This document shows positions 1-37,317 of a stretch of DNA of 37,317 nt, piece after piece. The notes beneath the pieces were generated by a model. That model searched no databases, was not told the DNA's origin, and saw nothing but the letters and a program-made list of their open reading frames with translations. Positions within the stretch are counted from its first letter, which is position 1; each line of letters begins with the position of its first letter. The position numbers and the translations under genes were made by a program. The DNA lies in IMG/VR virus record IMGVR_UViG_2721755496_000005. One strand, given 5' to 3'. The stretch is from a virus. Taxonomy: Duplodnaviria > Heunggongvirae > Uroviricota > Caudoviricetes.

Positions 1-258
1 ATGCAAACCGTTATTTTTGGTCGTTCGGGTTGCCCTTACTGTGTGCGTGCAAAAGATCTGGCTGAGAAATTGAGCAATGAACGCGATGATTTTCAGTATC
101 AGTATGTAGATATTCGTGCGGAAGGGATCACTAAAGAAGATCTACAACAAAAGGCAGGTAAACCCGTAGAAACCGTGCCGCAGATTTTTGTCGATCAGCA
201 ACATATCGGCGGCTATACCGATTTTGCTGCATGGGTGAAAGAAAATCTGGACGCCTGA
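1..258 (+). CDS. grxA: Glutaredoxin 1
   Basis: 85-aa ORF with CPYC active-site motif; translation matches E. coli GrxA as recalled from memory. Confidence 0.93.
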   Translation: MQTVIFGRSGCPYCVRAKDLAEKLSNERDDFQYQYVDIRAEGITKEDLQQKAGKPVETVPQIFVDQQHIGGYTDFAAWVKENLDA

Positions 259-267
259 TCGTCTGAC

Positions 268-300
268 AAGCCCTCGCGTTGAGGGCTTTACTGATTTTTT
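268..300. terminator. Putative bidirectional rho-independent terminator between convergent grxA and ybjM
   Basis: Hairpin aagccctc / gagggctt followed by a T-run, lying between two convergent ORFs. Confidence 0.45.
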
Positions 301-665
301 CTGTGCTGTGGTTTAAACAAACTACTGATAAATAAGAAACACAGTGCCCCCAGCGCACACCAGAACACCGCGCTTAGTAACCATGCCAGCTCTTGCCAGA
401 ATGAGCGCGTCGGTGAAAAAAACAGCCGCATAATGAGCATCGAACAGGGTGCCGCCAGCATTGCGCCAAACAGAGGTTTCAGGACTTCTCTACGCTGTGA
501 AAAGAAGCTGGCGACTGCTCCAGGAAGAATGAAAAATAGCAAGCCGATTTCAGGATGCCCGGCAGCCCGAAAAGCGCCTTTCATGTGCGTCGCCAGAAAA
601 AGGCACACCACAATGAAGAGGACAAAACAGCAGATTGCCCCCGCCCAACGTTGTTTATGTTTCAC
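288..665 (-). CDS. ybjM: Inner membrane protein YbjM
   Basis: 125-aa hydrophobic ORF in the conserved position next to grxA; size and context match YbjM. Confidence 0.8.
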   Translation of the reverse strand: MKHKQRWAGAICCFVLFIVVCLFLATHMKGAFRAAGHPEIGLLFFILPGAVASFFSQRREVLKPLFGAMLAAPCSMLIMRLFFSPTRSFWQELAWLLSAVFWCALGALCFLFISSLFKPQHRKNQ

Positions 666-934
666 TCGTTCCTCCTGACACTGCGTCTATCGAACACATT
701 TTTCGCCAGTGTGGCGTTCAGTAAGATAAAGCCGCTTCGCATTCCATGCTAATATAGGCCAACGCAATTCATATAGCCGTTGATACCTAATGTGATTACA
801 CTAGTAAAATATATTGTTACTTTACTATCGTTTAGGTGCGCTGAATGAATCTGCGCCCTGAATTCTGGTAAAAAACATTATCGTAAATTACCATTTCTTT
901 CAACAGCTTACTAGTAAACAAGAAGTTAGCCTCC

Positions 935-2620
935 GTGAATATAAACGTCGCCGAATTGTTAAATGGGAATTACATTCTGTTATTATTTGTGGTCCTCGCG
1001 CTTGGGCTATGTCTCGGAAAGTTACGACTTGGTTCGATCCAACTGGGTAATTCCATTGGCGTTTTAGTCGTATCGCTGTTATTAGGCCAACAACATTTCA
1101 GCATTAACACCGATGCGCTTAATCTTGGCTTTATGCTGTTTATTTTCTGCGTCGGGGTCGAAGCCGGACCGAACTTTTTTTCCATTTTTTTTCGCGATGG
1201 GAAAAATTACCTAATGTTAGCACTGGTGATGGTTGGCAGTGCGCTGGTGATCGCCTTAGGGTTAGGTAAGCTGTTTGGCTGGGATATTGGCCTGACGGCC
1301 GGTATGTTAGCAGGCTCTATGACGTCGACACCGGTTCTGGTCGGTGCTGGCGATACACTGCGTCATTCCGGCATGGAAAGCAGGCAGCTCTCACTGGCAC
1401 TGGATAATCTGAGCCTCGGGTATGCCTTAACCTATTTAATCGGTCTGGTGAGTTTGATTGTTGGTGCGCGTTACTTGCCGAAATTGCAGCATCAGGACTT
1501 ACAGACCAGCGCCCAGCAAATCGCCCGCGAACGTGGCCTGGACACTGATGCCAACCGTAAGGTTTATTTACCGGTGATCCGCGCCTATCGCGTCGGCCCG
1601 GAGCTGGTGGCCTGGACCGACGGCAAAAATCTGCGTGAACTGGGTATTTATCGACAAACCGGCTGCTACATTGAACGTATTCGACGTAACGGGATTCTGG
1701 CAAATCCAGACGGTGATGCCGTGCTACAAATGGGCGATGAAATAGCGTTGGTAGGCTATCCCGACGCCCATGCCCGACTCGATCCCAGCTTCCGTAACGG
1801 TAAAGAAGTTTTCGATCGTGACCTTCTCGACATGCGTATCGTCACTGAAGAAGTGGTCGTTAAAAACCATAACGCTGTAGGTAAACGTCTCGCACAACTG
1901 AAGTTGACCGATCACGGTTGCTTCCTTAACCGCGTCATTCGTAGCCAGATTGAGATGCCGATAGATGACAACGTCGTGCTTAACAAAGGTGACGTTTTAC
2001 AAGTCAGCGGTGATGCCCGTCGCGTAAAAACCATCGCCGATCGCATCGGCTTTATCTCGATTCACAGCCAGGTCACTGACCTGCTGGCATTTTGCGCCTT
2101 CTTTGTTATTGGGCTGATGATCGGGATGATCACCTTCCAGTTCAGCACATTCAGTTTCGGCATGGGGAACGCTGCCGGGTTGTTATTCGCCGGAATTATG
2201 CTGGGCTTTATGCGTGCTAACCACCCGACCTTCGGTTACATTCCGCAAGGTGCATTAAGCATGGTGAAAGAGTTCGGCTTGATGGTGTTTATGGCAGGCG
2301 TTGGTCTGAGCGCCGGTAGCGGTATTAATAACGGCCTGGGCGCGATTGGCGGTCAGATGTTGATTGCCGGATTAATTGTCAGTCTTGTGCCCGTGGTTAT
2401 CTGTTTCTTGTTCGGTGCTTATGTATTGCGAATGAACCGCGCACTGTTGTTCGGCGCAATGATGGGCGCACGCACCTGCGCGCCGGCAATGGAGATCATC
2501 AGTGATACAGCTCGCAGTAACATCCCTGCGCTGGGCTATGCGGGCACCTACGCAATCGCCAACGTCCTGCTGACGCTGGCAGGGACAATCATCGTCATGG
2601 TATGGCCAGGATTAGGATAA
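935..2620 (+). CDS. ybjL: Putative transport protein YbjL (AAE-family, duplicated membrane domains with central TrkA-C-like region)
   Basis: 561-aa ORF, hydrophobic N- and C-terminal halves; matches YbjL length and the grxA-ybjM-ybjL neighbourhood. Confidence 0.88.
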
Positions 2621-2732
2621 AACTGAAGTTGCCCTGAAAATGAAATTTTTTTGCACAACCGCAGAACTTTTCCGCAGGGCATCAGTCTTAATTAATGCCA
2701 CTGCTTTTCTTTGATGTCCCCATTTTGTGGAG

Positions 2733-2776
2733 CCCATCAACCCCGCCATTTCGGTTCAAGGTTGATGGGTTTTTTG
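2733..2776 (+). terminator. Rho-independent terminator-like hairpin near chromosome/prophage junction
   Basis: Perfect 10-bp stem cccatcaacc / ggttgatggg followed by TTTTTT on the + strand. Confidence 0.45.
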
Positions 2777-2855
2777 TTGCCTGAAATTTAAGCTGTTTAA
2801 AATCATGATGTTAGAAACACTGTTTTTTAACGATGGCGACAAAATGGCGGCAGCG

Positions 2856-3074
2856 TCAAAGAGAGAGCGCCACCTGTCCTGATTTCATTGGATGCGGCTG
2901 AACCGGATTTGACTCTTTTGGCGTTGCAATCGAACGAACAAAAGTTTCATGGGTAACAAAAGTATGGCTGCAGTTAATGTTCTGGCACTGGTTGTAACGC
3001 TCTTTGGTCAATGAAGATACCTGAAAACTGCTGCGAGTATGGGCGGCACTTCCACACAGTGGGCAAATCATCAT
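2856..3074 (-). CDS. ogr: Late gene transcriptional activator Ogr (Cys4 zinc finger)
   Basis: CPLC...CQNxNC zinc-finger pattern and about 72-aa length, as in P2 Ogr; start taken at the ATG preceded by GGGGAGA, not the upstream ORF start at 3107. Confidence 0.8.
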   Translation of the reverse strand: MMICPLCGSAAHTRSSFQVSSLTKERYNQCQNINCSHTFVTHETFVRSIATPKESNPVQPHPMKSGQVALSL

Positions 3075-3164
3075 TTTTCGAGTTCTCCCCATTTTTGCTA
3101 AATTCACAATAATGATACCGCATTATTCCATTTTGCAAACTTAAAAGTTCTCCATTGCGAAGAA

Positions 3165-4265
3165 TCATTCCATTTCGAAATCATCAATCCTCACTTCAAG
3201 CTCCAGACTGGTCGTAAAACCGTTATCCGGGCTGACGGTATGCGTCAGAGTCGTAATGGTCCATTCCGCATCATCTATCGGCTGTTTAAAGCCACTGACT
3301 TTCACTGGCATTTCCGTGTAGAGATCTGCCCGCCCTTCTGCCAGTTGTAGCGAGAATGACGCAACGCCGCGTTGCAGGCGTTCCCACTGCATTTTCGCCG
3401 CTCGTTCGGCGTTGCTCCGGTTGGCATAAGTGCGATTAAGTACCAGCACGTTTTCATCCGTACCCACCAGGTAATCGCCCTGCTTCGCTTCTGGCTCTTT
3501 CTTCTGCTTCTTAGTTCTGCGCTTACGCTTCACCGTGGTGCTTTCTTTCTTCGCAGGTTCGCGGGTATGCAACCAGCTGGCAATTACGCCCGTGTAGGCT
3601 CCGCGATCTGCCAAGGTAAAGCGGTGACTGTCGCCGTCCTTGCGTGTGATAGTGATCACTGGCAGTGGTTTACCAGTGGCGCTTTTGCCCTGCCCCTGCC
3701 GGATGAATAGCAGATTGCCATTTTTCACCGACGCGATGGCACCGTACTGTCGCGCCAGCCGCATCAGAAAACTGCCGTCACTCTCATTAGTCTGGTCTAT
3801 ATGTTCCACGGGCTTATCCGACAGGTCTTTACCCAGCGCCATCTTCAGCTTGTGACGCGCGGCTATTTCCTTTACCACTTCCCCGACGGTGGTCTTGTGC
3901 CAAGATTTTTCACGGCGGGTATTCAGGGTTTCCCGAAAATCAGCACTTCGCGCCCGGATAGTCAGGCGGTCCGGTGCGCCAGTGTGTTCAATCTCGTCCA
4001 CCGTGAATGCCCCTTTCGGGAAAAGCGGCTGCCCCTTCCAGCCCAGCGCCAGCGTAATGACCGCACCACGGCGCGGCAGCACGATTTTTCCATCGGCGTC
4101 GTCCAGCTCCAGATCAAGCTGGTCCGCTTCAAATCCCCGGTTATCCGTCAGCGTCAGCCCCATCAGGCGGTTGTCCAGCACAGTGGTGATATCCCTGCCT
4201 TCAATACTGATGCTGAATGCCGGAGTTTTGTTGCCTTTGTTAAGCAGTTCAGAGCTGAAATTCAC
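3165..4265 (-). CDS. D: Tail protein gpD (late control gene D)
   Basis: 366-aa ORF between ogr and U in P2 order; basic KRKRRTKKQKK patch; assigned by position and family resemblance. Confidence 0.8.
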   Translation of the reverse strand: MNFSSELLNKGNKTPAFSISIEGRDITTVLDNRLMGLTLTDNRGFEADQLDLELDDADGKIVLPRRGAVITLALGWKGQPLFPKGAFTVDEIEHTGAPDRLTIRARSADFRETLNTRREKSWHKTTVGEVVKEIAARHKLKMALGKDLSDKPVEHIDQTNESDGSFLMRLARQYGAIASVKNGNLLFIRQGQGKSATGKPLPVITITRKDGDSHRFTLADRGAYTGVIASWLHTREPAKKESTTVKRKRRTKKQKKEPEAKQGDYLVGTDENVLVLNRTYANRSNAERAAKMQWERLQRGVASFSLQLAEGRADLYTEMPVKVSGFKQPIDDAEWTITTLTHTVSPDNGFTTSLELEVRIDDFEME

Positions 4266-4747
4266 GACAGAAGCCCTCCCACCGTTTTACTGATATCGCT
4301 TAAGGCTGATGTTGCCGTTCCCTGCAGATTATTCAGCTGCGCACTGAGATCACCGAACATATCGGACAGGGATTCATCCACCCGTTTGAGCGACAGGGTG
4401 AACTCAATCCGGCGCGGCATACCGTCGCGGAAAAACTCCGTTTTAGTCTGCTTCAGTCCCTCAATCACATACATGCCGTAAATCGTGCCGCTGCCTTCAA
4501 TCAGAGGCCATGCTTTCCCCTGTTCTGCCATCTGCTCCAGTGCCAGCAACGACAGCCTACCGCCTGTTATCTCCGGCATAAGAACACCGGAAAGCGTCAG
4601 CATGTCGTTGTCCGGTCCCAGAAACTGCGTGGACGGACGACGATTTACCCGGCTGTTAGCCGCATGTCGCCAGCTGCGCTGATACTGCAGTTCCTGATAC
4701 GGCACGGTGCGCAGCATAAACACGTACAATCCCAGCACCATCATCAT
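4262..4747 (-). CDS. U: Tail protein gpU
   Basis: 161-aa ORF overlapping D and T by 4 nt, in P2 order. Confidence 0.78.
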   Translation of the reverse strand: MMMVLGLYVFMLRTVPYQELQYQRSWRHAANSRVNRRPSTQFLGPDNDMLTLSGVLMPEITGGRLSLLALEQMAEQGKAWPLIEGSGTIYGMYVIEGLKQTKTEFFRDGMPRRIEFTLSLKRVDESLSDMFGDLSAQLNNLQGTATSALSDISKTVGGLLS

Positions 4748-7700
4748 GCGTCGTATCCCCCCTGATCGCTGTAGTTACTCCTGGCCTTTGCCTTCAGCCT
4801 GCGTTCACGTTCATCAAGCTGGCGGGCCACCTCCCGCGCAATATCCTGCGCACTTTGTCCTGGCTGCGTCTGGATGATGATCTGCGTCGGTGCCTCAATC
4901 CTGTAAACGGGCGGCACAGTGGCTGCGCGACTCACAATTGCTTCTCCACCTTTCGCGGGAAGTGCCAAAGGGTGCAACGGTGGAAGCTCTGCTGGCGCGG
5001 CAGCAACTCCCATCATTCCGGTAACAACGGCAGCCAGTGCAGCTGTATTTCTCCGGCTGGTCACATTTGCCGGGCCGTTAACAATTTCCGGCCCGTTTTC
5101 ACCGACGATGCCAAACTGCCCGCGCGGGATATACCCGCCGCTGTCATACATCCCCGCAAAGCCATATCCCCATGATGGAAAACCACCCGATGGCATCATC
5201 ACTTTACCGTCTGCATTCACCGTCGCAGGTTGCTGACGCGTCACGCTTTCCGGCAGTTTTGCCTTTGCGGCCTCTTTACTGACAATGCCGAGCTTCTCCA
5301 GCAACCAGGAAACGCCGGATTTCAGGGAGTCCAGCGGATGCATGACCATATTTAGCCCTTCCGCCAGTGCCTCCCCGAATCGTCGCCCCATTGCCGCTGC
5401 ACTCTGCAGTTCGGCAGAGGTCGACTTAACGGGCGTCAGCAGATCAGTAAACCAGCCCCACAGCGCCTGTACTTTGTCGCCAATCCACTGGAACACGGGC
5501 TTAAGCGGTTCGAATGCTTCACTGACGGGACCTGCCGCCGCTTTGAATCCTTCCACCACGCCACCAAGAAATGCGGTGATGGGTTGCCAGTATTTCCAGA
5601 CAACCAGCGCCACGCCCGCCAGTGCAGTAACCACAAGACCTATCGGACTGAGCAGAGCACCTATCAGACCAGATACGGCATACAGGGCAACGCGCAGCAT
5701 CGCCAGTGGACCAGATGCCAGTACTCGCAGCACCGTGCCTGCGGCGGCCAGTCCACCGCGCAGTACCGCCAGAGGATTCATAAACATCACAGCAACAGCA
5801 CGTAAACCGGATAATCCAGACCGCAAAAGTGCAACCGGCGCACCTGCTACAGTTTTCAGGACATTTCCCGTCAGTAATGCCGTGCGGCGCAAAGACGACA
5901 ACGGCGCAGTAAGTAAACCTGCGGCGTTGCCCGATGAAGCAAGCCCGCGTCGCAGCAGTGCCAGTGGTGCGCCAGCCAGCCAGGACAACGCGCTGCTGGT
6001 TCGGGTTACTGCTGCCGTAACGGAAGGTAACGTTTTGATACCCAGCACAGAGAATCCCAGACGAATCACTGCCAGCGGCCCCAGCACTGCAGCCAGCGCC
6101 ACCGCTAAGGTTCCGAGGCCTACGGTAACCGCAGCCACCACAGCGGCTACTTTCATCAGTGTGCCTGTCAGTTCCGGGTTAGCTTCCACCCAGCGGCGCA
6201 ACGCCCCCGTGATGCTTTTCACCGTGTACAGAATATCCATCAGCGGCTGGCGCAGCGTTTCGCCCAGGCTGCTGAAGGTGTTCTGCGCTCCGGTTTTGAC
6301 CAGCAACCACTGCGCAGAAAGTGAGTCCTTGTTAATGTCGGATTCTTTCTGCATGGAGCCGAGCGCATCATTGCCCGCTGTCAGTTTTAGCTGGCGCTGC
6401 AGTTCCGGCAGGTTGTTTGCCAGTTTCGCCGCGTCATCGCCAAACTCTTTACCAAACAACATGGTCATGGCAGACAGACGTTTATCCTGCGGCAGTGCGT
6501 TCACCTTCTCCAGTACGCGCTGGATAGTTCCCATCGCATCCTTCGTCATCTGCTTTTCAATCACTTCAGGATTGAGTTTCAGCAGATTCATCCCTTCAAA
6601 GAAACTCTTGCTTTGCATGGTGGCAATGGACAATTCACGCACCATCGCGTTTGCTGCACTGGCTGCAACCTCTGGCGCAGCGCCCAGTGTCAGAAAGGTG
6701 GAACCCAGCGCCGCCGCTTTACGATAATCCAGACGATCAGCCACACCGCCCAGGCGTTGCATGACATCAATGATGTCTGCCCCTTTCGACATGGCGTTAT
6801 CATCCAGATAGTTCAGCGCATCACCGAGCTGTTCAATATTGCGGGTAGGAATTTTGTAGAGCTGGGCGATTTTCCCCAGACTTTCTGACAGTTCATCCGC
6901 TGGCAGCTCAAAGGCTGTTGCCGCCTTTGCTGCCGTACTGGCGAAGGCCAGCAGGTCACGTTTCTGGTCCTCCCAGCTGTCGTCAGGGTTTGCGACGTTC
7001 ATGCGCGCCCCACCTTCAACCAGTGCAGCGAAATCCACCGCACCGTTTTCCATCGGCAACTGTTCGCTGGCAGCCTTGATGGCATCCTGCATTTCATAAA
7101 AACGTGCAGTGCGGTTGCCATTATCGTCACGCAGACCATTGACCTGCTTTGCCACACCTTTCATGGCATCTTCCATGCTGGTATAGCTTTTTACTGCCGC
7201 CATCACTGGTGCGCCCATTGCCAGCCCTGCAGCCGTGGTGGTGGCTCCGGCACCTGCAATACGATCACGCACCTCCAGCGAACGGGCATAACTGGCACGC
7301 GCTGCATTCATCCTGCGCTGAGCTTCCCCCAGTCGCTTCAGCCGCGCCTCCTGTTTCGAAAGTTCCTGGTTATAACGTGATGTTTCACGGGCTAAACGGG
7401 CAGTTGCTCCCGCATCATCTTTCGCAGAAATTCCCGCCCGGTACAGTTCAGCACGCACAAGCGCCGTTTGCTTCTGCAAATATTTTTGTTGTTCTTCCAG
7501 GCGTTGGACTGCCAGCGTTTGCCGACCTAAAGCCACAAGATGCCTTTGTGATGGTTGCTCCATCGCCTCCAGCTCAGAGCTAAGCAAATTAGCCTTCTGT
7601 CTGGCATAGTTCAGCCTGTCGCCTAACTTCTTGTTATCAGCCTGCAGCTTGCGAAATTTTTCCAGGCTGTTACCCACCTGATTGAGTTGCTTTAATGCGT

Positions 7701-7821
7701 CACGGGAGTTTCTGATTGCGCCAGCCAGCTCTTTCGAACTGGCCTGTGCAGCACGGAATGGGCGGGTGAGTTTGTCAACCGCATTAAGAATGACCTGCAG
7801 GCGCAGGTTGTTATCACTCAT
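4744..7821 (-). CDS. T: Tail tape measure protein gpT
   Basis: 1025-aa ORF with a coiled-coil N-terminal half and a hydrophobic Gly/Ala-rich central region, downstream of E/E'. Confidence 0.85.
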   Translation of the reverse strand: MSDNNLRLQVILNAVDKLTRPFRAAQASSKELAGAIRNSRDALKQLNQVGNSLEKFRKLQADNKKLGDRLNYARQKANLLSSELEAMEQPSQRHLVALGRQTLAVQRLEEQQKYLQKQTALVRAELYRAGISAKDDAGATARLARETSRYNQELSKQEARLKRLGEAQRRMNAARASYARSLEVRDRIAGAGATTTAAGLAMGAPVMAAVKSYTSMEDAMKGVAKQVNGLRDDNGNRTARFYEMQDAIKAASEQLPMENGAVDFAALVEGGARMNVANPDDSWEDQKRDLLAFASTAAKAATAFELPADELSESLGKIAQLYKIPTRNIEQLGDALNYLDDNAMSKGADIIDVMQRLGGVADRLDYRKAAALGSTFLTLGAAPEVAASAANAMVRELSIATMQSKSFFEGMNLLKLNPEVIEKQMTKDAMGTIQRVLEKVNALPQDKRLSAMTMLFGKEFGDDAAKLANNLPELQRQLKLTAGNDALGSMQKESDINKDSLSAQWLLVKTGAQNTFSSLGETLRQPLMDILYTVKSITGALRRWVEANPELTGTLMKVAAVVAAVTVGLGTLAVALAAVLGPLAVIRLGFSVLGIKTLPSVTAAVTRTSSALSWLAGAPLALLRRGLASSGNAAGLLTAPLSSLRRTALLTGNVLKTVAGAPVALLRSGLSGLRAVAVMFMNPLAVLRGGLAAAGTVLRVLASGPLAMLRVALYAVSGLIGALLSPIGLVVTALAGVALVVWKYWQPITAFLGGVVEGFKAAAGPVSEAFEPLKPVFQWIGDKVQALWGWFTDLLTPVKSTSAELQSAAAMGRRFGEALAEGLNMVMHPLDSLKSGVSWLLEKLGIVSKEAAKAKLPESVTRQQPATVNADGKVMMPSGGFPSWGYGFAGMYDSGGYIPRGQFGIVGENGPEIVNGPANVTSRRNTAALAAVVTGMMGVAAAPAELPPLHPLALPAKGGEAIVSRAATVPPVYRIEAPTQIIIQTQPGQSAQDIAREVARQLDERERRLKAKARSNYSDQGGYDA

Positions 7822-8250
7822 CGTTGGCCCCGCATCTCTGAATCGCTTTATACCGCCATTCCAGCACTTCGGTCAGCGGCATAACGTCAGTAACGGATGG
7901 CGGCCAGTGAAAAATGGTGGCGATATCTGCCACCAGATCGTCAACCGTCAGGCTGTCGGTAAACCGGCAAGCACCGACTTCTTCAACAAAAAAGTGACAA
8001 CCTCAACCGACATGGCTGTGAGATCTGCCGGGTCCATCTCTGCGATTTCCTGTGCAGTCAGTGCCGGACTGGAGATGCGGGGGATCACGGTCATCATCGC
8101 GTTCACATCCATATCCATAATGGCCTGCAGGCGTGTGCCGCGCAGCGCACCAGACTGCGGTTTACGCAACACAATTTCGGTAATTTCTGTTTTACCGCGC
8201 ATGATGGGGGTATCCAGTTGAATGGTCTTTTCAGTCTGTTTATCGCTCAT
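7814..8250 (-). CDS. gpE+E' fusion product made by programmed -1 ribosomal frameshift
   Basis: From the heptamer, the -1 frame stays open to a stop at 7814..7816, giving a product of about 145 aa, as for P2 E+E'. Confidence 0.55.
7948..8250 (-). CDS. E: Tail assembly chaperone gpE
   Basis: 100-aa ORF between FII and T; contains an in-frame T-TTT-TTG slippery heptamer near its 3' end. Confidence 0.75.
   Translation of the reverse strand: MSDKQTEKTIQLDTPIMRGKTEITEIVLRKPQSGALRGTRLQAIMDMDVNAMMTVIPRISSPALTAQEIAEMDPADLTAMSVEVVTFLLKKSVLAGLPTA
7987..7993 (-). other. Slippery heptamer T_TTT_TTG (frameshift site of E/E')
   Basis: Plus strand caaaaaa; on the minus strand the codons read ACT TTT TTG in the E frame. 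Confidence 0.6.
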
Positions 8251-8304
8251 TTTGTTGTCCTGTAAATTAGGTTCTGGCGCGGCATTCCGCGCCGTTCAGA
8301 TACA

Positions 8305-8820
8305 TCAGAGGCCGAGGGCGTTGCGGTGCGCTTCCATCAGGTCCACACCGTCCACAATTTCCACCATGTTGATAAGGTCCACTTCATAGAGCACCTCACC
8401 ATTGATGGTCAGCTTCGCGTAGCTGTTGGTACTGGTCACTTTGGTGGTGTTGCTTTCGCCCGTCTTCCACTCGCCGGAATCCACTTCTTTGTGACGTCCA
8501 CGCACGACAAGCTCCACGGCCTGCACTTCCCCGGTATCGTCACGCTGGATAGAGCCGGTAAAGCGCAGCTGGATGCCATCCACCGTGGATTTGCCCATCT
8601 GCTTAAACAGCAGCAGTTCAGTACCACCAATGGAAAATTCTGTATCCAGTGCACTGTCATCCAGTCCCAGATCCACATCCACCGCCCCCGGCATACCGCC
8701 GCCGCGATACTTCTCATATTTGCGGGTGAATTTCGGCAGCGTCAGCGACTCAACGATCCCCTGCCAGTTGTTCCCGTCGTTAAACAAGTTCAGATGTTTT
8801 AATTTACGTGGTAAAGCCAT
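8305..8820 (-). CDS. FII: Tail tube protein gpFII
   Basis: 171-aa ORF immediately downstream of the sheath gene, in P2 order. Confidence 0.88.
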   Translation of the reverse strand: MALPRKLKHLNLFNDGNNWQGIVESLTLPKFTRKYEKYRGGGMPGAVDVDLGLDDSALDTEFSIGGTELLLFKQMGKSTVDGIQLRFTGSIQRDDTGEVQAVELVVRGRHKEVDSGEWKTGESNTTKVTSTNSYAKLTINGEVLYEVDLINMVEIVDGVDLMEAHRNALGL

Positions 8821-8829
8821 GTTGTCCCC

Positions 8830-10002
8830 TTACGCGCTGACCTGGCTGGCGAAATTCACCAGGTACTGATCGGTGATGCGCTGGCGCAGCATCAGATTTT
8901 CAAGTGGCGGCACTGGCGTGTAGTCGTAGTCGATGGTGAGTTTTCCGGCTTTAAGCGTGTCTTTGTCGTTCACCGACTCGTCCAGCCAGCAATCACCACC
9001 AATGAGATAGCCCTGACTGACCAGGTTGCGCATTTTGGCGCGGATACCTTCGATAATGTCGCGGGCCAGCGACGGGTTCAGCGGTTTGTCCACCGCCCAC
9101 ATATGCGCTTCTGCCATCGTGTCCATCAGTACCTGCGCCGTGCGGGTGTAGTTTTCGAAGGCAAAGAGCGGGTCATCACTCAGGCAGCGGGAACCCCAGA
9201 AGCGGAAACCGTCTTTGCGGATAAGCGTGGTGACGTCGTTCTGGTTAAGCAGTCCCGCATCGGTTGCCGGGTCCTGCAGATCCCAGAACACATCTGCAGA
9301 AATTCCGGTGACACCGTTCACGCCCACGTTGGACAGGCTTTTGTGCCACCCGGTCTGCTCATCAATTTTGGCGCGCAGACCAAGCGCACGGGCGGTGGCA
9401 TATGCCGTTGCTTCGGCATTCAACACCGTGTCCCAGCCAGTAAAGTCGGGCCAGATCAGCATTCCTTCGCGCTGGCTGAAGTTTTCACGGTAAGTGATCG
9501 CCTCCTGTACCGTCTTGCAGCCATACGCTGACAGGTAAGCAAACCCACGCAGGCTTTGCGCCACGCTCAGCAACTCAGTCGCAACGGCTTTGTTATCATG
9601 ACCTGGCACGCCGAGAATGCGCGGTTTAACGCCGAGCTGTGACTGGGCAGATAGCAGGGCTTTCATGCCTGTTTTTTTACCTTCAGCAGTCACAGCGCCG
9701 ATGATATTGGTCGTGGTTTCGTCTTCCGTTTCACCCTGCGGCACACGCACAACAACGGTCACGGGTTTTGCCTGGTCAGCGATGGCATCCAGCGAACGGG
9801 CCAGAGTACCGGACTCACCTGCTTTACCGCTGGCAGTCAGCACATCAGTGATCAGCACGGGTTTATTAAGAGGAAATATTTTTGCATCGGCATCATCGCC
9901 CGTGCAGACCATACCCACGATGGCGGTGCTCACCGTGGTAATGGATCGGGTGCCTTCGTTGACTTCAACAACGCGCACCCCGTGGTGGTAATCCTGAGCC
10001 AT
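8830..10002 (-). CDS. FI: Contractile tail sheath protein gpFI
   Basis: 390-aa ORF; size and position match P2 FI. Confidence 0.9.
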
Positions 10003-10078
10003 AGTGGCGAACCTCCTGATTGGATTAGGCTTCGCCCTATGTTGAAGTGATTGTGCCTGACAAACAGCTAAGCGCAGT

Positions 10079-10096
10079 TGTACCGTTATTCACACA
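10079..10096 (-). promoter_or_regulatory. Candidate Ogr-binding dyad (TGT-N12-ACA) of the late promoter for FI-FII
   Basis: tgt accgttattcac aca, centred about 85 bp upstream of the FI start codon; P2 late promoters carry this dyad. Confidence 0.45.
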
Positions 10097-10144
10097 AAAT
10101 GACGGTATTTGTCTGCTTGCAGGGATAATCAAAATAATGCTGAT

Positions 10145-10717
10145 TCAGGGAGATTCATTGCTCTTATTTGCCGGAAATTTTCTATAAATAGTAGAAACGC
10201 CTACATCAAAAATCAGTGCAATACGCTGTCTTGATTCTCCGGCCTCAAGTAAACGCCCAATCTGTGCCCACTGTTCGGTGGTCAACTTAGGACGGCGTCC
10301 ACCTACTCTGCCTTTGGCACGAGCTGCAGCCAGCCCTGCCCTGGTACGTTCAACTATCAGTTCGCGTTCCATTTCAGCCAGGGCACCCATAACATGAAAA
10401 AAGAAACGGCCCATTGGGGTACTGGTATCAATACTATCAGTCAGGCTTCGGAAATTCACGCCACGCTGGCGCAACTCTTCTATCAGCGTAACAAGATGCC
10501 GCATACTGCGCCCCAGTCTGTCCAGCTTCCAGACAACCAGAGTGTCTCCTGCCGATAGTGTCCTGAGCAGTTTTTTAAGCCCCGGTCTGTCGGACTTAGT
10601 GCCACTGATTTTATCCTCAAAAATCCGCTCACATCCCGCGCAGTTCAGTGCATTACGTTGCAAATCGGTGTTCTGGTCATTTGTTGACACGCGTACATAG
10701 CCAATAAGCATGAGCAT
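10145..10717 (-). CDS. Site-specific DNA invertase (Hin/Gin/Cin/Pin-type serine recombinase)
   Basis: GYVRVST-DQ catalytic N-terminus, LVVWKLDRLGRS and SLTDSIDTS-MGRFFFHVMGALAEMERELI motifs, C-terminal HTH; about 190 aa. Confidence 0.9.
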   Translation of the reverse strand: MLMLIGYVRVSTNDQNTDLQRNALNCAGCERIFEDKISGTKSDRPGLKKLLRTLSAGDTLVVWKLDRLGRSMRHLVTLIEELRQRGVNFRSLTDSIDTSTPMGRFFFHVMGALAEMERELIVERTRAGLAAARAKGRVGGRRPKLTTEQWAQIGRLLEAGESRQRIALIFDVGVSTIYRKFPANKSNESP

Positions 10718-10738
10718 CCCCCTGAATAAAAACCGGAG

Positions 10739-11122
10739 ATGATGCCAGTTAGCCGTTATCTCTGCATTTTCATAAACGTTGGTTTGGGAGAAGCCAGATA
10801 TGTCATTCAGCGAGGAGCTAATGCCAATGGTGCATGGATACGCTGGTCAGATGGTGCAATAGAAGTATTTGGAACCGGTGGATCTAATGATAATGGACTG
10901 GCTAAAGTTGTTTACCCAATTGCACTGCCTAAACTTTCACGTTTTATCAGTATCGCGGAAAGAATAAGAACGGATTACGAGAGCACACCTAATAATGTTC
11001 ACGTTTCAATGATCGTGGATGATCAGGTAACAAATACCGGCTTTTATGCCCGCTGCCAGATGTACGACGGCAGACCATCATCAAATGCTTTTTCCTGGAG
11101 GGTTTATTGTGCGCCTGTTTAA
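10739..11122 (+). CDS. Alternative tail-fibre C-terminal segment (Sv'-like), promoterless in this orientation
   Basis: ORF on the opposite strand to H, starting at the crossover site; both H and this ORF encode LGLGE across the shared core, so inversion would fuse it in frame to the constant part of H. Confidence 0.5.
   Translation: MMPVSRYLCIFINVGLGEARYVIQRGANANGAWIRWSDGAIEVFGTGGSNDNGLAKVVYPIALPKLSRFISIAERIRTDYESTPNNVHVSMIVDDQVTNTGFYARCQMYDGRPSSNAFSWRVYCAPV
10767..10792 (+). repeat. Invertase crossover site, invertase-proximal (hix/gix-like)
   Basis: TTTTCATAAACGTTGGTTTGGGAGAA matches the reverse complement of 12405..12430 at 22 of 26 positions, with the last 13 identical. Confidence 0.6.
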
Positions 11123-11306
11123 TCCAGTTACTTTGACTGAAGTAATCCCCGGTCTTCATGACGTGACCGGGGCTATTGAATTACCGGAGGACAATTGGTT
11201 TTTTACTATGACAGAAATTCCTCAGGGCATGGAGCTAACAATTAATGAGAAAGGCGAACCAATACTAATTGAGGTTAATCAGTCTCAGGGAATACAGGCC
11301 AAATAA
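11085..11306 (+). CDS. Short ORF in the position of an alternative tail-fibre assembly gene (U'-like); possibly truncated
   Basis: Follows the Sv'-like segment and converges on tfa; only about 66-73 aa against about 200 aa for a full Tfa; start uncertain (ATG 11085 or GTG 11109). Confidence 0.3.
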   Translation: MLFPGGFIVRLFNPVTLTEVIPGLHDVTGAIELPEDNWFFTMTEIPQGMELTINEKGEPILIEVNQSQGIQAK

Positions 11307-11883
11307 TATCAGGCGCGGTGCTGGTATCTGTTGCCGTCACCGCGTCAATGTAATCCAGCACCGTGTTAAGTCGGCTGGTTTCTGCCTGCGTCAGATTCCG
11401 TCCGGCCTGTAATTTCAGTTGAATCAGACTGATGGAAGCCATTGCAGTATCAATCAGCGACTGGCGTTGTGCTTCTGCTGCATCTACTGCGGCGCTATGC
11501 TGTGCCTCGGTATCCGTCACCCATTTCTCACCATCCCATTTATCGTATGGTGTTAACGGGGCGATAGTGGTTGTATTATCAGGGTAATCACCCGGAGCTG
11601 TGATTTCTTTTGATTCTCCTGTTTCGGTGCTAAAGACGATTTCACCGCGATGGTCTGGCACATATTCCCATGAGTTAAAATCTGCAGAACGGCAGATTGC
11701 ATAACCAGCCTTATGTGTGCCAGGAGCATCTAAACAGGAATATGCGGGGATACCGACACCCACAGCAAGATATTCAATTGATGCAGAAATATACTCCCGT
11801 GTCTCACTGTCATAGTTATAAACGGTAATCTCTCCTGCCTTTGTGGCAATAAATTTATTATTTAAGATAGCGTTATACATCAT
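11275..11883 (-). CDS. G: Tail fibre assembly protein (gpG / Tfa family)
   Basis: 202-aa ORF after H; C-terminal DTSTAPDIIWP motif resembles the conserved C-terminus of lambda Tfa-type chaperones. Confidence 0.82.
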   Translation of the reverse strand: MMYNAILNNKFIATKAGEITVYNYDSETREYISASIEYLAVGVGIPAYSCLDAPGTHKAGYAICRSADFNSWEYVPDHRGEIVFSTETGESKEITAPGDYPDNTTTIAPLTPYDKWDGEKWVTDTEAQHSAAVDAAEAQRQSLIDTAMASISLIQLKLQAGRNLTQAETSRLNTVLDYIDAVTATDTSTAPDIIWPVFPETD

Positions 11884-13466
11884 GCAGCCCTCACAATGTA
11901 ATTAAATGAAATATTACGTGGGCGTGTCTCTGCTGCACCGACAATACTGGTACTCAACCCCGTTGCCGTTCGTTTGTTATTTTTATTTCCTTCAATCAGA
12001 CAGTTGTAATCATCATTACCAATTAACGAATTGGTGGCATCAATACTGTCCGGGGACAAGGCATTAGTTGTGGAACTTAAAGTCAGCATCTCGTCTGAAC
12101 TTGGAAGATTTTTTAATGGTGTTTCATTGCGTGAAATACCCGCGTAAAAAAAGGACTCATGTCTGTGAGCTTCAAAAGAGTCATCCTGAAGACTTAACAA
12201 GGCTCGCCCCGCATCCACCCCGCGCCCATCATCCCATCCACGAATAAATTCACCGCGTAAATCAGGCAATTTATTTGTCGGGTAAGCCTTTGCCAGTTCC
12301 GGGTATTCTTCAGCAGAAAAAGCCGCACCATTGCATTTCAGCCAGCCTGTTGGCGGAGTGGCTGAAGGCCACGGAACAGGCACCCCAACAGGTAATGCTG
12401 AGCCTTCTCCCAAACCAAGGTATGTGAGAAGACCAGCTACATCCTTTCCACTCAAATTGGTAAGCGTATTGTCCAGCGGTTGTTTACCTGCCAGCGCATT
12501 CAGCATTGTCGTGGCAAAGTTCGGATCATTCCCCAGCGCCGCTGCCAGTTCGTTCAGTGTATCCAGTGCCGCAGGTGCAGAACCCACCATTGCCGCAATC
12601 GCCGATTTCACAAAAGCCGTAGTGGCAATCTGTGTATTGTTGACCGACTGCGCCGCCGTGGGGGCTGTTGGCGTTCCGGTGAGTGCCGGACTCGATAGCG
12701 GCGCTTTCAGTGCCAGCGCATTGTTAATGGTGGTACTGAATTTCGGATCATTGTTAATGGCTACGGCTATTTCTTTCAGCGTGTCCAGCGTGGCTGGCGC
12801 ACCATTAATAAGAGCCGTCAGTGCCGCCTGAACAAATGCGGTGGTCGCAACCTGCGTGGTATTATTCCCCGCCGCTGGCGTTGGCGCTTTGGGGGTTCCG
12901 GTAAACGTTGGACTTTCTTTGGGTGCATACTGTGAATGTGGGTCCGCTGCGGCAAGGTGTTTTGCCATTTGGTCATCCACATACACCTTCAGCTCCAGTG
13001 TCTTATCATCCACATACTTGCGAGTTGCCAGTACTACAGCAGGGTCGATTTTCAGGGTGATATTGTCCGTACTGCTGGTAATCAGCACCATGCGCACGGT
13101 CTGGGTGCGCCCGCTGCCTTCAGCCAGTTGCGGCTTATAGCTTTCCGGGCAGTTGCCCACGGCAATCAATGCCCCGGATTCATCATACAGGCCCACTTCA
13201 CGTATCCACCAACCGCCCTCGTTTTCAGGGATCACCTGTTCAGCAATAATCTGGCTGCTGTTCTGCGGGTCGATATAGAGCATATTCAGCGCAGCCCGGC
13301 GTTTCTCATTTACCAGTGCTGTCTGCTTTGCGTCCGGTGTTGGCAATGTTCCGCCGCCATCGCCGACCGCCATATGGGTAATTTTTAAAGGCACACCGAG
13401 CGCGGCGGCGCTGGCAAGTTTCGCCGCGCCAATATCCGTCAGCAGGGTATAAAATTTTGTGCTCAT
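11880..13466 (-). CDS. H: Tail fibre protein gpH (constant N-terminal part plus invertible C-terminal part)
   Basis: 528-aa ORF; N-terminus MSTKFYTLLTDIGAAKLA resembles P2 H; Gly/Ala/Thr-rich repeats; C-terminal ETRPRNISFNYIVRAA-type tip motif. Confidence 0.85.
   Translation of the reverse strand: MSTKFYTLLTDIGAAKLASAAALGVPLKITHMAVGDGGGTLPTPDAKQTALVNEKRRAALNMLYIDPQNSSQIIAEQVIPENEGGWWIREVGLYDESGALIAVGNCPESYKPQLAEGSGRTQTVRMVLITSSTDNITLKIDPAVVLATRKYVDDKTLELKVYVDDQMAKHLAAADPHSQYAPKESPTFTGTPKAPTPAAGNNTTQVATTAFVQAALTALINGAPATLDTLKEIAVAINNDPKFSTTINNALALKAPLSSPALTGTPTAPTAAQSVNNTQIATTAFVKSAIAAMVGSAPAALDTLNELAAALGNDPNFATTMLNALAGKQPLDNTLTNLSGKDVAGLLTYLGLGEGSALPVGVPVPWPSATPPTGWLKCNGAAFSAEEYPELAKAYPTNKLPDLRGEFIRGWDDGRGVDAGRALLSLQDDSFEAHRHESFFYAGISRNETPLKNLPSSDEMLTLSSTTNALSPDSIDATNSLIGNDDYNCLIEGNKNNKRTATGLSTSIVGAAETRPRNISFNYIVRAA
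12405..12430 (-). repeat. Invertase crossover site inside H (hix/gix-like)
   Basis: Minus strand TTCTCACATACCTTGGTTTGGGAGAA; inverted copy of 10767..10792; about 20 of 26 positions match the hixL sequence as recalled. Confidence 0.6.
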
Positions 13467-14068
13467 GGATTCACTCTCATTGTGTCAATAACATGGACCG
13501 CTCCGCCTTCATGCGCGGTGCCGCCAGAAATAATTGTTTCGTTGATATACGGATAGATCGTGATTTCTTCGCCAAGATAGCTGGCGGCCCCTACCCAATG
13601 CGGACCGCTGGTCTGCAGATTGATGGACATGCCGATCATGTGACGGCTACATGGTTTGGCATCGCTTATCAGTCGCTCAAGTTCCAGATAGGTATCTTCA
13701 GTAATGCCCTGGTCCTGCACGCCGATATCCAGGCGAAACGTGCCCGGTGCCTCTCCGGTCTGCCACCACTCAATAATGCGGATCAGAAAGCCGAACGGCT
13801 CCACCACCCGACGCACGGCACTGGTGGTCCCTTTATGCTGATGAATATAAAAAGCATCCTTCACCACCTGGCGCTTGACGCTTTCTGTCCAGCTCTCGTC
13901 CCAGCGATCCACAGAGAACGCCCAGGCGAGATAAGGCAGGAAACTGACCGGACAGGTTGCCGGATTCCACAAGTCACGCAGCGGCACCTGCAGATCAGAA
14001 ATCCCACTGCAGGTTTGCGCCAGTCGTCGCTCCAGTGAAGTTGAACCCGGTGTCAGCAGACTATTCAT
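13463..14068 (-). CDS. I: Baseplate protein gpI
   Basis: Position between J and H in P2 order; 4-nt overlap with H. Confidence 0.78.
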   Translation of the reverse strand: MNSLLTPGSTSLERRLAQTCSGISDLQVPLRDLWNPATCPVSFLPYLAWAFSVDRWDESWTESVKRQVVKDAFYIHQHKGTTSAVRRVVEPFGFLIRIIEWWQTGEAPGTFRLDIGVQDQGITEDTYLELERLISDAKPCSRHMIGMSINLQTSGPHWVGAASYLGEEITIYPYINETIISGGTAHEGGAVHVIDTMRVNP

Positions 14069-14969
14069 CCGTTCCTCCGTTGGTCACGCTCCACTGCGTA
14101 CATGATGCCGCCTGCGTTTTGTTCAGAACCACATCCGCCAGCGGGGAAGCCAGCTCCACACGCTGCACACCCTCAACATGCAGGGCGGCAAAAATGGCGC
14201 TACGGCGAATATCCCGACCCAGCCGCGTCTGACTGGCGATGTACCTCTGCAGGCTGGCTTTTGCCGCTGCCATTACCGGCTCTGCTTCCGGCCCCGGATA
14301 GAGAAAAATGGTGGCTTCCACGCGATACGGGATGATTTCTGCGCTGCGAACCGTCAGACGGTCAGCCACCGGGCGGACGTTCTCACTGTTCAGGGCGTTC
14401 TCCACCACATCCAGCAGGTCTTTTTCTGCAGTTCCATCGCCTTCGCGGCTAAGAACAGTCAGCACCACCTCTGCAGGTGCCGGGCTGGTTGCACTGGCAT
14501 CCGCCACCCGACCGTCGGCGCTTCGTGCATGAAATTCATAAGCTGCAGTTGGCCCCGCAACTGAAAGCCCTTCAAAGGCTGCGGGCACACGCAGGCGTAA
14601 CGCTTCATCGCTTTCCATCACAGCCGCAACGGGCGGCACAGCGTCATTATCAGCAGGCGTCACCGTCAGGCGTTTCACGTTGTAGTTGGCAGCGAGCTGG
14701 TCAAGATCGCCGCCCATCGCGTAAGCCACCATCACAGCCTGCGCGGCTTCGTTAATGCGCTGGCGCAGAAGCAACTCACGGTAAGCATTCTCCTGCAACA
14801 ATTTGGTGACGGGTTCAGATTCCAGTTCCAGCGTGCGGATCACTGCTTCCTGCTCATCTTTCGGATGAAGCGCCACAAATTCTGCCTTGCGTTCGGTAAG
14901 CAGCGTCTCAAAGTCCGGCACATCCACAATCTGCGGCGCAGGCAACTGCGAAAGGTCAATCACTGCCAT
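14061..14969 (-). CDS. J: Baseplate assembly protein gpJ
   Basis: Start taken at internal ATG 14969 preceded by AGGAG, giving 302 aa as in P2 J. Confidence 0.8.
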   Translation of the reverse strand: MAVIDLSQLPAPQIVDVPDFETLLTERKAEFVALHPKDEQEAVIRTLELESEPVTKLLQENAYRELLLRQRINEAAQAVMVAYAMGGDLDQLAANYNVKRLTVTPADNDAVPPVAAVMESDEALRLRVPAAFEGLSVAGPTAAYEFHARSADGRVADASATSPAPAEVVLTVLSREGDGTAEKDLLDVVENALNSENVRPVADRLTVRSAEIIPYRVEATIFLYPGPEAEPVMAAAKASLQRYIASQTRLGRDIRRSAIFAALHVEGVQRVELASPLADVVLNKTQAASCTQWSVTNGGTDE

Positions 14970-15315
14970 TCTCTGCTCCTGTTGATACGGAAAGGGACAC
15001 AGGCACACCGTTATTCCGCCGCCCGGTCAGCTCCACCACCATAGAACCGTCAAAGTTGCTGTTGATGGTGATGGAATCCAGCGTCAGCCGTGGCTCCCAG
15101 CGACTCAGCGCCACATACACTGCCGACATGACCTGCAGGCGTAACGCCGGATTTTGTGGCTGGTCTATCAGTGCCGACAGCAGGGAACCATATTCCCGGC
15201 GGGCAATGCGGCTACCCTGCGGTGTCAGCAGAATGTCCCGCACCGACTGGCGCAGATGGTCAATATCAGTAATAGCTTTGCCGCTGGTATTGTTCATCCC
15301 GCTATAAAGCGTCAT
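14956..15315 (-). CDS. W: Baseplate protein gpW (gp25-like)
   Basis: 119-aa ORF between V and J. Confidence 0.8.
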   Translation of the reverse strand: MTLYSGMNNTSGKAITDIDHLRQSVRDILLTPQGSRIARREYGSLLSALIDQPQNPALRLQVMSAVYVALSRWEPRLTLDSITINSNFDGSMVVELTGRRNNGVPVSLSVSTGAENGSD

Positions 15316-15890
15316 ACCGGGCCTCCGGTTGTGTCGCCGCCTTTCAGGACGCCAGTATGCTGATGTGCATCAACCACAATTCCGTTAGAACTCATTGCAC
15401 CGCCGCCCTGGGTAACGCCACCATTGATCACTACTTCGCTGTTAATACGCGTGTGGTCAGCCTCCAGCACAAACTCACTGGTTTTCAGGGTGATGTTGTC
15501 GGCAGCCTCAATGACCATGGATTTGATGCCCCTGACATACCAGCGCCCGGTGGCTGGTTCGTATTCAAACCAGCCACCGTCAGGATGTTCTGTCACGCAG
15601 GCTTCCGCCGACGTCGACGGTGGCGCGAACTGATTCGAATAGACAGCGGGCAGCGCAAAGGCGGTTTCCAGATTTCCTCCCAGACTCAGCAGCACCACCT
15701 GCTCACCTTCCGATGGTCGCCACCATGTGCGGGCATTCCCGGCACGCAGCGTCAGCCAGCTGATCCAGTTGGTTTCAAGCTCGCCCGTTTTCACCCGGCA
15801 AAGCCAGTTTTCCCTGTCCACTTCGGTGACTACCCCTGTGCGGATCAGGTTGGTGATAAGGCGCATGATTTCGGTTAATTGTGCGTTCAT
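15312..15890 (-). CDS. V: Baseplate spike/hub protein gpV
   Basis: 192-aa ORF, first gene of the V-W-J-I-H block. Confidence 0.8.
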   Translation of the reverse strand: MNAQLTEIMRLITNLIRTGVVTEVDRENWLCRVKTGELETNWISWLTLRAGNARTWWRPSEGEQVVLLSLGGNLETAFALPAVYSNQFAPPSTSAEACVTEHPDGGWFEYEPATGRWYVRGIKSMVIEAADNITLKTSEFVLEADHTRINSEVVINGGVTQGGGAMSSNGIVVDAHQHTGVLKGGDTTGGPV

Positions 15891-15936
15891 AGGGAAAGGT
15901 TGCCATCAGGGGAAGAAAGGCGGCAGTGCTGCAACT

Positions 15937-15954
15937 TGTATCAGTGCTGATACA
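15937..15954 (-). promoter_or_regulatory. Candidate Ogr-binding dyad (TGT-N12-ACA) upstream of V
   Basis: tgtatcag tg ctgataca, a near-perfect palindrome with 8-bp arms, between S and V. Confidence 0.35.
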
Positions 15955-15958
15955 AAGA

Positions 15959-16405
15959 TCACCCCGCCAGCCATTGCAGAATCATGTCGCGGGTCATTGC
16001 CTCAACATCATCATTTACACCCAGCAGGCGGCGCTCTGCGTAACGGACCTCCGGTCCTTTGCGACTGACGCGATCACGCAGGCCGTAATGGTGAACACGG
16101 GCAATACGCTGCACCTTGCCTTCAAACTGTACGCTGGCAGAGTCGGCGCTGGCGGCAGTTTTCAGGTATTTTGTGGTGCGCAGCTTTGCAAACATCTGAC
16201 GTTTGATGCGCCCCTTCTTGCTGCGTGCTGTTACCCTGCGCGGTTCATAGCTGCTGCCGTCAGGGTTGCGCTGCATCCTGATATTTTGCTGCTGTGTCCG
16301 GCGCATTTCCTGCGCCAGCTGACGCATCATGCGAATTCTTGCGGCTGGCTCCAGATTCGCCAGCAAGGCACTCAGCCAGTCGTCCACTTTCTGCAGTTCA
16401 GCCAC
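15959..16405 (-). CDS. S: Tail completion protein gpS
   Basis: 148-aa ORF in P2 order after R. Confidence 0.75.
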   Translation of the reverse strand: MAELQKVDDWLSALLANLEPAARIRMMRQLAQEMRRTQQQNIRMQRNPDGSSYEPRRVTARSKKGRIKRQMFAKLRTTKYLKTAASADSASVQFEGKVQRIARVHHYGLRDRVSRKGPEVRYAERRLLGVNDDVEAMTRDMILQWLAG

Positions 16406-16850
16406 GTTTCACCGTCCACATTTCTTCAGGTTCATCGGGTTCCGTTATCGCTTCAACGCTCGACACACTTCCGTCAGTGCTGACCAGCACACGCTCCGTC
16501 AGTTGCAGGTTCAGGCTGATATCACAGACATCATTGCGCAGAATATCCACCTCAAAGGTGAATAACTTTTCCCGTAACGTCGGGTTATTGATGGCATCGG
16601 GCTGGTTATCCCGCAGCCACAGCAAAACCGGAGCCATCAGCAGATTCTGGTCGCCGCTGAAATCCTCGATCACCACGTTCAGGGTGTAACGGTACTCCCA
16701 TGACATGGAGCTGGCCCCCGTAGCAACCAGCGAACCGTTCTCCACAAACAGATGCAGTTTGTCCGGGTTATTGCGGACATAAGGCACCGCTTTATTGATG
16801 GCGTGGCGCAGGGATTGTGGTTTGTTCACTGTTTCGCTCCTGACACGCAA
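16398..16850 (-). CDS. R: Tail completion protein gpR
   Basis: 150-aa ORF in P2 order after the lysis genes. Confidence 0.75.
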   Translation of the reverse strand: MRVRSETVNKPQSLRHAINKAVPYVRNNPDKLHLFVENGSLVATGASSMSWEYRYTLNVVIEDFSGDQNLLMAPVLLWLRDNQPDAINNPTLREKLFTFEVDILRNDVCDISLNLQLTERVLVSTDGSVSSVEAITEPDEPEEMWTVKRG

Positions 16851-17082
16851 TAATCATGTCTACTTTGTCTGCACAGACCGCCCAGGCGGCCTCCGTTTCA
16901 TCCAGCAACGCGTTCAGATCACCGTTAGTGCGCAGCGTTGCCTGATCCAGCCGACACGGCGTCACTCGCGGACAACCACTGACGGTAAGCTGCACCTCCG
17001 GTGAGTGTGGGGCGTTCCCGCATCCGGATAATGTCAGCAGGCAAAGGAGTATCAGCCCAGCGGCGTAAATCCTCGTTCTCAC
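16792..17082 (-). CDS. lysC: LysC (Rz1-like outer-membrane lipoprotein spanin)
   Basis: Signal peptide with lipobox LTLSGC; starts inside lysB in another frame. Confidence 0.7.
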   Translation of the reverse strand: MRTRIYAAGLILLCLLTLSGCGNAPHSPEVQLTVSGCPRVTPCRLDQATLRTNGDLNALLDETEAAWAVCADKVDMIIACQERNSEQTTIPAPRHQ

Positions 17083-17353
17083 GTTTCAGTTCCTCGATCC
17101 GGCGTTGTCGTTGTCTCTGCAGTGCGCTGGTCTGTTCTGCTTTGGCATAGAGCCGCGTCTGCTCCCGGTTATTGGTTTCAGCCAGAATGGACAGGCTGAT
17201 CAGCTGGCTGTTGCTCTTTACCAGTGCCTGGCTTTTGCTCCGAAGCTCGTCTGCCTGCGTGCTGATGGTCTGGCTGGCATCAGCCAGCCGCCACGTCTGC
17301 CAGCCCAGCGCAGCCAGTAATAACGCCAGCACAACCAGCAGCAACCGATTCAT
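16925..17353 (-). CDS. lysB: LysB (Rz-like inner-membrane spanin)
   Basis: N-terminal transmembrane helix followed by a coiled-coil periplasmic region; 142 aa. Confidence 0.75.
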   Translation of the reverse strand: MNRLLLVVLALLLAALGWQTWRLADASQTISTQADELRSKSQALVKSNSQLISLSILAETNNREQTRLYAKAEQTSALQRQRQRRIEELKRENEDLRRWADTPLPADIIRMRERPTLTGGAAYRQWLSASDAVSAGSGNAAH

Positions 17354-17727
17354 GCTGCTACCTGTTGCGCCATCTGATTACGGGTGATCCAGAAGGCAAT
17401 AACGGTCAGCAGATAAAAGACCAGGGTAATAGCCCACCCCGTCCAGGCGAGACTTACAACAATCAGCAATCGCATCACCCAACTGATAAATACGTTTTCT
17501 TTTCGGGTAATTGTCTTCAGTAAAGATGCCCTTAACTCCTGCCAGAGCGGGCCATTCTTAATTAACGCAGCCAGTGCTACCGGAATTACCGCCCATGTCA
17601 GCAAACAGGCTACCCAAACGCCGGACGCTGCCAGTACCGGAAAAATCCCCTGCGGATACACCATTGCTGCGATTAACAGCGCCATCCATAACATCAGAAA
17701 CAGCCCGCTAATTACTTTCTTTTTCAT
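17350..17727 (-). CDS. lysA: LysA (lysis timing membrane protein)
   Basis: Start taken at ATG 17727 (MKKKV...), several transmembrane segments, about 125 aa. Confidence 0.6.
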   Translation of the reverse strand: MKKKVISGLFLMLWMALLIAAMVYPQGIFPVLAASGVWVACLLTWAVIPVALAALIKNGPLWQELRASLLKTITRKENVFISWVMRLLIVVSLAWTGWAITLVFYLLTVIAFWITRNQMAQQVAA

Positions 17728-17728
17728 T

Positions 17729-18241
17729 TCAGTTTGCTCCCTGTAAACACCAGGCCATCTCCCGCGCACGGCGGTTATCCAGCCCCTGATTAAACACACC
17801 TTTGACATAAACCCAGCGCGGCAACTGTCGGCACGCATCCGCCCAGCGCCGCTGATTGAGCAATTTCACCAGCGTGGAACTACAGGCATTGCCCGTCCCC
17901 ACGTTGAAGGCAAACGACACCGTAGCGTCATACACCTTCTGCGGCGGCTGTTGCTTCACACACCTTTCCAGCGCCCGCTCCACACGTAGTACGTTGGAGA
18001 TCAGCCCTTCTGCTGCCTGTCGTTCCGTAATAGTTTTGCCGGGAATGACGCCCGACGTATTACCAATGCCGTCGGTCCAGACACCCGCGCTGCACTGATA
18101 CGGCTGCAGACGACAGCCTTCGTAATCGGCGATCAGTTTCAGCCCCTCCACGGAGGTGTGAAGCTGCTGAAACCCCGGCAGCGTGGCAGCAATAGCCAGC
18201 ACGGCCCCGACAAGGCAGCGTTTAACGATTGATGGATTCAT
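17729..18241 (-). CDS. K: Endolysin gpK (lysozyme-like) with N-terminal signal-anchor
   Basis: 170-aa ORF in the position of P2 K, hydrophobic N-terminus. Confidence 0.8.
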   Translation of the reverse strand: MNPSIVKRCLVGAVLAIAATLPGFQQLHTSVEGLKLIADYEGCRLQPYQCSAGVWTDGIGNTSGVIPGKTITERQAAEGLISNVLRVERALERCVKQQPPQKVYDATVSFAFNVGTGNACSSTLVKLLNQRRWADACRQLPRWVYVKGVFNQGLDNRRAREMAWCLQGAN

Positions 18242-18437
18242 AGTCCTCCCGCGAGATCTGCCCGTCGCGCAGAAGCTGGTAGGCTTTGTGTTTGTAGTAC
18301 CAGTTGATAGCCAGCATCAGCACACCGATCATCAGGCCGCCCAGCGTTGAGGCATCCTTGATGGACAAATCGCCCAGCCAGGCCAGCACGACGGCGATGC
18401 AATACGTGATAAAGGCGCTGATTCGCTCAAGCGTCAT
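18222..18437 (-). CDS. Putative holin (gpY-like)
   Basis: 71-aa ORF with two hydrophobic segments and a charged C-terminus, immediately upstream of the endolysin. Confidence 0.55.
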   Translation of the reverse strand: MTLERISAFITYCIAVVLAWLGDLSIKDASTLGGLMIGVLMLAINWYYKHKAYQLLRDGQISREDYESINR

Positions 18438-18440
18438 AAT

Positions 18441-18644
18441 TCAGTCCCATAGCTGGACGGTCTGCACAGTGGTGGTAGTCGGAATGTCCGGCAGCTCCAC
18501 CTGCAGCCCGTGAGGTAAAAAGGGGCCGTATTCGGCAAGCCCCGGATTTGCCTTCAGTACCTGCTCCGTGACACCCTGCGTGCGCCCGTAATGACGCCAG
18601 CAAAGCGCGTCCACCGTGTCATACTGATGCGCACGCACTTTCAT
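18441..18644 (-). CDS. X: Tail protein gpX
   Basis: 67-aa ORF, same size and position as P2 X. Confidence 0.75.
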   Translation of the reverse strand: MKVRAHQYDTVDALCWRHYGRTQGVTEQVLKANPGLAEYGPFLPHGLQVELPDIPTTTTVQTVQLWD

Positions 18645-19108
18645 CAGATAAGCTCCACTGTGCAGTGCGGCGCGTCCTGTACCCGGCTGATGGCCCAGCG
18701 GGCGTCACGCCACAAATCACCGCTGGCTTCTGCCAGTTCCTCGCCCCGCTTCACACCGGATGCCGTGGTGTCATAGTCCTGGTATCGTTCGTTGAGCATG
18801 GCGCGTGCCCAACAGTAAACCGCGTTGAAATAGTGCTGAATGCGCTCACTTTTGCCGTCCAGCTGTTCCGCCGGAACCTCTGCCAGCGAGGCATACCCCA
18901 GCACCTGCTGGCGCCTGCGAAACTCATACAGCTCTGCGTTGACCTCCGAAATTGCCGACAGCGCAACCTGCTTTAAACGCGGCTGCGTCACCGTGCCGTC
19001 AGTGCGCATCACACTGCGAAACTCCGACAGGTCCACATCAGGCCAGAACGGCGTATTTCTGATGATTTCCGCCTGTTCCGGTGCCTGTTCTGGCGCAACA
19101 AACTTCAT
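18644..19108 (-). CDS. L: Head completion protein gpL
   Basis: Start chosen at ATG 19108 preceded by AGGAGA; the track ORF extends to a GTG at 19171. Confidence 0.72.
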   Translation of the reverse strand: MKFVAPEQAPEQAEIIRNTPFWPDVDLSEFRSVMRTDGTVTQPRLKQVALSAISEVNAELYEFRRRQQVLGYASLAEVPAEQLDGKSERIQHYFNAVYCWARAMLNERYQDYDTTASGVKRGEELAEASGDLWRDARWAISRVQDAPHCTVELI

Positions 19109-19203
19109 GCTGCTTTCTCCTGAAATAGAGGGCGGTGGACGGGATTTTGATGTGGCAGTGCCTTTCGCCACCCCGTGCCGCCCGTGCGCGGGGGCACGTT
19201 CTG

Positions 19204-19854
19204 TCAGCGGCTGTCATTGCGCAGTCTGCGCTCCAGCTGCTGTTTGTCTTTTTTCACGCCACAGCGGGGATCGAGCTGTAACGCATGGTTGAGATGATTA
19301 AGGGCGGACGCCGGATTGCTTTCACTCAGGACCGCGCCAATCGCTTTATGCAGACGTGCCCGTGACTGGTCCGGCATATCCAGACCGTCTGTCAGCTCCA
19401 GCGTCTGCAGCAACAGATCGGCATCAAAGCCGGTGGCGGCAAGCATTGCGCTCTGGGCTGCGTCTGCCATTTCCTCTGCCAGCACGGTCTGCACGTTGCG
19501 GTTACCCAGCGGCATCACCCAGCCATGACGCAGGGCATGACGCCCGATCTCCAGCGCCCCGGCATAATCTCCGGCATCAATGCGCCACAGCATCACGTAC
19601 ATCAGCACGTCATCCTGTTGCGCGCCTCCGGCAGCCAGGACACCCTCCGCCCAGGCGGCGTACTTCGGCAGCAGCTCCACCTTGATTTCCGCTTTTTTGA
19701 CCGTGGACTGAACGCCCTTGAGACGGCGGCGGTCTTCCGCCAGTTGCAGCAGCATCAGGTCATAGCCCGACGCGTGGCGAACACTGCCGCCCTCGCGGGC
19801 GGCCTGTTCAGCCTGAACGCGCAGGCGATGCTGCCGTGCGGGACTCAGGCTCAT
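19204..19854 (-). CDS. M: Terminase endonuclease subunit gpM (small terminase)
   Basis: 216-aa ORF between N and L in P2 order. Confidence 0.8.
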   Translation of the reverse strand: MSLSPARQHRLRVQAEQAAREGGSVRHASGYDLMLLQLAEDRRRLKGVQSTVKKAEIKVELLPKYAAWAEGVLAAGGAQQDDVLMYVMLWRIDAGDYAGALEIGRHALRHGWVMPLGNRNVQTVLAEEMADAAQSAMLAATGFDADLLLQTLELTDGLDMPDQSRARLHKAIGAVLSESNPASALNHLNHALQLDPRCGVKKDKQQLERRLRNDSR

Positions 19855-19857
19855 GAA

Positions 19858-20916
19858 TTACGCTCCGGTTTCTGCTGCAGCGGTGCTGAAATCGCCAATC
19901 TGGATGTTTTCCACCAGTGCGGCGCAGCGGTAGTCCTCAACCACATAGGCTTCGTTAACAGATTCAAAGTTTTCAATCCGGTCACGTTTCGGGTTGTCAA
20001 TAACTGAACGGCGGCGGGTATCTTCCTGCCAGTAGATGGACAGGTTATCCAGACGGGTGATCAGCAGCGCATTCGGCGGGAAGAACGGCGCACGCACGGC
20101 CTGCAGACCCCCCATGCGTTTCTGACTGATGATCATATCGGCAGCCAGTTTTTCACTGTTTTCCTGCTCTTTGTTGACCAGCGGGAAATACTTGTCAGAC
20201 AGCAGTTCACGCCCGCAAATCACCACCAGATCGTCATCGTCCTGGTAAACCACGTCGATAAGCTCATTGACGGCATCCATCACTACGGCGTCCAGGTTGG
20301 CATATTCGCCACCTTTCCCGACTTTCACCGCACCCGGTGTGGTTTCACCACCCGTGGTGGTGCTGCCCATGACGTGATCCGGTGCATCCTCACGGATTTT
20401 CTGCAGCCAGCCTTTATTCACATCCTGCAGCAGCGGGTTTTCGCTACGGTTGGAGGTTTTCGCACGCTTCACGCCGTTAAAGCCGATCATGATGCGGTCC
20501 AGTGCCTGACGTTTCACGATGGCGTCACGGATACGCACCTGGAAATCCTGAAACTTCGCCCACAGGTCCAGCTTCGCGTAGGTCAGTACCGTGTCAAAGT
20601 TGGTCTGCTCGCATTTGTATTCCACATCGACCATCAGCGTAGGATCGACAGGTTCACGCTCTTTCGCGGTGGTGTCAGTGGTTCCGGCAATGGTGCTACC
20701 AACACCCAAGCCCAGCAGCTGACCGGACTGCTCAGTCACTGGCGTGACGTTAATCAGCGTCAGGAAAGCGGCGGACTGCTGGATCTGGTCTTCCAGCGTC
20801 TGCTGTACAGACGGCTCCACGGTGAACTTGCTGGACAGTTCTTCAACTGCCACACCGTTCAGACGCGCCAGCTGCTGCAGGTAAGCGTTAAAAGCAAAGC
20901 GGGTATTCTTCTTCAT
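19858..20916 (-). CDS. N: Major capsid protein gpN
   Basis: 352-aa ORF, size and position as P2 N. Confidence 0.9.
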   Translation of the reverse strand: MKKNTRFAFNAYLQQLARLNGVAVEELSSKFTVEPSVQQTLEDQIQQSAAFLTLINVTPVTEQSGQLLGLGVGSTIAGTTDTTAKEREPVDPTLMVDVEYKCEQTNFDTVLTYAKLDLWAKFQDFQVRIRDAIVKRQALDRIMIGFNGVKRAKTSNRSENPLLQDVNKGWLQKIREDAPDHVMGSTTTGGETTPGAVKVGKGGEYANLDAVVMDAVNELIDVVYQDDDDLVVICGRELLSDKYFPLVNKEQENSEKLAADMIISQKRMGGLQAVRAPFFPPNALLITRLDNLSIYWQEDTRRRSVIDNPKRDRIENFESVNEAYVVEDYRCAALVENIQIGDFSTAAAETGA

Positions 20917-20932
20917 CAGGTTTTGTGCTCCA

Positions 20933-21766
20933 TCAGCAATTGGTCAGAGTGTCAGCGGGGGCGTTACCGCCTGTTGCACGCTGGCGGTAGTCCTGGCGGC
21001 TGTCTTCATGACTCAGCTTATTCACCAGTTCTTTAAAGGCGGTTTGCTGCTCCTGCAGAGCAGTCTCCAGCTCAGACAGGCGTTCTTCCTGTTCAGCCAG
21101 GGATTTTTCGGTGCGTGTGCTCAGGTTCTGCTGCTCAGTGGCGACCAGCTCCACGGCCTTATGCACATCAGAGAACCGGGCATCGTCTGACTGCTCTTTT
21201 TTGGTGAACAGCGCCGTGACGCGGGCAAACAGGGATGGTTTGTCATCCTGGACTTCTTCCAGTTCGATCACCGTTTCCTCTGCAGCGGTAAAAAGATTGG
21301 CGGGATTCTGCTTGCGGTTTGCCAACGGGTTATGGGCTGCACTGGCGCTGAATGTCAGCATTTCCGTACCCAGACTGGCTGGATCATCAGTGGCAGCCAG
21401 GCCAACCAGGTAGGCTTTGCCCGTATCAGCGAACTTCGGGCTGACTTCCATAGAGGTGAATAATTTCTGGCCTTTTTTCACCAGCTCCACCAGGGACTCC
21501 GTTGGCTCAACGTCGGCATACAGCGCCATCTTGCCTGCCAGCGGGCCTTCCGTGATTTCTTCAGCAAACAGCGCCGTCACCTTGCCGTAGCGGTTAAAGG
21601 TGCTGTCCGGCAGATAAGACTTGATGTGCTCAAGGTTAATCAGCGCGGTATACACTGCGGGGTTGTAGCTGGCTGCCATCTGTTCCAGCCATTCACGCTG
21701 GATTTCGCGTCCGTCGGTGGTGGCACCTTCCACCCCGATGCGAAAACGCTTTGCTTTCACTGTCAT
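20933..21766 (-). CDS. O: Capsid scaffolding protein gpO
   Basis: 277-aa ORF with an acidic coiled-coil C-terminal region, divergent from P. Confidence 0.85.
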   Translation of the reverse strand: MTVKAKRFRIGVEGATTDGREIQREWLEQMAASYNPAVYTALINLEHIKSYLPDSTFNRYGKVTALFAEEITEGPLAGKMALYADVEPTESLVELVKKGQKLFTSMEVSPKFADTGKAYLVGLAATDDPASLGTEMLTFSASAAHNPLANRKQNPANLFTAAEETVIELEEVQDDKPSLFARVTALFTKKEQSDDARFSDVHKAVELVATEQQNLSTRTEKSLAEQEERLSELETALQEQQTAFKELVNKLSHEDSRQDYRQRATGGNAPADTLTNC

Positions 21767-21844
21767 GAGCCGTGCTCCGTTAGAAAAAACTTACTGGAGC
21801 CTTATGGTTGCGGTGATGAGGGCAGTGAAACAATGCGCGGTATT

Positions 21845-21862
21845 TGTACCGACAACCACACA
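21845..21862. promoter_or_regulatory. Candidate Ogr-binding dyad (TGT-N12-ACA) in the divergent O / P late promoter region
   Basis: tgt accgacaaccac aca, about 87 bp upstream of the O start codon. Confidence 0.4.
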
Positions 21863-21908
21863 AACCGCAGGCGGGGAAAGCCTTCATTCAAGACTGTAGG
21901 TTTGTGCC

Positions 21909-23675
21909 ATGAACACCACACTGACACCCGCAGATCTCGATCCCCGTCGGCAGGCCATGCTGCTGTACTTTCAGGGATACCGCGTAGCCCGCATTGCTGA
22001 AATGCTGGGCGAGAAAGTTGCAACCGTTCACAGCTGGAAAAAACGCGACAAGTGGGGTGACTATGGGCCGCTGGATCAGATGCAGCTCACCACCGCCGCA
22101 CGCTATTGCCAGCTCATTATGAAGGAGCACAAAGAAGGGAAAGATTTCAAAGAAATTGACCTGCTGGCACGCCAGTCGGAGCGCCACGCGCGGATCGGCA
22201 AGTTTAACAATGGCGGCAACGAAGCCGACTTAAACCCTAACGTCGCCAACCGCAACAAAGGGCCGCGCCGTCAGCCGGAAAAGAATGTTTTCACCGATGA
22301 ACAGATTGAGAAGCTGGAAGAAATCTTCCATTCCTCCATGTTCAACTACCAGCGCCACTGGTGGGAAGCTGGAAAAACCAACCGCATCCGTAATCTGCTG
22401 AAGTCACGCCAGATCGGCGCGACCTTTTACTTTGCCCGTGAAGCCCTGATTGACGCCCTGCTTACCGGACGTAACCAGATTTTCCTTTCTGCCAGTAAGG
22501 CACAGGCTCACGTCTTTAAGCAATACATCATCGACTTCGCCAAAGAAGTCGAGGTGGAGCTGAAAGGCGATCCGATGGTGCTTCCTAACGGGGCCACGCT
22601 TTACTTCCTCGGCACCAATGCCCGCACTGCCCAGAGTTATCACGGCAACCTGTATCTGGATGAATATTTCTGGATACCGAAATTCCAGGAGCTGCGCAAA
22701 GTGGCTTCCGGTATGGCTATTCACAAAAAATGGCGACAAACCTATTTTTCCACGCCATCCAGCCTGACACACAGTGCTTATCCGTTCTGGTCTGGTGCGC
22801 TGTTCAACCGTGGGCGCAACAAAGCCGATAAGGTGGACATCGACCTGTCCCACAGCAATCTGGCCCCCGGCCTGCTGTGCGCAGACGGGCAATACCGCCA
22901 GATAGTCACCGTGGAAGATGCAGTGCGCGGCGGATGTAACCTTTTCGACCTCGATCAGTTGCGCATGGAGTACAGCCCGGACGAATACCAGAACCTGCTG
23001 ATGTGCGAGTTTGTGGACGATCTCGCGTCCGTGTTCCCGCTCAGCGAGCTGCAGGCGTGCATGGTGGACAGTTGGGAAGTCTGGAGCGACTTTCATGCAC
23101 TGGCCCTGCGCCCGTTTGGCTGGCGCGAAGTGTGGATCGGTTATGACCCGGCAAAAGGTACGCAGAACGGCGACAGCGCCGGATGCGTGGTGGTGGCACC
23201 GCCAGCCGTGCCAGGCGGTAAGTTTCGCATTCTTGAACGTCACCAGTGGCGCGGGATGGACTTCCGCGCCCAGGCTGACGCCATCAAAAAACTGACCGAA
23301 CAGTACAACGTGACATACATCGGTATCGACTCAACCGGCGTCGGTCACGGGGTTTACGAGAACGTGAAAGCGTTTTTTCCTGCCGTCCGGGAGTTTGTCT
23401 ACAACCCCAACGTTAAAAACGCCCTGGTACTCAAGGCCTACGACATTATTAGCCACCGCCGCCTGGAGTTTGACGCAGGGCACACCGACATAGCGCAGTC
23501 CTTTATGGCAATCCGTCGCGCCACCACTGCCAGCGGCAACCGCCCGACCTATGAAGCCAGCCGCAGCGAAGAAGCCAGCCACGCCGATCTGGCCTGGGCA
23601 ACAATGCACGCACTGTTTAATGAACCGCTGCAGGGCGAGTCCGCCAATACCAGCAATATTGTGGAGATTTTTTGA
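21909..23675 (+). CDS. P: Terminase ATPase (large) subunit gpP
   Basis: 588-aa ORF divergent from O, overlapping Q by 4 nt. Confidence 0.9.
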   Translation: MNTTLTPADLDPRRQAMLLYFQGYRVARIAEMLGEKVATVHSWKKRDKWGDYGPLDQMQLTTAARYCQLIMKEHKEGKDFKEIDLLARQSERHARIGKFNNGGNEADLNPNVANRNKGPRRQPEKNVFTDEQIEKLEEIFHSSMFNYQRHWWEAGKTNRIRNLLKSRQIGATFYFAREALIDALLTGRNQIFLSASKAQAHVFKQYIIDFAKEVEVELKGDPMVLPNGATLYFLGTNARTAQSYHGNLYLDEYFWIPKFQELRKVASGMAIHKKWRQTYFSTPSSLTHSAYPFWSGALFNRGRNKADKVDIDLSHSNLAPGLLCADGQYRQIVTVEDAVRGGCNLFDLDQLRMEYSPDEYQNLLMCEFVDDLASVFPLSELQACMVDSWEVWSDFHALALRPFGWREVWIGYDPAKGTQNGDSAGCVVVAPPAVPGGKFRILERHQWRGMDFRAQADAIKKLTEQYNVTYIGIDSTGVGHGVYENVKAFFPAVREFVYNPNVKNALVLKAYDIISHRRLEFDAGHTDIAQSFMAIRRATTASGNRPTYEASRSEEASHADLAWATMHALFNEPLQGESANTSNIVEIF

Positions 23676-24700
23676 TGGGAAAGAGTAAGAAAAACCGCGC
23701 TGCGGCGACGAATCAGCTCAAGCATAAAAGCCAAACTTCAGCCGAAGCATTCAGCTTTGGCGATCCCGTTCCTGTTCTGGACCGCCGTGAACTGCTGGAC
23801 TATGTGGAATGCGTACAGATGGATCGCTGGTATGAGCCGCCCGTCAGCTTTGACGGACTGGCACGAACCTTCCGCGCCGCCGTGCATCACAGCTCACCAA
23901 TTGCGGTGAAATGCAACATTCTGACCAGTACCTACATCCCTCACCCGCTGCTCAGCCAGCAGGCTTTTTCACGTTTTGTGCAGGACTATCTGGTATTTGG
24001 TAACGCCTACCTGGAGAAACGCACGAACCGCTTCGGTGAAGTTATCGCCCTTGAGCCTGCTCTGGCAAAATACACCCGACGCGGGTTAGACCTGGATACC
24101 TACTGGTTTGTGCAATACGGTATGACAACCCAGCCGTATCAGTTCACGAAAGGCAGCATTTTTCATCTGATGGAACCTGACATCAACCAGGAGATCTACG
24201 GCCTACCAGGTTATCTTTCTGCCATTCCGTCAGCCCTGCTCAACGAGTCCGCCACGCTGTTCCGCCGGAAGTATTACATTAACGGCAGCCATGCAGGCTT
24301 CATCATGTACATGACCGATGCCGCGCAGAACCAGGAGGATGTGAACAACCTCCGCAATGCGATGAAAAGCGCCAAAGGCCCTGGCAACTTCCGCAACCTG
24401 TTTATGTACTCGCCTAACGGCAAAAAGGACGGGCTTCAGATCATCCCGTTGTCAGAAGTCGCGGCGAAGGATGAATTTCTGAACATCAAGAACGTCAGCC
24501 GTGATGACATGATGGCGGCACACCGCGTACCGCCTCAGATGATGGGAATTTTGCCGAATAATGTTGGGGGTTTTGGTGATGTGGAGAAGGCGAGCTGCGT
24601 CTTCGTAAGAAATGAACTATTACCACTTCAAAAAAGATTCATGGAAATAAACAGATGGCTTGGTCATGAAATTATAAATTTTGAAATATATACATTATAA
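23672..24700 (+). CDS. Q: Portal protein gpQ; last ~25 codons lie in AT-rich DNA and may be replaced
   Basis: 342-aa ORF after P; the 3' end from about 24615 is markedly AT-rich. Confidence 0.85.
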   Translation: MMGKSKKNRAAATNQLKHKSQTSAEAFSFGDPVPVLDRRELLDYVECVQMDRWYEPPVSFDGLARTFRAAVHHSSPIAVKCNILTSTYIPHPLLSQQAFSRFVQDYLVFGNAYLEKRTNRFGEVIALEPALAKYTRRGLDLDTYWFVQYGMTTQPYQFTKGSIFHLMEPDINQEIYGLPGYLSAIPSALLNESATLFRRKYYINGSHAGFIMYMTDAAQNQEDVNNLRNAMKSAKGPGNFRNLFMYSPNGKKDGLQIIPLSEVAAKDEFLNIKNVSRDDMMAAHRVPPQMMGILPNNVGGFGDVEKASCVFVRNELLPLQKRFMEINRWLGHEIINFEIYTL

Positions 24701-24705
24701 AACCC

Positions 24706-24728
24706 AACGGCATCACAATGATGCCGTT
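24706..24728 (-). terminator. Hairpin between convergent Q and the PIN-like cargo gene
   Basis: Perfect 10-bp stem aacggcatca / tgatgccgtt with a 3-nt loop, followed on the minus strand by a U-rich tract. Confidence 0.45.
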
Positions 24729-24737
24729 ATGAACGAA

Positions 24738-25799
24738 TTAATATTCAAAATTATTTTCTTCAATAGAGAACTCAATCCCTCGGGATAACTTATCAATATT
24801 CACATCAAATGCGATATCTGTTAATTCACCATCCTCGATTTCATACATAACTTCAATTTCAATATCGAAACTAATCTCTTGAACTTCAGTTCGTGTGGTT
24901 GTCTCCATTGGAATCATTACTTTATCTTCGCTATCCCAATACCCATTATTAAAGTCTGGACCAGAAACAGTAACTTCAAAATCTACAGAAACAGAGAAGG
25001 TCGCTAGACAATAATTATTGTCAATCTTAATTATTGATGGTTCAAAGTCATCAATATTGACGACTTCAAATGAATCCAATTCAGCGTCTTCCCAAGTTGA
25101 AACGTTATATCCATCGGCATCATTGAGTTGGGCAATTACGTCCGCTCTTATGTCTTCACGTTTGCTTTCGATAAACTGCATCAATTTATTACTTAATTCG
25201 TTTGTATGCGTATTGTATTCACCTAGAAACTTATCAAGTGAATCAATTTGATGAAGATTGTTTTTACCATCACAATAATTTTTTAAGTCACTATCCTCAG
25301 AAATGATATACACATCTTCATCATTAACAAATCGCTCTACCGCAGCTAAAGTGATTGCATCAGGAAACTCACTTTTTTTCTTATTTTGCCCAAATGGTGG
25401 TTCTTTGCCAAAGTATTTATCTAAAACCTCATTAAGATCTATCACTTCTATTGTAGCTAATTTGGCGTGACATCCTTTCAAAAAATCATCAAAAACTTTT
25501 TGTGCTGCTTCGTGAATTTCATGTTCGTTAAATTGCTGAAAAAAACCATGGAGCGGTCCATTATCAATACTATTCAAAAGCCTAGCTTTTCTTTGTACTG
25601 TGTTTATAGCCTGCAGAGCATCCTTTATTGATTCCTCTATTTTACCTTTTACTTCTCTCTCTACAACTGTAGTTGTAATTAAGACTAAATCACCTTTCGC
25701 ACATAATTCATGGAAAGCTTTAAATGCTACCCCCTCAAAATGAAGACCAGCCTTTACGTACGTTTGTGTGTCAATAAATACCTTATTTGTTTTAAGCAT
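24738..25799 (-). CDS. Cargo protein: putative PIN-like nuclease domain with a strongly acidic C-terminal half
   Basis: 353 aa in AT-rich DNA. The N-terminal half has acidic positions spaced like the PIN catalytic residues (D10, E47/E49, D147 in DAITLAAV, D169/D171 in YIISEDSD). The C-terminal half has repeated hydrophobic-acidic strand motifs such as FDIEIEV and FDVNID. Confidence 0.5.
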   Translation of the reverse strand: MLKTNKVFIDTQTYVKAGLHFEGVAFKAFHELCAKGDLVLITTTVVEREVKGKIEESIKDALQAINTVQRKARLLNSIDNGPLHGFFQQFNEHEIHEAAQKVFDDFLKGCHAKLATIEVIDLNEVLDKYFGKEPPFGQNKKKSEFPDAITLAAVERFVNDEDVYIISEDSDLKNYCDGKNNLHQIDSLDKFLGEYNTHTNELSNKLMQFIESKREDIRADVIAQLNDADGYNVSTWEDAELDSFEVVNIDDFEPSIIKIDNNYCLATFSVSVDFEVTVSGPDFNNGYWDSEDKVMIPMETTTRTEVQEISFDIEIEVMYEIEDGELTDIAFDVNIDKLSRGIEFSIEENNFEY

Positions 25800-25920
25800 A
25801 CTAATCCTAATAAGTTTTAAGATCCGCTACAATTGTTTATGTTTATTTTTTATCAATAATCATACGTAGTTAAGATTATCCATGTCGAAAAATTAAATCA
25901 ACTTCAATTTATCCTTAAGC

Positions 25921-25944
25921 GCGCGCTCGTATCCCCGCCACGCC
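25921..25944 (-). other. Candidate cos (cohesive end) site
   Basis: Minus strand GGCGTGGCGGGGATACGAGCGCGC; the first 13 nt equal the 186 cos sequence as recalled (GGCGTGGCGGGGAAAGCAT); sits in a GC-normal island between AT-rich cargo genes. Confidence 0.4.
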
Positions 25945-26266
25945 TGCCCGCTTTATGTAGTGGTTTTCATGCACCTGCATGTTCTACGTAAAAGCCCGCT
26001 AGTTCTGGCGAGCCTTAGCAAAAACGATCCTTAAACGATCATGCGATTTCATGCAGCATAGTCATGCACTGTCTAAGAGAAGTGAAAGTCCGTATCTGAA
26101 TGACCACTTGAAAAACGAAACATACAGACTTACAAAGATGAAGCTCTACTGTGAGCGAGGAACATACATAGTTGCTCTGTAATAGCCAAATTTTAAGCAG
26201 GAAATCTCTTTTTTATGACAAAACTATAAAGAAAAACAGACCGTTTCATCTCTCAATGAAACTATA

Positions 26267-27844
26267 CTACAATACTTTTCTCTCGATGGTATTTTTAATG
26301 GTCAACATATCTTTAGGAATACTTTTTTTCCCCTCTATACGTATGGTAAACACAAAAAGAATAACGGCTGATCTCACAATTTTCATGAGTTGTAAGAGCT
26401 GTTTCTCAAACTTTTCTTTCTCAATAAACCTCACCTTATCAAAAAATCCATAAGAATTATATAAATCAACTAACATGTCTTTCTCGTGAATAACTAACAG
26501 TTTATGTTCTAAATCATTCCTCCATTCTTTAAAAAAAGCAAGCTCACCATTTTTATCATTCAAATCCATAGCAATACTAAACAACCCCAGCAATCCTTTA
26601 TTATTTATTTTGTTTATTTTAAGCTTTCTTTTTTCATCACTAATCCGCCAGAAGTTATGAAAGTATATATGTCCTCTATCTGGTTTTAAATCAAATAATT
26701 GACACAGAGCAACTGCTATTTTATCCAAGATACCAAAGCAAGCTCTAAATGCAACCCTTAACTTCTCAACATTTTCATACAATATTTCTCCATTATACAA
26801 TTCAGAATAACATACCTCCGAATCCTCATCAAAAAACTCACTATCAACCTTATATTCAAAAAACATTTTTCGTGCTAAGGAATACTCAGCTTTAAGTCTA
26901 TTTAACACCATTTCCATTGGCACTATAAAATCACCAAACACACCTTCCTCGGTGGTCGCAATAGTTATATTATCTTTAGATGACGCATAACAATTGCAAT
27001 ATAGCGAATGATCAGACAACATTAGATTATTATCTATACAAAACCTCTGGTAGTTTGATAAAGTATCATACTCCTCCTGCGTGAGCCTTTCATCTGTACT
27101 TATATCCTCTATGCCATATACACATGATTCACTCAATATACTTTCGTTGTACTTTATTTTTCTTTGAAGAGCAACCTTCCATGAAGGAAAACATTTCCCT
27201 GACTTTATTGCACACTCATAACCTCGAATAACTTCTTTAATCATTTTATATGTATATGTTGTAGATAATTCATTAAGCAATTCTAATGCCTCAGATCTGT
27301 TTACCCACGCCTGAGGAATTGAGTTATCAATAGATATTGCTTGTTCATAATAATCCATTGATTCAGATATACGATATTGTTTTTTTAATACATTAGCTAG
27401 ATTAACTATTAAATCAGGGGGCACCCATCCATCTTCTTGTGAAAGTTTAAACGCTTTCCAGTAATTATTTTTTACATCATTCAGCTTAATGAAACTATCA
27501 ATATCTGCATTGTCATTAGGATTAAAATCAAGAACTGCGCTCATTCCATTTGCCAAGTTATAGTAATATAAAGATTCTTTCATTATAGTCAGAAATTCAT
27601 TTTTATTGTTTATAAAGATATTTAAGCCTTCCTCCGCTATATTTTTTACATTACTAAAATTTCCGATATCAATAAGATTTCCGGCCAAATTAGATAATAT
27701 AATTATTCTATTTTCTTTGATTGTATTTATCTCATCGATACCGTTAAGAATATCCTTTACATTTTTATAGGCAGAATCAAATGAACCTGCATTAATAAGA
27801 TCATCTACGAACCCCATTTTTGAAACAACATAGTTGATATCCAT
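26267..27844 (-). CDS. Cargo protein: TPR-like N-terminal region plus C-terminal HEPN-like domain (R-x4-H); candidate abortive-infection RNase
   Basis: 525 aa in AT-rich DNA; start has an AAGAGG RBS. Contains WRNDLEH (R-x4-H) in the C-terminal quarter and a TPR-like segment YYEQAISIDNSIPQAWVNRSEAL. Confidence 0.55.
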   Translation of the reverse strand: MDINYVVSKMGFVDDLINAGSFDSAYKNVKDILNGIDEINTIKENRIIILSNLAGNLIDIGNFSNVKNIAEEGLNIFINNKNEFLTIMKESLYYYNLANGMSAVLDFNPNDNADIDSFIKLNDVKNNYWKAFKLSQEDGWVPPDLIVNLANVLKKQYRISESMDYYEQAISIDNSIPQAWVNRSEALELLNELSTTYTYKMIKEVIRGYECAIKSGKCFPSWKVALQRKIKYNESILSESCVYGIEDISTDERLTQEEYDTLSNYQRFCIDNNLMLSDHSLYCNCYASSKDNITIATTEEGVFGDFIVPMEMVLNRLKAEYSLARKMFFEYKVDSEFFDEDSEVCYSELYNGEILYENVEKLRVAFRACFGILDKIAVALCQLFDLKPDRGHIYFHNFWRISDEKRKLKINKINNKGLLGLFSIAMDLNDKNGELAFFKEWRNDLEHKLLVIHEKDMLVDLYNSYGFFDKVRFIEKEKFEKQLLQLMKIVRSAVILFVFTIRIEGKKSIPKDMLTIKNTIERKVL

Positions 27845-28094
27845 TCAATCCTCTTTAAACTAAGCTAATAATACCAATCATTATATGGATGAGATCAATA
27901 TAGAACATGCCATCTCCGGCAAAAATCGTACTACATCAGACCAGTGCCCTTCAAATAATATAAATTGAACTTAGATACTTCTGCTTCAACCAGTGTGTTA
28001 AATCCATCGCTTGAACTCAGAACAAAAAGCGGACGATCACTTATCAAAATGGCCGTCCACCTAACGCCTCGTTTCACTCGTTGCCCAAAATAGT

Positions 28095-28122
28095 CCCCCA
28101 TCAGAATGAATCCTCTTGGGGG
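28095..28122 (-). terminator. Possible terminator of the tum-like / dinI-like operon
   Basis: Stem ccccc / ggggg with an 18-nt loop, then a moderately U-rich tract on the minus strand; weak. Confidence 0.3.
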
Positions 28123-28131
28123 CAACGTTTC

Positions 28132-28365
28132 TTAATGCAGCCAGCTGTCGTCTTCCCACACCTTCTGCATAATTTTCATCACTTGCTTCCTTTCTTCGTC
28201 CAGTTGCAGTCCGGTTAGTTCCACACCGTTAGAGCTACCTTTGCGAATGCGAATTACCGTTTTGGGATACAGGGGGCACAGATTGCGGTAAAGCTCGGAT
28301 TCAAGGGCGTCCAGGGTAGACTGGCTAATCTTCTGCTCTTTATCGATCATTATTTCAATGCGCAT
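28132..28365 (-). CDS. DinI-like protein
   Basis: Start at internal ATG (MRIEIMIDK...); about 77 aa; matches the DinI pattern MRIEVTI...LxxELxxR...QxWExxDxW. Confidence 0.75.
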   Translation of the reverse strand: MRIEIMIDKEQKISQSTLDALESELYRNLCPLYPKTVIRIRKGSSNGVELTGLQLDEERKQVMKIMQKVWEDDSWLH

Positions 28366-28375
28366 AAAAGTCACC

Positions 28376-28564
28376 TCAGCTGATGACATCCATTGAGCGG
28401 TTGTATTCGTGGGTTCTGATTTTTGCCATGAGTTCATCTGTTAGTTCAGAAACCCACTGCAGAGCCAGCCCCTTCTCTTCATCACTACACTCACTAGCCG
28501 CTACAAGCTTAAGAAAAAAATCAATGCGCTGGAGCTTCAAAGACTCCAAAAAATAGTCCTGCAT
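28376..28564 (-). CDS. Small Tum-like candidate antirepressor
   Basis: 62-aa ORF directly downstream of a consensus LexA box and upstream of the dinI-like gene, the arrangement of the 186 tum operon; assigned by context only. Confidence 0.4.
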   Translation of the reverse strand: MQDYFLESLKLQRIDFFLKLVAASECSDEEKGLALQWVSELTDELMAKIRTHEYNRSMDVIS

Positions 28565-28605
28565 CTTTCCTCCTATGACACCACAAGAAATACTGTATGT
28601 ATAAC

Positions 28606-28625
28606 CACTGTTTATATTTACAGTA
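28606..28625 (-). promoter_or_regulatory. LexA operator (SOS box) of the tum-like operon
   Basis: cactgtttatatttacagta = CTGT-N8-ACAG with AT-rich spacer, about 45 bp upstream of the Tum-like start. Confidence 0.6.
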
Positions 28626-28717
28626 TATAATAATCTTACTGATGTAAAACGTTTTTTTACGTTCATCAGCCTGATATGCCTGGTATTATTAAGAGCACGA
28701 ATTGTTAATCCGCGTAA

Positions 28718-29074
28718 TTAATACAGGTTCCGCCACTTATCATCTTCCCGCAAACACTGGTTCCGATAGAAGATACGCAAGCCTGCTCCTGACGGAATAC
28801 TGCCGCCGCGAAGGAGTAAATCGACCTCTTTCTCGCTACCATCAAATCCTCTGGACTTCAGCTCATAGACGAGCTGCAGTCGCTGATGGTCTGTAATTCG
28901 CTGTTTGTAGTCTTTACGCCGTTTCGGTTTCACCAGGCGTAACCTTGCAGCCAGTTCCCGGCGCTCTTTTTTGTTCATACTGTGCAGGTAATCGTGCAAC
29001 TCCTTGTCATCCATGCTGGTAATGTCCGTTCTGGGGTCCCCATCAGCTGATTTATCTTTCTCCTGTTGGTTCAA
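28718..29074 (-). CDS. Hypothetical phage protein
   Basis: 118-aa ORF overlapping the gpA stop; basic and charged; no family recognised. Confidence 0.5.
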
Positions 29075-31158
29075 ATTTTCAGCAAGGGGACAGTTATTGC
29101 CACGAGTCCAAGGGGACAGTTATTGCCACGAGTCCAAGGGGCGCAAGCGCCCTGGTCGGCTGCCGCCTCCTGAACATCAACGGCCTTACGAACCATTTTC
29201 CACTTCACGGCATGAGTGCAGATCTTGCCCTCTGCAATAGGTGACCAGATGCCATAAATACGAATGCCGTGATCGCCATAGGCGGTCGGCTCTTCGTTGA
29301 TTTCATAAGCGGTTCTGATGAGGTGATATTTGCGGGGAACCAGTACGCCGCCCTGCTTCATGATGTAGGTGGCAAAACAACCAGCATCAGCAGCAGCCAG
29401 GATGGCATCAAGGCGTGGGTTATCCAGTACCGGCGCACCTGCTTTTTTGTCCCCCTGTTGCCTTGCCGCCTGACCAGCCAGCAATCGCAGTTCACGGTAA
29501 GCCTGACGCCCCGGAATGCCAAAGAAGCGGAATTGCTGAACACGATGCAGAGACGCCCAGGCATTAACGTATTCAGCATTATCACGCAGGGATTTCCCCG
29601 TTTCCTTGCTGATCTCGCCAGCCAGACCACGCCCGTCAATGTTCTTACTGATGTATTTCGCGATGTAGCTTGTTGGCGTTCCTTTGCGCGGGTTAATCAA
29701 CTCAGACTTAAAGCGCGGCCCAGTGTTATTGCCCAGCTCCTCGCGGTCTTCACGGATGGCAAACTTACGCAGTAATGCAGTGATGGCACGGCGGTCTTTT
29801 TTGCGCATGAAACACAACAGGTGCCAGTGAACTGTGCCGTCATGATGCGGCTCAGCCACCCGCACGCCATACCAGCGCAACCCGGCTTTGTGCATCGCCT
29901 TACGAAATGCAGCAAACATGCCGACCAGATAATCGCTGCTTTGTCTTACCGTCGCGTTTGTCCAGGTCGGGTTTGGTCTGCCGTTATTGAGCGTGGAATG
30001 GAAACGTGACGGACAGGTGATGGTGTAGAAAACGGCGCAGTCACCGCGCATTTCCGCGATAAGCTCCAGACCTTTAACACAGGCCATCATCTCATTGCGG
30101 CGATGCGCCGGGTTGCTGCTGCTGGCGTTTACCACATCCTCCATGTCCAGCGTGTCGCCGTCTTCGTTCACCAGTTCATGAGAACGGAAAAACTCCAGCG
30201 ACTTACGGCGCTGCTCACGTTTATGCATCACGGCTTCATAGCTGACATAGGGAGATGCTTTTTTGCTGACCAGGCAGACAGCACGCAACTGCTCTTCCCG
30301 CCATTCGCAACGCATCCTCCATAATTTCCGATACCACCAATCGGCGCACAACATACGCGCCAGCGAACCCGGAATGAGTTCATAGGGCACGGGTTTACGG
30401 CGGTTTCTTTTCCGACGGAGTTGCTCAAACGCAGGAGGGATTACATCCAGACGCAGGGTTTCCGCTGCCACCTTTTCCCATGTCTTGCGGATTTCTTCTG
30501 GCTTAACGTCATCGGTGGCATACAAATCACCACAAGCTGCATCAAGGCACATGCTCATATGCGCGGCAACAAGGGTAGACAGGCGCTTCACCTGATCCTG
30601 ACTCATTTCAGGCAGGATCAGCAGGCCGTCCAGCCCTTCATGGCTTGCCATAAAGCGAAAAGAAGTGGATAGCTGACTCTCGCGTACATGCTCCAGTCGT
30701 TCCAGACATGGCTTAATCGTCTCACGCAAATAGCGGGAATAAGCCTTTGGCCTGCCCAGGCTGCTGAAGTATTCAATACGTTGCATCAGCGGCTTGCTGA
30801 TATGGGAAGGCTGGGCGTTGACGTCCGCCAGAATGACCATATCCGGATTAAAACGCTGCTGCTCATGCGCCAGCTTTGCCCGACTAATGAGCTTATCCTG
30901 CTCGATTTCGCGCTGGACAGGATCACGGGATTCATTAAAGAAATAACGCTCCCAGACCTGATCACTCAGCGCCTCACGGCGCAGCTGTTCCTGCTCGTTA
31001 TCGGCAGCGTACAGAGTGATCAGGTTTGAAAGCGCAGAAACCGGCGCAACTTCCGCCGGGTCCAGATAAGGGTTAATGGCCTTTTTCGGGCTGCTCCATG
31101 AGAATGCTGCTGCGACCTCGTTAAAGCCGCTGCAGTTGTTCATATCAGCATGGCTCAT
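29071..31158 (-). CDS. A: Replication initiation endonuclease gpA (rolling-circle initiator)
   Basis: 695-aa ORF with the VHWHLL and YIAKYISKN motifs recalled as characteristic of P2/186 gpA-type initiators; size close to 186 A. Confidence 0.88.
29085..29136. repeat. Perfect 26-bp tandem direct repeat (2 copies plus 5-nt partial third) within the 3' end of gene A
   Basis: aggggacagttattgccacgagtcca at 29085..29110 and again at 29111..29136, then agggg. Confidence 0.9.
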
Positions 31159-32012
31159 GCACGCACTCCGTACACGGCAGAACTATCCACGCCACGCGAA
31201 GGATCAAATCCCACCCAGCAGCGCGGCCCGGAAACAGCGATGATTTCTGTTGCTGATTTACACTCGCCAGCTGCCACACCGATGCTGCGTTTTACCTTGA
31301 TATAGTGGTGAGTAAAATTGCGATACAGCGAACGAATCAGGGATGTGTCACTGTTAGAAACAATGACCGGATGTCCTTCAGATGATCGATGTTCAAGAAC
31401 GGATGCCAGGTGATACTGGTCATCTTCAGTGAAACCATCAGTGTGATAGCCGGAAAACGTACCGTCATAAGGCGGATCGCAATACACCACATCCCCCGCC
31501 TTCAACATCGCCAGCGTTTCATCAAAGCTGGCGCAGATAAACGTTGCCCGCTGGGCTTTTTCTGCAAATGCGCGAATTTCTTTTTCAGGGAAATACGGAT
31601 TTTTATAATTCCCGTAGGGAATGTTGAAATGTCCGCTCTTGTTATAACGACATAACCCACGGTAACCGTGACGATTGAGATACAGGAAATATACTGCTTT
31701 CATGAAATCAGTAATTTCAGATGAGTAATTAAACTCCTGCCTTATGTTGTAATAAGCCACCTCCCTGTTTGCTTCCTCAAATAAGACTCTGGCACGAGAT
31801 ATAAATGATTCGCAATCAGCGGCAATCTTTTTATAGAGGTTGATTAAATCAGGATTAATATCAGCAACCAGATAGCTGGGGTAATCCGTCGCCATCATCA
31901 CAGCACAGGAACCCGCGAAAGGTTCAACCAGTCGCGGGCCAGCAGGAAGGTGTTTTTTCAGTTCGGACATAATGGCGGTTTTATTACCCGCCCATTTCAG
32001 GATGGTGCTCAT
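31155..32012 (-). CDS. dam: DNA adenine methyltransferase (Dam-like)
   Basis: Start at ATG 32012 with GGAGG RBS; N-terminal LKWAGNK and catalytic DPPY motifs; 285 aa. Confidence 0.88.
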
Positions 32013-32236
32013 ACAGCACCTCCGTTGTAATGTTTGCCTTTCAGCTCTGCGATTTCCTGGCAGGTAATGCAAAGCTGCACTCCCGGAATGGCGCGGCGTC
32101 GTGCTGGCGGAATTGGCGCTTCACATTCAATACAAAGCACGCGAGACACGCCCGGTGTTTTGGCACGGGCAGCACGAATATGGCGCTGGCGTTCTTCTTC
32201 AACGCGCTGCTGTACGAGATCCATTGCATCAGCCAT
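32009..32236 (-). CDS. TraR/DksA-family C4 zinc-finger protein
   Basis: 75 aa with CxxC-N17-CxxC (CIEC...CITC) near the C-terminus. Confidence 0.7.
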   Translation of the reverse strand: MADAMDLVQQRVEEERQRHIRAARAKTPGVSRVLCIECEAPIPPARRRAIPGVQLCITCQEIAELKGKHYNGGAV

Positions 32237-32475
32237 TAGTGGATCTCCTGCGCTTCGTTCTGGATTGCTTCAGCAGTTACACGCAGCAGTTCTGCCGCTT
32301 CGACGTGGTTTAGCTGGCGGGATGTGATATGACACGCCAGGCTATCAAGGCGAGCTGCCATTGCTTCAGCCCTTGCCCGGCGTTCTTCCAGACGAGCCTC
32401 TGTCAGTAAAATATTAAGCCCTGCGTCATCCGGTCCGGTTTTAGTCGTGAGGATTTCAATATTACGCATAATCAA
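32236..32475 (-). CDS. Hypothetical early-region protein
   Basis: 79-aa ORF in operon arrangement; no family recognised. Confidence 0.45.
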   Translation of the reverse strand: MIMRNIEILTTKTGPDDAGLNILLTEARLEERRARAEAMAARLDSLACHITSRQLNHVEAAELLRVTAEAIQNEAQEIH

Positions 32476-32536
32476 TTCTCCTGAATTTAGATAAAGGGAT
32501 GCCCGGCGGGTTTACGCCATTAATTTCATTAGTTGG

Positions 32537-32878
32537 TTAATTCGGCATGGTTAGCCGTCTGGGAAATAAGCTCACCACCGCACGAAAATGATTCATTGCT
32601 TTAATCAGCTCCCGCTTTTCGTCAGTGGTCAGCTCATTAATGCTGATGCTATGACGTTCAGCTGGAATTTTTGCCATAAAGAATATAGCAGCCAGTGCCC
32701 GTTTATTTTGTTCATTATTGATATCCCGTGGATCACGCATATCTTTAATAAACCGCTCAAGCTCTGACTCAATATTCAAACCAAAAACTTTCGCCCTTAA
32801 CTCCGCAATATGATTAAGTCCATTCAGGCGTTCACCGGGTCTTAATGGAACAGTCGCCGCAGCGCCTTCAATAGCCAT
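32537..32878 (-). CDS. Hypothetical early-region protein
   Basis: About 113 aa from the ATG at 32878; start uncertain. Confidence 0.4.
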   Translation of the reverse strand: MAIEGAAATVPLRPGERLNGLNHIAELRAKVFGLNIESELERFIKDMRDPRDINNEQNKRALAAIFFMAKIPAERHSISINELTTDEKRELIKAMNHFRAVVSLFPRRLTMPN

Positions 32879-33042
32879 TTGTTCCCCCATTTTTTCGTAG
32901 ATAGTTCTGCCAGCAATTCATCTTGTGAACGGCACGGATGCCAGCGTTTACCATCCTCACCCATGATCCAGCCGTGACCGTAGTGCATTGCCGGACTTTG
33001 TTTTACCAGCAGCGATGCAAATGATGGTTCTTTCGTCAGCAT
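32842..33042 (-). CDS. Hypothetical small early-region protein
   Basis: About 66 aa from the ATG at 33042; start uncertain. Confidence 0.35.
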   Translation of the reverse strand: MLTKEPSFASLLVKQSPAMHYGHGWIMGEDGKRWHPCRSQDELLAELSTKKWGNKWLLKALRRLFH

Positions 33043-33049
33043 AAGCACC

Positions 33050-33559
33050 TCACAGCAAACCGAATGAAGCACCGAGGCCAGTCACGGTATCAACTGCACT
33101 CGCCATCGCAGGATTAGCCTGTAAACGGGCCTGCAATGAAACAGCGGCCAGCGCCATCAGTCGTGTTACAGAGTTAATGCTGCTGATAGCATCACGACGA
33201 CCTGCACTGGTTTTTACATCGCCAGATACCGCACCTGCAGCAACACGCCCGATCTCTGCGGTTGCACTCATGACATAATGCGGCAGTTTCTCTTTTGCCA
33301 CCTCATTAATCGGTACACATGGCAGGCAGTGAATCTGTGCCAGAAAGCCATCTACCAGCGTTGAATCTTCAGTCAGATCGGTAAGCAACCAGATTTCTGG
33401 TGCGGTTAATAAATGAGGTTGAGCTGGGTTCAGCTTGTTCCGCAGAATCTGTACATTCATGCCTGCACGTTCTGCCAGTCGCACCAGGTTGTGGCGCAGT
33501 GCGAATGCACGACAGGCTTCGTCAAAATGTGGATGTTTGGAAACTTGGTAATCAAACAT
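33050..33559 (-). CDS. cII: CII-like transcriptional activator (186 CII family)
   Basis: Start at internal ATG ([20 protein letters not shown]...), 169 aa; resembles the 186 CII N-terminus as recalled. Confidence 0.65.
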
Positions 33560-33591
33560 AGTCGACACCCCTGATGTATCCCAAAATGGAA

Positions 33592-33813
33592 CTAGTTGAA
33601 TACAACATTGCAATCAGTAAGTGCATCAACGGTAAGAGCAGCAAGGTTGATCATTACCTTTTCTCTTTTCTTGTCTTTCCGAAGGCGATGGCGAGGGATG
33701 CGACCATCAGCCAGCATATCGTTGATGGTGTCGATAGAAAGACCAGTAAGTTCGCTATAACGCTCAATTGTGACGTGTGGCGTATTCAGAGTTATTGAAA
33801 TGTTAGGGGTCAT
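33592..33813 (-). CDS. apl: Apl/Cox-like small DNA-binding protein (excisionase / lytic repressor)
   Basis: 73 aa from ATG 33813 with AGGAG RBS; first gene of the lytic operon, divergent from cI. Confidence 0.6.
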
Positions 33814-33908
33814 GATGCAACATCTCCTATTGGCTTGTGGTGAGCCTGTAGTAATCGTGACAAGTACCCAAACGGGGACAAAATTGATACTAGGATCGCA
33901 AAAGAGAT
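33814..33908. promoter_or_regulatory. Immunity switch region between divergent cI and apl
   Basis: 95-bp intergenic region between divergent repressor and apl genes; promoters and operators not delimited. Confidence 0.45.
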
Positions 33909-34505
33909 ATGTCAACATCAAAGTACCCAAATGAGATCAAAATAAATCCCAATAAAGGTGGTAAGGCTGCGATTGAGCGATTAGTCGAAGCTTATGGCTT
34001 TACGACACGACAGGCTTTAGCTGATCACTTGGAAGTATCAAAAAGCACTCTGGCGAACAGGTATTTGCGGGATACGTTTCCTGCAGACTGGATAATCCAA
34101 TGTGCTCTTGAAACAGGAACCTCACTGAAATGGTTAACCACCGGGCAAGGCCTTAAGCAAAGCTCGCTGACAGCAGCTACAGAAGAGCTTGCCAAGTTTC
34201 GCCTTACCGCAGGCAAAATGATTGAAGATGGTTCATATGTCTTCGATTCATCATTTCTTCCTGCAAATCTTTCATCACCAATTGTTATTCAGGATGGGCT
34301 CGTCACATACATTTGTGATCAAAAATTTTCTGAAGTACTTGATGGGCACTGGTTAATCAACATCGACGGAACCTATTCCATTCGAAAAATCACAAAGCTT
34401 CCAAAAGGTATGATTAAAATTACAAGTACAGAGAATAGCTTTGAATGTGCATTTTCTGATATTGAAGTAGTTGCTTGTATAAGAAGTACAATAGTTTCAA
34501 ATTAA
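33909..34505 (+). CDS. cI: Immunity repressor, 186 CI-like
   Basis: 198 aa; the pattern EAYGF...LA-H...S-LANRY...CALETG-SLKWLTTGQG resembles the 186 CI N-terminal domain as recalled. Confidence 0.7.
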   Translation: MSTSKYPNEIKINPNKGGKAAIERLVEAYGFTTRQALADHLEVSKSTLANRYLRDTFPADWIIQCALETGTSLKWLTTGQGLKQSSLTAATEELAKFRLTAGKMIEDGSYVFDSSFLPANLSSPIVIQDGLVTYICDQKFSEVLDGHWLINIDGTYSIRKITKLPKGMIKITSTENSFECAFSDIEVVACIRSTIVSN

Positions 34506-34525
34506 TATAGTAAAAGGATTTAAAA

Positions 34526-36202
34526 ATGAATTCATTTTCCATCGTTATATTCTTATTAGCATTTCTCGCCCCCATTCTAGCTGTAATATTATTTAAGCAA
34601 AGCAAAAAACATAAAGCGGCTATAGATACCTTGACAGCTAACAACATAGCCCTTTCCAACCAACTGAAAGAAAATCAAGAAGAATTAGCACAGACTGTAC
34701 GAGATCTATCAGAGCTTGAAGGACGAGCTGCACCATTATGGCAATACGTAGAATTGCACAGCGCAGTGATGGAAGCAGAGAATAAGATAAAAAATGCAGA
34801 CTCAATAGCCAGGCAAAAAATAGAAGAAGCCCAAATAAAGGCTGCTAAGACAGTAAACGAAGCAAATTATCAAGCTCAGATAAAAATAAGCAACGCTAAT
34901 AGCGAAGCTATAGCAATTACTAAAGACGCTCGCGATGCACGCCTGAAAGCTAAAGAACGTCTTGATAATGCCAATAGTAAAGCAAATGAGCTGATCTCAA
35001 ATGCTAATGACAATGCAGTGAAAATTATTTCCGATGCAGAAGAAAGAGCAAAAGAGATTGCTGGTTCAGCATATGAAGCTAAAGAGTTTGCAGAAAAATA
35101 TGAAGCAGTTGCCAAATCAATGAAAAATAAAATTGAAGGTTATGGTGATGAATGGATCATCCCTAACCGTAGCGTTCTCGATGAATTGGCAGAAAATTAT
35201 GAGTTTACAGATGCAGGCAAGGAATTACAAAAAGCCAGGGAGTTAACAAAATCATTAATAAAAACTAATAAAGCTGCTTCGTGTGATTATGTTGAACAAA
35301 ACAGGCGTAATACTGCTATCAACTTTGTTTTAGATGCCTTCAATGGAAGAGTTGACAGTATTTTATCAAAAGTCAAACACAACAATTTTGGAAAACTTTC
35401 CCAAGAGATAAAAGATGCGTTTCAACTTGTAAATTACAATGGTTCTGCCTTTAGGTCCGCAAAAATAAGTGACATCTATCTTCAAGCTCGACTCAACGAG
35501 CTAAAATGGGGTGTTGCAGTTAATGAAATTATGCTCGAAGAAAAAGAAGAGCAAAGAAGGATTAAAGAACAACTTCGTGAAGAGGAAAGAGCTCGTAGGG
35601 AGTATGAAAAAGCGATAAAAGAAGCTGAAAAAGAAGAGAAAGCTATTCAGCAAGCTATAAATAAAGCAACAAAAGAGCTTATGCTTGCAAATGAAGAACA
35701 ACGCTTAGCTTTAGAGCAAAAAATAGCTGAACTACAGTTAAAATATGAAGAAGCTGAAGCTAAAAACCAACGAGCTATTTCTATGGCTCAACAAACTAGA
35801 TCAGGCCACGTTTATATAATTAGTAATATTGGCTCATTTGGCGAAGATGTATATAAAATTGGAATGACACGCCGCCTTGAACCACTTGATCGTGTTCGTG
35901 AACTCGGTGATGCTAGTGTTCCTTTTTCGTTCGATGTTCATGCGATGATTTATAGTGATGATGCACCATCATTAGAAAATCATCTGCATAAAGTCTTCAA
36001 CGAAAAACAGGTCAATAAAATTAACTCACGAAAAGAGTTTTTCAACGTAAATATTAAAGAAATTAAGTCTGTTATTGAAGATATGAACATCAACGCACAA
36101 TGGACAATGTTTGCGGAAGCGAAAGAATATAGAGAGTCACTGGCGATTGAGCAAGAGCGCAAAGCAGCAACTTCCGCCAACGATGAACTGCATGTTGCTT
36201 AG
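34526..36202 (+). CDS. Cargo protein: N-terminal transmembrane helix, long coiled coil, C-terminal GIY-YIG-like (T5orf172/MUG113-type) domain
   Basis: 558 aa in AT-rich DNA, 21 bp after cI with AAAGGA RBS; hydrophobic N-terminus, about 380 aa of heptad-like Lys/Glu/Ala-rich sequence, then GHVYIISN...YKIGMTRR...R-x3-E-L...N. Confidence 0.6.
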   Translation: MNSFSIVIFLLAFLAPILAVILFKQSKKHKAAIDTLTANNIALSNQLKENQEELAQTVRDLSELEGRAAPLWQYVELHSAVMEAENKIKNADSIARQKIEEAQIKAAKTVNEANYQAQIKISNANSEAIAITKDARDARLKAKERLDNANSKANELISNANDNAVKIISDAEERAKEIAGSAYEAKEFAEKYEAVAKSMKNKIEGYGDEWIIPNRSVLDELAENYEFTDAGKELQKARELTKSLIKTNKAASCDYVEQNRRNTAINFVLDAFNGRVDSILSKVKHNNFGKLSQEIKDAFQLVNYNGSAFRSAKISDIYLQARLNELKWGVAVNEIMLEEKEEQRRIKEQLREEERARREYEKAIKEAEKEEKAIQQAINKATKELMLANEEQRLALEQKIAELQLKYEEAEAKNQRAISMAQQTRSGHVYIISNIGSFGEDVYKIGMTRRLEPLDRVRELGDASVPFSFDVHAMIYSDDAPSLENHLHKVFNEKQVNKINSRKEFFNVNIKEIKSVIEDMNINAQWTMFAEAKEYRESLAIEQERKAATSANDELHVA

Positions 36203-36260
36203 CAATGTATGTTTCATAGTAATCACACATTGATTACTGGTTGTATATACAGTTAAATTT

Positions 36261-36285
36261 AGCCCTCTGATATGAGGGCTTTTTT
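36261..36285 (+). terminator. Rho-independent terminator immediately upstream of int
   Basis: Stem agccctc / gagggct, 6-nt loop, then TTTTT; the int ATG follows at 36286. Confidence 0.5.
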
Positions 36286-37317
36286 ATGGCAGTACGAAAA
36301 CTCACCACAGGAAAATGGCTTTGCGAATGTTACCCCGCCGGACGTAGTGGACGTCGTGTGCGTAAACAATTCGCCACCAAAGGCGAAGCTCTGGCTTTTG
36401 AGCGTCACACGATGGAAGAAACCGAAGCAAAGCCCTGGCTGGGTGAATCAGTGGATCGTCGAACACTGAAAGACGTGGTTGAACTATGGTTCAAACTACA
36501 TGGTAAATCTCTGACAGCTGGGCAGCATGTCTATGACAAATTGCTGTTGATGGTTGACGCTCTGGGCAATCCCCTTGCAACCGATCTCACCTCTAAAATG
36601 TTTGCCCACTATCGAGATAAACGTCTGACAGGAGAGATCTACTTCAGCGAAAAATGGAAGAAAGGAGCAAGCCCGGTCACCATTAACCTGGAGCAAAGCT
36701 ATCTAAGTAGTGTTTTTAGCGAACTATCCCGCCTGGGCGAATGGTCGTATCCGAACCCACTGGAGAACATGCGAAAATTCACCATCGCAGAAAAAGAGAT
36801 GGCATGGCTTACCCATGAGCAGATTGTTGAATTGCTGGCTGATTGCAAACGTCAGGACCCAATTCTGGCACTGGTAGTTAAGATATGCTTAAGCACAGGC
36901 GCACGTTGGCGTGAAGCCGTAAATCTTACCCGCTCACAGGTGACCAAATACCGAATTACCTTTGTAAGAACGAAGGGGAAGAAAAACAGAAGCATCCCTA
37001 TCAGTAAAGAGCTTTACGAAGAGATCATGGCGCTTGATGGGTTCAATTTCTTTACAGACTGCTATTTTCAATTTTTATCCGTGATGGAAAAAACGTCTAT
37101 CGTGCTCCCTCGCGGTCAACTGACACACGTTCTGCGCCATACGTTTGCGGCGCACTTCATGATGTCGGGTGGAAATATCCTGGCCTTACAAAAAATTCTC
37201 GGGCATCACGATATAAAAATGACTATGCGTTACGCACATCTGGCACCGGATCACCTGGAAACTGCATTACGGTTTAATCCGCTGGCAACACTACCAACAT
37301 CAATAGCAAGTTTTTGA
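36286..37317 (+). CDS. int: Tyrosine integrase (P2/186 family)
   Basis: 343 aa; C-terminal catalytic region with LTHVLRHTFA...HHDIKMTMRYAHL (R, H-x-x-R, Y); stop codon is the last triplet of the window. Confidence 0.9.
   Translation: MAVRKLTTGKWLCECYPAGRSGRRVRKQFATKGEALAFERHTMEETEAKPWLGESVDRRTLKDVVELWFKLHGKSLTAGQHVYDKLLLMVDALGNPLATDLTSKMFAHYRDKRLTGEIYFSEKWKKGASPVTINLEQSYLSSVFSELSRLGEWSYPNPLENMRKFTIAEKEMAWLTHEQIVELLADCKRQDPILALVVKICLSTGARWREAVNLTRSQVTKYRITFVRTKGKKNRSIPISKELYEEIMALDGFNFFTDCYFQFLSVMEKTSIVLPRGQLTHVLRHTFAAHFMMSGGNILALQKILGHHDIKMTMRYAHLAPDHLETALRFNPLATLPTSIASF

Follow-up and report, generated by a model that had tools for sequence, protein, structure and literature searches.

Organization of the locus

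The locus occupies positions 10145 to 13466 of the window, which is the whole stretch of 37,317 nucleotides that was analyzed. Its layout is Mu-like: the constant part of the tail fiber gene H, a crossover site, the variable end of H with tfa, a small ORF with a second fiber end, another crossover site, and an invertase gene. The features are as follows.

10145..10711, minus strand: DNA invertase, 188 aa, small serine recombinase of the Pin/Gin/Cin/Hin type
10622..10693, minus strand: candidate recombinational enhancer (sis), within invertase codons 7-30
10767..10792, minus strand: crossover site 1, invertase-proximal; the minus strand reads TTCTCCCAAACC AA CGTTTATGAAAA, with the crossover dinucleotide at 10779-10780
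10793..11122, plus strand: Sv', silent alternative C-terminal 109 aa (phrog_2557, 2.8e-22)
11109..11306, plus strand: small ORF, 65 aa, GTG start after GGAGG (phrog_5400, 1.4e-25, profile positions 1-66 of 145)
11275..11883, minus strand: tfa, 202 aa, assembly protein of the current tip (Caudo_TAP, 5.5e-32; phrog_105, 2.3e-97)
11880..12404, minus strand: Sv, current variable C-terminus of H, codons 355-528 (Pfam Collar, 1.3e-14, aa 361-408)
12405..12430, plus strand: crossover site 2, in H codons 350-354 (LGLGE); TTCTCCCAAACC AA GGTATGTGAGAA, with the crossover dinucleotide at 12417-12418
12431..13466, minus strand: Sc, constant N-terminal part of H (Phage_tail_fib N-terminal domain, 3.7e-65, aa 1-150)

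Taken together, these features very probably constitute a site-specific inversion switch of the Gin/Pin type in the tail fiber operon of an intact P2-like (Peduoviridae) Escherichia coli prophage integrated beside ybjL.

Invertase and candidate enhancer

The invertase gene lies outside the invertible segment and is transcribed away from it. As proposed in the original prediction, it has the tail sheath gene FI (8830-10002) on one side and the fiber genes on the other; its product is intact, with a Resolvase domain (Pfam, 2.3e-53) followed by HTH_7 (1.5e-15). The ORF reaches an upstream ATG at 10717 (10145-10717); the annotation of RefSeq relatives and the alignment with Gin indicate that the ATG at 10711 is most likely the start. 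The protein matches the DNA invertase family phrog_125 (1.5e-101) and the sequence of the Mu Gin structure 3UJ3 (E = 8e-93 over 184 aa), and over 180 aa it is 86.7% identical to e14 PinE, 79% to P1 Cin, and 76% to Mu Gin. The catalytic residues Ser9, Arg7, and Arg42 are present. In Hin, contacts with Fis and the enhancer have been assigned to the basic helix-B residues 47, 48, and 51 together with Gln151, Arg154, and Leu155 (PMC3798978), and their counterparts Lys46, Lys47, Arg50, Gln150, Arg153, and Leu154 (numbering is that of Hin minus 1) were all found. The gene differs from those of its relatives at 16 to 17 synonymous and 2 to 3 non-synonymous codons and appears to be under purifying selection.

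The stretch corresponding to codons 7-30 aligns without gaps to the annotated enhancer of P1 cin (AF234172, 31678-31749; cin nucleotides +19 to +90), with identities of 56/72 to P1, 63/72 to e14 pinE, and 52/72 to Mu gin, and this homology makes it a candidate enhancer. In the inferred register, the putative Fis-binding 15-mers are GTGTCAACAAATGAC (10690-10676) and GCGCGGGATGTGAGC (10641-10627), which are 49 bp apart; the corresponding spacing in Hin is 48 bp. Synonymous-codon conservation among five invertase genes peaks in codons 1-30 (0.56 to 0.62 vs 0.47 overall), a modest trend that ordinary 5' constraints could also produce.

Crossover sites

Two inverted 26-bp sites that resemble hix and gix had been predicted, and both are present on re-inspection. 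On the plus strand, positions 10767-10792 read TTTTCATAAACGTTGGTTTGGGAGAA and positions 12405-12430 read TTCTCCCAAACCAAGGTATGTGAGAA. The two sites are reverse-complementary at 22 of 26 positions (23 of 27 with one extra base) and form the longest inverted repeat within 9900-13600. They have 2 and 1 mismatches to the hix/gix/cix consensus TTCTCNNAAACCAAGGTTTNNGAGAA; no other match to this consensus occurs in the 37-kb window, and none was obtained in 100 shuffles. Both conform to the structure of sites in this family, i.e., two imperfect 12-bp inverted half-sites with a shared asymmetric 2-bp core, and they have in common the exact 15-mer CTTCTCCCAAACCAA, made up of the inner half-site plus the core. 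The core is TT at 10779-10780 and AA at 12417-12418, and the sites are therefore truly in inverted orientation. The crossover centers are 1638 bp apart, which defines the invertible segment and refines the earlier estimate of roughly 1.65 kb. No third crossover site was found when at most 3 mismatches were allowed against the 26-mer consensus or the 15-mer, and a shufflon-like system such as that of one enteropathogenic E. coli (EPEC) P2-like prophage was rejected.

Site 2 spans codons 350 to 354 of H, in agreement with its predicted position at about codon 350. Site 1 lies, again as predicted, at the head of an opposite-strand ORF (the orphan ORF, 10739/10742-11122), of which the first 18 codons are a leader plus the site and the body is now Sv'. 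The proposal that both sites encode LGLGE is correct for H, whereas the opposite-strand ORF reads N-V-G-L-G-E, so that only GLGE is common to them. Because the codon for L or V extends across the boundary between the outer half-site and the core, the fused fiber retains L. In several Klebsiella P2-like phages, DNA similarity to the window ends exactly at 12405.

Expressed and silent fiber cassettes

Sc is colinear in both orientations among related genomes and is expressed from the late operon whichever the orientation. In the window it continues into Sv, an e14 StfE-type tip that is colinear in sequence with the product of e14 stfE, and is followed by tfa, whose product is near-identical in sequence to e14 TfaE and equivalent to Mu U and P2 G. 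When the segment was inverted in silico, Sv' joined codons 1-354 of H in frame to give a protein of 463 aa, as expected from the predicted exchange of the H C-terminus together with tfa. In the annotation of genomes that have the flipped orientation, this 463-aa product appears as a phage tail protein.

Sv' scores 19.1 bits (E = 0.002) against the Pfam family Gp53-like_C (PF21882), which is under the gathering cut-off of 24.9 bits; the tips at the same position in e14 (StfP), Cartapus, and 500465-1 score 58.7, 57.4, and 24.2 bits, respectively. Sv' is probably a divergent member of this family. A sequence search of the PDB with Sv' gave no meaningful match.

The 65-aa ORF lies downstream of Sv', in the position of Mu U'. 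The description of this ORF as short and U'-like stands in that it resembles the N-terminal domain of Tfa, but the conserved C-terminal domain is absent. With Caudo_TAP, the ORF gave no Pfam match, and it ends without the C-terminal motif DTSxAPDIxWPxxP. The family phrog_5400 is also matched by the N-termini of genuine Tfa proteins (Cartapus U', 6e-10; e14 TfaP, 3e-4). An hhalign comparison of the 65-aa family with full Tfa was weak (an 18-residue motif only, at a probability of 7%), and the link to Tfa is thus based on the shared PHROG. The family, of 57 to 65 aa, is conserved in Escherichia, Enterobacter, Salmonella, Citrobacter, Hafnia, Xenorhabdus, and Erwinia, and the ORF differs from its relatives by 0 non-synonymous and 1 to 2 synonymous changes. 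A PDB sequence search with this family gave no meaningful match, and the single-sequence structure model of the ORF was of poor quality (pLDDT 50.8). In a DNA search of deposited phages, the cassette of Sv' and the small ORF gave a single weak match, to phage S164; its known occurrences are mainly in prophages.

The conserved C-terminal domain of Tfa is thought to drive trimerization. Since the chaperone-like ORF is unusually short and lacks this domain, the second fiber might assemble poorly. We tentatively consider that the ORF belongs to a conserved minimal class of Tfa or adaptor proteins that have the tip-binding N-domain only and, as a related and similarly doubtful possibility, that the orphan ORF is surface-active in lysogens. 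A minimal Tfa may act without the trimerization-linked domain, either alone or with that domain supplied in trans from another Tfa.

Inversion among related genomes

At a coverage of at least 80%, complete E. coli genomes were found in both the orientation of the window (n = 39) and the flipped orientation (n = 23). Three genomes, WAT, O111:H21 15A, and NCTC8623, match the form flipped in silico colinearly along its full length (100%). Strains 61 and 64 have flanks that are 100% identical (8794 and 9095 nucleotides) and differ by inversion of the segment alone, with breakpoints inside the 15-mer, and the same was observed in a second clonal E. coli pair, DG343-1 and DG341-1. In an untrimmed overlap at the ends of the NCTC8623 record, two copies of the locus are found; they have opposite orientations and flanks with 0 mismatches, which implies a mixed culture. 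These inversions at the core were observed in prophages near-identical to that of the window. Inversions in EPEC P2-like prophages have been demonstrated by whole-genome sequencing and PCR (PMC4272514), and at the P2 Z/fun locus an invertase and inversion of adjacent genes are often seen (bioRxiv 10.1101/2024.10.15.618418).

The breakpoints are resolved only to the identical stretch of 15 bp, which by itself names no enzyme, and general RecA-dependent recombination at short inverted repeats might be put forward as the cause of these inversions. However, 15 bp is far below the length at which RecA recombination is efficient, the half-sites and core of the repeats are those of canonical sites of the invertase family, and the cognate invertase is 68 bp away. 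In addition, the same repeats in e14 are locked in pinE mutants (PMC12529663). We therefore regard an origin through RecA as extremely improbable and attribute the inversions to the invertase.

It could also be supposed that the window contains a fossil switch, with inherited repeats and invertase, in which recombination has been lost and the orientation is frozen. Both the window and its sole 99.9% relative show one and the same orientation, and the chaperone ORF of the second cassette looks truncated. On the other hand, the invertase retains all catalytic and regulatory residues and shows substitutions biased toward synonymous ones, both sites are intact, and inversion distinguishes prophages with the same sites in clonal isolates and even in a single assembly. 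A frozen locus is accordingly very unlikely, and the switch is almost certainly active in this prophage.

Comparison with known inversion systems

Inversion by Gin, Cin, Pin, and Hin is textbook material. One of the closest counterparts of the present locus is the P segment of e14, a cryptic prophage of E. coli K-12, with PinE. In addition to the similarity of the invertases, site 1 is identical at 26 of 26 positions to the site upstream of pinE in MG1655, the crossover 15-mer is shared, and the half of the segment carrying the StfE-type tip and the TfaE-type assembly protein is closely related. The chaperone genes converge with a 3' overlap in both (32 nt here and 29 nt in e14). Inversion driven by PinE and PinQ at the 15-mer inverted repeat of e14 has been measured by qPCR (PMC12529663). 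However, e14 is a defective lambdoid remnant, whereas the window holds a complete P2-like prophage with a constant part of the P2 H type. The second cassette of e14 consists of the StfP tip and a TfaP of 137 aa in place of the divergent Gp53-like tip and the 65-aa N-domain-only Tfa-like ORF, and its segment is 1797 bp rather than 1638 bp.

The G segment of Mu has an identical order and orientation (Sc, gixL, Sv-U, U'-Sv', gixR, gin, with gin transcribed away), and the spacing from site 1 to the start of the invertase equals that from gixR to gin. The Mu segment is longer (approximately 3 kb) and encodes U and U' at full length (175 and 177 aa), its gix sites have the core GA instead of AA, and the tips and the constant part of the fiber are unrelated to those of the window. 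The C segment of P1 and P7 also switches tail fiber tips, and its Cin resembles the invertase in the protein as well as in the enhancer stretch, but cin is transcribed towards the segment, cixL overlaps the 3' end of cin, and the segment is approximately 4.2 kb.

In other P2-like elements (the prophages of EPEC E2348/69 and the phages 500465-1, Cartapus, and KP12) and in carotovoricin Er, the invertase is likewise located between the fiber cassettes and FI, and the site sequences are identical, with swappable pairs of cassettes. The tip and chaperone cassettes of these elements are different from those of the window, and one of the EPEC prophages carries three sites, with four variants, in contrast to the two sites found here. 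Hin of Salmonella, which acts on 26-bp sites and has its enhancer within the 5' part of its own gene, is of the same invertase subclass (PMC3798978); unlike the present case, hin is inside its segment, and inversion moves a promoter for flagellin genes without exchanging a coding C-terminus. Systems of this kind are already well described, and the mechanism holds nothing new.

Proposed mechanism and biological implications

By analogy with the Hin/Gin family, dimers of the invertase would bind the two 26-bp sites and form an invertasome together with host Fis on the enhancer in the 5' end of the invertase gene. Cleavage of all four strands at the AA/TT dinucleotide in the middle of the sites would be followed by a 180-degree turn of one subunit pair, and religation would leave the 1638-bp segment flipped. 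The constant 354 codons of H would always be transcribed by the late operon. In the orientation of the window, H would run on into the StfE-type tip (174 aa) with the assembly protein Tfa, whereas in the other orientation it would run on into the 109-aa Gp53-like tip with the 65-aa protein that resembles the N-terminal domain of Tfa. A lysogenic population would hold both forms and release virions with two receptor specificities.

No part of this system is missing or damaged, the alternative fusion keeps the reading frame, and near-identical prophages invert at exactly these sites. By analogy with the family, switching would depend on Fis and the enhancer. The precedent of Mu and P1 suggests that the outcome would be a change in host range. 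The host-range switch originally proposed is supported in each of its elements, including a flipped form in other genomes. A switch of this type would account for the release of particles of two receptor specificities by a single prophage.

A benefit to the lysogen, besides or instead of host range, would require that the orphan ORF be expressed and that one form mask outer-membrane receptors against phages. The ORF (10739-11122) is built like e14 stfE/StfE2, with a homologous leader (MMPVSRYLCIFINVGLGE vs MPFACYFFIFINVGLGE) followed by a tip domain, and it is annotated as a gene in RefSeq. In e14, the chimera of the leader and the StfP tip (StfE2) blocks adsorption of T2, as reported by Kirigo et al. 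(PMC12529663). However, Sv' shares only some 24% identity with the StfP tip, and GGAG lies just 0 to 3 nt from the ATGs of the orphan ORF. A scan of 9900-13600 yielded 4 promoter-like sites (4.9 expected), all of them located elsewhere than upstream of this ORF, and 3 terminator-like sites (3.7 expected), with neither count above expectation. The prophage also looks complete, and a function in the virion is sufficient to explain the locus. We consider a role in the lysogen unlikely and retain the exchange of fiber tips on the virion as the probable function of the switch.

The practical value of these results is in correct annotation. Assemblies of such strains catch an arbitrary orientation, with the result that the fiber gene is annotated as either 528 or 463 aa and the leftovers of the other cassette as "hypothetical."

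Prophage setting and architecture of the switch

A nearly complete P2-like (Peduoviridae) prophage of E. coli, integrated beside ybjL, makes up the window, and strain Z1323HEC0423 shares 99.9% identity with it across the region studied. The late genes and the elements of the switch are arranged as follows.

Genes and sites of the invertible tail-fibre region
11880-13466, minus strand: H, tail-fibre gene, a late gene following J and I
12405-12430: site 2, 26-bp crossover site inside H
11275-11883, minus strand: tfa, tail-fibre assembly protein gene, a late gene following H
11109-11306, plus strand: 65-aa ORF, in the position of Mu U'
10739-11122, plus strand: orphan ORF containing site 1 and Sv' (10793-11122), the silent alternative C-terminus
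10767-10792: site 1, 26-bp crossover site on the invertase side
10145-10711, minus strand: invertase gene, after tfa and before FI
8830-10002, minus strand: FI sheath gene, then FII, E/E', T, U, D, and ogr

The original prediction placed a Hin/Gin-family invertase between FI and the tail-fibre genes, and the minus-strand order H, tfa, invertase, FI and the Resolvase and HTH_7 domains of the protein bear this out. Between the invertase stop codon and FI, upstream of the latter, lies the dyad TGTGTGAATAACGGTACA (10096-10079, minus strand). P2 late promoters that depend on Ogr typically have its TGT-N12-ACA form, and it resembles one of them, P_F. The invertase gene thus lies where P2 has its Z/fun hotspot, at which a DNA invertase with adjacent inverted genes is frequent according to a survey (bioRxiv 10.1101/2024.10.15.618418).

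Read along the minus strand, the constant part of H is followed by site 2, the currently expressed C-terminus (Sv) with tfa, the 65-aa ORF and Sv' on the opposite strand, site 1, and the invertase gene. This layout is colinear with Sc / gixL / Sv-U / U'-Sv' / gixR / gin of Mu, and the spacing from the site to the invertase start codon is equal to that in Mu; in P1, unlike in the window, the invertase gene (cin) points toward the segment. On sequence grounds, the switch is closest to the e14 P segment, whose pinE-proximal upstream site is identical to site 1 (26/26) and whose StfE and TfaE are closely related to the Sv tip and the tfa product. The locus is of a textbook kind, the counterpart in a P2 prophage of the e14 P and Mu G switches, and experiments have already shown such switching in P2-like prophages of E. 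coli: sequencing and PCR demonstrated inversion in those of EPEC E2348/69 (PMC4272514). The invertible tail-fibre segment (10145-12430), proposed to act as a host-range switch, was correctly identified and well interpreted, yet the kind of system was already known.

Crossover sites

Reinspection of the repeats confirmed that sites 1 and 2 are reverse complements at 22 of 26 positions (23 of 27 with one extra base), and the pair is the longest inverted repeat within 9900-13600. The predicted resemblance to hix/gix sites also holds, as the hix/gix/cix-type consensus TTCTCNNAAACCAAGGTTTNNGAGAA is matched with two mismatches by site 1 and one by site 2, at no other place in the 37-kb window, and in none of 100 shuffles. 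The inner half-site and core, the 15-mer CTTCTCCCAAACCAA, is identical between the two sites, and no third copy of it was found. In e14, an inverted repeat of this same sequence is where PinE- and PinQ-driven inversion has been measured (PMC12529663). An asymmetric dinucleotide forms the core of each site, TT at 10779-10780 in site 1 and AA at 12417-12418 in site 2, so the sites are truly inverted with matching cores, the arrangement that ligation after a 180-degree rotation would require.

Site 2 corresponds to codons 350-354 of H (LGLGE), in agreement with the predicted position at about codon 350. Both sites had been said to encode LGLGE; GLGE is indeed common to them, whereas the orphan ORF, on the strand opposite to H, reads NVGLGE, with Val in place of the Leu found only in H. 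Since the first base of this codon comes from the outer half-site, the recombinant fibre would retain Leu. When the segment was swapped in silico, the C-terminus of H was exchanged as anticipated, giving an in-frame fibre (H') of 463 aa with 354 constant and 109 new residues, compared with 528 aa for the fibre in the present orientation.

Several Klebsiella P2-like phages, Kp4860-7 among them, resemble the window at the DNA level over 12405-13500 only. The match ends exactly at the crossover site, and phages therefore seem to swap whole tip cassettes at that boundary.

Invertase and candidate enhancer

The invertase probably starts at ATG 10711, which is preferred because RefSeq relatives annotate it and because of the alignment to Gin. 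The crystal-structure sequence of Mu Gin matches it across 184 residues (E=8e-93), and over 180 aa it is 86.7%, 79%, and 76% identical to e14 PinE, P1 Cin, and Mu Gin, respectively. The protein retains R7/R42 and the catalytic serine S9, together with K46, K47, and R50 of the basic helix B and Q150, R153, and L154 of helix 1; the helix-B and helix-1 positions are specific to Fis/enhancer-dependent invertases (McLean et al., PMC3798978). Codon differences from 96%-identical relatives are 16-17 synonymous and 2-3 nonsynonymous.

In the P1 record, the enhancer of cin is annotated as nt +19 to +90 of the gene. Its gap-free counterpart in the window, 10693-10622, is identical at 56 of 72 positions (63/72 for e14 pinE and 52/72 for Mu gin over the same stretch). 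Two 15-mers in it, GTGTCAACAAATGAC (10676-10690) and GCGCGGGATGTGAGC (10627-10641), have G at -7 and C at +7 and are candidate Fis sites. By the inferred register these lie 49 bp apart, as against 48 bp for Hin. The interval between them includes ATTTG and TAATG, which correspond to the ATTTA and TAATG minor-groove contacts of the Hin enhancer (PMC3798978). Among five divergent invertase genes, synonymous-codon identity is highest in codons 1-30 (0.56-0.62 versus 0.47 overall). These features are suggestive, short of proof, of a recombinational enhancer in the 5' part of the gene.

Natural inversion

The flipped form was built in silico and complete E. coli genomes were searched at a coverage of at least 80%; 39 carry the orientation of the window and 23 the flipped one, the latter as single colinear alignments over 100% of the length in WAT, O111:H21 15A, and NCTC8623. 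Between strains 61 and 64 (Switzerland), the flanks (8794 and 9095 nt) are 100% identical and only a 1691-nt segment is inverted, with the alignments overlapping inside the 15-mer at each end. DG343-1 and DG341-1, whose chromosome records are each 5,067,659 bp, show the same inversion-only pattern. Among the matches listed, opposite orientations also occur within the same lineage, in M7424/M00057 versus M11957 and in 82.0311 versus 82.0312, and between E. coli W and its derivative HBUT-L. A frozen relic is thus unlikely, since the parts are intact and near-identical prophages flip. That the inversions arise from RecA recombination on 15 bp is implausible, as the cognate invertase adjoins the repeats and the e14 segment is reportedly locked in pinE mutants (PMC12529663).

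In NCTC8623 (NZ_LR134234.1), the prophage lies at both ends of the record (1-22,000 and 4,921,000-4,943,400). The flanks of the two copies differ by indels only (0 mismatches), and frameshifts abound in one of them; the RefSeq "complete" chromosome thus carries an untrimmed circular terminal overlap of about 22 kb. The invertible segment is opposite in orientation between the copies, which indicates that the culture used for sequencing contained both forms.

E. coli W and its derivatives carry a related prophage with an IS3-family insertion inside the matched stretch (tail sheath to H), and genomes of this lineage are deposited in both orientations despite the insertion. The W-type prophage is also present in two records labelled "DH5alpha", each about 4.83 Mb long.

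Silent cassette

By profile comparison, Sv' is divergently related to the Gp53-like_C tip family, to which the e14 StfP tip belongs as well; its score of 19.1 bits falls short of the Pfam cut-off, versus 58.7 bits for StfP, and it matches phrog_2557 (2.8e-22). The orphan ORF, next to the invertase gene, joins this silent tip to an 18-codon leader homologous to that of e14 stfE. StfE2, the product of the inverted form of stfE, is reported to block phage T2 adsorption (PMC12529663), and it is conceivable that the orphan ORF likewise benefits the host, a role compatible with the switch, to which the shared build of the two genes is the one pointer.

The predicted short U'-like ORF stands by position and N-domain homology but without the conserved Tfa C-terminal domain: the Pfam domain search did not identify the 65-aa ORF as a Caudo_TAP protein, and it matches positions 1-66 of 145 of phrog_5400 (1.4e-25), a profile also matched by the N-terminal parts of genuine Tfa proteins (Cartapus U', 6e-10; e14 TfaP, 3e-4). 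Its family members are 57-65 aa long, with length and many residues conserved across several Enterobacterales genera, and the E. coli relatives compared differ by synonymous changes only. Running convergently, tfa and this ORF overlap by 32 nt at their 3' ends (11275-11306); the corresponding overlap is 29 nt in e14 tfaE/tfaP and in the U/U' pairs of Cartapus and 500465-1.

Other genes

Further genes of the prophage
33909-34505: CI repressor gene
36286-37317: integrase gene, running off the window end
24738-25799, minus strand: PIN_12-domain protein, 353 aa
26267-27844, minus strand: 525-aa protein bearing an LA2681-like HEPN domain, plus a TPR match that is faint and below threshold

Between the CI repressor and integrase genes, a 558-aa protein (34526-36202, plus strand) with DUF4041 and T5orf172/MUG113 domains matches the anti-phage system PD-Lambda-1 (PADLOC, 4e-120). 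The PIN_12 and HEPN genes, for which no PADLOC system matched, are cargo of the hotspot between the portal gene Q and the replication gene A. In Z1323HEC0423, the closest relative, a P-loop NTPase replaces the HEPN protein.

Follow-up and report, generated by a model that had tools for sequence, protein, structure and literature searches.

An AT-rich allele of the portal gene 3′ end is linked to adjacent cargo at the gpA-cos-gpQ hotspot of P2-like prophages

Introduction

The gpA-cos-gpQ region around cos is described as a variable defence hotspot of P2-like prophages in two papers (Rousset et al. 2022, PMC9122126; NAR 2026, PMC13586616), and a survey of the diversity of P2-like viruses exists (PMC13100340). 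PMC9122126 and PMC13586616 place the limits of the hotspot at complete genes (gpQ and gpA). In the passages of all three papers that deal with the portal, gpQ, cos, or GC content, variability or AT-richness of the Q 3′ end is not mentioned, nor is a link between this end and the cargo, although the older P2 literature may differ in this respect. In P2 and 186, the stop codon of Q lies about 170 bp from the 19-nt cos end, and this spacer holds a terminator only. The Pseudomonas phage phiCTX resembles the locus described here in that its cytotoxin gene ctx is a lower-GC gene that lies, convergently, between cosL and Q; however, the dip in GC3 of its Q tail is small (0.78 vs 0.86), with no sign of tail replacement. 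Core-gene flanks are also known to hitchhike with loci under diversifying or balancing selection, as in the case of gnd beside the Escherichia coli O-antigen cluster. Our locus shares with that example a gradient of diversity toward a hypervariable cassette and a cassette genealogy shared by the conserved neighbor; it differs in that the stretch of Q concerned is about 100 nt long, saturated with divergence, cargo-like in composition, and located at one of four slot edges.

Here, we present an analysis of the portal gene Q and its surroundings in a stretch of 37,317 nt (the window), which is a complete E. coli P2-like prophage in the orientation opposite to that of the P2 map. Because P, Q, cos, DinI, and gpA follow one another in the P2 order, the locus fits the position of the gpA-cos-gpQ hotspot. 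As in the known hotspot, variable AT-rich DNA with presumed defence-type cargo (PIN_12 and TPR-HEPN) is present on both sides of cos; unlike in the published descriptions, we distinguish two independently varying slots with a sharp-edged cos island of 150 bp between them.

Results

The features of the window are summarized in Table 1. The Q protein is nearest to the Fels-2/Elveevirus/Kapieceevirus group and has 92-96% amino acid identity with the Q proteins of Peduoviridae prophages. Gene P, which is located upstream from Q, served as the compositional control.

Table 1. Features of the window around the portal gene and the two cargo slots
Feature	Position	Strand	Remarks
Terminase large subunit gene P (P2 gpP homologue), GC-normal core	21909-23675	+	588-aa ORF; relatives annotated as terminase ATPase subunit
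Portal gene Q, whole	23675-24700	+	341 aa
Q conserved body, codons 1-310	23675-24605	+	GC 0.53, GC3 0.65
Q cargo-linked tail allele, codons 311-341 plus stop	24606-24700	+	GC 0.24, GC3 0.13; homologous portal C-terminus
Stem-loop between the convergent Q and PIN genes	24705-24729	-	Likely intrinsic terminator of the PIN gene
Slot 1 cargo gene, 353-aa PIN_12 protein	24738-25799	-	GC 0.34, GC3 0.25
Promoter-like site 5′ of the PIN gene, TCGACA-18-TATGAT	25859-25888	-	10/12 consensus matches
Conserved cos island	25918-26070		Bounds slot 1 on the right and slot 2 on the left
Second cargo slot, old/tin position of P2	26071-28121	-	TPR + HEPN_LA2681 gene inside
Gene for 525-aa TPR + HEPN_LA2681 protein	26267-27844	-	GC 0.31; Pfam HEPN_LA2681 E = 1.9e-38
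DinI-like gene flanking slot 2	28132-28437	-	Pfam DinI E = 4.9e-22
Replication gene A (gpA), far anchor of the hotspot	29071-31158	-	Pfam Phage_GPA E = 4.9e-128

Across the end of Q, the GC content per 200-nt window decreases from 0.52 (24400-24599) over 0.40 (24500-24699) to 0.29 (24600-24799) and, with the exception of the cos island, remains at 0.26-0.36 up to about 27900. The Q body up to the VFVRN motif has a GC content of 0.532 and a GC3 of 0.646; for the last 34 codons, the corresponding values are 0.255 and 0.176. A maximum-likelihood change point was found at 24605/24606 (codon 310/311), directly 3′ of the GTC TTC codons in the VFVRN motif, where GC changes from 0.533 to 0.239 and GC3 from 0.648 to 0.129. 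Chance composition of the tail is ruled out by the GC3 counts of head and tail (199/109 vs 6/27; Fisher test, p = 3e-7) and by a comparison with 831 overlapping windows of 34 codons from P and the Q body, in which the lowest GC3 is 0.47 compared with 0.18 in the tail. The tail also uses AGA, ATA, and CTA, which are rare codons in E. coli. An overlapping minus-strand ORF can be ruled out as the cause because only one such ORF, of 43 aa (24495-24626), grazes the tail. A preliminary description had suggested from the sequence that the end of Q and the DNA downstream are much more AT-rich than the rest of Q and that a recombination junction may lie inside Q. Both suggestions agree with our data: GC3 falls from 0.65 to 0.13 and stays low through the cargo, and there is a mosaic and compositional junction at about 24606. 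The span proposed at that time (24615-24700, or ~25 codons) was nearly right, but the true extent is 31 codons plus the stop codon.

At the protein level, no gaps are needed to align the window Q tail (VFVRNELLPLQKRFMEINRWLGHEIINFEIYTL) with those of P2, 186, and all other relatives, and seven other portals can be aligned as well. The tail is identical to P2 in 22 of 33 residues, with the pattern VFVRNELxPLQKRxxEINxWLGxEIIxFxxYxL. The consensus over 164 distinct tails is VFVRNELxPLQKRxxELNxWLGxxVIxFxxYxL; about 20 of the first 33 positions in these tails are invariant or nearly so, and all of them are present in the window. About 10 tail positions, by comparison, have an entropy of 2.3-3.5 bits in the 164 tails, while the Q body is 96-99% conserved. 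With 341 aa, Q is not truncated compared with its relatives (340-347 aa), and the Pfam model Phage_portal (PF04860) matches residues 95-330 with 61.3 bits against a cut-off of 39.1 (E = 1.2e-16). No PDB sequence homologue of Q was found by single sequence or by profile. An AlphaFold2 model based on 43 close homologues is poor overall (mean pLDDT 38); in this model, the tail helix alone is confident, with a long helix predicted at residues 303-329 (pLDDT about 80). Based on these comparisons, Q is intact, and its tail is predicted to encode a working portal C-terminus. The earlier idea that the cargo had replaced the native C-terminus of Q therefore does not hold; rather, the tail is homologous to those of the P2 and 186 portals, and related portals share its C-terminal residues. 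Similarly, because the native end of Q has not been swapped for nonhomologous sequence, a gene-truncating moron or cargo insertion is ruled out. Judging from the alignments, the swapped part is instead a diverged AT-rich allele of the same tail that is co-inherited with the cargo.

In the window, 1.2 kb of AT-rich DNA with the PIN_12 gene separates Q from cos. All DNA from P2 coordinate 27 to the Q stop codon is new, and only the cos 19-mer plus the 7 bp CGCGCGC can still be aligned with P2 and 186. Consequently, the proposed replacement of the native Q-to-cos spacer is correct, except that 7 bp beside cos were retained. The PIN protein matches Pfam PIN_12 (PF16289/DUF4935) with E = 1.5e-25. 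PADLOC gave no match for the PIN protein and a weak TPR match only for the HEPN protein; because of this, the defence role of the cargo is presumed from domain content and location. The PIN_12 and TPR+HEPN_LA2681 domains are characteristic of defence-type nucleases, and both proteins are presumably defence-type cargo. The hairpin between the convergent genes has a stem of 11 bp, after which the minus strand continues with the T-run GGTTTTATAA. The hairpin lies 5 bp past the Q stop codon, and its T-run is the complement of the last codons of Q. With an RNA folding energy of -14.3 kcal/mol (z = -5.0; none of 200 shuffled sequences is as stable), this hairpin is a likely intrinsic terminator of the PIN gene. 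Promoter-like sites are no more common in the region than in shuffled sequences, and the TCGACA-18-TATGAT site is a weak candidate. Altogether, the cassette unit 24606-25917 comprises the Q-tail allele, the hairpin, the PIN_12 gene, and the promoter region.

The region 24450-26050 is 98.8-99.9% identical in 35 complete E. coli genomes, in which the genes are annotated as "phage portal protein" and "PIN domain-containing protein." PIN homologues with 52-56% amino acid identity occupy the same slot in other P2-like elements; they are convergent with Q, lie 40-46 bp past the Q stop codon, and are found beside other Q heads and other AT-rich tails, indicating a long residence in this slot. Outside the E. 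coli cluster, the nearest PIN relatives have ≤56% identity and are spread across Gammaproteobacteria. Hosts of the PIN family range from low to high GC, e.g., Vibrio and Pseudomonas. A 40%-identical PIN_12 homologue is encoded in E. coli at L145 4001-5071 among genes for AcaB, a topoisomerase, DUF3577, and DUF2859; this ICE- or plasmid-like context suggests that the PIN cargo family circulates on other mobile elements as well.

We compared the cos region with the left ends of P2 and 186 by alignment. Its 19-nt cohesive-end sequence is located at 25926-25944 (reverse complement GGCGTGGCGGGGATACGAG), and CGCGCGC at 25919-25925. To the right of slot 1, almost all loci with other cargo become homologous again at 25914-25920, with outliers at 25898-25911. 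The homology of the cos island ends at 26060-26074 in about three quarters of the loci and extends to 26137-26169 in the rest. Slot 2 ends abruptly on the right at 28122 in 39 of 59 loci, and the 3′ end of DinI, which is not AT-rich, has 96-97% identity right up to this edge. Thus, the Q side is the only fuzzy, in-gene slot edge, while the other three are sharp. A general model in which any cargo flank decays is ruled out because DinI and both cos flanks are conserved up to sharp edges. In three loci that share the PIN cassette with the window (L009-L011), slot 2 is filled with other DNA measuring about 70 bp, 0.8 kb, or 2 kb, which argues that the two cos-flanking slots vary independently. 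As a separate observation, the positions of three of the four slot edges (25918-25920, 26067-26070, and 28122) hardly differ among most related loci, and only 7 bp past the cos 19-mer are conserved on the Q side. These observations suggest either a very tight functional limit of cos or site-specific capture.

To place the window among its relatives, we used a sample of 80 IMG/VR loci encoding close Q relatives plus about 40 others, annotated phages included. Residues 1-307 of Q have 96-99% amino acid identity among the relatives listed, and the range is 92-100% for the first 70 full-length matches to Q in IMG/VR. Among 84 loci, the tails comprise 63 different protein and 69 different DNA sequences. 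Over codons 1-300, nucleotide diversity per 10-codon block is 0.04-0.13, with the exception of 0.24 at codons 11-20; in the last four 10-codon blocks, it increases to 0.22, 0.29, 0.41, and 0.47, and the mean GC3 decreases from about 0.65 to about 0.3. All 65 distinct cassettes have a lower GC3 in the tail than in the head (mean 0.32 vs 0.64), and the GC contents of tail and Q-cos spacer are correlated (Spearman 0.55, p = 2e-6). The GC change point was at codons 305-314 in 38 of 68 cases and at codons 320-339 in 20 of 68. Synonymous sites of the tail are saturated between cassettes and almost invariant within them. Gene content differs between close prophages: relatives with 92% identical Q heads have 65 distinct Q-cos spacers of 165-3503 bp, and slot 2 is unlike in L009-L011. 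In L024, the sole close relative whose spacer is short (165 bp) and GC-normal, the GC3 of the tail is 0.56. The in-gene AT-rich junction is general among the sampled close Q relatives with Q-cos cargo.

The tail is linked to the cargo next to it. In 3270 pairs of loci with different cargo, tail identity is ≤0.76 (median 0.62) at a head identity of 0.92; for the 35 pairs that share their cargo, the median tail identity is 0.99, even when head identity is as low as 0.80-0.81. The clearest case of a shared cassette with diverged heads is L029/L083 (tail 0.96, cargo coverage 0.99, head 0.81). Among 5426 complete E. coli genomes, the window tail (24598-24740) is present at ≥99% identity in 35, and the next-best tails are ≤75% identical; the same number, 35, hold the full stretch from the Q end over PIN to cos, with PIN in every row and the same strains listed. 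Linkage is not absolute family-wide, as L049/L059 and L040/L044 have the same cargo and different tails. Because the junction is common to all 35 E. coli genomes with the cassette and analogous junctions are present in dozens of cassettes, it does not reflect one recent insertion.

The three relatives with the PIN cassette (L009-L011) are near-identical to the window from about 24000 to 25750; leftward, they leave this identity at differing points in Q/P, and rightward from about 25750. This pattern resembles the footprint expected of homologous recombination tracts that include a variable length of the Q body. Since the left breakpoints vary within Q/P, recent crossovers were not at 24606. 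Rather, 24606 is an old boundary between the homogenized body and the cassette-linked tail. Together, the cassette in the diverged backbones of L029/L083 and the variable crossovers in the conserved flanks of L009-L011 are the characteristics of module exchange by homologous recombination.

In clades without cargo between Q and cos, the tail behaves like the rest of the gene. Tail and head identities are 0.98-0.99 vs 0.97 for P2/S164/12W, 0.95 vs 0.95 for 186/EtG, and 0.73 vs 0.77 for P2/186, and in the P2 and 186 clades, the tail GC3 of 0.69-0.82 is at or above that of the head. These GC-normal tails, which are no more diverged than the heads, argue against a tail that is fast-evolving or AT-rich by nature, and the P2 and 186 clades rule out intrinsically rapid evolution of the portal tail. 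Tail GC3 decreases little or not at all in phiCTX, RsoM1USA, phiE094, and a Mannheimia phage, all of which have cargo between Q and cos. A scan of genome contigs with the last 49 Q residues gave 32 loci, which served as host-GC controls and among which no donor of the tail was revealed. In Xenorhabdus prophages, whose host has about 44% GC, head GC3 is 0.56-0.68, tail GC3 is 0.65-0.75, and the tails are conserved. A protein search with the tail alone gave ORFs of 33-74 aa only, i.e., partial or orphan portal fragments, and identified no donor portal.

Discussion

Our findings suggest that the last 95 nt of Q probably evolve as part of an old haplotype of Q tail plus cargo that is exchanged by homologous recombination. 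According to this model, the haplotype 24606-25917 would move between related prophages with one crossover in the conserved Q/P body and the other between the start of the PIN gene and the cos island, or beyond. Because tails from different cassettes are only about 62% identical in DNA, recombination would be unable to part the tail from its cargo, which would result in complete linkage. About 20 of the 33 tail positions are nearly invariant, and synonymous sites and free positions would have drifted to the AT-rich composition of the cargo; a candidate cause is AT-biased mutation without recombinational homogenization. We favor such long-term evolution in place beside the cargo over import from an AT-rich phage as the origin of the AT-richness. 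AT-rich tails retain the clade-typical K12 R13 in 24 of 29 cases, while P2 and 186 have D12 and Xenorhabdus has S12 K13, and tail GC3 values range continuously from 0.13 to 0.62, being higher the more a tail resembles the GC-normal consensus (rho 0.52). Several observations speak against the model: only the Q tail, and not DinI or the cos flanks, has diverged and become AT-rich; the clustered change points look more like fixed crossovers than smooth decay; and neither the tails of L049/L059 and L040/L044 nor the small or absent GC3 drop in phiCTX, RsoM1USA, phiE094, and the Mannheimia phage is in line with it.

Among the alternatives, the one that we consider least improbable, although still unlikely, is that the tail and the cargo were imported jointly from a P2-like phage of an AT-rich host by a crossover in the conserved stretch coding for GGFGDVEKA, in which case the tail would be the 3′ end of the donor Q. 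The GC3 of the tail (0.13-0.18) and its choice of AGA, ATA, and CTA match the cargo, the change points cluster at codons 305-314, and in L029/L083 the shared tail and cargo join the 81%-identical heads near the head/tail boundary. However, a full-length AT-rich Q was not found, Xenorhabdus tails are GC-normal, and the Mannheimia Q tail is not close. Moreover, the K12 R13 signature of the clade is kept in AT-rich tails, and at least 60 distinct AT-rich tails would need as many AT-rich donor lineages. The PIN gene points in the same direction, with its nearest relatives beyond the E. coli cluster ≤56% identical and in hosts of low to high GC, and with its old residence in the slot; the continuum of tail GC3 also argues against import. 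It is quite improbable that AT-richness of the tail was selected locally by overlap with the cargo terminator, H-NS-type silencing, or insulation of convergent transcription: the terminator hairpin of the PIN gene would account for at most about 10-25 nt of the 95 nt even though it lies 5 bp past the Q stop codon with its T-run overlapping the last codons of Q, and the 3′ end of DinI abuts cargo in the same way without any such effect, despite the correlation between tail GC and cargo GC.

Two further explanations concern the tail as a protein. The hypervariability might be adaptive, with the portal C-terminus diversifying, e.g., to escape portal-sensing immunity, or being matched to the defence gene; about 10 tail positions at 2.3-3.5 bits in a protein with a 96-99% conserved body and the complete tail-cargo linkage in E. 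coli would fit this idea. We regard it as very unlikely, given that the variable positions shift to AT-coded residues (FYMINK 0.375 vs 0.304), as mutation pressure predicts, that PIN-type cassettes share no variable tail residues beyond what is expected from common descent, and that cargo-less clades have no excess divergence of the tail. Finally, an illegitimate insertion of the cargo that deleted the 3′ end of Q and supplied a foreign, nonportal C-terminus along with the spacer is barely credible. Such an event would explain the sharp compositional break in Q and a spacer that is new but for 7 bp by cos; it is contradicted by the 22/33 match to P2, the presence of all invariant positions, the length of 341 aa vs 340-347, and the Pfam match through residue 330.

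Returning to the haplotype of tail plus cargo, we tentatively suggest, as a possibility rather than an expectation, that the tail is a natural internal control, i.e., a piece of a GC-normal core gene locked to nonrecombining accessory DNA and drifting AT-rich. A much more doubtful idea is that the C-terminal helix of the portal is a functional partner of the adjacent defence gene and that selection, not lack of homology, keeps tail and cargo together. In that case, each cargo would spare the tail allele linked to it and act against P2-like competitors with other tails; alternatively, tails would diversify to escape portal-sensing immunity. Of these two ideas, drift is the more probable. If it is correct, then the AT-richness of accessory DNA can arise in place, without a foreign origin.

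For the window itself, the outcome is ordinary, with an intact Q and cargo in a known slot, and we regard the linked AT-rich Q tail as a feature of a known hotspot that had so far gone unremarked. Nevertheless, the edge of this hotspot, which until now was drawn at the portal gene, sits about 95 nt inside an essential gene. As each cargo type has its own portal-tail allele, the tail can serve as a compact barcode of cargo in prophage surveys, and portal phylogenies and gene-delimited extractions of the hotspot should drop or flag the last ~35 codons. Moreover, because a segment of GC-normal ancestry appears to have converged on cargo-like AT-richness, the origin of AT-richness in accessory DNA becomes testable in a small system.

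Several additional observations were made in the course of this analysis. In two IMG/VR loci (L066 and L074), the Q frame stops after 198 aa, although residues 1-307 of the window protein match at 97%; the short Q could be due to a frameshift, a pseudogene, or an assembly error. In degraded P2-like prophages, orphan ORFs of 63-71 aa encode portal tails (L091 8001-8192 and L089 8001-8216). In L091, the order is ogr, a tail-fiber fragment, the Q tail, an AIPR gene, and gpA, beside a gene for an Asp-Al_Ex/TrkA_C transporter that resembles window 935-2620; here, the cargo and its Q tail have persisted longer than the structural genes. Within the window, a third AT-rich island (34526-36202; GC about 0.36-0.39) lies between the genes for a CI-type repressor (33909-34505) and an integrase (36286-37317), the ORF of which extends to the final base of the window. 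This island codes for a 558-aa DUF4041 + T5orf172/MUG113 protein and is probably more accessory or defence cargo. Lastly, a gene for a serine DNA invertase (Resolvase + HTH_7) adjoins a tail-fiber assembly gene in a lower-GC stretch (10145-10717 and 11275-11883), and this pair suggests an invertible tail-fiber segment of the Gin/Cin type.

Follow-up and report, generated by a model that had tools for sequence, protein, structure and literature searches.

The window analyzed here, a stretch of 37,317 nucleotides recorded in IMG/VR as IMGVR_UViG_2721755496_000005, is an Escherichia coli P2-like prophage in which a gene encoding a 353-aa protein lies between the portal gene Q and the cohesive-end site cos. 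Such a position raises the question of what this gene (hereafter the PIN gene) does there: does it belong to the packaging machinery, or is it cargo, and if so with what function? A preliminary description, made from the sequence alone, had favored the second answer and had proposed an autonomous moron encoding a PIN-like nuclease domain followed by an acidic module.

The PIN gene and its immediate surroundings

The PIN gene occupies positions 24738-25799 on the minus strand, in exact agreement with the ORF list, next to the terminase ATPase gene P (21909-23675, plus strand) and to Q (23672-24700, plus strand). The DNA separating the Q stop codon from cos measures 1,225 bp, as against 167 bp in P2 (the earlier figure of about 100 bp was roughly right). 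The PIN gene has a GC content of 0.34, compared with 0.50-0.56 in P and Q, and the drop begins about 110 nt ahead of the Q stop codon. The initial picture of a 353-aa gene set in AT-rich DNA between Q and cos was therefore accurate. The cos-like motif noticed at the same time proved to be real, as the cohesive-end 19-mer GGCGTGGCGGGGATACGAG (25926-25944, minus strand), which forms the right flank of the cargo module, matches P2 cosL, whose counterpart is GGCGAGGCGGGGAAAGCAC. Conserved cos DNA spans positions ~25920 to ~26094; all related loci checked retain the 19-mer together with about 150 bp on its right side, cos being conserved in L001, L002, L004, L005, L086, L093, and L094. Counted from the left end of the packaged DNA, the PIN gene comes first. 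Across cos from it lies a gene encoding a 525-aa TPR and HEPN_LA2681 protein (26267-27844, minus strand; Pfam PF18733, E-value 1.9e-38), and the same prophage carries PD-Lambda-1, which brings its defense-type cargoes to three.

The gene also has expression signals of its own. A Shine-Dalgarno-like AGGA, read directly from the sequence (25805-25808, minus strand), stands 5 nt upstream of the ATG, and a sigma-70 promoter-like site (25859-25888, minus strand; TCGACA-18-TATGAT, 10 of 12 matches) is found between cos and the gene start. The latter is the joint best match in the region but is to be read as a consensus match only, since promoter-like matches as a class do not exceed in total what shuffled sequences yield. 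The PIN gene and Q converge, and between them an intrinsic-terminator-like hairpin (24705-24729, minus strand) with an 11-bp stem, five GC pairs, and the tail GGTTTTATAA directly follows the end of the PIN gene. The ribosome-binding site and the flanking terminator that had been pointed out earlier are thus both present.

This compact arrangement, with only 126 bp from the start codon to cos and the terminator followed by Q on the downstream side, was searched for a possible partner. No antitoxin-sized ORF was found beside the PIN gene, and the 126-bp stretch from the ATG to cos contains no ORF. The adjacent, cotranscribed small antitoxin gene by which VapBC modules are recognized is missing, as the gene is followed by a terminator and by the convergent Q. 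As for an RNA antitoxin of type III, positions 24500-28800 gave no Rfam match at an E-value of 1 or below and contained no relevant tandem repeats. The HEPN_LA2681 gene was considered as the second member of a two-gene system and rejected on its distribution in complete E. coli genomes: the PIN gene occurs without it in 34 genomes, it occurs without the PIN gene in 9 of the 11 genomes that carry it, and M8 and H2 are the only genomes in which the two coexist. In strain NS-NP030, the gene found across cos from the PIN gene encodes a DUF2971 protein, not a HEPN protein. The Q-side PIN gene and the A-side HEPN gene therefore assort independently.

Altogether, 36 of 5,426 complete E. coli genomes contain the PIN gene, whereas this type of Q is present in 1,234 of them. 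The 36 copies, all chromosomal and all annotated as intact, share at least 99.6% identity. These data indicate that the PIN gene is a self-contained accessory gene with its own expression signals and no partner, which agrees with its designation as an autonomous moron and not a core packaging gene.

The Q-cos interval as a cargo slot

To place the PIN gene among its alternatives, we fetched 80 P2-like loci from IMG/VR whose Q is at least 93% identical to that of the window, and cos could be placed in 75 of them. In these 75 loci, the Q-cos spacing ranges from 159 to 3,497 bp (median 1,680 bp), with 52 different slot lengths; it reaches at least 500 bp in 73, and only two display the short spacing of P2. 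The preliminary description had implied that an insertion between Q and cos is an oddity; this view has to be reversed, as it is P2 that is the exception. Clustering at 40% identity sorts the 112 ORFs of the slots into 64 protein clusters, and all but one of these ORFs share the strand of the PIN gene. A scan of the 54 larger cluster representatives identified AbiU/AIPR, retron reverse transcriptases, GmrSD, TIR/ThsB-like, SLFN/AlbA, DprA, Cap4 nuclease, SieB, KAP NTPase, AAA_13, and UvrD proteins, among others. The commonest Pfam family in the slot is PIN_12, the family of the protein studied here, with three divergent clusters.

The P2 gpA-gpQ region was defined as a hotspot by Rousset et al. 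(2022; PMC9122126), whose Table S5A already lists arrangements with PIN_12 genes, including WP_063106696, although the PIN_12 gene was not among the genes tested; the same study notes that hotspots also hold nondefense cargo such as partition systems and toxins. We found that WP_063106696 is the allele of the PIN gene carried by strain NS-NP030. The PIN gene is thus cargo in the Q-cos part of a published hotspot, replaced by other genes in sister prophages. It shares its locus, low GC content, turnover between sister prophages, and association with defense with the other gpA-gpQ cargo, namely old and tin of P2 as well as DprA-PRTase, DUF4238, and others (PMC9122126). The Q-cos and cos-gpA sub-slots were not separated in that work (PMC9122126), whereas in the window they can be told apart, with the PIN gene on the Q side and the HEPN gene on the A side.

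Alignment against relatives, the approach suggested earlier for mapping the junction, placed one edge next to cos and the other within the portal gene. On the right, sequences diverge about 8 nt past the cohesive end. On the left, the boundary does not follow Q but lies inside its AT-rich 3' end (24590-24700, plus strand), where the GC profile drops and which constitutes both the flank and the junction of the exchangeable module. Over its final ~110 nt, Q is AT-rich in the cargo-bearing loci L004, L005, and L086, in contrast to P2 and to the short-spacing relative L034, in which this part is GC-rich; despite this change in base composition, the encoded protein sequence is still conserved with respect to P2 gpQ. 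Moreover, many alignments of E. coli Q genes break within positions 24591-24696. These observations define the stretch from Q to cos as a separate cargo sub-slot, whose limits are a recoded 3' end of Q and a point ~8 nt from the cohesive end.

Homologs that are 51-56% identical occupy the same slot in a Pantoea prophage, in a metagenomic P2-like prophage, and in a P2 remnant. In the Pantoea and metagenomic loci, the homolog is preceded by genes that could have been taken for partners, but PADLOC identifies them as RmrT/RmrA and, because this is a known separate system, we consider them independent of the PIN gene. More distant homologs reside in different settings: next to AbiTii and a Pf prophage in Pseudomonas aeruginosa, in a conjugative element beside an AAA_15 and HNH pair in Salmonella, and in a small island in Vibrio. 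Among 50,697 phage records, a single one contains a homolog (41% identity), that of Enterobacter phage ENT4, an unverified and unannotated record in which no P2-type Q, P, A, or cos is found nearby.

Domains of the PIN_12 protein

Residues 1-185 (25245-25799, minus strand) constitute a PIN domain of the PIN_12 (DUF4935) family. The match to Pfam PF16289 scores 91 bits, against a cut-off of 32 bits, with an E-value of 1.5e-25, and covers profile positions 1-171 of 172 (residues 7-171). A search of 5.8 billion proteins retrieved 160 homologs, from Vibrio, Pseudomonas, Aeromonas, Salmonella, Pantoea, and other hosts. The best 120 of these are almost all 343-367 aa long (a few reach 389 aa), are 38-56% identical to the query, and nearly all align across at least 96% of it. 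In an alignment of 52 full-length homologs (39-56% identity), residues D10, E49, D147, S167, D169, and D171 are invariant, as is the signature PPFG..KKK.EFPDA, and the six residues, which include the acidic active-site set (D10, E49, D147, and D169, along with D171), are also present in distant representatives of the family. The three acidic motifs originally read as PIN-like do contain D10, D147, and D169/D171, but the second acidic residue, E49, had been overlooked. The gap that had seemed too long for a PIN nuclease does exist; it extends from E49 to D147 and is filled by a helical insert typical of DUF4935.

Structure prediction is in agreement with this assignment. In an AF2 model built on the alignment (pLDDT 88.7, pTM 0.79), the N-terminal domain is matched by Foldseek to VapC11 (6a7v) and VapC15 (4chg) with probabilities of 0.98-0.99, E-values of ~0.02-0.05, and a target-normalized TM score of ~0.6, so that the PIN fold proposed earlier is supported by structure as well as by the Pfam match. 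The full model had no Foldseek match in the PDB at an E-value of 1e-3 or better, a sequence search of the PDB yielded chance-level matches only, and PADLOC 2.0, PHROGs, and NCBIfam returned no match for the protein. We conclude that the protein is a member of PIN_12/DUF4935 with a modeled VapC-like fold and an intact catalytic residue set, and that it is predicted to be a nuclease.

The family has been described as monocistronic, with a long helical insert that follows strand 2 and with an alpha/beta region at the C terminus that has no solved relative (Matelska et al. 2017; PMC5499597). A length of ~350 aa, an N-terminal PIN domain of the VapC group, a C-terminal alpha/beta region, and the monocistronic state are all found here; we noted no difference, and the protein is a typical member. 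With the VapC toxins VapC11 and VapC15 of Mycobacterium tuberculosis, it shares the PIN fold and the acidic active-site tetrad; it differs from them in lacking a VapB antitoxin gene, in being more than twice as large, and in possessing the large helical insert and an additional C-terminal domain.

This additional domain comprises residues 228-353 (24741-25118, minus strand) and is connected to the PIN domain by two linker helices (residues 186-227; 25119-25244, minus strand), which pack on the C-terminal sheet in the models; DSSP assigns helix to residues 188-199, 202-212, and 214-227 of the AF2 models. With 33 D/E and 5 K/R among its 126 residues, the domain is beta-rich and carries a net charge of -28, as the description of a highly acidic, strand-rich C-terminal half had anticipated. 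This charge is conserved family-wide (family mean -27). The domain is not of low complexity and holds some of the best-conserved motifs of the whole protein (YN.S.WED, GPD..NG..D.ED, and GIE..EE). Modeled alone with the preceding helices, it gave a pLDDT of 89.2 and a helix pair lying on a long curved antiparallel sheet, an arrangement that places it, as a model, in the NTF2/cystatin-like class of helix plus curved beta-sheet folds. This designates a general fold class and no specific relative, and there were no structural matches to known DNA mimics.

We also asked in which proteins this domain occurs. A search of 1.84 billion representative proteins with a profile of the domain gave 271 clusters, in which nearly all full-length matches are ~345-365 aa long with the domain at residues ~187-355, the shorter ones being fragments. 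PIN_12 motifs were recognized in 31 of the 32 distant matches that were read; the exception, P0330 (1,035 aa), turned out to be a repeat-protein false positive and was discarded as a carrier of the domain. The profile search thus finds the domain in PIN_12 proteins only, which led us to reject the notion of a promiscuous sensor common to other effectors: the idea of a modular sensor receives no support from domain shuffling, and the domain is tied obligatorily to DUF4935 proteins instead of being a shared module. A sensor or DNA-mimic role of the acidic half, as suggested earlier, is neither favored nor contradicted by these results, and the DNA-mimic version is a minority reading. To the published picture of DUF4935, these results add a confident NTF2/cystatin-like model of the C-terminal domain and its restriction to the family.

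Relation to Cosus and proposed function

Cosus (Brc24) is a single PIN_12-domain gene from mobile-integron cassettes that abolishes T7 plaques, lowers fitness by 11%, and does not readily become established in P. aeruginosa (bioRxiv 10.1101/2024.07.02.601719). Its supplementary sequence was OCR-damaged and contained frameshifts; we reassembled it from parts, and the result served only as a query for an intact database protein, P0121, a 382-aa DUF4935 protein from Providencia stuartii, which we take as the recovered Cosus/Brc24 and which has the stated residue at 8 of 11 published mutation positions. BLASTP aligns residues 2-216 of the E. coli protein with P0121 (E-value 3e-17, 29% identity), and hhalign comparison of the profiles of the two clades extends the match to residues 7-299 (278 columns, probability 99.2%, E-value 9e-20), that is, ~70 residues into the C-terminal domain. 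A residue-by-residue check paired Cosus residues D14, D153, and D177 with D10, D147, and D169, respectively. Both proteins also display the motifs IDx, KK.EFPDA, and VS.D and, in the C-terminal part, WED and DS.DK. They follow the same two-domain plan, in which PIN_12 at the N terminus precedes an acidic, beta-rich domain at the C terminus, and both are encoded by single genes without a partner on a mobile element. On the other hand, they belong to different clades, with ~23% identity over the full length and 29% in the PIN domain, and the carrier is a slot of a P2-like prophage in one case and an attC cassette in the other. By these sequence comparisons, the E. coli protein is a distant homolog of Cosus/Brc24. 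A reading in terms of defense calls for some caution, as identity to Cosus is ~23-29% and the phenotype data come from Brc24 challenged with T7. The nondefense cargo found in hotspots calls for caution as well, and so do the mutant and escape data on Cosus described below, which hint at a second, injection-related activity.

As a distant relative of a validated anti-phage gene, the PIN gene is a good but unsurprising defense candidate. Our analysis makes it fairly probable that it is a single-gene anti-phage system of the Cosus/DUF4935 family, consisting of a PIN nuclease effector and of an acidic domain that serves as a regulator or assembly module. Expressed from the prophage, the gene would shield the lysogen from other phages on its own. 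The effector would be a metal-dependent PIN nuclease of the VapC type, cutting probably RNA or possibly single-stranded DNA; some proteins of the Cosus clade have an extra N-terminal cold-shock domain, which suggests a single-stranded nucleic-acid substrate. Because a constitutively active nuclease without an antitoxin should be toxic, some regulation has to be assumed, and the attached C-terminal domain may control the nuclease by keeping it inactive, or by assembling it, until a cue from infection. For Cosus, a hexamer has been predicted.

A more specific form of control can be imagined, in which the acidic domain is a built-in nucleic-acid mimic lodged in the substrate groove of the PIN domain, in cis or within an oligomer, thereby making the protein a single-chain toxin-antitoxin; a phage nucleic-acid-binding protein would then pull the decoy off and unleash the nuclease. 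This one mechanism would account for the lack of an antitoxin gene, for two domains that are strictly coupled, and for a charge that is both extreme and conserved, but we regard it as unlikely.

It is likewise improbable, in our estimation, that the protein defends the cell without PIN nuclease chemistry. In such a scheme, it would prevent genome injection or recognize a protein of the virion or its tail, and the PIN fold would act chiefly as a scaffold for binding. The idea draws on the genetics of Cosus: the only T7 escape mutation found maps to the tail protein gp12; mutants, including those altered at catalytic-site-like positions, keep ~100-fold residual protection; the authors suggested a second, injection-related activity; and D153A and D177A, which were also made, are absent from the strongly defective mutants reported (bioRxiv 10.1101/2024.07.02.601719). 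However, protection is weakened more than 10^5-fold by T12A, D14A, or D96A (bioRxiv 10.1101/2024.07.02.601719), D14 being the equivalent of D10, and the acidic tetrad together with S167 and D171 is invariant in 52 diverse homologs and maintained in distant members, which argues for selection on catalysis.

A solitary toxin, that is, a VapC-like growth arrester acting as an addiction module in prophage stabilization or in a stress response and not dedicated to defense, seems rather doubtful. The VapC-group fold, the presence of the gene and its homologs on mobile elements, and the fitness cost and difficult establishment of Cosus would all fit a toxin, but the locus has neither an antitoxin gene nor RNA-antitoxin-like repeats or an Rfam match, the family is described as monocistronic, and the genes found in the slot and beside the homologs are defense genes. 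We give still less credence to a counter-defense function, in which the acidic domain would mimic nucleic acid in the manner of Ocr or ArdA and neutralize DNA-binding defenses of the host or of competitors for the benefit of the P2-like phage; such a role is consistent with the family-wide charge and with the place of the gene as the first one at the left end of the packaged DNA. Finally, a core function in P2 packaging or at cos, for which the place between the portal gene and cos would speak, is effectively refuted by distribution, as the gene is found in only 36 of the 1,234 genomes with this type of Q, is absent from P2 and from 50,696 of 50,697 phage records (ENT4 not being P2-like at this locus), and gives way in sister prophages to proteins of more than 60 unrelated clusters.

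Earlier publications already cover the family, the hotspot, and a validated homolog. What is new is modest: the fold class of the C-terminal domain and its exclusivity, the Q-cos sub-slot with its junctions, and the link between the E. coli clade and Cosus. The boundaries of the sub-slot should be useful for mining further defense genes, and the Cosus/DUF4935 defense family gains a clearly delimited candidate clade from E. coli in a natural prophage setting. If phage challenge proves positive, this clade would make it practicable to study in E. coli how the family and, in particular, its exclusive acidic domain work.

Occupants of the interval between Q and cos

The variable cargo interval between portal gene Q and cos, which in the window holds the PIN gene (a PIN_12 gene), contains other genes in related P2-like loci. 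In Pantoea and metagenomic P2-like prophages it carries RmrT/RmrA (L086, 6236–7943; L094, 6235–7939), and the two proteins of the L086 pair, the only one scored, matched PADLOC models with E-values of 6e-92 and 7e-196. In both loci RmrT/RmrA lies immediately upstream of a PIN_12 homolog within the same interval, so that two systems are stacked in a single slot. Two further loci encode divergent PIN_12 proteins there, both on the minus strand: one of 376 aa in L030 (2583–3710) and one of 367 aa in L037 (8074–9174). The PIN_12 family has thus come into this slot more than once, on several occasions. An N-terminal cold-shock domain (PF00313) was found on four database PIN_12 proteins of about 462–467 aa (P0215, P0219, P0223, and P0229) from the clade of Cosus (Brc24), a single-gene anti-T7 protein distantly homologous to the PIN gene product; this fusion is a hint that the PIN_12 substrate is RNA or single-stranded DNA.

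Additional candidate defence genes in the window

On the gpA side of cos, the window encodes a 525-aa protein with TPR and HEPN_LA2681 domains (26267–27844, minus strand), whose Rx4H motif reads RNDLEH. Its comparison with PADLOC matched no system and returned only weak TPR matches. Among 5,426 E. coli genomes, 11 carry this gene, and in this species it and the PIN gene assort independently; it is a candidate single-gene defence system. A third defence cargo of this prophage is located between the CI repressor gene (33909–34505) and the gene for the integrase (from 36286 to the end of the window), where a 558-aa DUF4041 and T5orf172 protein (34526–36202, plus strand) matches the known system PD-Lambda-1 (E-value 4e-120).

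Prophage functions and cargo exchange

Replication gene A (28718–31158, minus strand) is split into a 695-aa ORF (29071–31158) and a 118-aa ORF in another frame (28718–29074), and in RefSeq the strain M8 copy is labelled "frameshifted" and the NS-NP030 copy "internal stop"; the prophage may thus be replication-defective. A Hin/Cin-type serine invertase with Resolvase and HTH_7 domains (10145–10717, minus strand) adjoins the tail-fibre genes, which implies a host-range inversion switch.

The final ~110 nt of Q (24590–24700, plus strand) equal the cargo in AT content, yet the encoded residues are still conserved relative to P2 gpQ. Other relatives with cargo show this combination as well, and P2 does not. 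It suggests that the 3′ end of Q and cos serve as recombination flanks for cargo swaps.

Follow-up and report, generated by a model that had tools for sequence, protein, structure and literature searches.

Prophage layout and the island between two cargo genes

The window, by which we mean the whole 37,317-nt stretch of DNA analyzed here, carries a P2/186-like prophage. Host genes occupy its left end (a glutaredoxin gene and an Asp-Al_Ex permease gene that runs to position 2620). The prophage is about 34.6 kb long, which is a packageable size, and contains ogr, tail, head, terminase, gpA, CI/CII and int genes (Table 1). The ogr gene is followed by gpD and the tail genes, and capsid and scaffold genes come after the gene for the gpM homologue. 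DinI is encoded between the HEPN gene and gene A, and CII and CI lie beyond a methyltransferase gene. All of the morphogenetic, terminase, replication and lysogeny genes are full-length ORFs. The gpP homologue is presumed to cut cos and to serve as the ATPase of packaging. With DNA of E. coli strain H2 (NZ_CP010163.1) the window shares 99.9% identity, and the stretch from the PIN to the HEPN gene is without annotation in that record. In addition, a gene for a 558-aa DUF4041/T5orf172 protein was found between CI and the integrase gene (34526-36202, plus strand). It matched the PADLOC model PD-Lambda-1 (E=4e-120), so that a known defence gene is present at the lesser, int-proximal hotspot as well.

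Table 1. Features of the prophage and of the block between its cargo segments. Offsets in parentheses are relative to the first base of the predicted cohesive end.
Feature	Position	Strand	Remarks
ogr	2856-3107		followed by gpD and tail genes
Terminase small subunit (gpM homologue), presumed cos recogniser	19204..19854	minus	Pfam Phage_term_smal, E=2.2e-40
Terminase large subunit (gpP homologue)	21909..23675	plus	Pfam Terminase_5, Terminase_6N, Terminase_6C
Portal protein (gpQ homologue)	23672..24700	plus	Pfam Phage_portal; 'phage portal protein' in NZ_CP010163.1
Q-side (virion left-end) AT-rich cargo segment	24640..25918	minus	holds PIN_12 gene and promoter-like site
PIN_12-domain gene, 353 aa	24738-25799	minus	Pfam PIN_12, E=1.5e-25
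cos block, 151 bp (-125..+26)	25919..26069	minus	sole conserved DNA between the two cargo segments
Heptamer GCGCGCG, directly 5' of inferred bottom-strand nick (+26..+20)	25919..25925	plus	edge of block on the Q side
Predicted 19-nt 5' cohesive end GGCGTGGCGGGGATACGAG	25944->25926	minus	in register with annotated 186, P2 cosL and SEN8 ends
Heptamer GCGGGCA, directly 5' of inferred top-strand nick (-7..-1)	25945..25951	minus	also in P2, 186 and P4
Proximal GCATGA repeat	25967..25972	minus	GCAT at -28 in 97% of the 113 contigs listed
Imperfect palindrome GCTCGCCAG-AA-CTAGCGGGC	25994..26013	minus	consensus by end type
GATCGTTT pair, 11 bp apart (AAACGATC on plus strand)	26022..26040	minus	lineage-specific spacer element
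Distal GCATGA repeat 3	26039..26044	minus	GCAT at -100 in 86% of the 113 contigs listed
Distal GCATGA repeat 2	26049..26054	minus	GCAT at -110 in 81% of the 113 contigs listed
Distal GCATGA repeat 1	26062..26067	minus	GCAT at -123 in 65% of the 113 contigs listed
A-side (virion right-end) AT-rich cargo segment	26070..28121	minus	holds TPR + HEPN gene
TPR + LA2681-type HEPN gene, 525 aa	26267-27844	minus	Pfam HEPN_LA2681, E=1.9e-38
Replication gene A (gpA)	29071-31158	minus
CI repressor	33909-34505
Integrase	36286-37317

Two AT-rich cargo segments interrupt the interval between the portal gene and gene A. The products of their two genes are both predicted RNase-type proteins. When the PIN and HEPN cargo was compared with the PADLOC 2023 defence models, no match was obtained save a weak TPR hit, and each of the two genes may be a candidate for single-gene defence or abortive infection, so far uncharacterised. 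On the minus strand at 25888-25859, the sequence TCGACA-18-TATGAT resembles a promoter (10/12). It is located about 60 bp ahead of the PIN start codon and about 30 bp from the block; judged by this site, the left cargo seems to carry a promoter of its own. An 11-pair hairpin, TAACGGCATCA-TTG-TGATGCCGTTG, occupies 24705-24729 between the convergent portal and PIN genes, a suitable place for a terminator, probably one serving both directions. The tQ/tW terminators of P2 and 186 similarly adjoin the portal gene. It has been reported that the gpA-gpQ interval around cos is a defence hotspot (Rousset et al., PMC9122126), and the view that foreign genes settle between cosL and Q is of long standing (PMC5694545).

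An island of normal GC content separates the two segments, as an earlier note on this DNA had described. GC content is 52.3% in the conserved block, compared with 32.7% and 32.3% in the cargo segments and 54.7% in the prophage core. The note had placed the island at 25915-26075; the island itself is real, and the functional unit within it is slightly narrower, extending over the 151 bp from 25919 to 26069.

Alignment of the block with P2-family cos sites

The island had been put forward as a candidate cos site, with alignment to known P2-family cos regions as the suggested check. For P2, 186, Salmonella phage SEN8 and satellite P4, the right end of the genome was joined to the left end and aligned with the minus strand of the window; here and below, offsets are counted from the first base of the cohesive end in the minus-strand reading. 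The region passed this check, as all four matched without gaps: not a single one was required from -125 to +26, and the G+C-rich 19-nt end was in register. In this gap-free alignment, the 19-nt end was identical to that of SEN8 at 19/19 positions, to 186 at 15/19 and to P2 and P4 at 14/19 each. Over the 55-bp core (-29..+26), identities were 54/55 for SEN8, 44/55 for 186, 42/55 for P2 and 43/55 for P4; P2 and P4 agree with each other at 52/55 of the same columns. This core of P2 and P4 is attributed to Ziermann and Calendar (1990) in passages of three papers (PMC5694545, PMC3931495, PMC9594776).

The minus strand, read from 25944 down, is GGCGTGGCGGGGATACGAGCGCGCGC; the predicted end GGCGTGGCGGGGATACGAG is followed on this strand by CGCGCGC, and the plus strand at 25919-25951 reads GCGCGCGCTCGTATCCCCGCCACGCCTGCCCGC. 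A 13-nt match to the 186 cohesive end, which the earlier note had given, was borne out, in that the first 13 nt of the end are positions 1-13 of 186 cos (U32222). The GenBank record of 186 starts at its cohesive end, GGCGTGGCGGGGAAAGCAT, and that of P2 at GGCGAGGCGGGGAAAGCAC. The SEN8 record (NC_047753) opens with GGCGTGGCGGGGATACGAGCGCGCGC and its positions 1-19 are annotated as 'putative cos site'; the SEN8 genome paper gives ggcgtggcggggatacgag as cos (PMC5427200). A literature search for mapped virion ends of Fels-2-type (ATACGAG) cos sites returned nothing past the SEN8 annotation.

The annotation of 186 cos in U32222 (1-19) states 'top strand cut at 5' end and bottom strand cut at 3' end'. 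By homology to this annotation, the predicted nicks fall between 25945 and 25944 on the minus strand and between 25925 and 25926 on the plus strand. Each would lie directly 3' of a heptamer, and the two heptamers (25919-25925 and 25945-25951) are two-fold-symmetric partners. Among the matches listed in a survey of IMG/VR, GCGGGC(A/G) was present in 113 of 118 distinct contigs, with -5..-1 preset by the search pattern, and GCGCGC(A/G), a stretch outside the search pattern, in 105 of 118. Past the GCGCGCG heptamer, sequences are fully divergent. The symmetry of the nick heptamers accounts for the end of portal-side conservation at +26, and we take -7..+26 as the nicking site proper.

The position of the portal gene fixes the orientation of cos. 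The end sequence points away from gene A, and the gpQ gene follows the 19-mer on the other strand. This is also the layout of P2 and 186 and agrees with the orientation relative to Q that had been proposed from the sequence; in the P2 and 186 records, the portal gene is likewise on the opposite strand, about 170 bp downstream of the end. The block lies between gpA and gpQ, a layout that fits the P2 and 186 records and the cos placement described for the P2 family (PMC9122126). We consider it highly probable that window positions 25919-26069 are the cos site of a Fels-2/186-like P2-family (Peduoviridae) prophage integrated in E. coli.

To the survey belong at least 120 loci, which were collected by an exact-pattern scan of IMG/VR and form a non-random sample of contigs sharing GGGCRGGCGWGGCGGGGA. 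Among the matches listed, the ATACGAG end type of the window was the most frequent (43 loci including the window), followed by the P2 type (30), the ATAGCAT type (19) and the 186 type (12). In these IMG/VR contigs, at least 120 in number, the 19-nt end took at least 12 forms, with changes clustered at positions 5 and 13-19; ends belonging to different types would be complementary only in part. For 40 distinct contigs of the same end type as the window, among the matches listed, ungapped column conservation was 0.8-1.0 within the block and dropped to about 0.4 to either side of it. The BLAST alignments with 83-91 phage records stop at about the same limits, 25916-25919 and 26067-26070. Conservation is asymmetric, reaching 7 bp past the cut on the portal side and 125 bp on the side of the replication gene (gene A).

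End type co-segregates with terminase (identity to the window's proteins is at least 84% for gpP and at least 81% for gpM within the window's type, versus about 63% and about 49% in other types). Use of this co-variation for finding the recognising subunit was considered and abandoned: head, terminase and replication proteins all diverge together by lineage, and since all core proteins split alike, no binding subunit is singled out.

Cargo exchange, repeats and alternative readings of the block

It had been anticipated that, if the island is cos, the packaging site would separate the two cargo genes. This arrangement was observed, with PIN on the portal side and HEPN on the side of gene A. In other E. 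coli prophages, replacement of cargo begins precisely at the two edges of the block, which places PIN at the extreme left and HEPN at the extreme right of virion DNA. In E. coli AF5, homology breaks at 25919 and the portal-side cargo is a P-loop NTPase gene instead; the whole block is identical to that of the window, and the HEPN/DinI/gpA side is about 98% identical. In E. coli 09-02E, 99% identity extends up to 26069, the HEPN segment is absent with 68 bp in its place, and homology is back at 28122. The block of 09-02E shows nine differences from that of the window, all between -118 and -38. The window thus looks like a recombinant, as its PIN side and -37..+26 match 09-02E and its HEPN side and -125..-38 match AF5. 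A crossover inside or next to the cos block would fit this pattern, which comprises two sequence comparisons. PIN and HEPN cargo occurred together in 1 of 5426 complete E. coli genomes, and the two assort independently. Among the matches listed, cos and Q were more than 400 bp apart in 23 of the 27 contigs that share the end type of the window (median 1763 bp) and in only 4 of 26 P2-type contigs.

Four copies of TCATGC (25967, 26039, 26049 and 26062, all on the plus strand) had been noticed in the island. On the minus strand they read GCATGA, at offsets -123, -110, -100 and -28, and the proximal repeat at -28 opens the 55-bp P2/P4 core, which runs from TGCAT to GCGCGC. GCAT is present at about the same four offsets in P2, 186, SEN8 and P4, with the -123 copy shifted by 1 in P2. 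The suggestion that these repeats serve as terminase recognition elements was strengthened by their fixed offsets, at which GCAT recurs in 65-97% of the 113 contigs listed (distinct contigs of all end types), and by their occurrence in P4. The 66-bp spacer between the distal cluster and the proximal repeat contains no indels, and its sequence agrees at only 12/66 positions between P2 and P4 and at 20/66 between the window and P2. It has been reported that the common ground of P4 with P2 is cos only and that the P2 terminase packages P4 (PMC9122126). The fact that the GCAT repeats keep a fixed distance and are common to P4 despite unrelated spacers makes them the best candidates for terminase contacts. 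From these comparisons, they appear to be the likeliest terminase recognition elements. A literature search for an account of the GCAT repeats found none.

An alternative is that the four TCATGC and two AAACGATC copies arose by chance in a spacer of normal GC content and that only the 55-bp core matters. The published element common to P2 and P4 is indeed this core, and TCATGC, with 26 copies on both strands of the whole window, is not enriched window-wide. However, when 26 sites were placed at random 20000 times, four fell within 101 bp in just 16 trials. GCAT keeps its four offsets in all end types and also in P4, with no indel over 125 bp, and the natural cargo boundary is at -125 rather than at -29. 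This reading is unlikely, and for GCAT it is rejected because the motif is conserved at fixed offsets. A different possibility is that the block is a remnant in a defective prophage, homologous to cos and no longer cut or packaged. Substitutions at -67, -56 and -38 were absent from the 41 same-type IMG/VR contigs among the matches listed, and one of them breaks the spacer palindrome. However, the same alleles are found across the whole block in the independent AF5 prophage, and the right-hand module is matched at 99.3-99.6% in about nine other genomes; the -67/-56/-38 alleles thus recur in other E. coli prophages with the same right-hand module, which makes decay unlikely. Neither the 55-bp core nor any of the four GCAT repeats is disrupted, the phage genes are full-length ORFs, and we regard a remnant as quite improbable.

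It could also be argued that the island belongs to the cargo, either by acting in its regulation or as RNA (a promoter, a terminator or a small RNA) or by encoding a small protein. A weak terminator-like hairpin is present at 25948-25963 on the plus strand, and in some phage records a 'hypothetical protein' is annotated over the homologous stretch. This hairpin was rejected as a candidate: it has 5 pairs including a G-T pair and, by inspection of the alignment, is not conserved as a hairpin in the lineage. A search of the block against Rfam gave no match at E<=1, and no ORF of more than 24 aa lies within the block. The block stays constant while the flanking cargo is exchanged or absent and is therefore not part of the cargo, and it aligns to experimentally defined cos ends. 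The probability that we assign to this reading is close to nil.

The spacer of this cos site contains additional elements. The copies of AAACGATC noticed earlier, at 26022 and 26033, are the sole ones in the window. As the GATCGTTT pair on the minus strand, they hold GATC at -96 and -85, each followed by a T-tract. The pair is conserved at 0.8-1.0 within the same cos type and absent from P2, 186 and P4; among the matches listed, GATC was found at -96/-85 in 38-39 of 41 same-type contigs. The lineage consensus of the palindrome is a perfect GCCCGCCAGaaCTGGCGGGC, from which the window deviates at two positions through its private substitutions at -67 and -56; the CCAG..CTGG centre recurs in other end types. 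An 11-mer pair across the left junction, ATCCTTAAGCG / ATCCTTAAACG (25911 and 26027), was dismissed as chance, given that by estimate about 0.4 such pairs are expected per 300 bp.

A gene for a D12-class (Dam-type) adenine methyltransferase (31155-32072, minus strand) was detected directly upstream of gpA. Among the matches listed, Dam was adjacent to gpA in 15 of 18 contigs of the window's cos type and in 0 of 11 of the P2 type. In phage P1, TGATC(A/G) hexamers are clustered to either side of the pac cut, and cleavage of pac depends on adenine methylation. Compared with P1 pac, the GATC sites at -96/-85 of the window are both on one side of the cut, and one only has the form TGATCG. A link between GATC and Dam was seen across types, where 15 contigs had at least two GATC sites and Dam, 18 had fewer than two and no Dam, and 11 were mixed, but the association is confounded by lineage and fails within the ATAGCAT type. 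The joint proposal that cos recognition through the GATCGTTT pair is sensitive to Dam methylation and that the cos block serves as a crossover point shuffling left and right defence cargos is speculative and, in our judgment, probably incorrect. If true, Dam-sensitive recognition would tie packaging to the phage's Dam-like methyltransferase beside gpA, in a P1 pac-like manner.

Proposed packaging mechanism and comparison with known systems

The best-supported reading is that the prophage would be packaged in the way that is standard for the P2 family. After excision and replication, terminase (gpM small and gpP large subunits) would recognise the block and nick the two strands 19 nt apart, each just 3' of a GCG(G/C)GC(A/G) heptamer. 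A linear genome would thereby be released with 5' overhangs consisting of GGCGTGGCGGGGATACGAG and its complement, which would re-anneal after injection. The GCAT repeats are the putative terminase-binding elements, with a role analogous to that of the lambda cosB R sites, and the fixed length of the spacer may keep them in phase with the cut site. AT-rich foreign genes would be inserted or exchanged up to both edges of the block; we propose that insertion right up to these edges is tolerated because nothing past -125 and +26 is needed. Natural cargo swaps, as seen in the compared sequences, likewise suggest that nothing outside -125..+26 is required.

The location of cos would fix the ends of the virion chromosome for a prophage whose RefSeq record carries no cos annotation. 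In addition, the natural deletion map, together with the GCAT repeats, could be of use in designing minimal P2-type cosmids as well as transducing particles. It has been reported that the length of cos flanks affects transduction efficiency (PMC9594776).

Several known systems can be compared with the block, which falls outside the lambda cos family. The lambda cos site has a nicking site with partial two-fold symmetry, and short repeats on one side of it bind the small terminase subunit. The block of the window may work alike by analogy, although the lambda overhang is 12 nt compared with 19 nt here. A further difference from lambda is that the IHF consensus WATCAANNNNTTR, with at most one mismatch allowed, had no match inside 25919-26069.

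P2 and P4 share with the window the 55-bp core from TGCAT to GCGCGC, the three distal GCAT copies and variable DNA directly past GCGCGC. In P4, this variable DNA is a defence hotspot (PMC9122126), giving the same asymmetry as in the window. However, the end is identical at 14/19 and the core at only 42-43/55 positions, the spacer is unrelated, and in P2 cargo (old, tin) is found on the A side only. The site of 186 agrees with the window in register, orientation to the portal gene, 19-nt stagger and the first 13 nt of the end, as well as in GCAT at -124/-111/-101/-29, a CGCCAG..CTGGCG palindrome and GCGCGC after the end. Differences at end positions 14, 16, 17 and 19 mean that the ends of 186 and of the window would be complementary only in part. 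The spacers agree at 32/66 positions, and 186 is without cargo between cos and the portal gene, where only the tW terminator is present.

The putative cos site of SEN8 matches the window at 26/26 positions of the 19-nt end and next 7 nt, at 30/30 positions of the distal repeats and at 54/55 of the core, and SEN8 likewise has cargo genes between cos and the portal gene. It differs by ten substitutions in the 66-bp spacer and by other cargo on both sides, and the SEN8 site is known from annotation only. The cos type described here is thus already known in kind and sequence from SEN8, and its arrangement is ordinary for the P2 family; publications already cover the hotspot around cos, the presence of cargo between cosL and Q, and the 55-bp core. 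To these, our analysis makes modest additions, namely the exact limits of the 151-bp block, the symmetric heptamers at the predicted nicks and the GCAT repeats at fixed offsets that are common to P4.

Follow-up and report, generated by a model that had tools for sequence, protein, structure and literature searches.

Does a short operon downstream of replication gene A allow this P2-like prophage to respond to DNA damage and, if so, by what route? The operon lies in the window, the whole 37,317-nucleotide stretch of viral DNA analysed here (IMG/VR record IMGVR_UViG_2721755496_000005; Caudoviricetes). P2 is described as non-inducible (PMC5322425). Phage 186 encodes Tum, a LexA-controlled factor that is released by LexA cleavage and reversibly sequesters CI (PMC7708051), and induction of SopEPhi is attributed to SOS-driven expression of Tum (PMC9827884). 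A preliminary description of the window had placed a LexA operator upstream of a small open reading frame (ORF) and a DinI-like gene, and had likened the arrangement to the tum operon of 186. We conclude, with a probability of about 85%, that the locus serves a P2-like prophage of the Fels-2/186 type as its SOS induction module, here with tum split into tumA and tumB and with TumA predicted from homology and by analogy to inactivate CI (Table 1). Such a module is already known, as a split Tum under LexA control in PSP3, Fels-2 and SopEPhi, and represents the textbook alternative to repressor cleavage of the lambda type.

Table 1. Coordinates of the SOS module, the repressor switch and neighbouring features in the window; further copies of the structured element are numbered by their own loci.
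Feature	Position	Strand	Evidence or remark
SOS promoter (counterpart of p95 in 186), −35 hexamer TTTACA	28643..28648	minus	read from sequence
−10 hexamer TACTGT	28620..28625	minus	first six bases of the LexA operator
LexA operator TACTGTAAATATAAACAGTG	28606..28625	minus	17/20 versus consensus
tumA RBS AGGAGG	28569..28574	minus	
tumA, 62 aa, presumed anti-CI antirepressor	28376..28564 (ATG at 28564)	minus	profile homology to 186 Tum N terminus
tumB RBS GAGGTGA	28371..28377	minus	overlaps tumA stop codon
tumB, 77-aa DinI-family protein	28132..28365	minus	Pfam DinI PF06183, E=2.5e-22
Conserved hairpin plus box, ..CAACGAG-N-..CGAGGCGTTA, 68 nt, degenerate variant	28062..28129	minus	covariance model, 54.9 bits (own copy is part of the seed alignment)
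Further copies of the element	L001 8345..8412; L003 7557..7623 and 7961..8028; L145 1762..1828		
Candidate intrinsic terminator of the SOS operon, stem GGUGGACGG..CGUCCGCU plus U-run	28021..28062	minus	−19.4 kcal/mol, z=−3.4
cI, 186-type immunity repressor, 198 aa, presumed TumA target	33909..34505	plus	Pfam Phage_CI_repr 8e-32 and Phage_CI_C 4e-27
apl/cox-like gene	about 33592..33813	minus	phrog_575 (Cox-like excisionase/repressor) 3.6e-31
cII	about 33050..33559	minus	phrog_101 (CII-like) 1.8e-57; Pfam Phage_CP76 1.2e-41
apl/cox-like plus cII switch region	33050..33930	minus	
Truncated A, 695 aa	29071..31158		Phage_GPA domain whole
Orphan ORF from gene A, 118 aa	28718..29074		
PIN_12-domain protein, 353 aa	24738..25799	minus	
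TPR plus LA2681-type HEPN protein, 525 aa	26267..27844	minus	

A LexA operator within an SOS promoter

The operator, with its AT-rich spacer, lies exactly where the preliminary description had put it, and the small ORF and the DinI-like gene follow it on the minus strand in the order described. Its upstream end coincides with the −10 element of a sigma-70-type promoter in which a 17-nt spacer separates the two hexamers. We assigned this promoter by analogy with the annotated p95 of 186, which has the same design (−35 TTCACA, 18-nt spacer and −10 TACTGT inside the LexA site), and it is kept in 813R9, Fels-2 and 500465-1. A generic promoter scan of the window did not call it, because the −10 hexamer matches the consensus at only three of six positions. 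The leader between the LexA box and the tumA start codon is 41 nt long and includes AGGAGG.

We considered whether the LexA-like sequence might be an AT-rich palindrome that arose by chance and regulates nothing. The bare motif CTGT-N8-ACAG, whose sole exact match in the window is at 28608..28623, would allow this reading: 0.44 occurrences per window are expected by chance and 34 of 100 shuffles contained at least one, so that the bare motif is weak evidence. The full 20-mer argues otherwise. TACTGTAAATATAAACAGTG and TACTGTATATATATACAGTA are identical at 17 of 20 positions, with the E. coli consensus TACTG(TA)5CAGTA as the reference, and none of 100 shuffles contained a site with three or fewer mismatches. 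The box, moreover, overlaps the −10 hexamer exactly as in 186 p95, and a TACTGT-N8-ACAGT box precedes every TumA-like ORF in 14 of 14 Peduoviridae loci from about ten genera, 2 to 41 nt before the earliest start codon in the TumA-like frame. The non-coding sequence around the box diverges among these 14 loci, but the box itself is kept. Since it is present in all of them, we do not regard it as a product of chance, a reading to which we give practically no credence.

A TACAGT motif also lies approximately 10 nt downstream of the LexA box (about 28586..28600, minus strand) and is kept in all Fels-2-type loci. We rejected this region (..CAGTGGTTATACATACAGTA) as a second LexA box: its left half is GTG, not CTG, and GTG-N10-CAG is a poor match.

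The small ORF encodes a Tum-like protein

The small ORF is clearly a real coding gene under purifying selection. Its pN/pS against homologues was 0.13-0.14 at a pS of about 0.55-0.58, similar to that of tumB, and a pN/pS of about 0.13 rules out the non-coding alternative that the preliminary description had named. Upstream ATGs would lengthen the tumA and tumB ORFs to 96 and 101 aa, whereas the conserved starts give 62 and 77 aa.

As judged by profile comparison, TumA is remotely homologous to Tum of 186 over the N-terminal half of the latter, which bears out the comparison proposed at the outset. BLASTP of TumA against 186 Tum returned no alignment, identity to the Tum N terminus being only 18-20%, and the homology is visible with profiles only. 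TumA matched phrog_698 at 3.6e-38, phrog_8554 at 2.4e-8 and phrog_1993 at 2e-3, and residues 1-70 of 186 Tum matched the same three PHROGs (2e-23, 3e-12 and 6.7e-6, the last of these values for phrog_698). When the TumA subfamily was aligned with the Tum N-terminal subfamily, hhalign gave a probability of 96.5% (E=8.4e-10, 50 columns), and ten members of the TumA family could be aligned without gaps over ~45 core residues, among which an Arg, a Cys and an Ala are nearly invariant. Bridging sequences were found by tblastn: ESSI-2-type phages of Cronobacter and Escherichia are 41-49% identical to TumA, the TumA and Tum N-terminus queries match one genomic spot in Yersinia phages, and ENT90 bridges the two as well. 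TumA is acidic (pI 4.6) and was modelled by AlphaFold2 from the single sequence as a two-helix hairpin (pLDDT 91.6), for which a Foldseek search of the PDB returned only generic helical hairpins and none at E<=0.001.

A different reading of the operon is that the DinI-like SOS modulator is LexA-controlled cargo that benefits the host, that the small ORF is not an anti-CI factor and that induction, if any, takes another route. TumA has no match in Pfam, NCBIfam or PDB sequences and is labelled hypothetical protein in RefSeq, which together with the empty BLASTP comparison would suit such a reading, as would the statement, in PMC3121763, that deletions of the Gifsy dinI homologues left induction unaffected. 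It must, however, be set against a profile homology to Tum that is significant in both directions and against the purifying selection on the small ORF. The PSP3 record and PMC3121763 give UV induction to the upstream half, and CI has no visible self-cleavage domain. In addition, five of the 14 loci (ESSI-2, ESSI2_ev015, ENT90 and two Yersinia phages) pair the LexA box with TumA and have no DinI-like ORF just downstream; since TumA stands alone in these phages, we regard TumA and the LexA box as the core of the module and the DinI part as an accessory. We therefore consider the cargo reading very unlikely and retain that of a Tum-type antirepressor.

The DinI-like gene is a separate cistron

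TumB is a phage paralogue of DinI and not the host protein. It matches PF06183 with 79.4 bits (cutoff 24.2) over profile positions 1-63 of 63 and shares 41% identity with residues 71-145 of 186 Tum and 78% with TumB of PSP3. It aligns over its full length with E. coli DinI (PDB 1GHH) at 8e-6 and keeps the acidic WEDDSW motif of the C-terminal helix, but scores 41 versus the 111-bit cutoff of the NCBIfam DinI equivalog. The gene is under purifying selection (pN/pS 0.11-0.15). A DinI domain fused to the antirepressor in one polypeptide is absent from the window, where a stop codon, a 10-nt spacer and a ribosome-binding site of its own set tumB apart as a separate cistron in another frame than tumA.

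The likeness to 186 that the preliminary description had drawn therefore stands for the LexA-controlled Tum-type module and not for its layout. In both phages the SOS operon directly follows gene A, both halves of Tum have homologues here, and the CI/Apl/CII switches are alike. In 186, however, Tum is a single 146-aa fusion with a DinI-like C-terminal half, and internal starts yield truncated DinI-like products that, according to the record, 'modulate SOS induction'. The 186 operon also runs on through the partial terminator t95a into orf97, its second gene, to which the 186 record gives no DinI-like annotation, whereas the window has other cargo and two terminator-like hairpins in between.

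The layout of the window is instead the split one of PSP3, Fels-2 and SopEPhi: tumA and then a separate tumB, downstream of gene A (the A-derived ORF ends at 28718). Lemire et al. (PMC3121763) describe tum as split in two in Fels-2 and PSP3 and assign the antirepressor activity of PSP3 to the upstream gene. The PSP3 record annotates a 60-aa tumA as 'similar to 5' end 186 tum; UV induction of prophage' and a 77-aa tumB as 'similar to dinI and 3' end of 186 tum', and the LexA box of PSP3 overlaps the −10 hexamer, as in the window. The PSP3 genes differ in sharing one frame, with a stop codon and one sense codon between them, as opposed to the different frames, 10-nt spacer and separate ribosome-binding site seen here, and PSP3 TumA is only about 12% identical to that of the window, with which it aligns only within the family alignment.

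Fels-2 (STM2728 and STM2726.1) and SopEPhi (orf10 and orf11) share with the window both the promoter and the arrangement of two cistrons downstream of gene A, and their DinI-like gene begins about 10 nt after the TumA gene, as in the window. Fels-2 has an identical LexA box and SopEPhi one with a single base changed; TumA is identical to Fels-2 STM2728 at 61 of 62 residues (98%) and is 88.7% identical to SopEPhi orf10. The whole Fels-2 genome is collinear with the window, although Fels-2 carries other cargo after tumB and does not have the hairpin-plus-box element described below. Both phages are tied to SOS/Tum-dependent induction in the literature (PMC3121763, PMC9827884). Their host is Salmonella, whereas that of the window prophage is probably E. 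coli, the best match being strain H2. A more distant parallel is offered by the dinI-gfoA/gftA operons of Gifsy-1/2/3, which combine a LexA-repressed DinI homologue with a small antirepressor that acts non-covalently on a non-cleavable repressor (PMC3121763); these belong to lambdoid phages and have the reverse gene order, with dinI first, and their likeness to the window is by description.

The repressor switch and a predicted route of induction

All three genes of the 186-type switch that had been claimed for this element, cI, apl and cII, were recovered by Pfam or PHROG matches, and the window also encodes Fil. CI is 33% identical to 186 CI and 40% identical to Fels-2 CI. No peptidase S24 domain was found in CI among Pfam matches at E<=0.01. 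SOS induction through an antirepressor is best supported because a CI that has no peptidase domain is present together with Apl and CII. The further claim, that a P2-order late region is combined with 186-type control, is accurate as to both parts but describes nothing special, as 186, PSP3 and Fels-2 are all built in this way.

Taken together, these features suggest the following sequence of events. In an undamaged cell, host LexA would be bound at the operator and, because the operator contains the −10 hexamer, should block the promoter, as the sequence architecture implies. After DNA damage, RecA-stimulated cleavage of LexA would free the promoter and give rise to a bicistronic tumA-tumB mRNA, which probably ends at the hairpin and U-run about 70-110 nt past tumB. 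By inference from 186, PSP3, Fels-2 and SopEPhi, TumA would then bind the 186-type CI non-covalently and stop it from binding its operators; an antirepressor would be needed here because CI shows no autocleavage (peptidase S24) domain. Inactivation of CI would, as in the homologous phages, switch on the early lytic promoter and with it apl, cII and the replication genes. TumB probably modulates RecA filaments, and thereby the size or duration of the SOS signal, and would not be required for derepression.

Pairing of TumA with CI

An identical TumA can accompany quite different repressors. Many deposited phages encode a TumA that is 100% identical to that of the window and a CI that is only 42-50% identical overall. 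Within this group the N-domain of CI is 73-100% identical and the C-domain 27-35%, except in 813R9, where it is 94%; in the divergent CI proteins the N-domain ranges from 73 to 83%. Across 15 phages, TumA identity correlated with CI N-domain identity (Spearman 0.84, Mantel p=2e-4), as compared with 0.24 (p=0.07) for the C-domain. A TumA that contacts the DNA-binding domain of CI, and so might act across immunity types, would fit this correlation, which we regard as only a lead: it is suggestive and no stronger because the A-tum module has been shared recently and the N-domain evolves more slowly. As identical TumA proteins accompany differing CI proteins, any cognate specificity between the two is putative. 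The occurrence of one TumA with several CI types suggests that heteroimmune P2-like prophages may cross-induce one another.

A structured element follows tumB

The only unexpected item of the locus is a structured element directly after tumB. Similarity between the window and most of its relatives seemed to end at the tumB stop codon, but alignment of the next 80 nt showed a conserved framework, consisting of a long hairpin of about 15 bp, AAC-G-TTGC...GCAA-G-GTT, and, after it, a box that hardly varies, GAACAACGAG-N4/5-GCGAGGCGTTAG. A 15-mer taken from this box was found in at least 120 viral contigs, where the element mostly lies directly after a DinI-like ORF, and the element was present in all of 100 scanned viral loci, as a single copy in 99 of them. 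Among 33 distinct variants, 95.5% of cells were paired, as against 84.8% after shuffling and 29-50% in slid controls, and compensatory changes were seen at 10 of the 15 hairpin pairs; the observed values were reached in none of 500 shuffles. On the tumAB sense strand there were 37 G-U versus 7 A-C cells, an excess that favours an RNA made in the tumAB direction.

A covariance model located one copy in 186, after orf97, just before t95b and inside the SOS transcript, two copies in PSP3, flanking gp37, and one in a P2 genome, downstream of gene A; it found none in the Fels-2, ESSI-2, Yersinia and ENT90 loci. In P2, 186, PSP3 and at least 100 viral contigs it lies on that side of the gpA-gpQ defence hotspot (PMC9122126) which faces gene A. 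Rfam held no family that matched the element, although the threshold was as lenient as E<=1. Two papers on the gpA-gpQ hotspot (PMC9122126 among them) were searched for the terms hairpin and stem-loop, and neither mentioned one. We tentatively suggest, on the basis of covariation and conservation in sequence alignments, that the P2 family may have in this element a cis-acting RNA not described before. Such an RNA could set the stability of the tum mRNA, for example by RNase III retroregulation, or could govern read-through from the SOS or an early promoter into defence cargo.

Several other identities were considered for the hairpin and rejected. In relatives it is not a canonical terminator, as they have no U-run. 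An integron attC-like site would have an inverse core RYYYAAC that pairs with a core GTTRRRY at the foot of a variable hairpin; GTTGAAC on the 3' side agrees with GTTRRRY, but the 5' AAC is not preceded by RYYY, pairing is confined to AAC/GTT, and two copies were seen in just one of the 100 scanned viral loci, plus PSP3. We also rejected the hairpin as part of cos; a P2 cos 19-mer used as a query had no match in the window. The candidate intrinsic terminator of the SOS operon, which was also found by a simple terminator scan, directly follows the element, and t95b of 186 occupies the same place relative to the conserved element.

Gene A and the outcome of induction

Replication gene A is frameshifted in the window by a 26-bp tandem duplication (2.3 copies, 29083..29141), which may impair phage production. 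This raises the possibility that the module is intact in a replication-defective prophage, so that SOS derepression would occur with no release of phage, leaving the operon to act in trans alone, on other P2-like prophages for instance, or simply to be toxic after damage. The frameshift leaves a shortened A and an orphan ORF, the lost tail corresponds to a conserved region (186 A residues 604-668), and the 26-bp sequence is single-copy and A intact, at about 804-809 aa, in 813R9, Fels-2 and the near-identical prophage of E. coli H2 (804 aa). On the other hand, the truncated protein retains the full Phage_GPA domain, SopEPhi A is annotated as truncated too and yet particles are reported to be released (PMC9827884), and the duplication could be an assembly artefact or very recent. 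We consider a defect of this kind rather unlikely, and it would touch the outcome of induction and not the mechanism of the module. With respect to the antirepressor module itself, derepression is likely, and productive induction is less certain.

Distribution of the locus

The 621-bp locus was found in 1124 of 5426 complete E. coli genomes, about a fifth, almost always at 95-99% identity and in up to three copies in some genomes. The copy in E. coli H2 is 99.8% identical to that of the window and is followed by the same cargo. The locus also occurs in phage records from Klebsiella, Salmonella and Yersinia. No P2 record was among the matches listed by tblastn with TumA and the Tum N terminus, and CTGT-N8-ACAG was absent between gene A and the hairpin element in the P2 genome checked. 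In the E. coli genomes the locus is annotated as 'DinI-like family protein | hypothetical protein | replication endonuclease'. Our assignment has practical value for annotation, as it would give a name to a widespread antirepressor half, present also in numerous prophages of Klebsiella and Salmonella, that has no Pfam or NCBIfam model and appears in RefSeq as 'hypothetical protein'. Antibiotics that induce the SOS response should derepress all such prophages.

Cargo and surroundings of the prophage

Between portal gene Q and tumB, in the known P2 gpA-gpQ hotspot, lies AT-rich cargo, whose HEPN and PIN genes share the strand of the SOS operon. As a weak TPR hit was all that PADLOC returned, HEPN and PIN may form a defence pair that has yet to be characterised. 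We also considered whether the SOS transcript might read through into this cargo, by analogy with 186 orf97, which is unlikely, as two or three terminator-like hairpins intervene. A second cargo site of the prophage, between cI and int, holds a 558-aa ORF (34526..36202, plus strand) that matches a PD-Lambda-1 defence protein (PADLOC 4e-120) and, in Pfam, DUF4041 and T5orf172/MUG113. At the other end of the window, positions 2700..2778 on the plus strand hold the gene of the host sRNA RybB (Rfam RF00110, 105 bits), about 80 nt from the ogr-like end of the prophage (2856..3107), which suggests that the prophage is integrated beside rybB.

What the first reader, a model, noticed from the sequence alone, without database searches (positions are those of the whole stretch)
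29085..29136. Perfect 26-bp tandem duplication inside the 3' end of replication gene A
Two exact copies and a 5-nt partial third of aggggacagttattgccacgagtcca lie 12-65 nt upstream of the gpA stop. The unit is not a multiple of 3, so gain or loss of one copy would change the gpA C-terminus and the coupling to the overlapping downstream gene. The P2 origin lies within A, so the repeat could also be relevant to ori structure or arise from slipped-strand mispairing.
Basis: seen in the sequence. Interest (0 to 1): 0.4.

Follow-up and report, generated by a model that had tools for sequence, protein, structure and literature searches.

The report
Duplicated replication-origin nick site breaks gpA
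The 26-bp repeat is a recent duplication of the exact spot where this P2-like prophage's replication protein cuts its own gene to start DNA copying; it breaks that gene, and the same kind of cut-site-anchored duplication has arisen many separate times in related phages, which points to the cutting enzyme itself as the cause.

Summary
The repeat is real: perfect period-26 identity over 29083-29141, on the minus-strand gene for gpA. It is not an ordinary coding repeat. The unit is the conserved nick-site core of the P2-family origin, which lies inside gene A.

Relatives carry one copy and an 804-aa gpA. Here the extra 26 bp shifts the frame, so gpA ends after 683 native residues. The "overlapping downstream gene" is the severed 121-aa gpA tail. 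Every other prophage gene looks intact.

The two-copy allele is rare: 7 of about 1,260 E. coli genomes, and none among isolated phages. It sits on at least 10 different haplotypes, each closest to a single-copy twin, and one contig has three copies. So it is recurrent.

Other duplications of 6, 21, 25 and 29 bp, in three other origin sequence types, all start at the position annotated as the P2 nick. The reciprocal 26-bp deletion was never found.

Best explanation: gpA nicks, the 3' end is extended a few bases, and the extended end is rejoined to the gpA-linked 5' end. Ordinary slippage between the flanking 7-nt repeats is the main rival. Known parts, apparently undescribed mutational signature; moderate interest.

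The parts
29083..29141 (-). Whole periodic tract. On the gene strand it reads CCCCTTG | GACTCGTGGCAATAACTGTCCCCTTG | GACTCGTGGCAATAACTGTCCCCTTG.
29109..29134 (-). Copy 1, next to the hairpin. It holds the nick-site core GACTCG-TGGCAATAACTG-TCCCCTTG. The predicted nick 1 lies between 29135 and 29134 (gene strand TTG^GAC).
   Evidence: Homology to the annotated nick of P2 (29892) and of 186 (28576). Coordinates.
29083..29108 (-). Copy 2, the extra 26 bp. It has the same core, preceded by CCCCTTG but without the upstream hairpin. The potential nick 2 lies between 29109 and 29108.
   Evidence: This copy is absent from single-copy relatives.
29135..29141 (-). Heptamer CCCCTTG immediately 5' of the nick. 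It recurs at the end of each unit (29109-29115 and 29083-29089). It can be read either as 7-nt microhomology or as a mimic of the natural 3'-OH end.
29139..29152 (-). Inverted repeat GGGCGC-TT-GCGCCC just upstream of the nick. It is not duplicated. Equivalent hairpins with different sequences occur in P2, 186 and the E92-type origin.
   Evidence: the hairpin is present in the centroid fold of all five origins. The fold energies alone are not significant.
29071..31158 (-). Truncated gpA ORF of 695 aa. Residues 1-683 are native and residues 684-695 ([12 protein letters not shown]) are out-of-frame read-through of copy 2.
   Evidence: (Pfam Phage_GPA, E = 4.9e-128, residues 188-510).
28718..29074 (-). 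Severed C-terminal tail of gpA. It covers 118 of the 121 lost codons and appears as a separate ORF whose TTG overlaps the new TGA stop. It is not an independent gene.
   Evidence: In relatives it is fused to gpA in one 804-aa CDS. tblastn splits gpA in two at the repeat. pN/pS of the tail is 0.17. No Pfam or NCBIfam family matches it.
29821..29847 (-). HUH metal-binding motif (HHDGTVHWH, residues 438-446), intact.
29644..29667 (-). Two-tyrosine motif YIAKYISK (residues 498-505), intact. It aligns with the same motif in P2 and 186 gpA.
   Evidence: PMC3986222 states that two tyrosines in motif C form the P2 A active site.

Best explanation
The repeat is a derived, recent 26-bp tandem duplication of the nick-site core of the P2-family replication origin, which lies inside gene A. 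It is most likely made by the initiator itself.

Steps that are shown:
- The unit is homologous to the annotated P2 and 186 nick region.
- Relatives have one copy and an 804-aa gpA.
- The duplication shifts the frame, truncating gpA after residue 683 and stranding a 121-aa tail that is under purifying selection.
- The rest of the prophage is intact.
- The same duplication arose independently at least 10 times.
- Unrelated duplications of 6, 21, 25 and 29 bp start at exactly the same phosphodiester bond.

Steps that are inferred:
- A polymerase extends the 3'-OH by a few to about 30 nt, displacing the protein-blocked 5' end. This could happen either in an aborted initiation or as overshoot at termination.
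- The extended 3'-OH then attacks the phosphotyrosine bond. The short new stretch is sealed in front of the old one, giving a tandem duplication anchored at the nick.
- In this lineage 26 nt is favoured because the extended end then reads CCCCTTG-3'OH, identical to the natural 3' end at the nick.

Likely consequence, also inferred: a prophage that is replication-defective or badly attenuated. It can be inherited only vertically, unless one copy is lost again.
For: - Location. The P2 rep_origin (29892) and the 186 origin (28576) sit in GCGCCTCG|GAGTCCTGTCAATAACTG and its 186 equivalent. The window has GCGCCCCTTG|GACTCGTGGCAATAACTG at the same codons, APWTRGNNC. PMC8537503 states that gpA nicks the origin inside its own ORF and binds the 5' end.
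- Derived state. Phage and E. coli relatives align 26 bp shorter. Eighty IMG/VR loci are single-copy. PGAP marks the two-copy genes as 'frameshifted'.
- Rarity. Seven of about 1,260 gpA-bearing E. coli genomes carry the junction. None of 50,697 isolated phage records does.
- Recurrence. For each of 10 two-copy haplotypes and for the three-copy L021, the nearest single-copy sequence is closer than any other duplicated one, at +-150 nt, +-400 nt and over 1.1 kb. Examples: L003 vs L256, 0 of 1,099 differences; L006 vs L281, 1 of 1,099.
- Shared left boundary. The same boundary is seen in the 21-bp duplication of RM10809-3, the 25-bp duplication of L191/L222 and the 29-bp plus 6-bp x3 duplications of L217. 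It is also seen in the 6-bp doublings in W-type, P2-type and 186-type origins in E. coli and in several more lineages in IMG/VR.
- Controls. Probe grids covering start offsets -5..+5 and -6..+6 found no duplication starting elsewhere.
- Asymmetry. The reciprocal 26-bp deletion junction is absent from E. coli genomes and from IMG/VR.
- Tail constraint. pN/pS is 0.17.
- Prophage integrity. All other prophage proteins are full length.
- Precedent. In pT181 the leading strand runs 10-12 nt past the nick before strand transfer (PMC5703833).
Against: - The 26-bp event is flanked by a 7-nt direct repeat, so classical slippage alone could produce it, and its boundary is ambiguous over 8 positions.
- The exact P2 nick position comes from a GenBank annotation. 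The primary paper could not be read. The P2 and 186 annotations differ by one base.
- For P2-type and 186-type origins, only nick-anchored junctions were probed, so there was no off-nick control.
- One non-anchored 12-bp tandem duplication without microhomology lies about 45 nt downstream in KL53. So lack of microhomology is not diagnostic.
- The imperfect 33-bp duplication in L024 does not fit cleanly.
- Which strand is nicked was not verified.
- No experiment here shows that gpA makes these products, or that the truncated gpA is inactive.
Confidence: 0.6

Rival explanations
1. Ordinary slipped-strand mispairing during chromosomal or phage replication, between the two CCCCTTG heptamers 26 nt apart and with no role for gpA. 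The coincidence with the nick would then be incidental, or due to polymerase pausing near the origin hairpin.
For: - The single-copy ancestor has CCCCTTG on both sides of a 19-nt segment. Only alleles that keep the second heptamer show the 26-bp duplication.
- The three-copy allele L021 is what slippage within an existing repeat would give.
- A non-anchored 12-bp duplication in KL53 shows that slippage-type events do occur nearby.
Against: - The 21-, 25- and 29-bp events and the 6-bp doublings in P2-type and 186-type origins have no microhomology at their boundaries, yet share the same left boundary; the W-type 6-bp doubling has 1 nt (G), so its boundary is ambiguous by one position.
- That boundary keeps its place relative to the conserved core, while its distance from the hairpin varies between 4 and 6 nt.
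- The reciprocal deletion expected from the same heptamers was not found in 5,426 E. coli genomes or in IMG/VR, against at least 10 independent duplications.
Confidence: 0.28
2. A functional arrangement rather than damage. Either it is a reversible copy-number switch that turns prophage replication off and on, or it is a split gpA in which the 683-residue catalytic part and a separately translated tail (restart at the TTG that overlaps the TGA) work together.
For: - Copy numbers of 1, 2 and 3 exist.
- The HUH and tyrosine motifs are intact, and the tail ORF stays open and abuts the stop codon as TTGA.
- Tail length after the origin varies widely among gpA lineages. It is about 27 aa in the L191 type, and the origin lies outside any long ORF in L217. 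So catalysis may not need the tail.
- Tandem rolling-circle origins are known to resolve by initiation at one and termination at the other (author's knowledge of f1, pT181 and geminiviruses, not checked here).
Against: - The allele is rare (about 0.5%) and is always young relative to a single-copy twin. It is absent from isolated phages. This is the pattern of a recurrent deleterious mutation.
- No Shine-Dalgarno sequence precedes the TTG (sequence).
- The tail is under purifying selection as part of one ORF.
- PGAP treats the gene as a pseudogene.
Confidence: 0.08
3. An assembly or sequencing artefact in this particular genome.
For: Raw reads for the window could not be examined.
Against: The identical junction occurs in seven independently finished E. 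coli genomes, four IMG/VR contigs and three metagenome contigs, on different haplotypes.
Confidence: 0.02

Closest known systems
Bacteriophage P2 / 186 gene A protein and its internal origin (HUH rolling-circle initiator; nick mapped by Liu & Haggard-Ljungquist 1994, annotated at P2 nt 29892)
   Same: - Pfam Phage_GPA domain, HUH and YxxKY motifs.
- Origin inside the gene at the codons ..P(W/R)(T/S)..NNC.
- Conserved core TG(G/T)CAATAACTG six nt 3' of the nick.
- A hairpin just 5' of the nick.

   Different: - The core is present twice in tandem, and the gene is frameshifted at the origin.
- The +1..+6 hexamer is GACTCG rather than GAGTCC or GAGTTC.
- The protein family branch is the 804-aa type found in Klebsiella phage 4LV2017 and in many E. 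coli prophages.
pT181-type rolling-circle termination overshoot (leading strand runs 10-12 nt past the nick; Rep keeps the oligonucleotide)
   Same: The origin lies inside the rep gene, and synthesis passes the nick before strand transfer (PMC5703833). This supplies the short extended 3' end that the model needs.
   Different: In pT181 the overshoot is removed on the inactivated Rep protein. Here it would be sealed into the genome as a duplication. P2 gpA is an unrelated HUH two-tyrosine enzyme.
Illegitimate recombination with one end point at the nick of rolling-circle replicons (M13, pC194), and resolution of tandem origins (f1, geminivirus replicational release). From the author's knowledge, not checked here.
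   Same: The initiator nick acts as a fixed end point of rearrangements. Two tandem nick sites allow initiation at one and termination at the other.
   Different: Those cases are mostly laboratory deletions or constructs. Here the events are natural, recurrent short tandem duplications found in prophages.
Microhomology-mediated tandem duplication by replication slippage
   Same: A 7-nt direct repeat flanks the duplicated segment, and there are 2-copy and 3-copy alleles.
   Different: Other duplications at the site lack microhomology but share the boundary. The reciprocal deletion was not seen.

Membership tests
P2-family gpA replication initiator (Pfam PF05840, HUH superfamily) | Significant match to the Phage_GPA profile | tested here: met
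   E = 4.9e-128, 427 bits, residues 188-510, full profile 1-321.
P2-family gpA replication initiator (Pfam PF05840, HUH superfamily) | HUH metal-binding motif and a pair of active-site tyrosines (YxxKY) | tested here: met
   HHDGTVHWH at residues 438-446 and YIAKYISK at residues 498-505, aligned with P2 and 186. The motif role is taken from PMC3986222.
P2-family gpA replication initiator (Pfam PF05840, HUH superfamily) | Complete reading frame comparable to functional relatives | tested here: not met
   The ORF is 695 aa against 804 aa in relatives, and 121 C-terminal residues are displaced into another frame. The gene is a frameshifted allele of a family member.
P2-type origin of replication | Conserved nick-site core inside gene A at the position homologous to the P2 nick | tested here: met
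   Alignment with the annotated origins of P2 and 186. The core TGGCAATAACTG is present, twice.
P2-type origin of replication | Cleavage by gpA at that bond, on that strand | not testable with these tools
   This needs biochemistry. It is supported only indirectly, by duplication boundaries that coincide with the annotated nick.
Iterons / initiator-binding direct repeats | Repeat copies conserved in number and spacing among related replicons | tested here: not met
   Relatives have one copy. The two-copy state is rare and polyphyletic.
Programmed ribosomal frameshift site | Two-frame architecture conserved in relatives, with a slippery site | tested here: not met
   Relatives encode a single uninterrupted 804-aa ORF. 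The two-frame layout exists only in duplication alleles.
Phase-variable (contingency) repeat locus | Copy-number polymorphism among close relatives | tested here: met
   One, two and three copies were found on near-identical backgrounds.
Phase-variable (contingency) repeat locus | High-frequency reversible switching within one population, with a selectable phenotype | not testable with these tools
   No read data are available. The low allele frequency (about 0.5%) argues for mutation-selection balance rather than a maintained switch.

The most novel reading that the evidence does not exclude
The P2-family initiator writes short tandem duplications at its own nick site. It can also erase them, by initiating at the distal copy and terminating at the proximal one. 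On this reading the 26-bp allele is a self-inflicted and self-reversible off-state of prophage replication. The natural spectrum of such scars (6, 21, 25, 26 and 29 bp, all ending in S-T-Y-S) would then record the enzyme's nick position and its preference for particular 3' ends at single-nucleotide resolution.
Probability: 0.12. Interest if true: 0.8.

Novelty: new variant of a known kind. Interest (0 to 1): 0.55.

Why it matters
- Annotation. The two ORFs at 28718-31158 are one broken gpA gene, not a replication gene plus a coupled small gene. PGAP already flags the same allele as frameshifted in other genomes.
- Prophage biology. An otherwise intact P2/186-like prophage is probably made replication-dead by a single 26-bp event, and that event recurs. 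This would be a repeatable route to stranded, vertically inherited prophages.
- Mechanism. If the anchoring at the nick holds up, natural genomes carry a mutational signature of an HUH rolling-circle initiator. Nick sites of uncharacterised P2-like phages could then be read from comparative data alone, and a simple experiment is suggested: gpA-dependent duplication spectra at the origin. I found no description of this signature in the searchable literature, but that library lacks most of the older P2 papers.

Tried and rejected
- The scan of genome contigs with CAATAACTGT..CAATAACTGT was too loose.
- The primary paper on the P2 nick (PMC332061) and the Christie & Calendar review (PMC4836473) are not held. 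A text search for the P2 origin sequence found nothing relevant. The nick position therefore rests on GenBank annotations and on PMC8537503.
- The E. coli GF66.2 hit in the first census is spurious: it is a single copy with a SNP.
- The idea that the truncated protein equals the naturally short 186 gpA (694 aa) was rejected. 186 is shorter at the N-terminus and does have a tail after the origin, with the shared ERREL..RLR..KP..RRK motif.
- A single-sequence AlphaFold model of the severed tail had pLDDT 56, so no fold search was run. Pfam and NCBIfam give nothing for the tail.
- The exact 695-aa protein is not in the 15-billion-protein collection.
- Origin hairpin folding energies are not significantly better than shuffles (z = -0.7 to -1.7). 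The hairpin is supported only by its recurrence with different sequences.
- L024 (33-bp imperfect in-frame duplication) could not be resolved without single-copy relatives. It is left as a possible exception.

Full report
**Observation.** Tandem Repeats Finder reports a single strong array at 29083-29141: period 26, 2.3 copies, 100% identity, score 118. Nothing else in the window scores above 46. Direct extension confirms perfect period-26 identity from 29083 to 29141. About 5e-14 such runs would be expected by chance in 37 kb.

**Gene context.** The repeat lies on the minus strand, near the end of a 695-aa ORF at 29071-31158. This ORF matches Pfam Phage_GPA at E = 4.9e-128. Its HUH motif (residues 438-446) and YIAKYISK motif (residues 498-505) are intact.
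- Removing one copy in silico fuses this ORF in frame to the next ORF (28718-29074). The result is an 804-aa protein.
- That 804-aa protein is collinear with gpA of Klebsiella phage 4LV2017 and of E. coli strains SCU-485 and H2.
- So the present stop codon is a product of the duplication. Residues 684-695 are out-of-frame read-through, and the "overlapping downstream gene" is the severed 121-aa tail of gpA.
- The tail shares motifs with the tails of P2 and 186 gpA. Among 80 distinct single-copy alleles its pN/pS is 0.17, against 0.02 for the region upstream of the origin. It is therefore a constrained coding region.

**What the unit is.** GenBank annotates the P2 nick at nt 29892 and the 186 origin at 28576. 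Both fall in the codons A-P-R/S-S-P/S-V-N-N-C:
- P2: GCGCCTC[G]GAGTCCTGTCAATAACTG
- 186: CCCTCTCG[G]AGTTCTGTCAATAACTG
- Window, same codons (APWTRGNNC): GCGCCCCTTG|GACTCGTGGCAATAACTGTCCCCTTG

The 26-bp unit is therefore the origin core, starting at the predicted nick. Nick 1 lies between 29135 and 29134, and nick 2 between 29109 and 29108. A short inverted repeat (29139-29152) precedes the nick and is not duplicated. P2, 186 and an E92-type origin have hairpins of different sequence at the same place. PMC8537503 confirms that gpA nicks the origin within its own ORF and binds the 5' end.

**State in relatives.**

| Collection | Result |
|---|---|
| Isolated phages (INPHARED) | 49 full-length matches, all top-listed ones 26 bp shorter; no two-copy junction in 50,697 records |
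| Complete E. coli genomes | about 1,260 of 5,426 carry this gpA region; 7 carry the two-copy junction |
| IMG/VR | more than 600 stretches encode this gpA; the best 80 are all single-copy; 4 contigs have two copies and 1 has three |
| Metagenome contigs | 3 contigs have two copies |

The seven E. coli genomes are S88, MS7163, N53, Res13-PEB20, Res13-PEB21, EC261 and 19KM1863. PGAP annotates the four loci examined there as "replication endonuclease, frameshifted".

**The rest of the prophage.** The window is an E. coli chromosomal segment (grxA-ybjM-ybjL) followed by a P2/186-like prophage. It is collinear with the prophage of strain H2. Every H2 prophage protein has an uninterrupted full-length match in the window, apart from segments replaced by unrelated sequence (the tail-fibre end and its assembly gene, the immunity region). 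gpA is the only gene broken within collinear sequence: it splits at the repeat. The duplication is the only visible lesion.

**Recurrence.** I aligned a 1.1-kb region from 98 sequences. For every one of 10 distinct two-copy haplotypes, and for the three-copy one, the nearest single-copy sequence is closer than the nearest other duplicated sequence. This holds at +-150 nt, at +-400 nt and over the whole region.
- Res13-PEB20 differs from the single-copy L256 at 0 of 1,099 sites.
- 19KM1863 differs from L281 at 1 of 1,099 sites.
- The window differs from strain H2 at 2 of 300 sites near the repeat.
- Only S88 and a gut-metagenome contig share one haplotype.

The flanks already differ within 50 nt of the repeat, so transfer by recombination is unlikely. 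The simplest reading is at least 10 independent, recent gains on a single-copy background, each short-lived.

**Other duplications at the same bond.** In the W lineage, RM10809-3 reads CCCCTTG|GACTCG..TGTCC|GACTCG..TGTCC|CCTTG.

| Length | Where | Origin type | Effect on reading frame | Microhomology |
|---|---|---|---|---|
| 21 bp | E. coli RM10809-3 | W (this lineage) | In frame; annotated as an intact 811-aa gpA | None |
| 25 bp | L191 and L222; gpA about 35% identical | Own type (hexamer GAGTTC) | Truncates gpA (TTG|GAGTTC..) | None |
| 6 bp x3 plus 29 bp x2 | Metagenome contig L217 | Own type (hexamer GAGTTC) | Origin is not inside a long ORF here | None; all start at TTG|GAGTTC |
| 6 bp | 8 E. 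coli genomes, including the unrelated 943-aa E92 gene | W | In frame | 1 nt (G) |
| 6 bp | 3 E. coli genomes (CTCG|GAGTCC|GAGTCC) | P2 | In frame | None |
| 6 bp | 1 E. coli genome (CTCG|GAGTTC|GAGTTC) | 186 | In frame | None |
| 6 bp, several forms | IMG/VR contigs, including one with three GACTCG | Several further lineages | Not examined | Varies |

Thirteen hits of the IMG/VR scan are not duplications. They belong to a sublineage in which the hexamer before the nick is GACTCG by descent.

**Controls.** Two concatenated-probe censuses of the 5,426 E. coli genomes tested start offsets other than the nick.
- Census 1 covered offsets -5..+5 with lengths 18-33. Census 2 covered offsets -6..+6 with lengths 3-10.
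- Neither found a duplication starting anywhere else. The only other hits were the phase-equivalent probes of the 26-bp and 6-bp events.
- The events found without regard to boundary (21, 25 and 29 bp) had 12, 16 and 20 possible start positions, and each starts at the same bond. That bond is the one following P2 nt 29892.
- The boundary keeps a fixed distance from the conserved core, while its distance from the hairpin varies (4, 5 or 6 nt).
- The reciprocal 26-bp deletion, which slippage between the two heptamers should also produce, is absent from the E. coli genomes and from IMG/VR.

**Mechanism proposed (inferred).**
1. gpA nicks at TTG^GAC and remains linked to the 5' phosphate. That end is therefore protected from flap removal.
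2. The 3'-OH is extended by a few to about 30 nt. This could happen during an aborted initiation, or as overshoot when a round of replication ends. In pT181 the leading strand is known to run 10-12 nt past the nick before strand transfer (PMC5703833).
3. The extended end then attacks the phosphotyrosine bond. This seals a second copy of the first n nucleotides in front of the original.
4. After 26 nt the new end reads CCCCTTG-3'OH, identical to the natural acceptor end. That would explain why this length recurs in lineages that keep the second heptamer.

One post hoc observation fits this. All duplicated units end in S-T-Y-S (CTCG, CTTG, GTCC or GTTC), like positions -4 to -1 of the natural nick (and notebook). 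The pattern was seen after the fact and needs an independent test.

**Consequences (inferred).** The catalytic part of gpA is intact, but a conserved tail is lost and 12 aberrant residues are added. The allele is rare, always young, and absent from isolated phages. This fits a recurrent deleterious mutation that leaves a prophage able to persist only vertically, as in the S88/MS7163/N53 group. The absence from isolated phages is weak evidence, because few such phages carry this gene. Two tandem nick cores could also allow precise loss of one copy, by slippage or by initiation at copy 2 and termination at copy 1. That is speculation.

**Rivals.**
- Plain slippage at the 7-nt repeats is sufficient for the 26-bp event on its own, and remains a serious alternative (about 0.28). 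A non-anchored 12-bp duplication in KL53 shows that such events happen nearby.
- A functional switch or a split gene is unlikely (about 0.08).
- An artefact is very unlikely, given the identical junction in many independent assemblies (about 0.02).

**Limits.**
- The nick position comes from database annotation, not from the primary paper, and the P2 and 186 annotations differ by one base.
- The nicked strand was not verified.
- P2-type and 186-type origins were probed only at the nick.
- L024 (33 bp, imperfect) is unresolved.
- No functional data exist for the truncated protein.

**Verdict.** The feature is a frameshifting duplication of the origin nick site in a known gene of a known phage family. 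That much is already flagged by PGAP as a frameshift. The recurrent, nick-anchored pattern of such duplications across P2-like origins appears to be undescribed and is directly testable. Interest 0.55.

Noticed in passing
L010 (E. coli RM10809-3), L229/L230 (KL53, E92), L312/L313 (strains 0-4, G47-1), L191/L222, L217, L315, L326-L328, L336, L338, L342, L345: Tandem duplications of 6, 21, 25 and 29 bp start at exactly the predicted nick. They occur in at least five different origin sequence types. Two cases have three copies of the hexamer (L217, L315).
   Followed up: yes
All duplicated units listed above: The 3' ends of the duplicated units are CTCG, CTTG, GTCC or GTTC (S-T-Y-S). This resembles positions -4 to -1 of the natural nick. 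The pattern was noticed after the fact and could reflect the acceptor-end preference of gpA.
   Followed up: partly
L316, L318-L320, L322, L329, L330, L332, L334, L337, L340, L343, L344: In one P2-like sublineage the nick sits in a near-palindrome, GACTC-G^GAGTC. Its hexamer before the nick (GACTCG) equals the hexamer after the nick in the window's lineage.
   Followed up: no
L229 (E. coli KL53), about 45 nt 3' of the origin core: A separate in-frame 12-bp tandem duplication, CAAGGGAAAGAC x2 (QGKDQGKD), in the gpA tail. It is not anchored at the nick and has no microhomology.
   Followed up: no
L024 (IMGVR_UViG_2531839591_000017): An imperfect 33-bp in-frame duplication of the origin core (SSVNNCTEGAW / SSVNNCTEGG) in a gpA 37% identical to the window's. 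The canonical CTTGG context precedes only the second copy, and the first copy lies between the arms GCACCC and GGGTGC. How it arose is unclear.
   Followed up: partly
L217 (metagenome contig Ga0316190_10064820), around position 544: A P2-type origin core with an upstream hairpin (GCCGTT..AACGGC) that lies outside any long ORF. It may be an origin used in trans, for example by a satellite or plasmid.
   Followed up: no
window 24741-27844: Low-GC cargo between the portal gene and the DinI-like gene: a PIN_12 protein (24741-25799) and a 525-aa TPR/LA2681-HEPN protein (26267-27844). This slot is variable: relatives carry retron, TIR, DarT/macro, STAS or DUF4062 genes there.
   Followed up: partly
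window 33828-36247: The immunity region differs from strain H2: CI is only 54% identical. A 558-aa DUF4041/T5orf172 (MUG113) protein at 34526-36202 replaces H2's KAP NTPase between CI and integrase.
   Followed up: partly
window 10145-12404: A serine recombinase (Resolvase plus HTH_7, 10145-10717) lies next to a non-homologous tail-fibre C-terminus and assembly gene (11275-11883). This looks like a Gin/Cin-type invertible host-range segment.
   Followed up: no

Follow-up and report, generated by a model that had tools for sequence, protein, structure and literature searches.

A SNIPE-family gene between cI and int of a P2/186-like prophage, a probable anti-phage cargo of the lysogenic operon

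Results

Genes and signals of the cI–int region

The window analysed here is a stretch of 37,317 nucleotides from a virus of the Caudoviricetes (IMG/VR record IMGVR_UViG_2721755496_000005); the features of its cI–int end are collected in Table 1. An open reading frame running from an ATG start to a TAG stop separates a repressor gene, cI, from an integrase gene, int. An earlier sequence-only reading had described an AT-rich gene of 558 codons at this place on the same strand as cI, and this is confirmed, with a 20-nt gap after the cI stop; its GC content is 0.369, against 0.501 for the whole window (cI 0.399, int 0.471). The repressor shares 33% identity with CI of phage 186 (E = 4e-35). Klebsiella, Citrobacter, Salmonella and Enterobacter have orthologues of the 558-aa protein (82–85% amino acid identity), and comparison with one from Klebsiella gives a pN/pS of 0.14 for the whole gene and 0.27 for codons 1–81. 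Because of these orthologues and the low pN/pS, the gene is judged to be real and, on this sequence comparison, under purifying selection that includes codons 1–81.

Table 1. Features of the cI–int end of the window and the basis of each assignment.
Feature	Position	Strand	Basis
apl–cI intergenic control region	33857..33915	.	Consensus scan; placement against annotated pR/pL of phage 186
CI immunity repressor, 186-type, 198 aa	33909..34505	+	PF07022 8e-32, PF16452 4e-27 (Pfam)
cI-to-gene spacer, 20 nt, Shine–Dalgarno AAGGA at 34514–34518	34506..34525	+	Sequence read directly
SNIPE / PD-lambda-1 family gene, 558 aa	34526..36202	+	PADLOC, PHROG, RefSeq name
N-terminal transmembrane anchor, aa 4–24, predicted	34535..34597	+	Hydrophobicity; K/H-rich stretch follows
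First helical stalk, aa 25–204, variable ‘adapter’ part of the family	34598..35137	+	AF2 helix 2–204, pLDDT ~75–91
DUF4041 / Pfam ‘SNIPE’ globular domain, aa 217–322	35174..35491	+	PF13250 3e-12; AF2 model
Second helical stalk, aa 316–425, E/K/R-rich	35471..35800	+	AF2 helices 316–387 and 390–425
GIY-YIG-class nuclease domain (T5orf172/MUG113), aa 427–526	35804..36103	+	Pfam, reference alignment, AF2 model
Terminator-like hairpin AGCCCTC-TGATAT-GAGGGCT + T6, directly before int ATG	36261..36285	+	Scan and RNA fold
Tyrosine integrase, 343 aa; its stop codon is the window end	36286..37317	+	PF24624 3e-32, PF00589 7e-22

The lysogenic transcription unit starts with cI. Phage 186 has cI and int abutting or overlapping in one annotated lysogenic operon, with no gene between them; because they abut there, the 558-aa gene is an insertion (cargo) relative to 186. 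Two promoter-like sites, both consensus matches only, lie in the apl–cI region: TTGACA-17-TAGTAT on the – strand, which is strong and resembles the lytic pR, and GTGACA-16-CAAAAT on the + strand, which is weak and a candidate for the lysogenic promoter of cI. The spacer between cI and the gene leaves no room for a terminator, its length is identical in Klebsiella and Citrobacter prophages, and at the scan threshold no promoter-like or terminator-like site was found in it. Given the 186 operon precedent, the short gap and the lack of such sites between the two genes, expression in the lysogen, from the repressor promoter together with cI, is likely. The hairpin before int folds with –17.5 kcal/mol (z = –3.2), and its 3′ arm is the only Shine–Dalgarno-like sequence for int. 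It is kept in sibling prophages whatever cargo they carry and is therefore part of the int backbone.

Family assignment

By profile matches the 558-aa protein is a member of the SNIPE (PD-lambda-1) family, which is already known and characterized. The PADLOC PD-Lambda-1 model PDLC03976 covers aa 116–550 (profile positions 37–481 of 491, nearly full length, E = 4e-120), a second PADLOC model, PDLC03977, matches with E = 4e-116 and PHROG 1847 with E = 4e-132. Pfam places MUG113 at aa 443–520 (1.6e-19), T5orf172 at aa 427–520 (9e-17) and DUF4041 (PF13250) at aa 267–322 (3e-12; 46.6 bits, gathering score 27); all three exceed their gathering scores, so that the DUF4041 and T5orf172 assignment, proposed earlier as a check, is borne out. 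PF13250 now carries the Pfam name ‘SNIPE’, and RefSeq calls copies with 99.9% identity ‘SNIPE associated domain-containing protein’. Within the family the window protein belongs to a divergent clade, the function of which is predicted. It forms a single-gene system with cI and int as its sole neighbours, and this three-gene order is shared by E. coli, Klebsiella and Citrobacter.

Protein architecture

The hydropathy profile has one peak (Kyte–Doolittle 19-residue maximum of 2.99 at aa 4–24; no other window exceeds 1.6), in agreement with the single N-terminal transmembrane helix predicted from sequence beforehand. Positive residues follow directly (K24/K27/K28/H29/K30), and by the positive-inside rule the bulk of the protein is predicted to be cytoplasmic. 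A transmembrane-like N-terminus is found in 89 of 90 and in 54 of 59 homologues in two diverse sets.

The AlphaFold model used was built on 90 diverse sequences (pLDDT 77.7); a model from 47 closely related orthologues (identity of 82% or more) was dropped, having a pLDDT of 53 with both globular domains below 50. The model has a compact helical domain at aa 217–309 (pLDDT 78–91), flanked by the two helical stalks. The protein had been read as carrying about 380 aa of coiled coil: the helical stalks stand, while the continuity does not, the DUF4041 domain at 217–309 interrupting them, and neither does the heptad pattern. A crude Fourier test gives alpha-helical periodicity (3.6) rather than the heptad value (3.5), the heptad signal not being significant; the model thus supports helical stalks, and a classical coiled coil is unsupported by the heptad test. 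When the N-terminal 265 aa were scanned against Pfam at lenient settings, the only matches (DUF6377, DivIVA, ATP-synt_B) were below threshold, and no family was significant. PF28068, which matches some orthologues, is ‘Scy’, a weak coiled-coil match that was not taken as homology of the adapter part.

The GIY-YIG-like motif is present at the C-terminus as Y430-IISN434, Y443-KIGMT448, R449/R450, E484 and N497, with the predicted catalytic glutamate E484 encoded at 35975–35977. Residues Y430, K444, G446, R449, R450, E484 and N497 are invariant across an alignment of 59 diverse family sequences and the modelled domain has beta-beta-alpha-beta-alpha order; together with the Pfam match, the motif and the invariant core uphold the T5orf172/MUG113 GIY-YIG-like domain first recognized from the sequence alone. 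A profile search of PDB sequences matched only helices resembling ATP synthase subunit b, at E ≥ 0.002, and no nuclease.

Comparison with the characterized SNIPE

PD-lambda-1 is an experimentally demonstrated anti-phage defence (Vassallo et al. 2022, PMC9519451; PMC13190303). The reference SNIPE is the 500-aa protein RCP76574.1 of E. coli ECOR26 (PMC9519451; Saxton et al., Nature 2026, PMC13190303). It cleaves phage DNA during injection and gives direct defence, infected cells surviving high MOI; it targets the siphoviruses of the BASEL collection, myoviruses and podoviruses not being targeted, and leaves prophage induction unaffected (PMC13190303). An association with ManYZ and with the tape measure proteins of siphoviruses is a mark of the family. 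In the reference, DUF4041 is a DNA-binding domain that can be crosslinked to the tape measure protein, the E414A substitution abolishes defence, and the form lacking the transmembrane segment is highly toxic and cuts the host chromosome (PMC13190303).

The first list of homologues was saturated with near-identical orthologues, and the ECOR26-type reference was found by searching distant DNA and using nine residues as a fingerprint. The comparison copy (L002:4984-6486) is a 500-aa E. coli protein, near-identical to the reference, that has all nine residues mutated in the SNIPE paper (E223, N250, L253, W257, E264, K305, I308, T319 and E414). It aligns to aa 265–555 of the window protein with 49% identity (E = 2e-76).

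Both proteins have a single transmembrane segment, a stalk, DUF4041, a second stalk and a C-terminal GIY-YIG nuclease, and each is the product of a single gene borne by a prophage. Identity to the reference is 73% in the nuclease, 48% in the second stalk and 27% in DUF4041, and reference E414 aligns with window E484. The window protein is, however, 58 aa longer, and its N-terminal ~265 aa are unalignable with the ~195 aa of the reference; the first stalk has no BLAST similarity to reference SNIPE. K327 stands at reference W257 and S292 at E223, two sites at which substitutions changed the phage range of the reference (PMC13190303). The genetic setting also differs: the window gene is part of the cI–int lysogenic operon of a myovirus prophage of the P2/186 type, whereas the near-identical comparison copy lies in the nin/ren region of a lambdoid prophage with its own upstream region. 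Because the implicated N-terminal region is unalignable and DUF4041 is only 27% identical, the partners of the window protein may differ from ManYZ and siphovirus tape measure proteins.

The cI–int slot is exchanged together with cI

A defence hotspot between cI and int is known from P2-related prophages, Vibrio K139-like (Rousset et al. 2022, PMC9122126). The corresponding slot in the window lineage holds a SNIPE homologue, Old (PADLOC E = 6e-234), open reading frames of 329, 314, 63 or 349 aa, or nothing, and sibling prophages integrated at the same place in the chromosome have Old or unrelated frames there; gene turnover is thus high and known defence genes are among the occupants, as in a hotspot. 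The int-side flank is conserved, and the cassette of the window has sharp recombination boundaries at ~33860–33922 and 36203. Because the left boundary falls either before cI or only a little way into it, the repressor gene itself is, by these sequence boundaries, exchanged with the cargo as one cassette and is not a conserved anchor. Whereas the published hotspot was described for Vibrionaceae (PMC9122126), the enterobacterial 186-like lineage swaps cI along with its cargo. Among 5,426 complete E. coli genomes 165 carry the clade, as do many Klebsiella, Citrobacter, Salmonella and Enterobacter; linkage of the cI allele to the gene is strict (165 of 165 E. coli genomes). Strains L73 and MS14386 are examples of natural lysogens, with copies that are 99.8–100% identical. 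Homologues also occur in the lambdoid nin region and, outside prophages, in defence-type neighbourhoods; one from Phocaeicola, 51% identical, lies between AbiH and putAbiC genes.

Discussion

Proposed function

In our reading, with a probability of about 0.78, a P2/186-like prophage of E. coli carries the gene as cargo of its lysogenic operon, and the product is a SNIPE-family nuclease directed against phages. The PD-Lambda-1 match, the retained catalytic glutamate and the experimentally defensive record of the family support, at the level of homology, the initial suggestion of a membrane-anchored GIY-YIG-type exclusion or defence effector. The gene would most likely be co-transcribed with cI from the lysogenic promoter, with the hairpin limiting read-through into int. 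The protein would be held in the inner membrane by its single N-terminal helix, nearly all of it cytoplasmic and, by analogy with the ECOR26 protein, made constitutively. The same analogy suggests that the nuclease would be tethered and auto-inhibited at the membrane, sparing the chromosome, that the injection site would be located by DUF4041, and possibly by the N-terminal region, contacting the tape measure protein, host entry proteins or both, and that infecting phage DNA would be cut while crossing the inner membrane. The lysogen would then be protected against heterologous phages, probably mainly long-tailed, non-contractile ones, and the resident prophage left unharmed.

A SNIPE-family protein might instead act by abortive infection, the nuclease being released or activated to destroy both host and phage DNA so that the cell dies. 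The toxicity of the reference protein without its membrane segment, which cuts the chromosome and thus points to a nuclease without intrinsic sequence specificity, would fit (PMC13190303), as would the divergent sensor parts of the window clade. We nevertheless consider this unlikely, since the characterized allele gives direct defence that cells survive at high MOI (PMC13190303). The anchor kept in 89 of 90 homologues also fits permanent tethering.

The GIY-YIG class, T5orf172/MUG113 domains included, comprises homing endonucleases among others, and the gene could be a selfish enzyme of this type that spreads the cI–gene cassette among related prophages; the sharp cassette boundaries and the strict linkage to one cI allele are in keeping with this. 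A membrane anchor and DUF4041 are, however, not features of homing endonucleases, and the family is by experiment a defence system (PMC13190303). Since sibling cassettes have non-nuclease or otherwise unrelated cargo at the same boundaries, their exchange is independent of the gene, and homing is very improbable as its function.

The position between two lysogeny genes and the probable co-transcription could also suggest a life-cycle factor, active in lysogeny maintenance or as an accessory of integration or excision. Phage 186, in which cI and int overlap, lacks the gene, siblings at the same chromosomal site have Old or unrelated frames in its place, and homologues sit in defence-type neighbourhoods outside prophages and in the lambdoid nin region, which together make such a role slightly less probable still. 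Klebsiella phage KP12 and phage vB_EcoM-813R9 annotate the gene as an SMC-like ‘chromosome segregation ATPase’, a reading refuted at the sequence level: the coiled-coil matches to SMC, DivIVA and ATP synthase b, including those in NCBIfam, fall far short of the curated cut-offs and map to helical regions of low complexity (SMC_prok_A, 15.5 bits against a cut-off of 729), and no ATPase domain or Walker motif family (AAA and SMC_N of Pfam included) is among the Pfam, NCBIfam and PADLOC matches.

Within the SNIPE reading, we raise only tentatively the idea that the 558-aa enterobacterial clade is a functionally distinct variant that travels with cI as a matched pair. If this were true, the unrelated stalk and diverged DUF4041 could steer the nuclease to an entry route, or to a class of tape measure protein, other than that of the ECOR26 protein; the variant would possibly be ManYZ-independent and could conceivably hit phages that the reference leaves alone. 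Immunity by the repressor and exclusion at injection would in that case be passed on together, on one 2.3-kb cassette with cI.

The SNIPE family is already named in PADLOC, DefenseFinder-type resources, Pfam and RefSeq, and its mechanism has been published (Nature 2026, PMC13190303); the practical value of the present assignment lies in annotation and in the choice of an experimental system, and little in discovery. The gene is mislabelled in phage records with the ATPase name given above, and a sequence cluster of 164 members calls it 81 codons short, which loses the transmembrane anchor. As a putative natural specificity variant, with the same nuclease and another sensor and adapter, the clade should be useful for studying how injection machinery is recognized, and its cI–cargo cassette adds a further documented enterobacterial example of the cI–int hotspot.

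Relation to other exclusion systems

Action at the inner membrane during genome entry is shared by SNIPE with Zorya, Kiwa and HK97 gp15 (PMC13190303); Zorya and Kiwa, however, are multi-protein systems of unrelated components, and HK97 gp15 blocks entry without a nuclease. The likeness to lambda rexAB that had been pointed out earlier holds for the arrangement, a gene that follows the repressor immediately and in the same orientation, with implied expression in the lysogen, and rexAB too excludes other phages. It does not extend to homology, no Rex family being among the Pfam, PADLOC, PHROG and NCBIfam matches, nor to mechanism: in RexAB two proteins act on the membrane potential in an abortive response, whereas SNIPE defends directly, by means of one nuclease protein. 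The old, tin and fun genes of P2 are likewise AT-rich defence cargo of P2-like prophages, and an Old homologue occupies the cI–int slot of a sibling, but they encode other proteins with other mechanisms at other loci (the replication gene A–portal hotspot; Z/fun). The portal–GPA hotspot of the window itself is occupied by genes for a PIN_12 protein and a TPR-HEPN protein.

A SNIPE-family gene between cI and int

The ORF that the sequence-only reading placed between cI and int was recovered at exactly the same position, and its AT-richness was borne out (GC 0.369 vs 0.501 for the window). The spacing from the cI stop to its ATG is 20 nt, with AAGGA at 34514–34518. Orthologues with 82–85% identity are found across Enterobacteriaceae and pN/pS against a Klebsiella orthologue is low (0.14 overall, 0.27 for codons 1–81), so this is no chance ORF. 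A 477-aa gene call starting at M82, which loses the membrane anchor, occurs in one cluster (P0059) of 164 member sequences; the pN/pS values, including that for codons 1–81, favour the long, TM-containing form. Two phage records (KP12, OM835953.1, L001:4027..5703; and ON470620.1) annotate the gene as ‘chromosome segregation ATPase’; KP12 is a P2-like genome, yet is filed under Vequintavirinae.

The sole strongly hydrophobic segment of the protein is aa 4–24 (Kyte–Doolittle 2.99), followed by Lys/His residues; this agrees with the single N-terminal TM helix proposed earlier, and 89/90 and 54/59 homologues likewise have a TM-like segment at the N-terminus. Pfam also returned both of the domains suggested from sequence, DUF4041 and the GIY-YIG-class T5orf172, above gathering scores. 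The AlphaFold model (90-sequence alignment, pLDDT 77.7) has a helix (2–204), a compact domain (217–309), a second helix (316–425) and a β-β-α-β-α domain (427–526). Of the proposed coiled coil of about 380 aa, the long helices are thus modelled, but the compact domain interrupts them and a simple Fourier test finds a 3.6-residue, not a 3.5-residue, periodicity. Residues invariant across 59 aligned, diverse family members are Y430, S433, N434, G436, G439, K444, G446, T448, R449, R450, E459, E484, N497 and a few more.

Features of the window and of the cI–int slot in related prophages
Feature	Location	Strand	Details
ybjL	935..2620		host gene
RybB	2700..2778	+	host sRNA; Rfam 105 bits, E = 7e-21; directly after ybjL, left of phage genes
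PIN_12 protein, 353 aa	24738..25799	-	PF16289 1.5e-25
TPR + C-terminal HEPN_LA2681 protein, 525 aa	26267..27844	-	PF18733 1.9e-38
DinI-like protein	28132..28437	-	
cI, 186-type CI repressor	33909..34505	+	PF07022 8e-32, PF16452 4e-27
SNIPE gene	34526..36202	+	ATG start, 558 codons, TAG stop
DUF4041	aa 267-322		Pfam 3e-12, above gathering score
T5orf172	aa 427-520		Pfam 9e-17, above gathering score
MUG113	aa 443-520		Pfam 1.6e-19, above gathering score
Terminator-like hairpin	36261-36285		directly before int ATG; 7-bp GC-rich stem + T6
int, tyrosine integrase	36286..37317	+	downstream neighbour of SNIPE gene
Slot occupant, sibling prophage			full-length Old nuclease, PADLOC E = 6e-234
Slot occupant, sibling prophage			329-aa protein; weak, sub-threshold DUF2207_C match
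Slot occupants, sibling prophages			314-aa ORF and 63-aa ORF, without matches
Slot occupant, Klebsiella phage 4LV2017			unrelated 349-aa ORF
Slot cargoes, comparison loci	L011:2737-4506; L012:3508-4497; L013:3525-4469; L014:4183-4374; L009:768-1817		

Membership of the SNIPE family is near certain. PADLOC PD-Lambda-1 models match the protein over almost its full length (E = 4e-120 and 4e-116) and every defining feature of SNIPE that was tested is found in it; the earlier guess of a defence effector is thereby given a name, that of a known anti-phage defence. PF13250 (DUF4041) is now called ‘SNIPE’ in Pfam, and genes 99.9% identical to the window's carry the RefSeq name ‘SNIPE associated domain-containing protein’. 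Since identical sequences are public under this name and N-terminal diversity is covered by published work, the finding is already known. An exhaustive search for homologues, clustered at 50% identity, gave 3,381 clusters with E ≤ 1e-3, of which 1,411 reach E ≤ 1e-30. Many align from window residue ~45–150 on, thus a long first stalk is common to a large subgroup.

Comparison with the reference SNIPE

A functional selection led to the discovery of PD-lambda-1 in E. coli ECOR26 [RCP76574.1, 500 aa (Vassallo et al., 2022, PMC9519451)]; it was later renamed SNIPE and its mechanism solved (bioRxiv 2025; Nature 2026, PMC13190303). Close orthologues filled the initial list of homologues, so it took a distant DNA search of E. 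coli genomes to recover the reference type. The gene at L002:4984-6486 (strain 730V1) has the length of PD-lambda-1 (1503 nt) and carries, at the positions given in the SNIPE paper, 9/9 of the residues mutated there; judged by sequence, it is therefore the characterised allele itself or a copy nearly identical to it. The next gene on the same strand of the lambdoid prophage that carries it (L002:6846-8393) lies between SNIPE and ren and encodes a 515-aa HD-domain protein, perhaps another defence cargo of the nin/ren region.

The window protein aligns with the reference only from residue 265 on (49% identity, E = 2e-76). Identity is 73% in the nuclease, 48% in the second stalk and 27% in DUF4041, whereas the N-terminal parts give no meaningful alignment. 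Catalytic E414 of the reference corresponds to E484. W257 and E223, whose substitution in the reference improves defence against the Bas14–18 clade (PMC13190303), correspond to K327 and S292. The sensor regions are too divergent for the reference specificity to be transferred to the window protein.

Position in the lysogenic operon

The window is a piece of E. coli chromosome with a P2/186-like prophage in it and reads ybjL, RybB, tail/head/lysis genes, terminase, portal, GPA, a Dam-type methylase gene, cII, apl, cI, SNIPE gene and int. In E. coli E308 a cI–gene–int segment 100% identical to the window's adjoins rcdA/ybjJ, and rcdA follows int in related genomes. With RybB on the left and rcdA on the right, the prophage therefore lies between rybB and rcdA; the 3′ end of rybB, or its vicinity, is the probable attachment site.

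The window CI is 33% identical to that of phage 186. There, the stop of cI and the start of int overlap and a single lysogenic operon (driven by pL and CII-activated pE) is annotated for the two genes, thus the SNIPE gene is an insertion into this operon. A scan from the cI start to the SNIPE-gene ATG found no promoter-like or terminator-like site. The hairpin before int (-17.5 kcal/mol, z = -3.2) and ~60 nt around it are kept in sibling prophages whatever the cargo (with a stem variant in L014), and the hairpin is therefore a component of the int backbone. The ATG of int comes straight after the T-run, and no SD-like sequence serves it other than GAGGGC, the 3′ arm of the hairpin; in lysogens the element could hold back transcription into int as well as translation of int. 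On the simplest reading, cI and the SNIPE gene would share one transcript, with read-through into int attenuated and/or its translation masked.

Proposed mode of action

Published work (PMC13190303) places SNIPE in the inner membrane with a periplasmic N-terminus and the remainder cytoplasmic. With E414A in the GIY-YIG domain, defence is lost, and SNIPE without its TM is toxic and cuts the chromosome. DUF4041 binds DNA and crosslinks to a siphovirus tape measure protein, and ManYZ associates with SNIPE. Lambda and most BASEL siphoviruses are restricted, myoviruses and podoviruses are not, and DNA already within the cell is not acted on. The N-terminal region, hypervariable in ~500 homologues, is a proposed adapter.

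We infer the phenotype, targets and partners of the window protein. It would be made constitutively in lysogens and tethered to the membrane, where the GIY-YIG nuclease would cleave phage DNA entering at the injection site. The resident prophage would be unharmed, because SNIPE ignores DNA inside the cell and the reference did not restrict contractile-tailed BASEL phages. We give this joint account a probability of roughly 0.78. Abortive action of a SNIPE-family protein is improbable; a selfish, homing-type nuclease is less likely still, and a function in the phage life cycle slightly less again. An SMC-like ATPase is very improbable.

A cI–cargo cassette

Homology between the window and its sibling relatives breaks at ~33860–33922 and resumes at 36203–36223, therefore cI and cargo are exchanged together. 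Among 5,426 complete E. coli genomes, the full-length SNIPE gene, cI plus gene plus junction, and the cI allele searched alone were each found in 165, which indicates strict linkage. Klebsiella and Citrobacter likewise have the cI–gene–int arrangement with identical 20-nt spacing, the Citrobacter prophage at a different chromosomal site. In sibling prophages that share the chromosomal site of the window's prophage, each cargo in the slot comes with a cI allele of its own; some of the repressors are 292–312 aa long, and in the 312-aa protein of L011, the one scanned, the HTH domain is duplicated. The non-Old slot ORFs (63 to 349 aa) gave no significant Pfam or PADLOC match and are candidate defence genes. 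A cI–int defence hotspot has already been described in P2-related Vibrio prophages (Rousset et al., 2022, PMC9122126), so the idea of such a location has a precedent. What novelty is left lies in a clade whose adapter and sensor differ from those of the reference and which is passed on as a matched cI–cargo cassette; that it is a functionally distinct variant is possible, though unlikely.

A homologue in Phocaeicola (51% identity) has AbiH and putAbiC genes as its neighbours on either side. Between the SNIPE homologue and int of one Klebsiella genome a 495-aa RVT_1 (reverse transcriptase) gene [L008:7768-9255 (-)] is inserted. The GPA-side hotspot of its prophage contains the same 495-aa product too, so it may represent either a group II intron or an RT linked to defence.

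A second AT-rich island

A further AT-rich island (24738..28666, GC 0.31–0.35) occupies the classical P2 defence hotspot from portal (23672..24700) to gene A (29071..31158). Against PADLOC 2.0 models its PIN_12 and TPR-HEPN proteins gave no significant match, only a weak TPR match. The island is a candidate for uncharacterised defence cargo.
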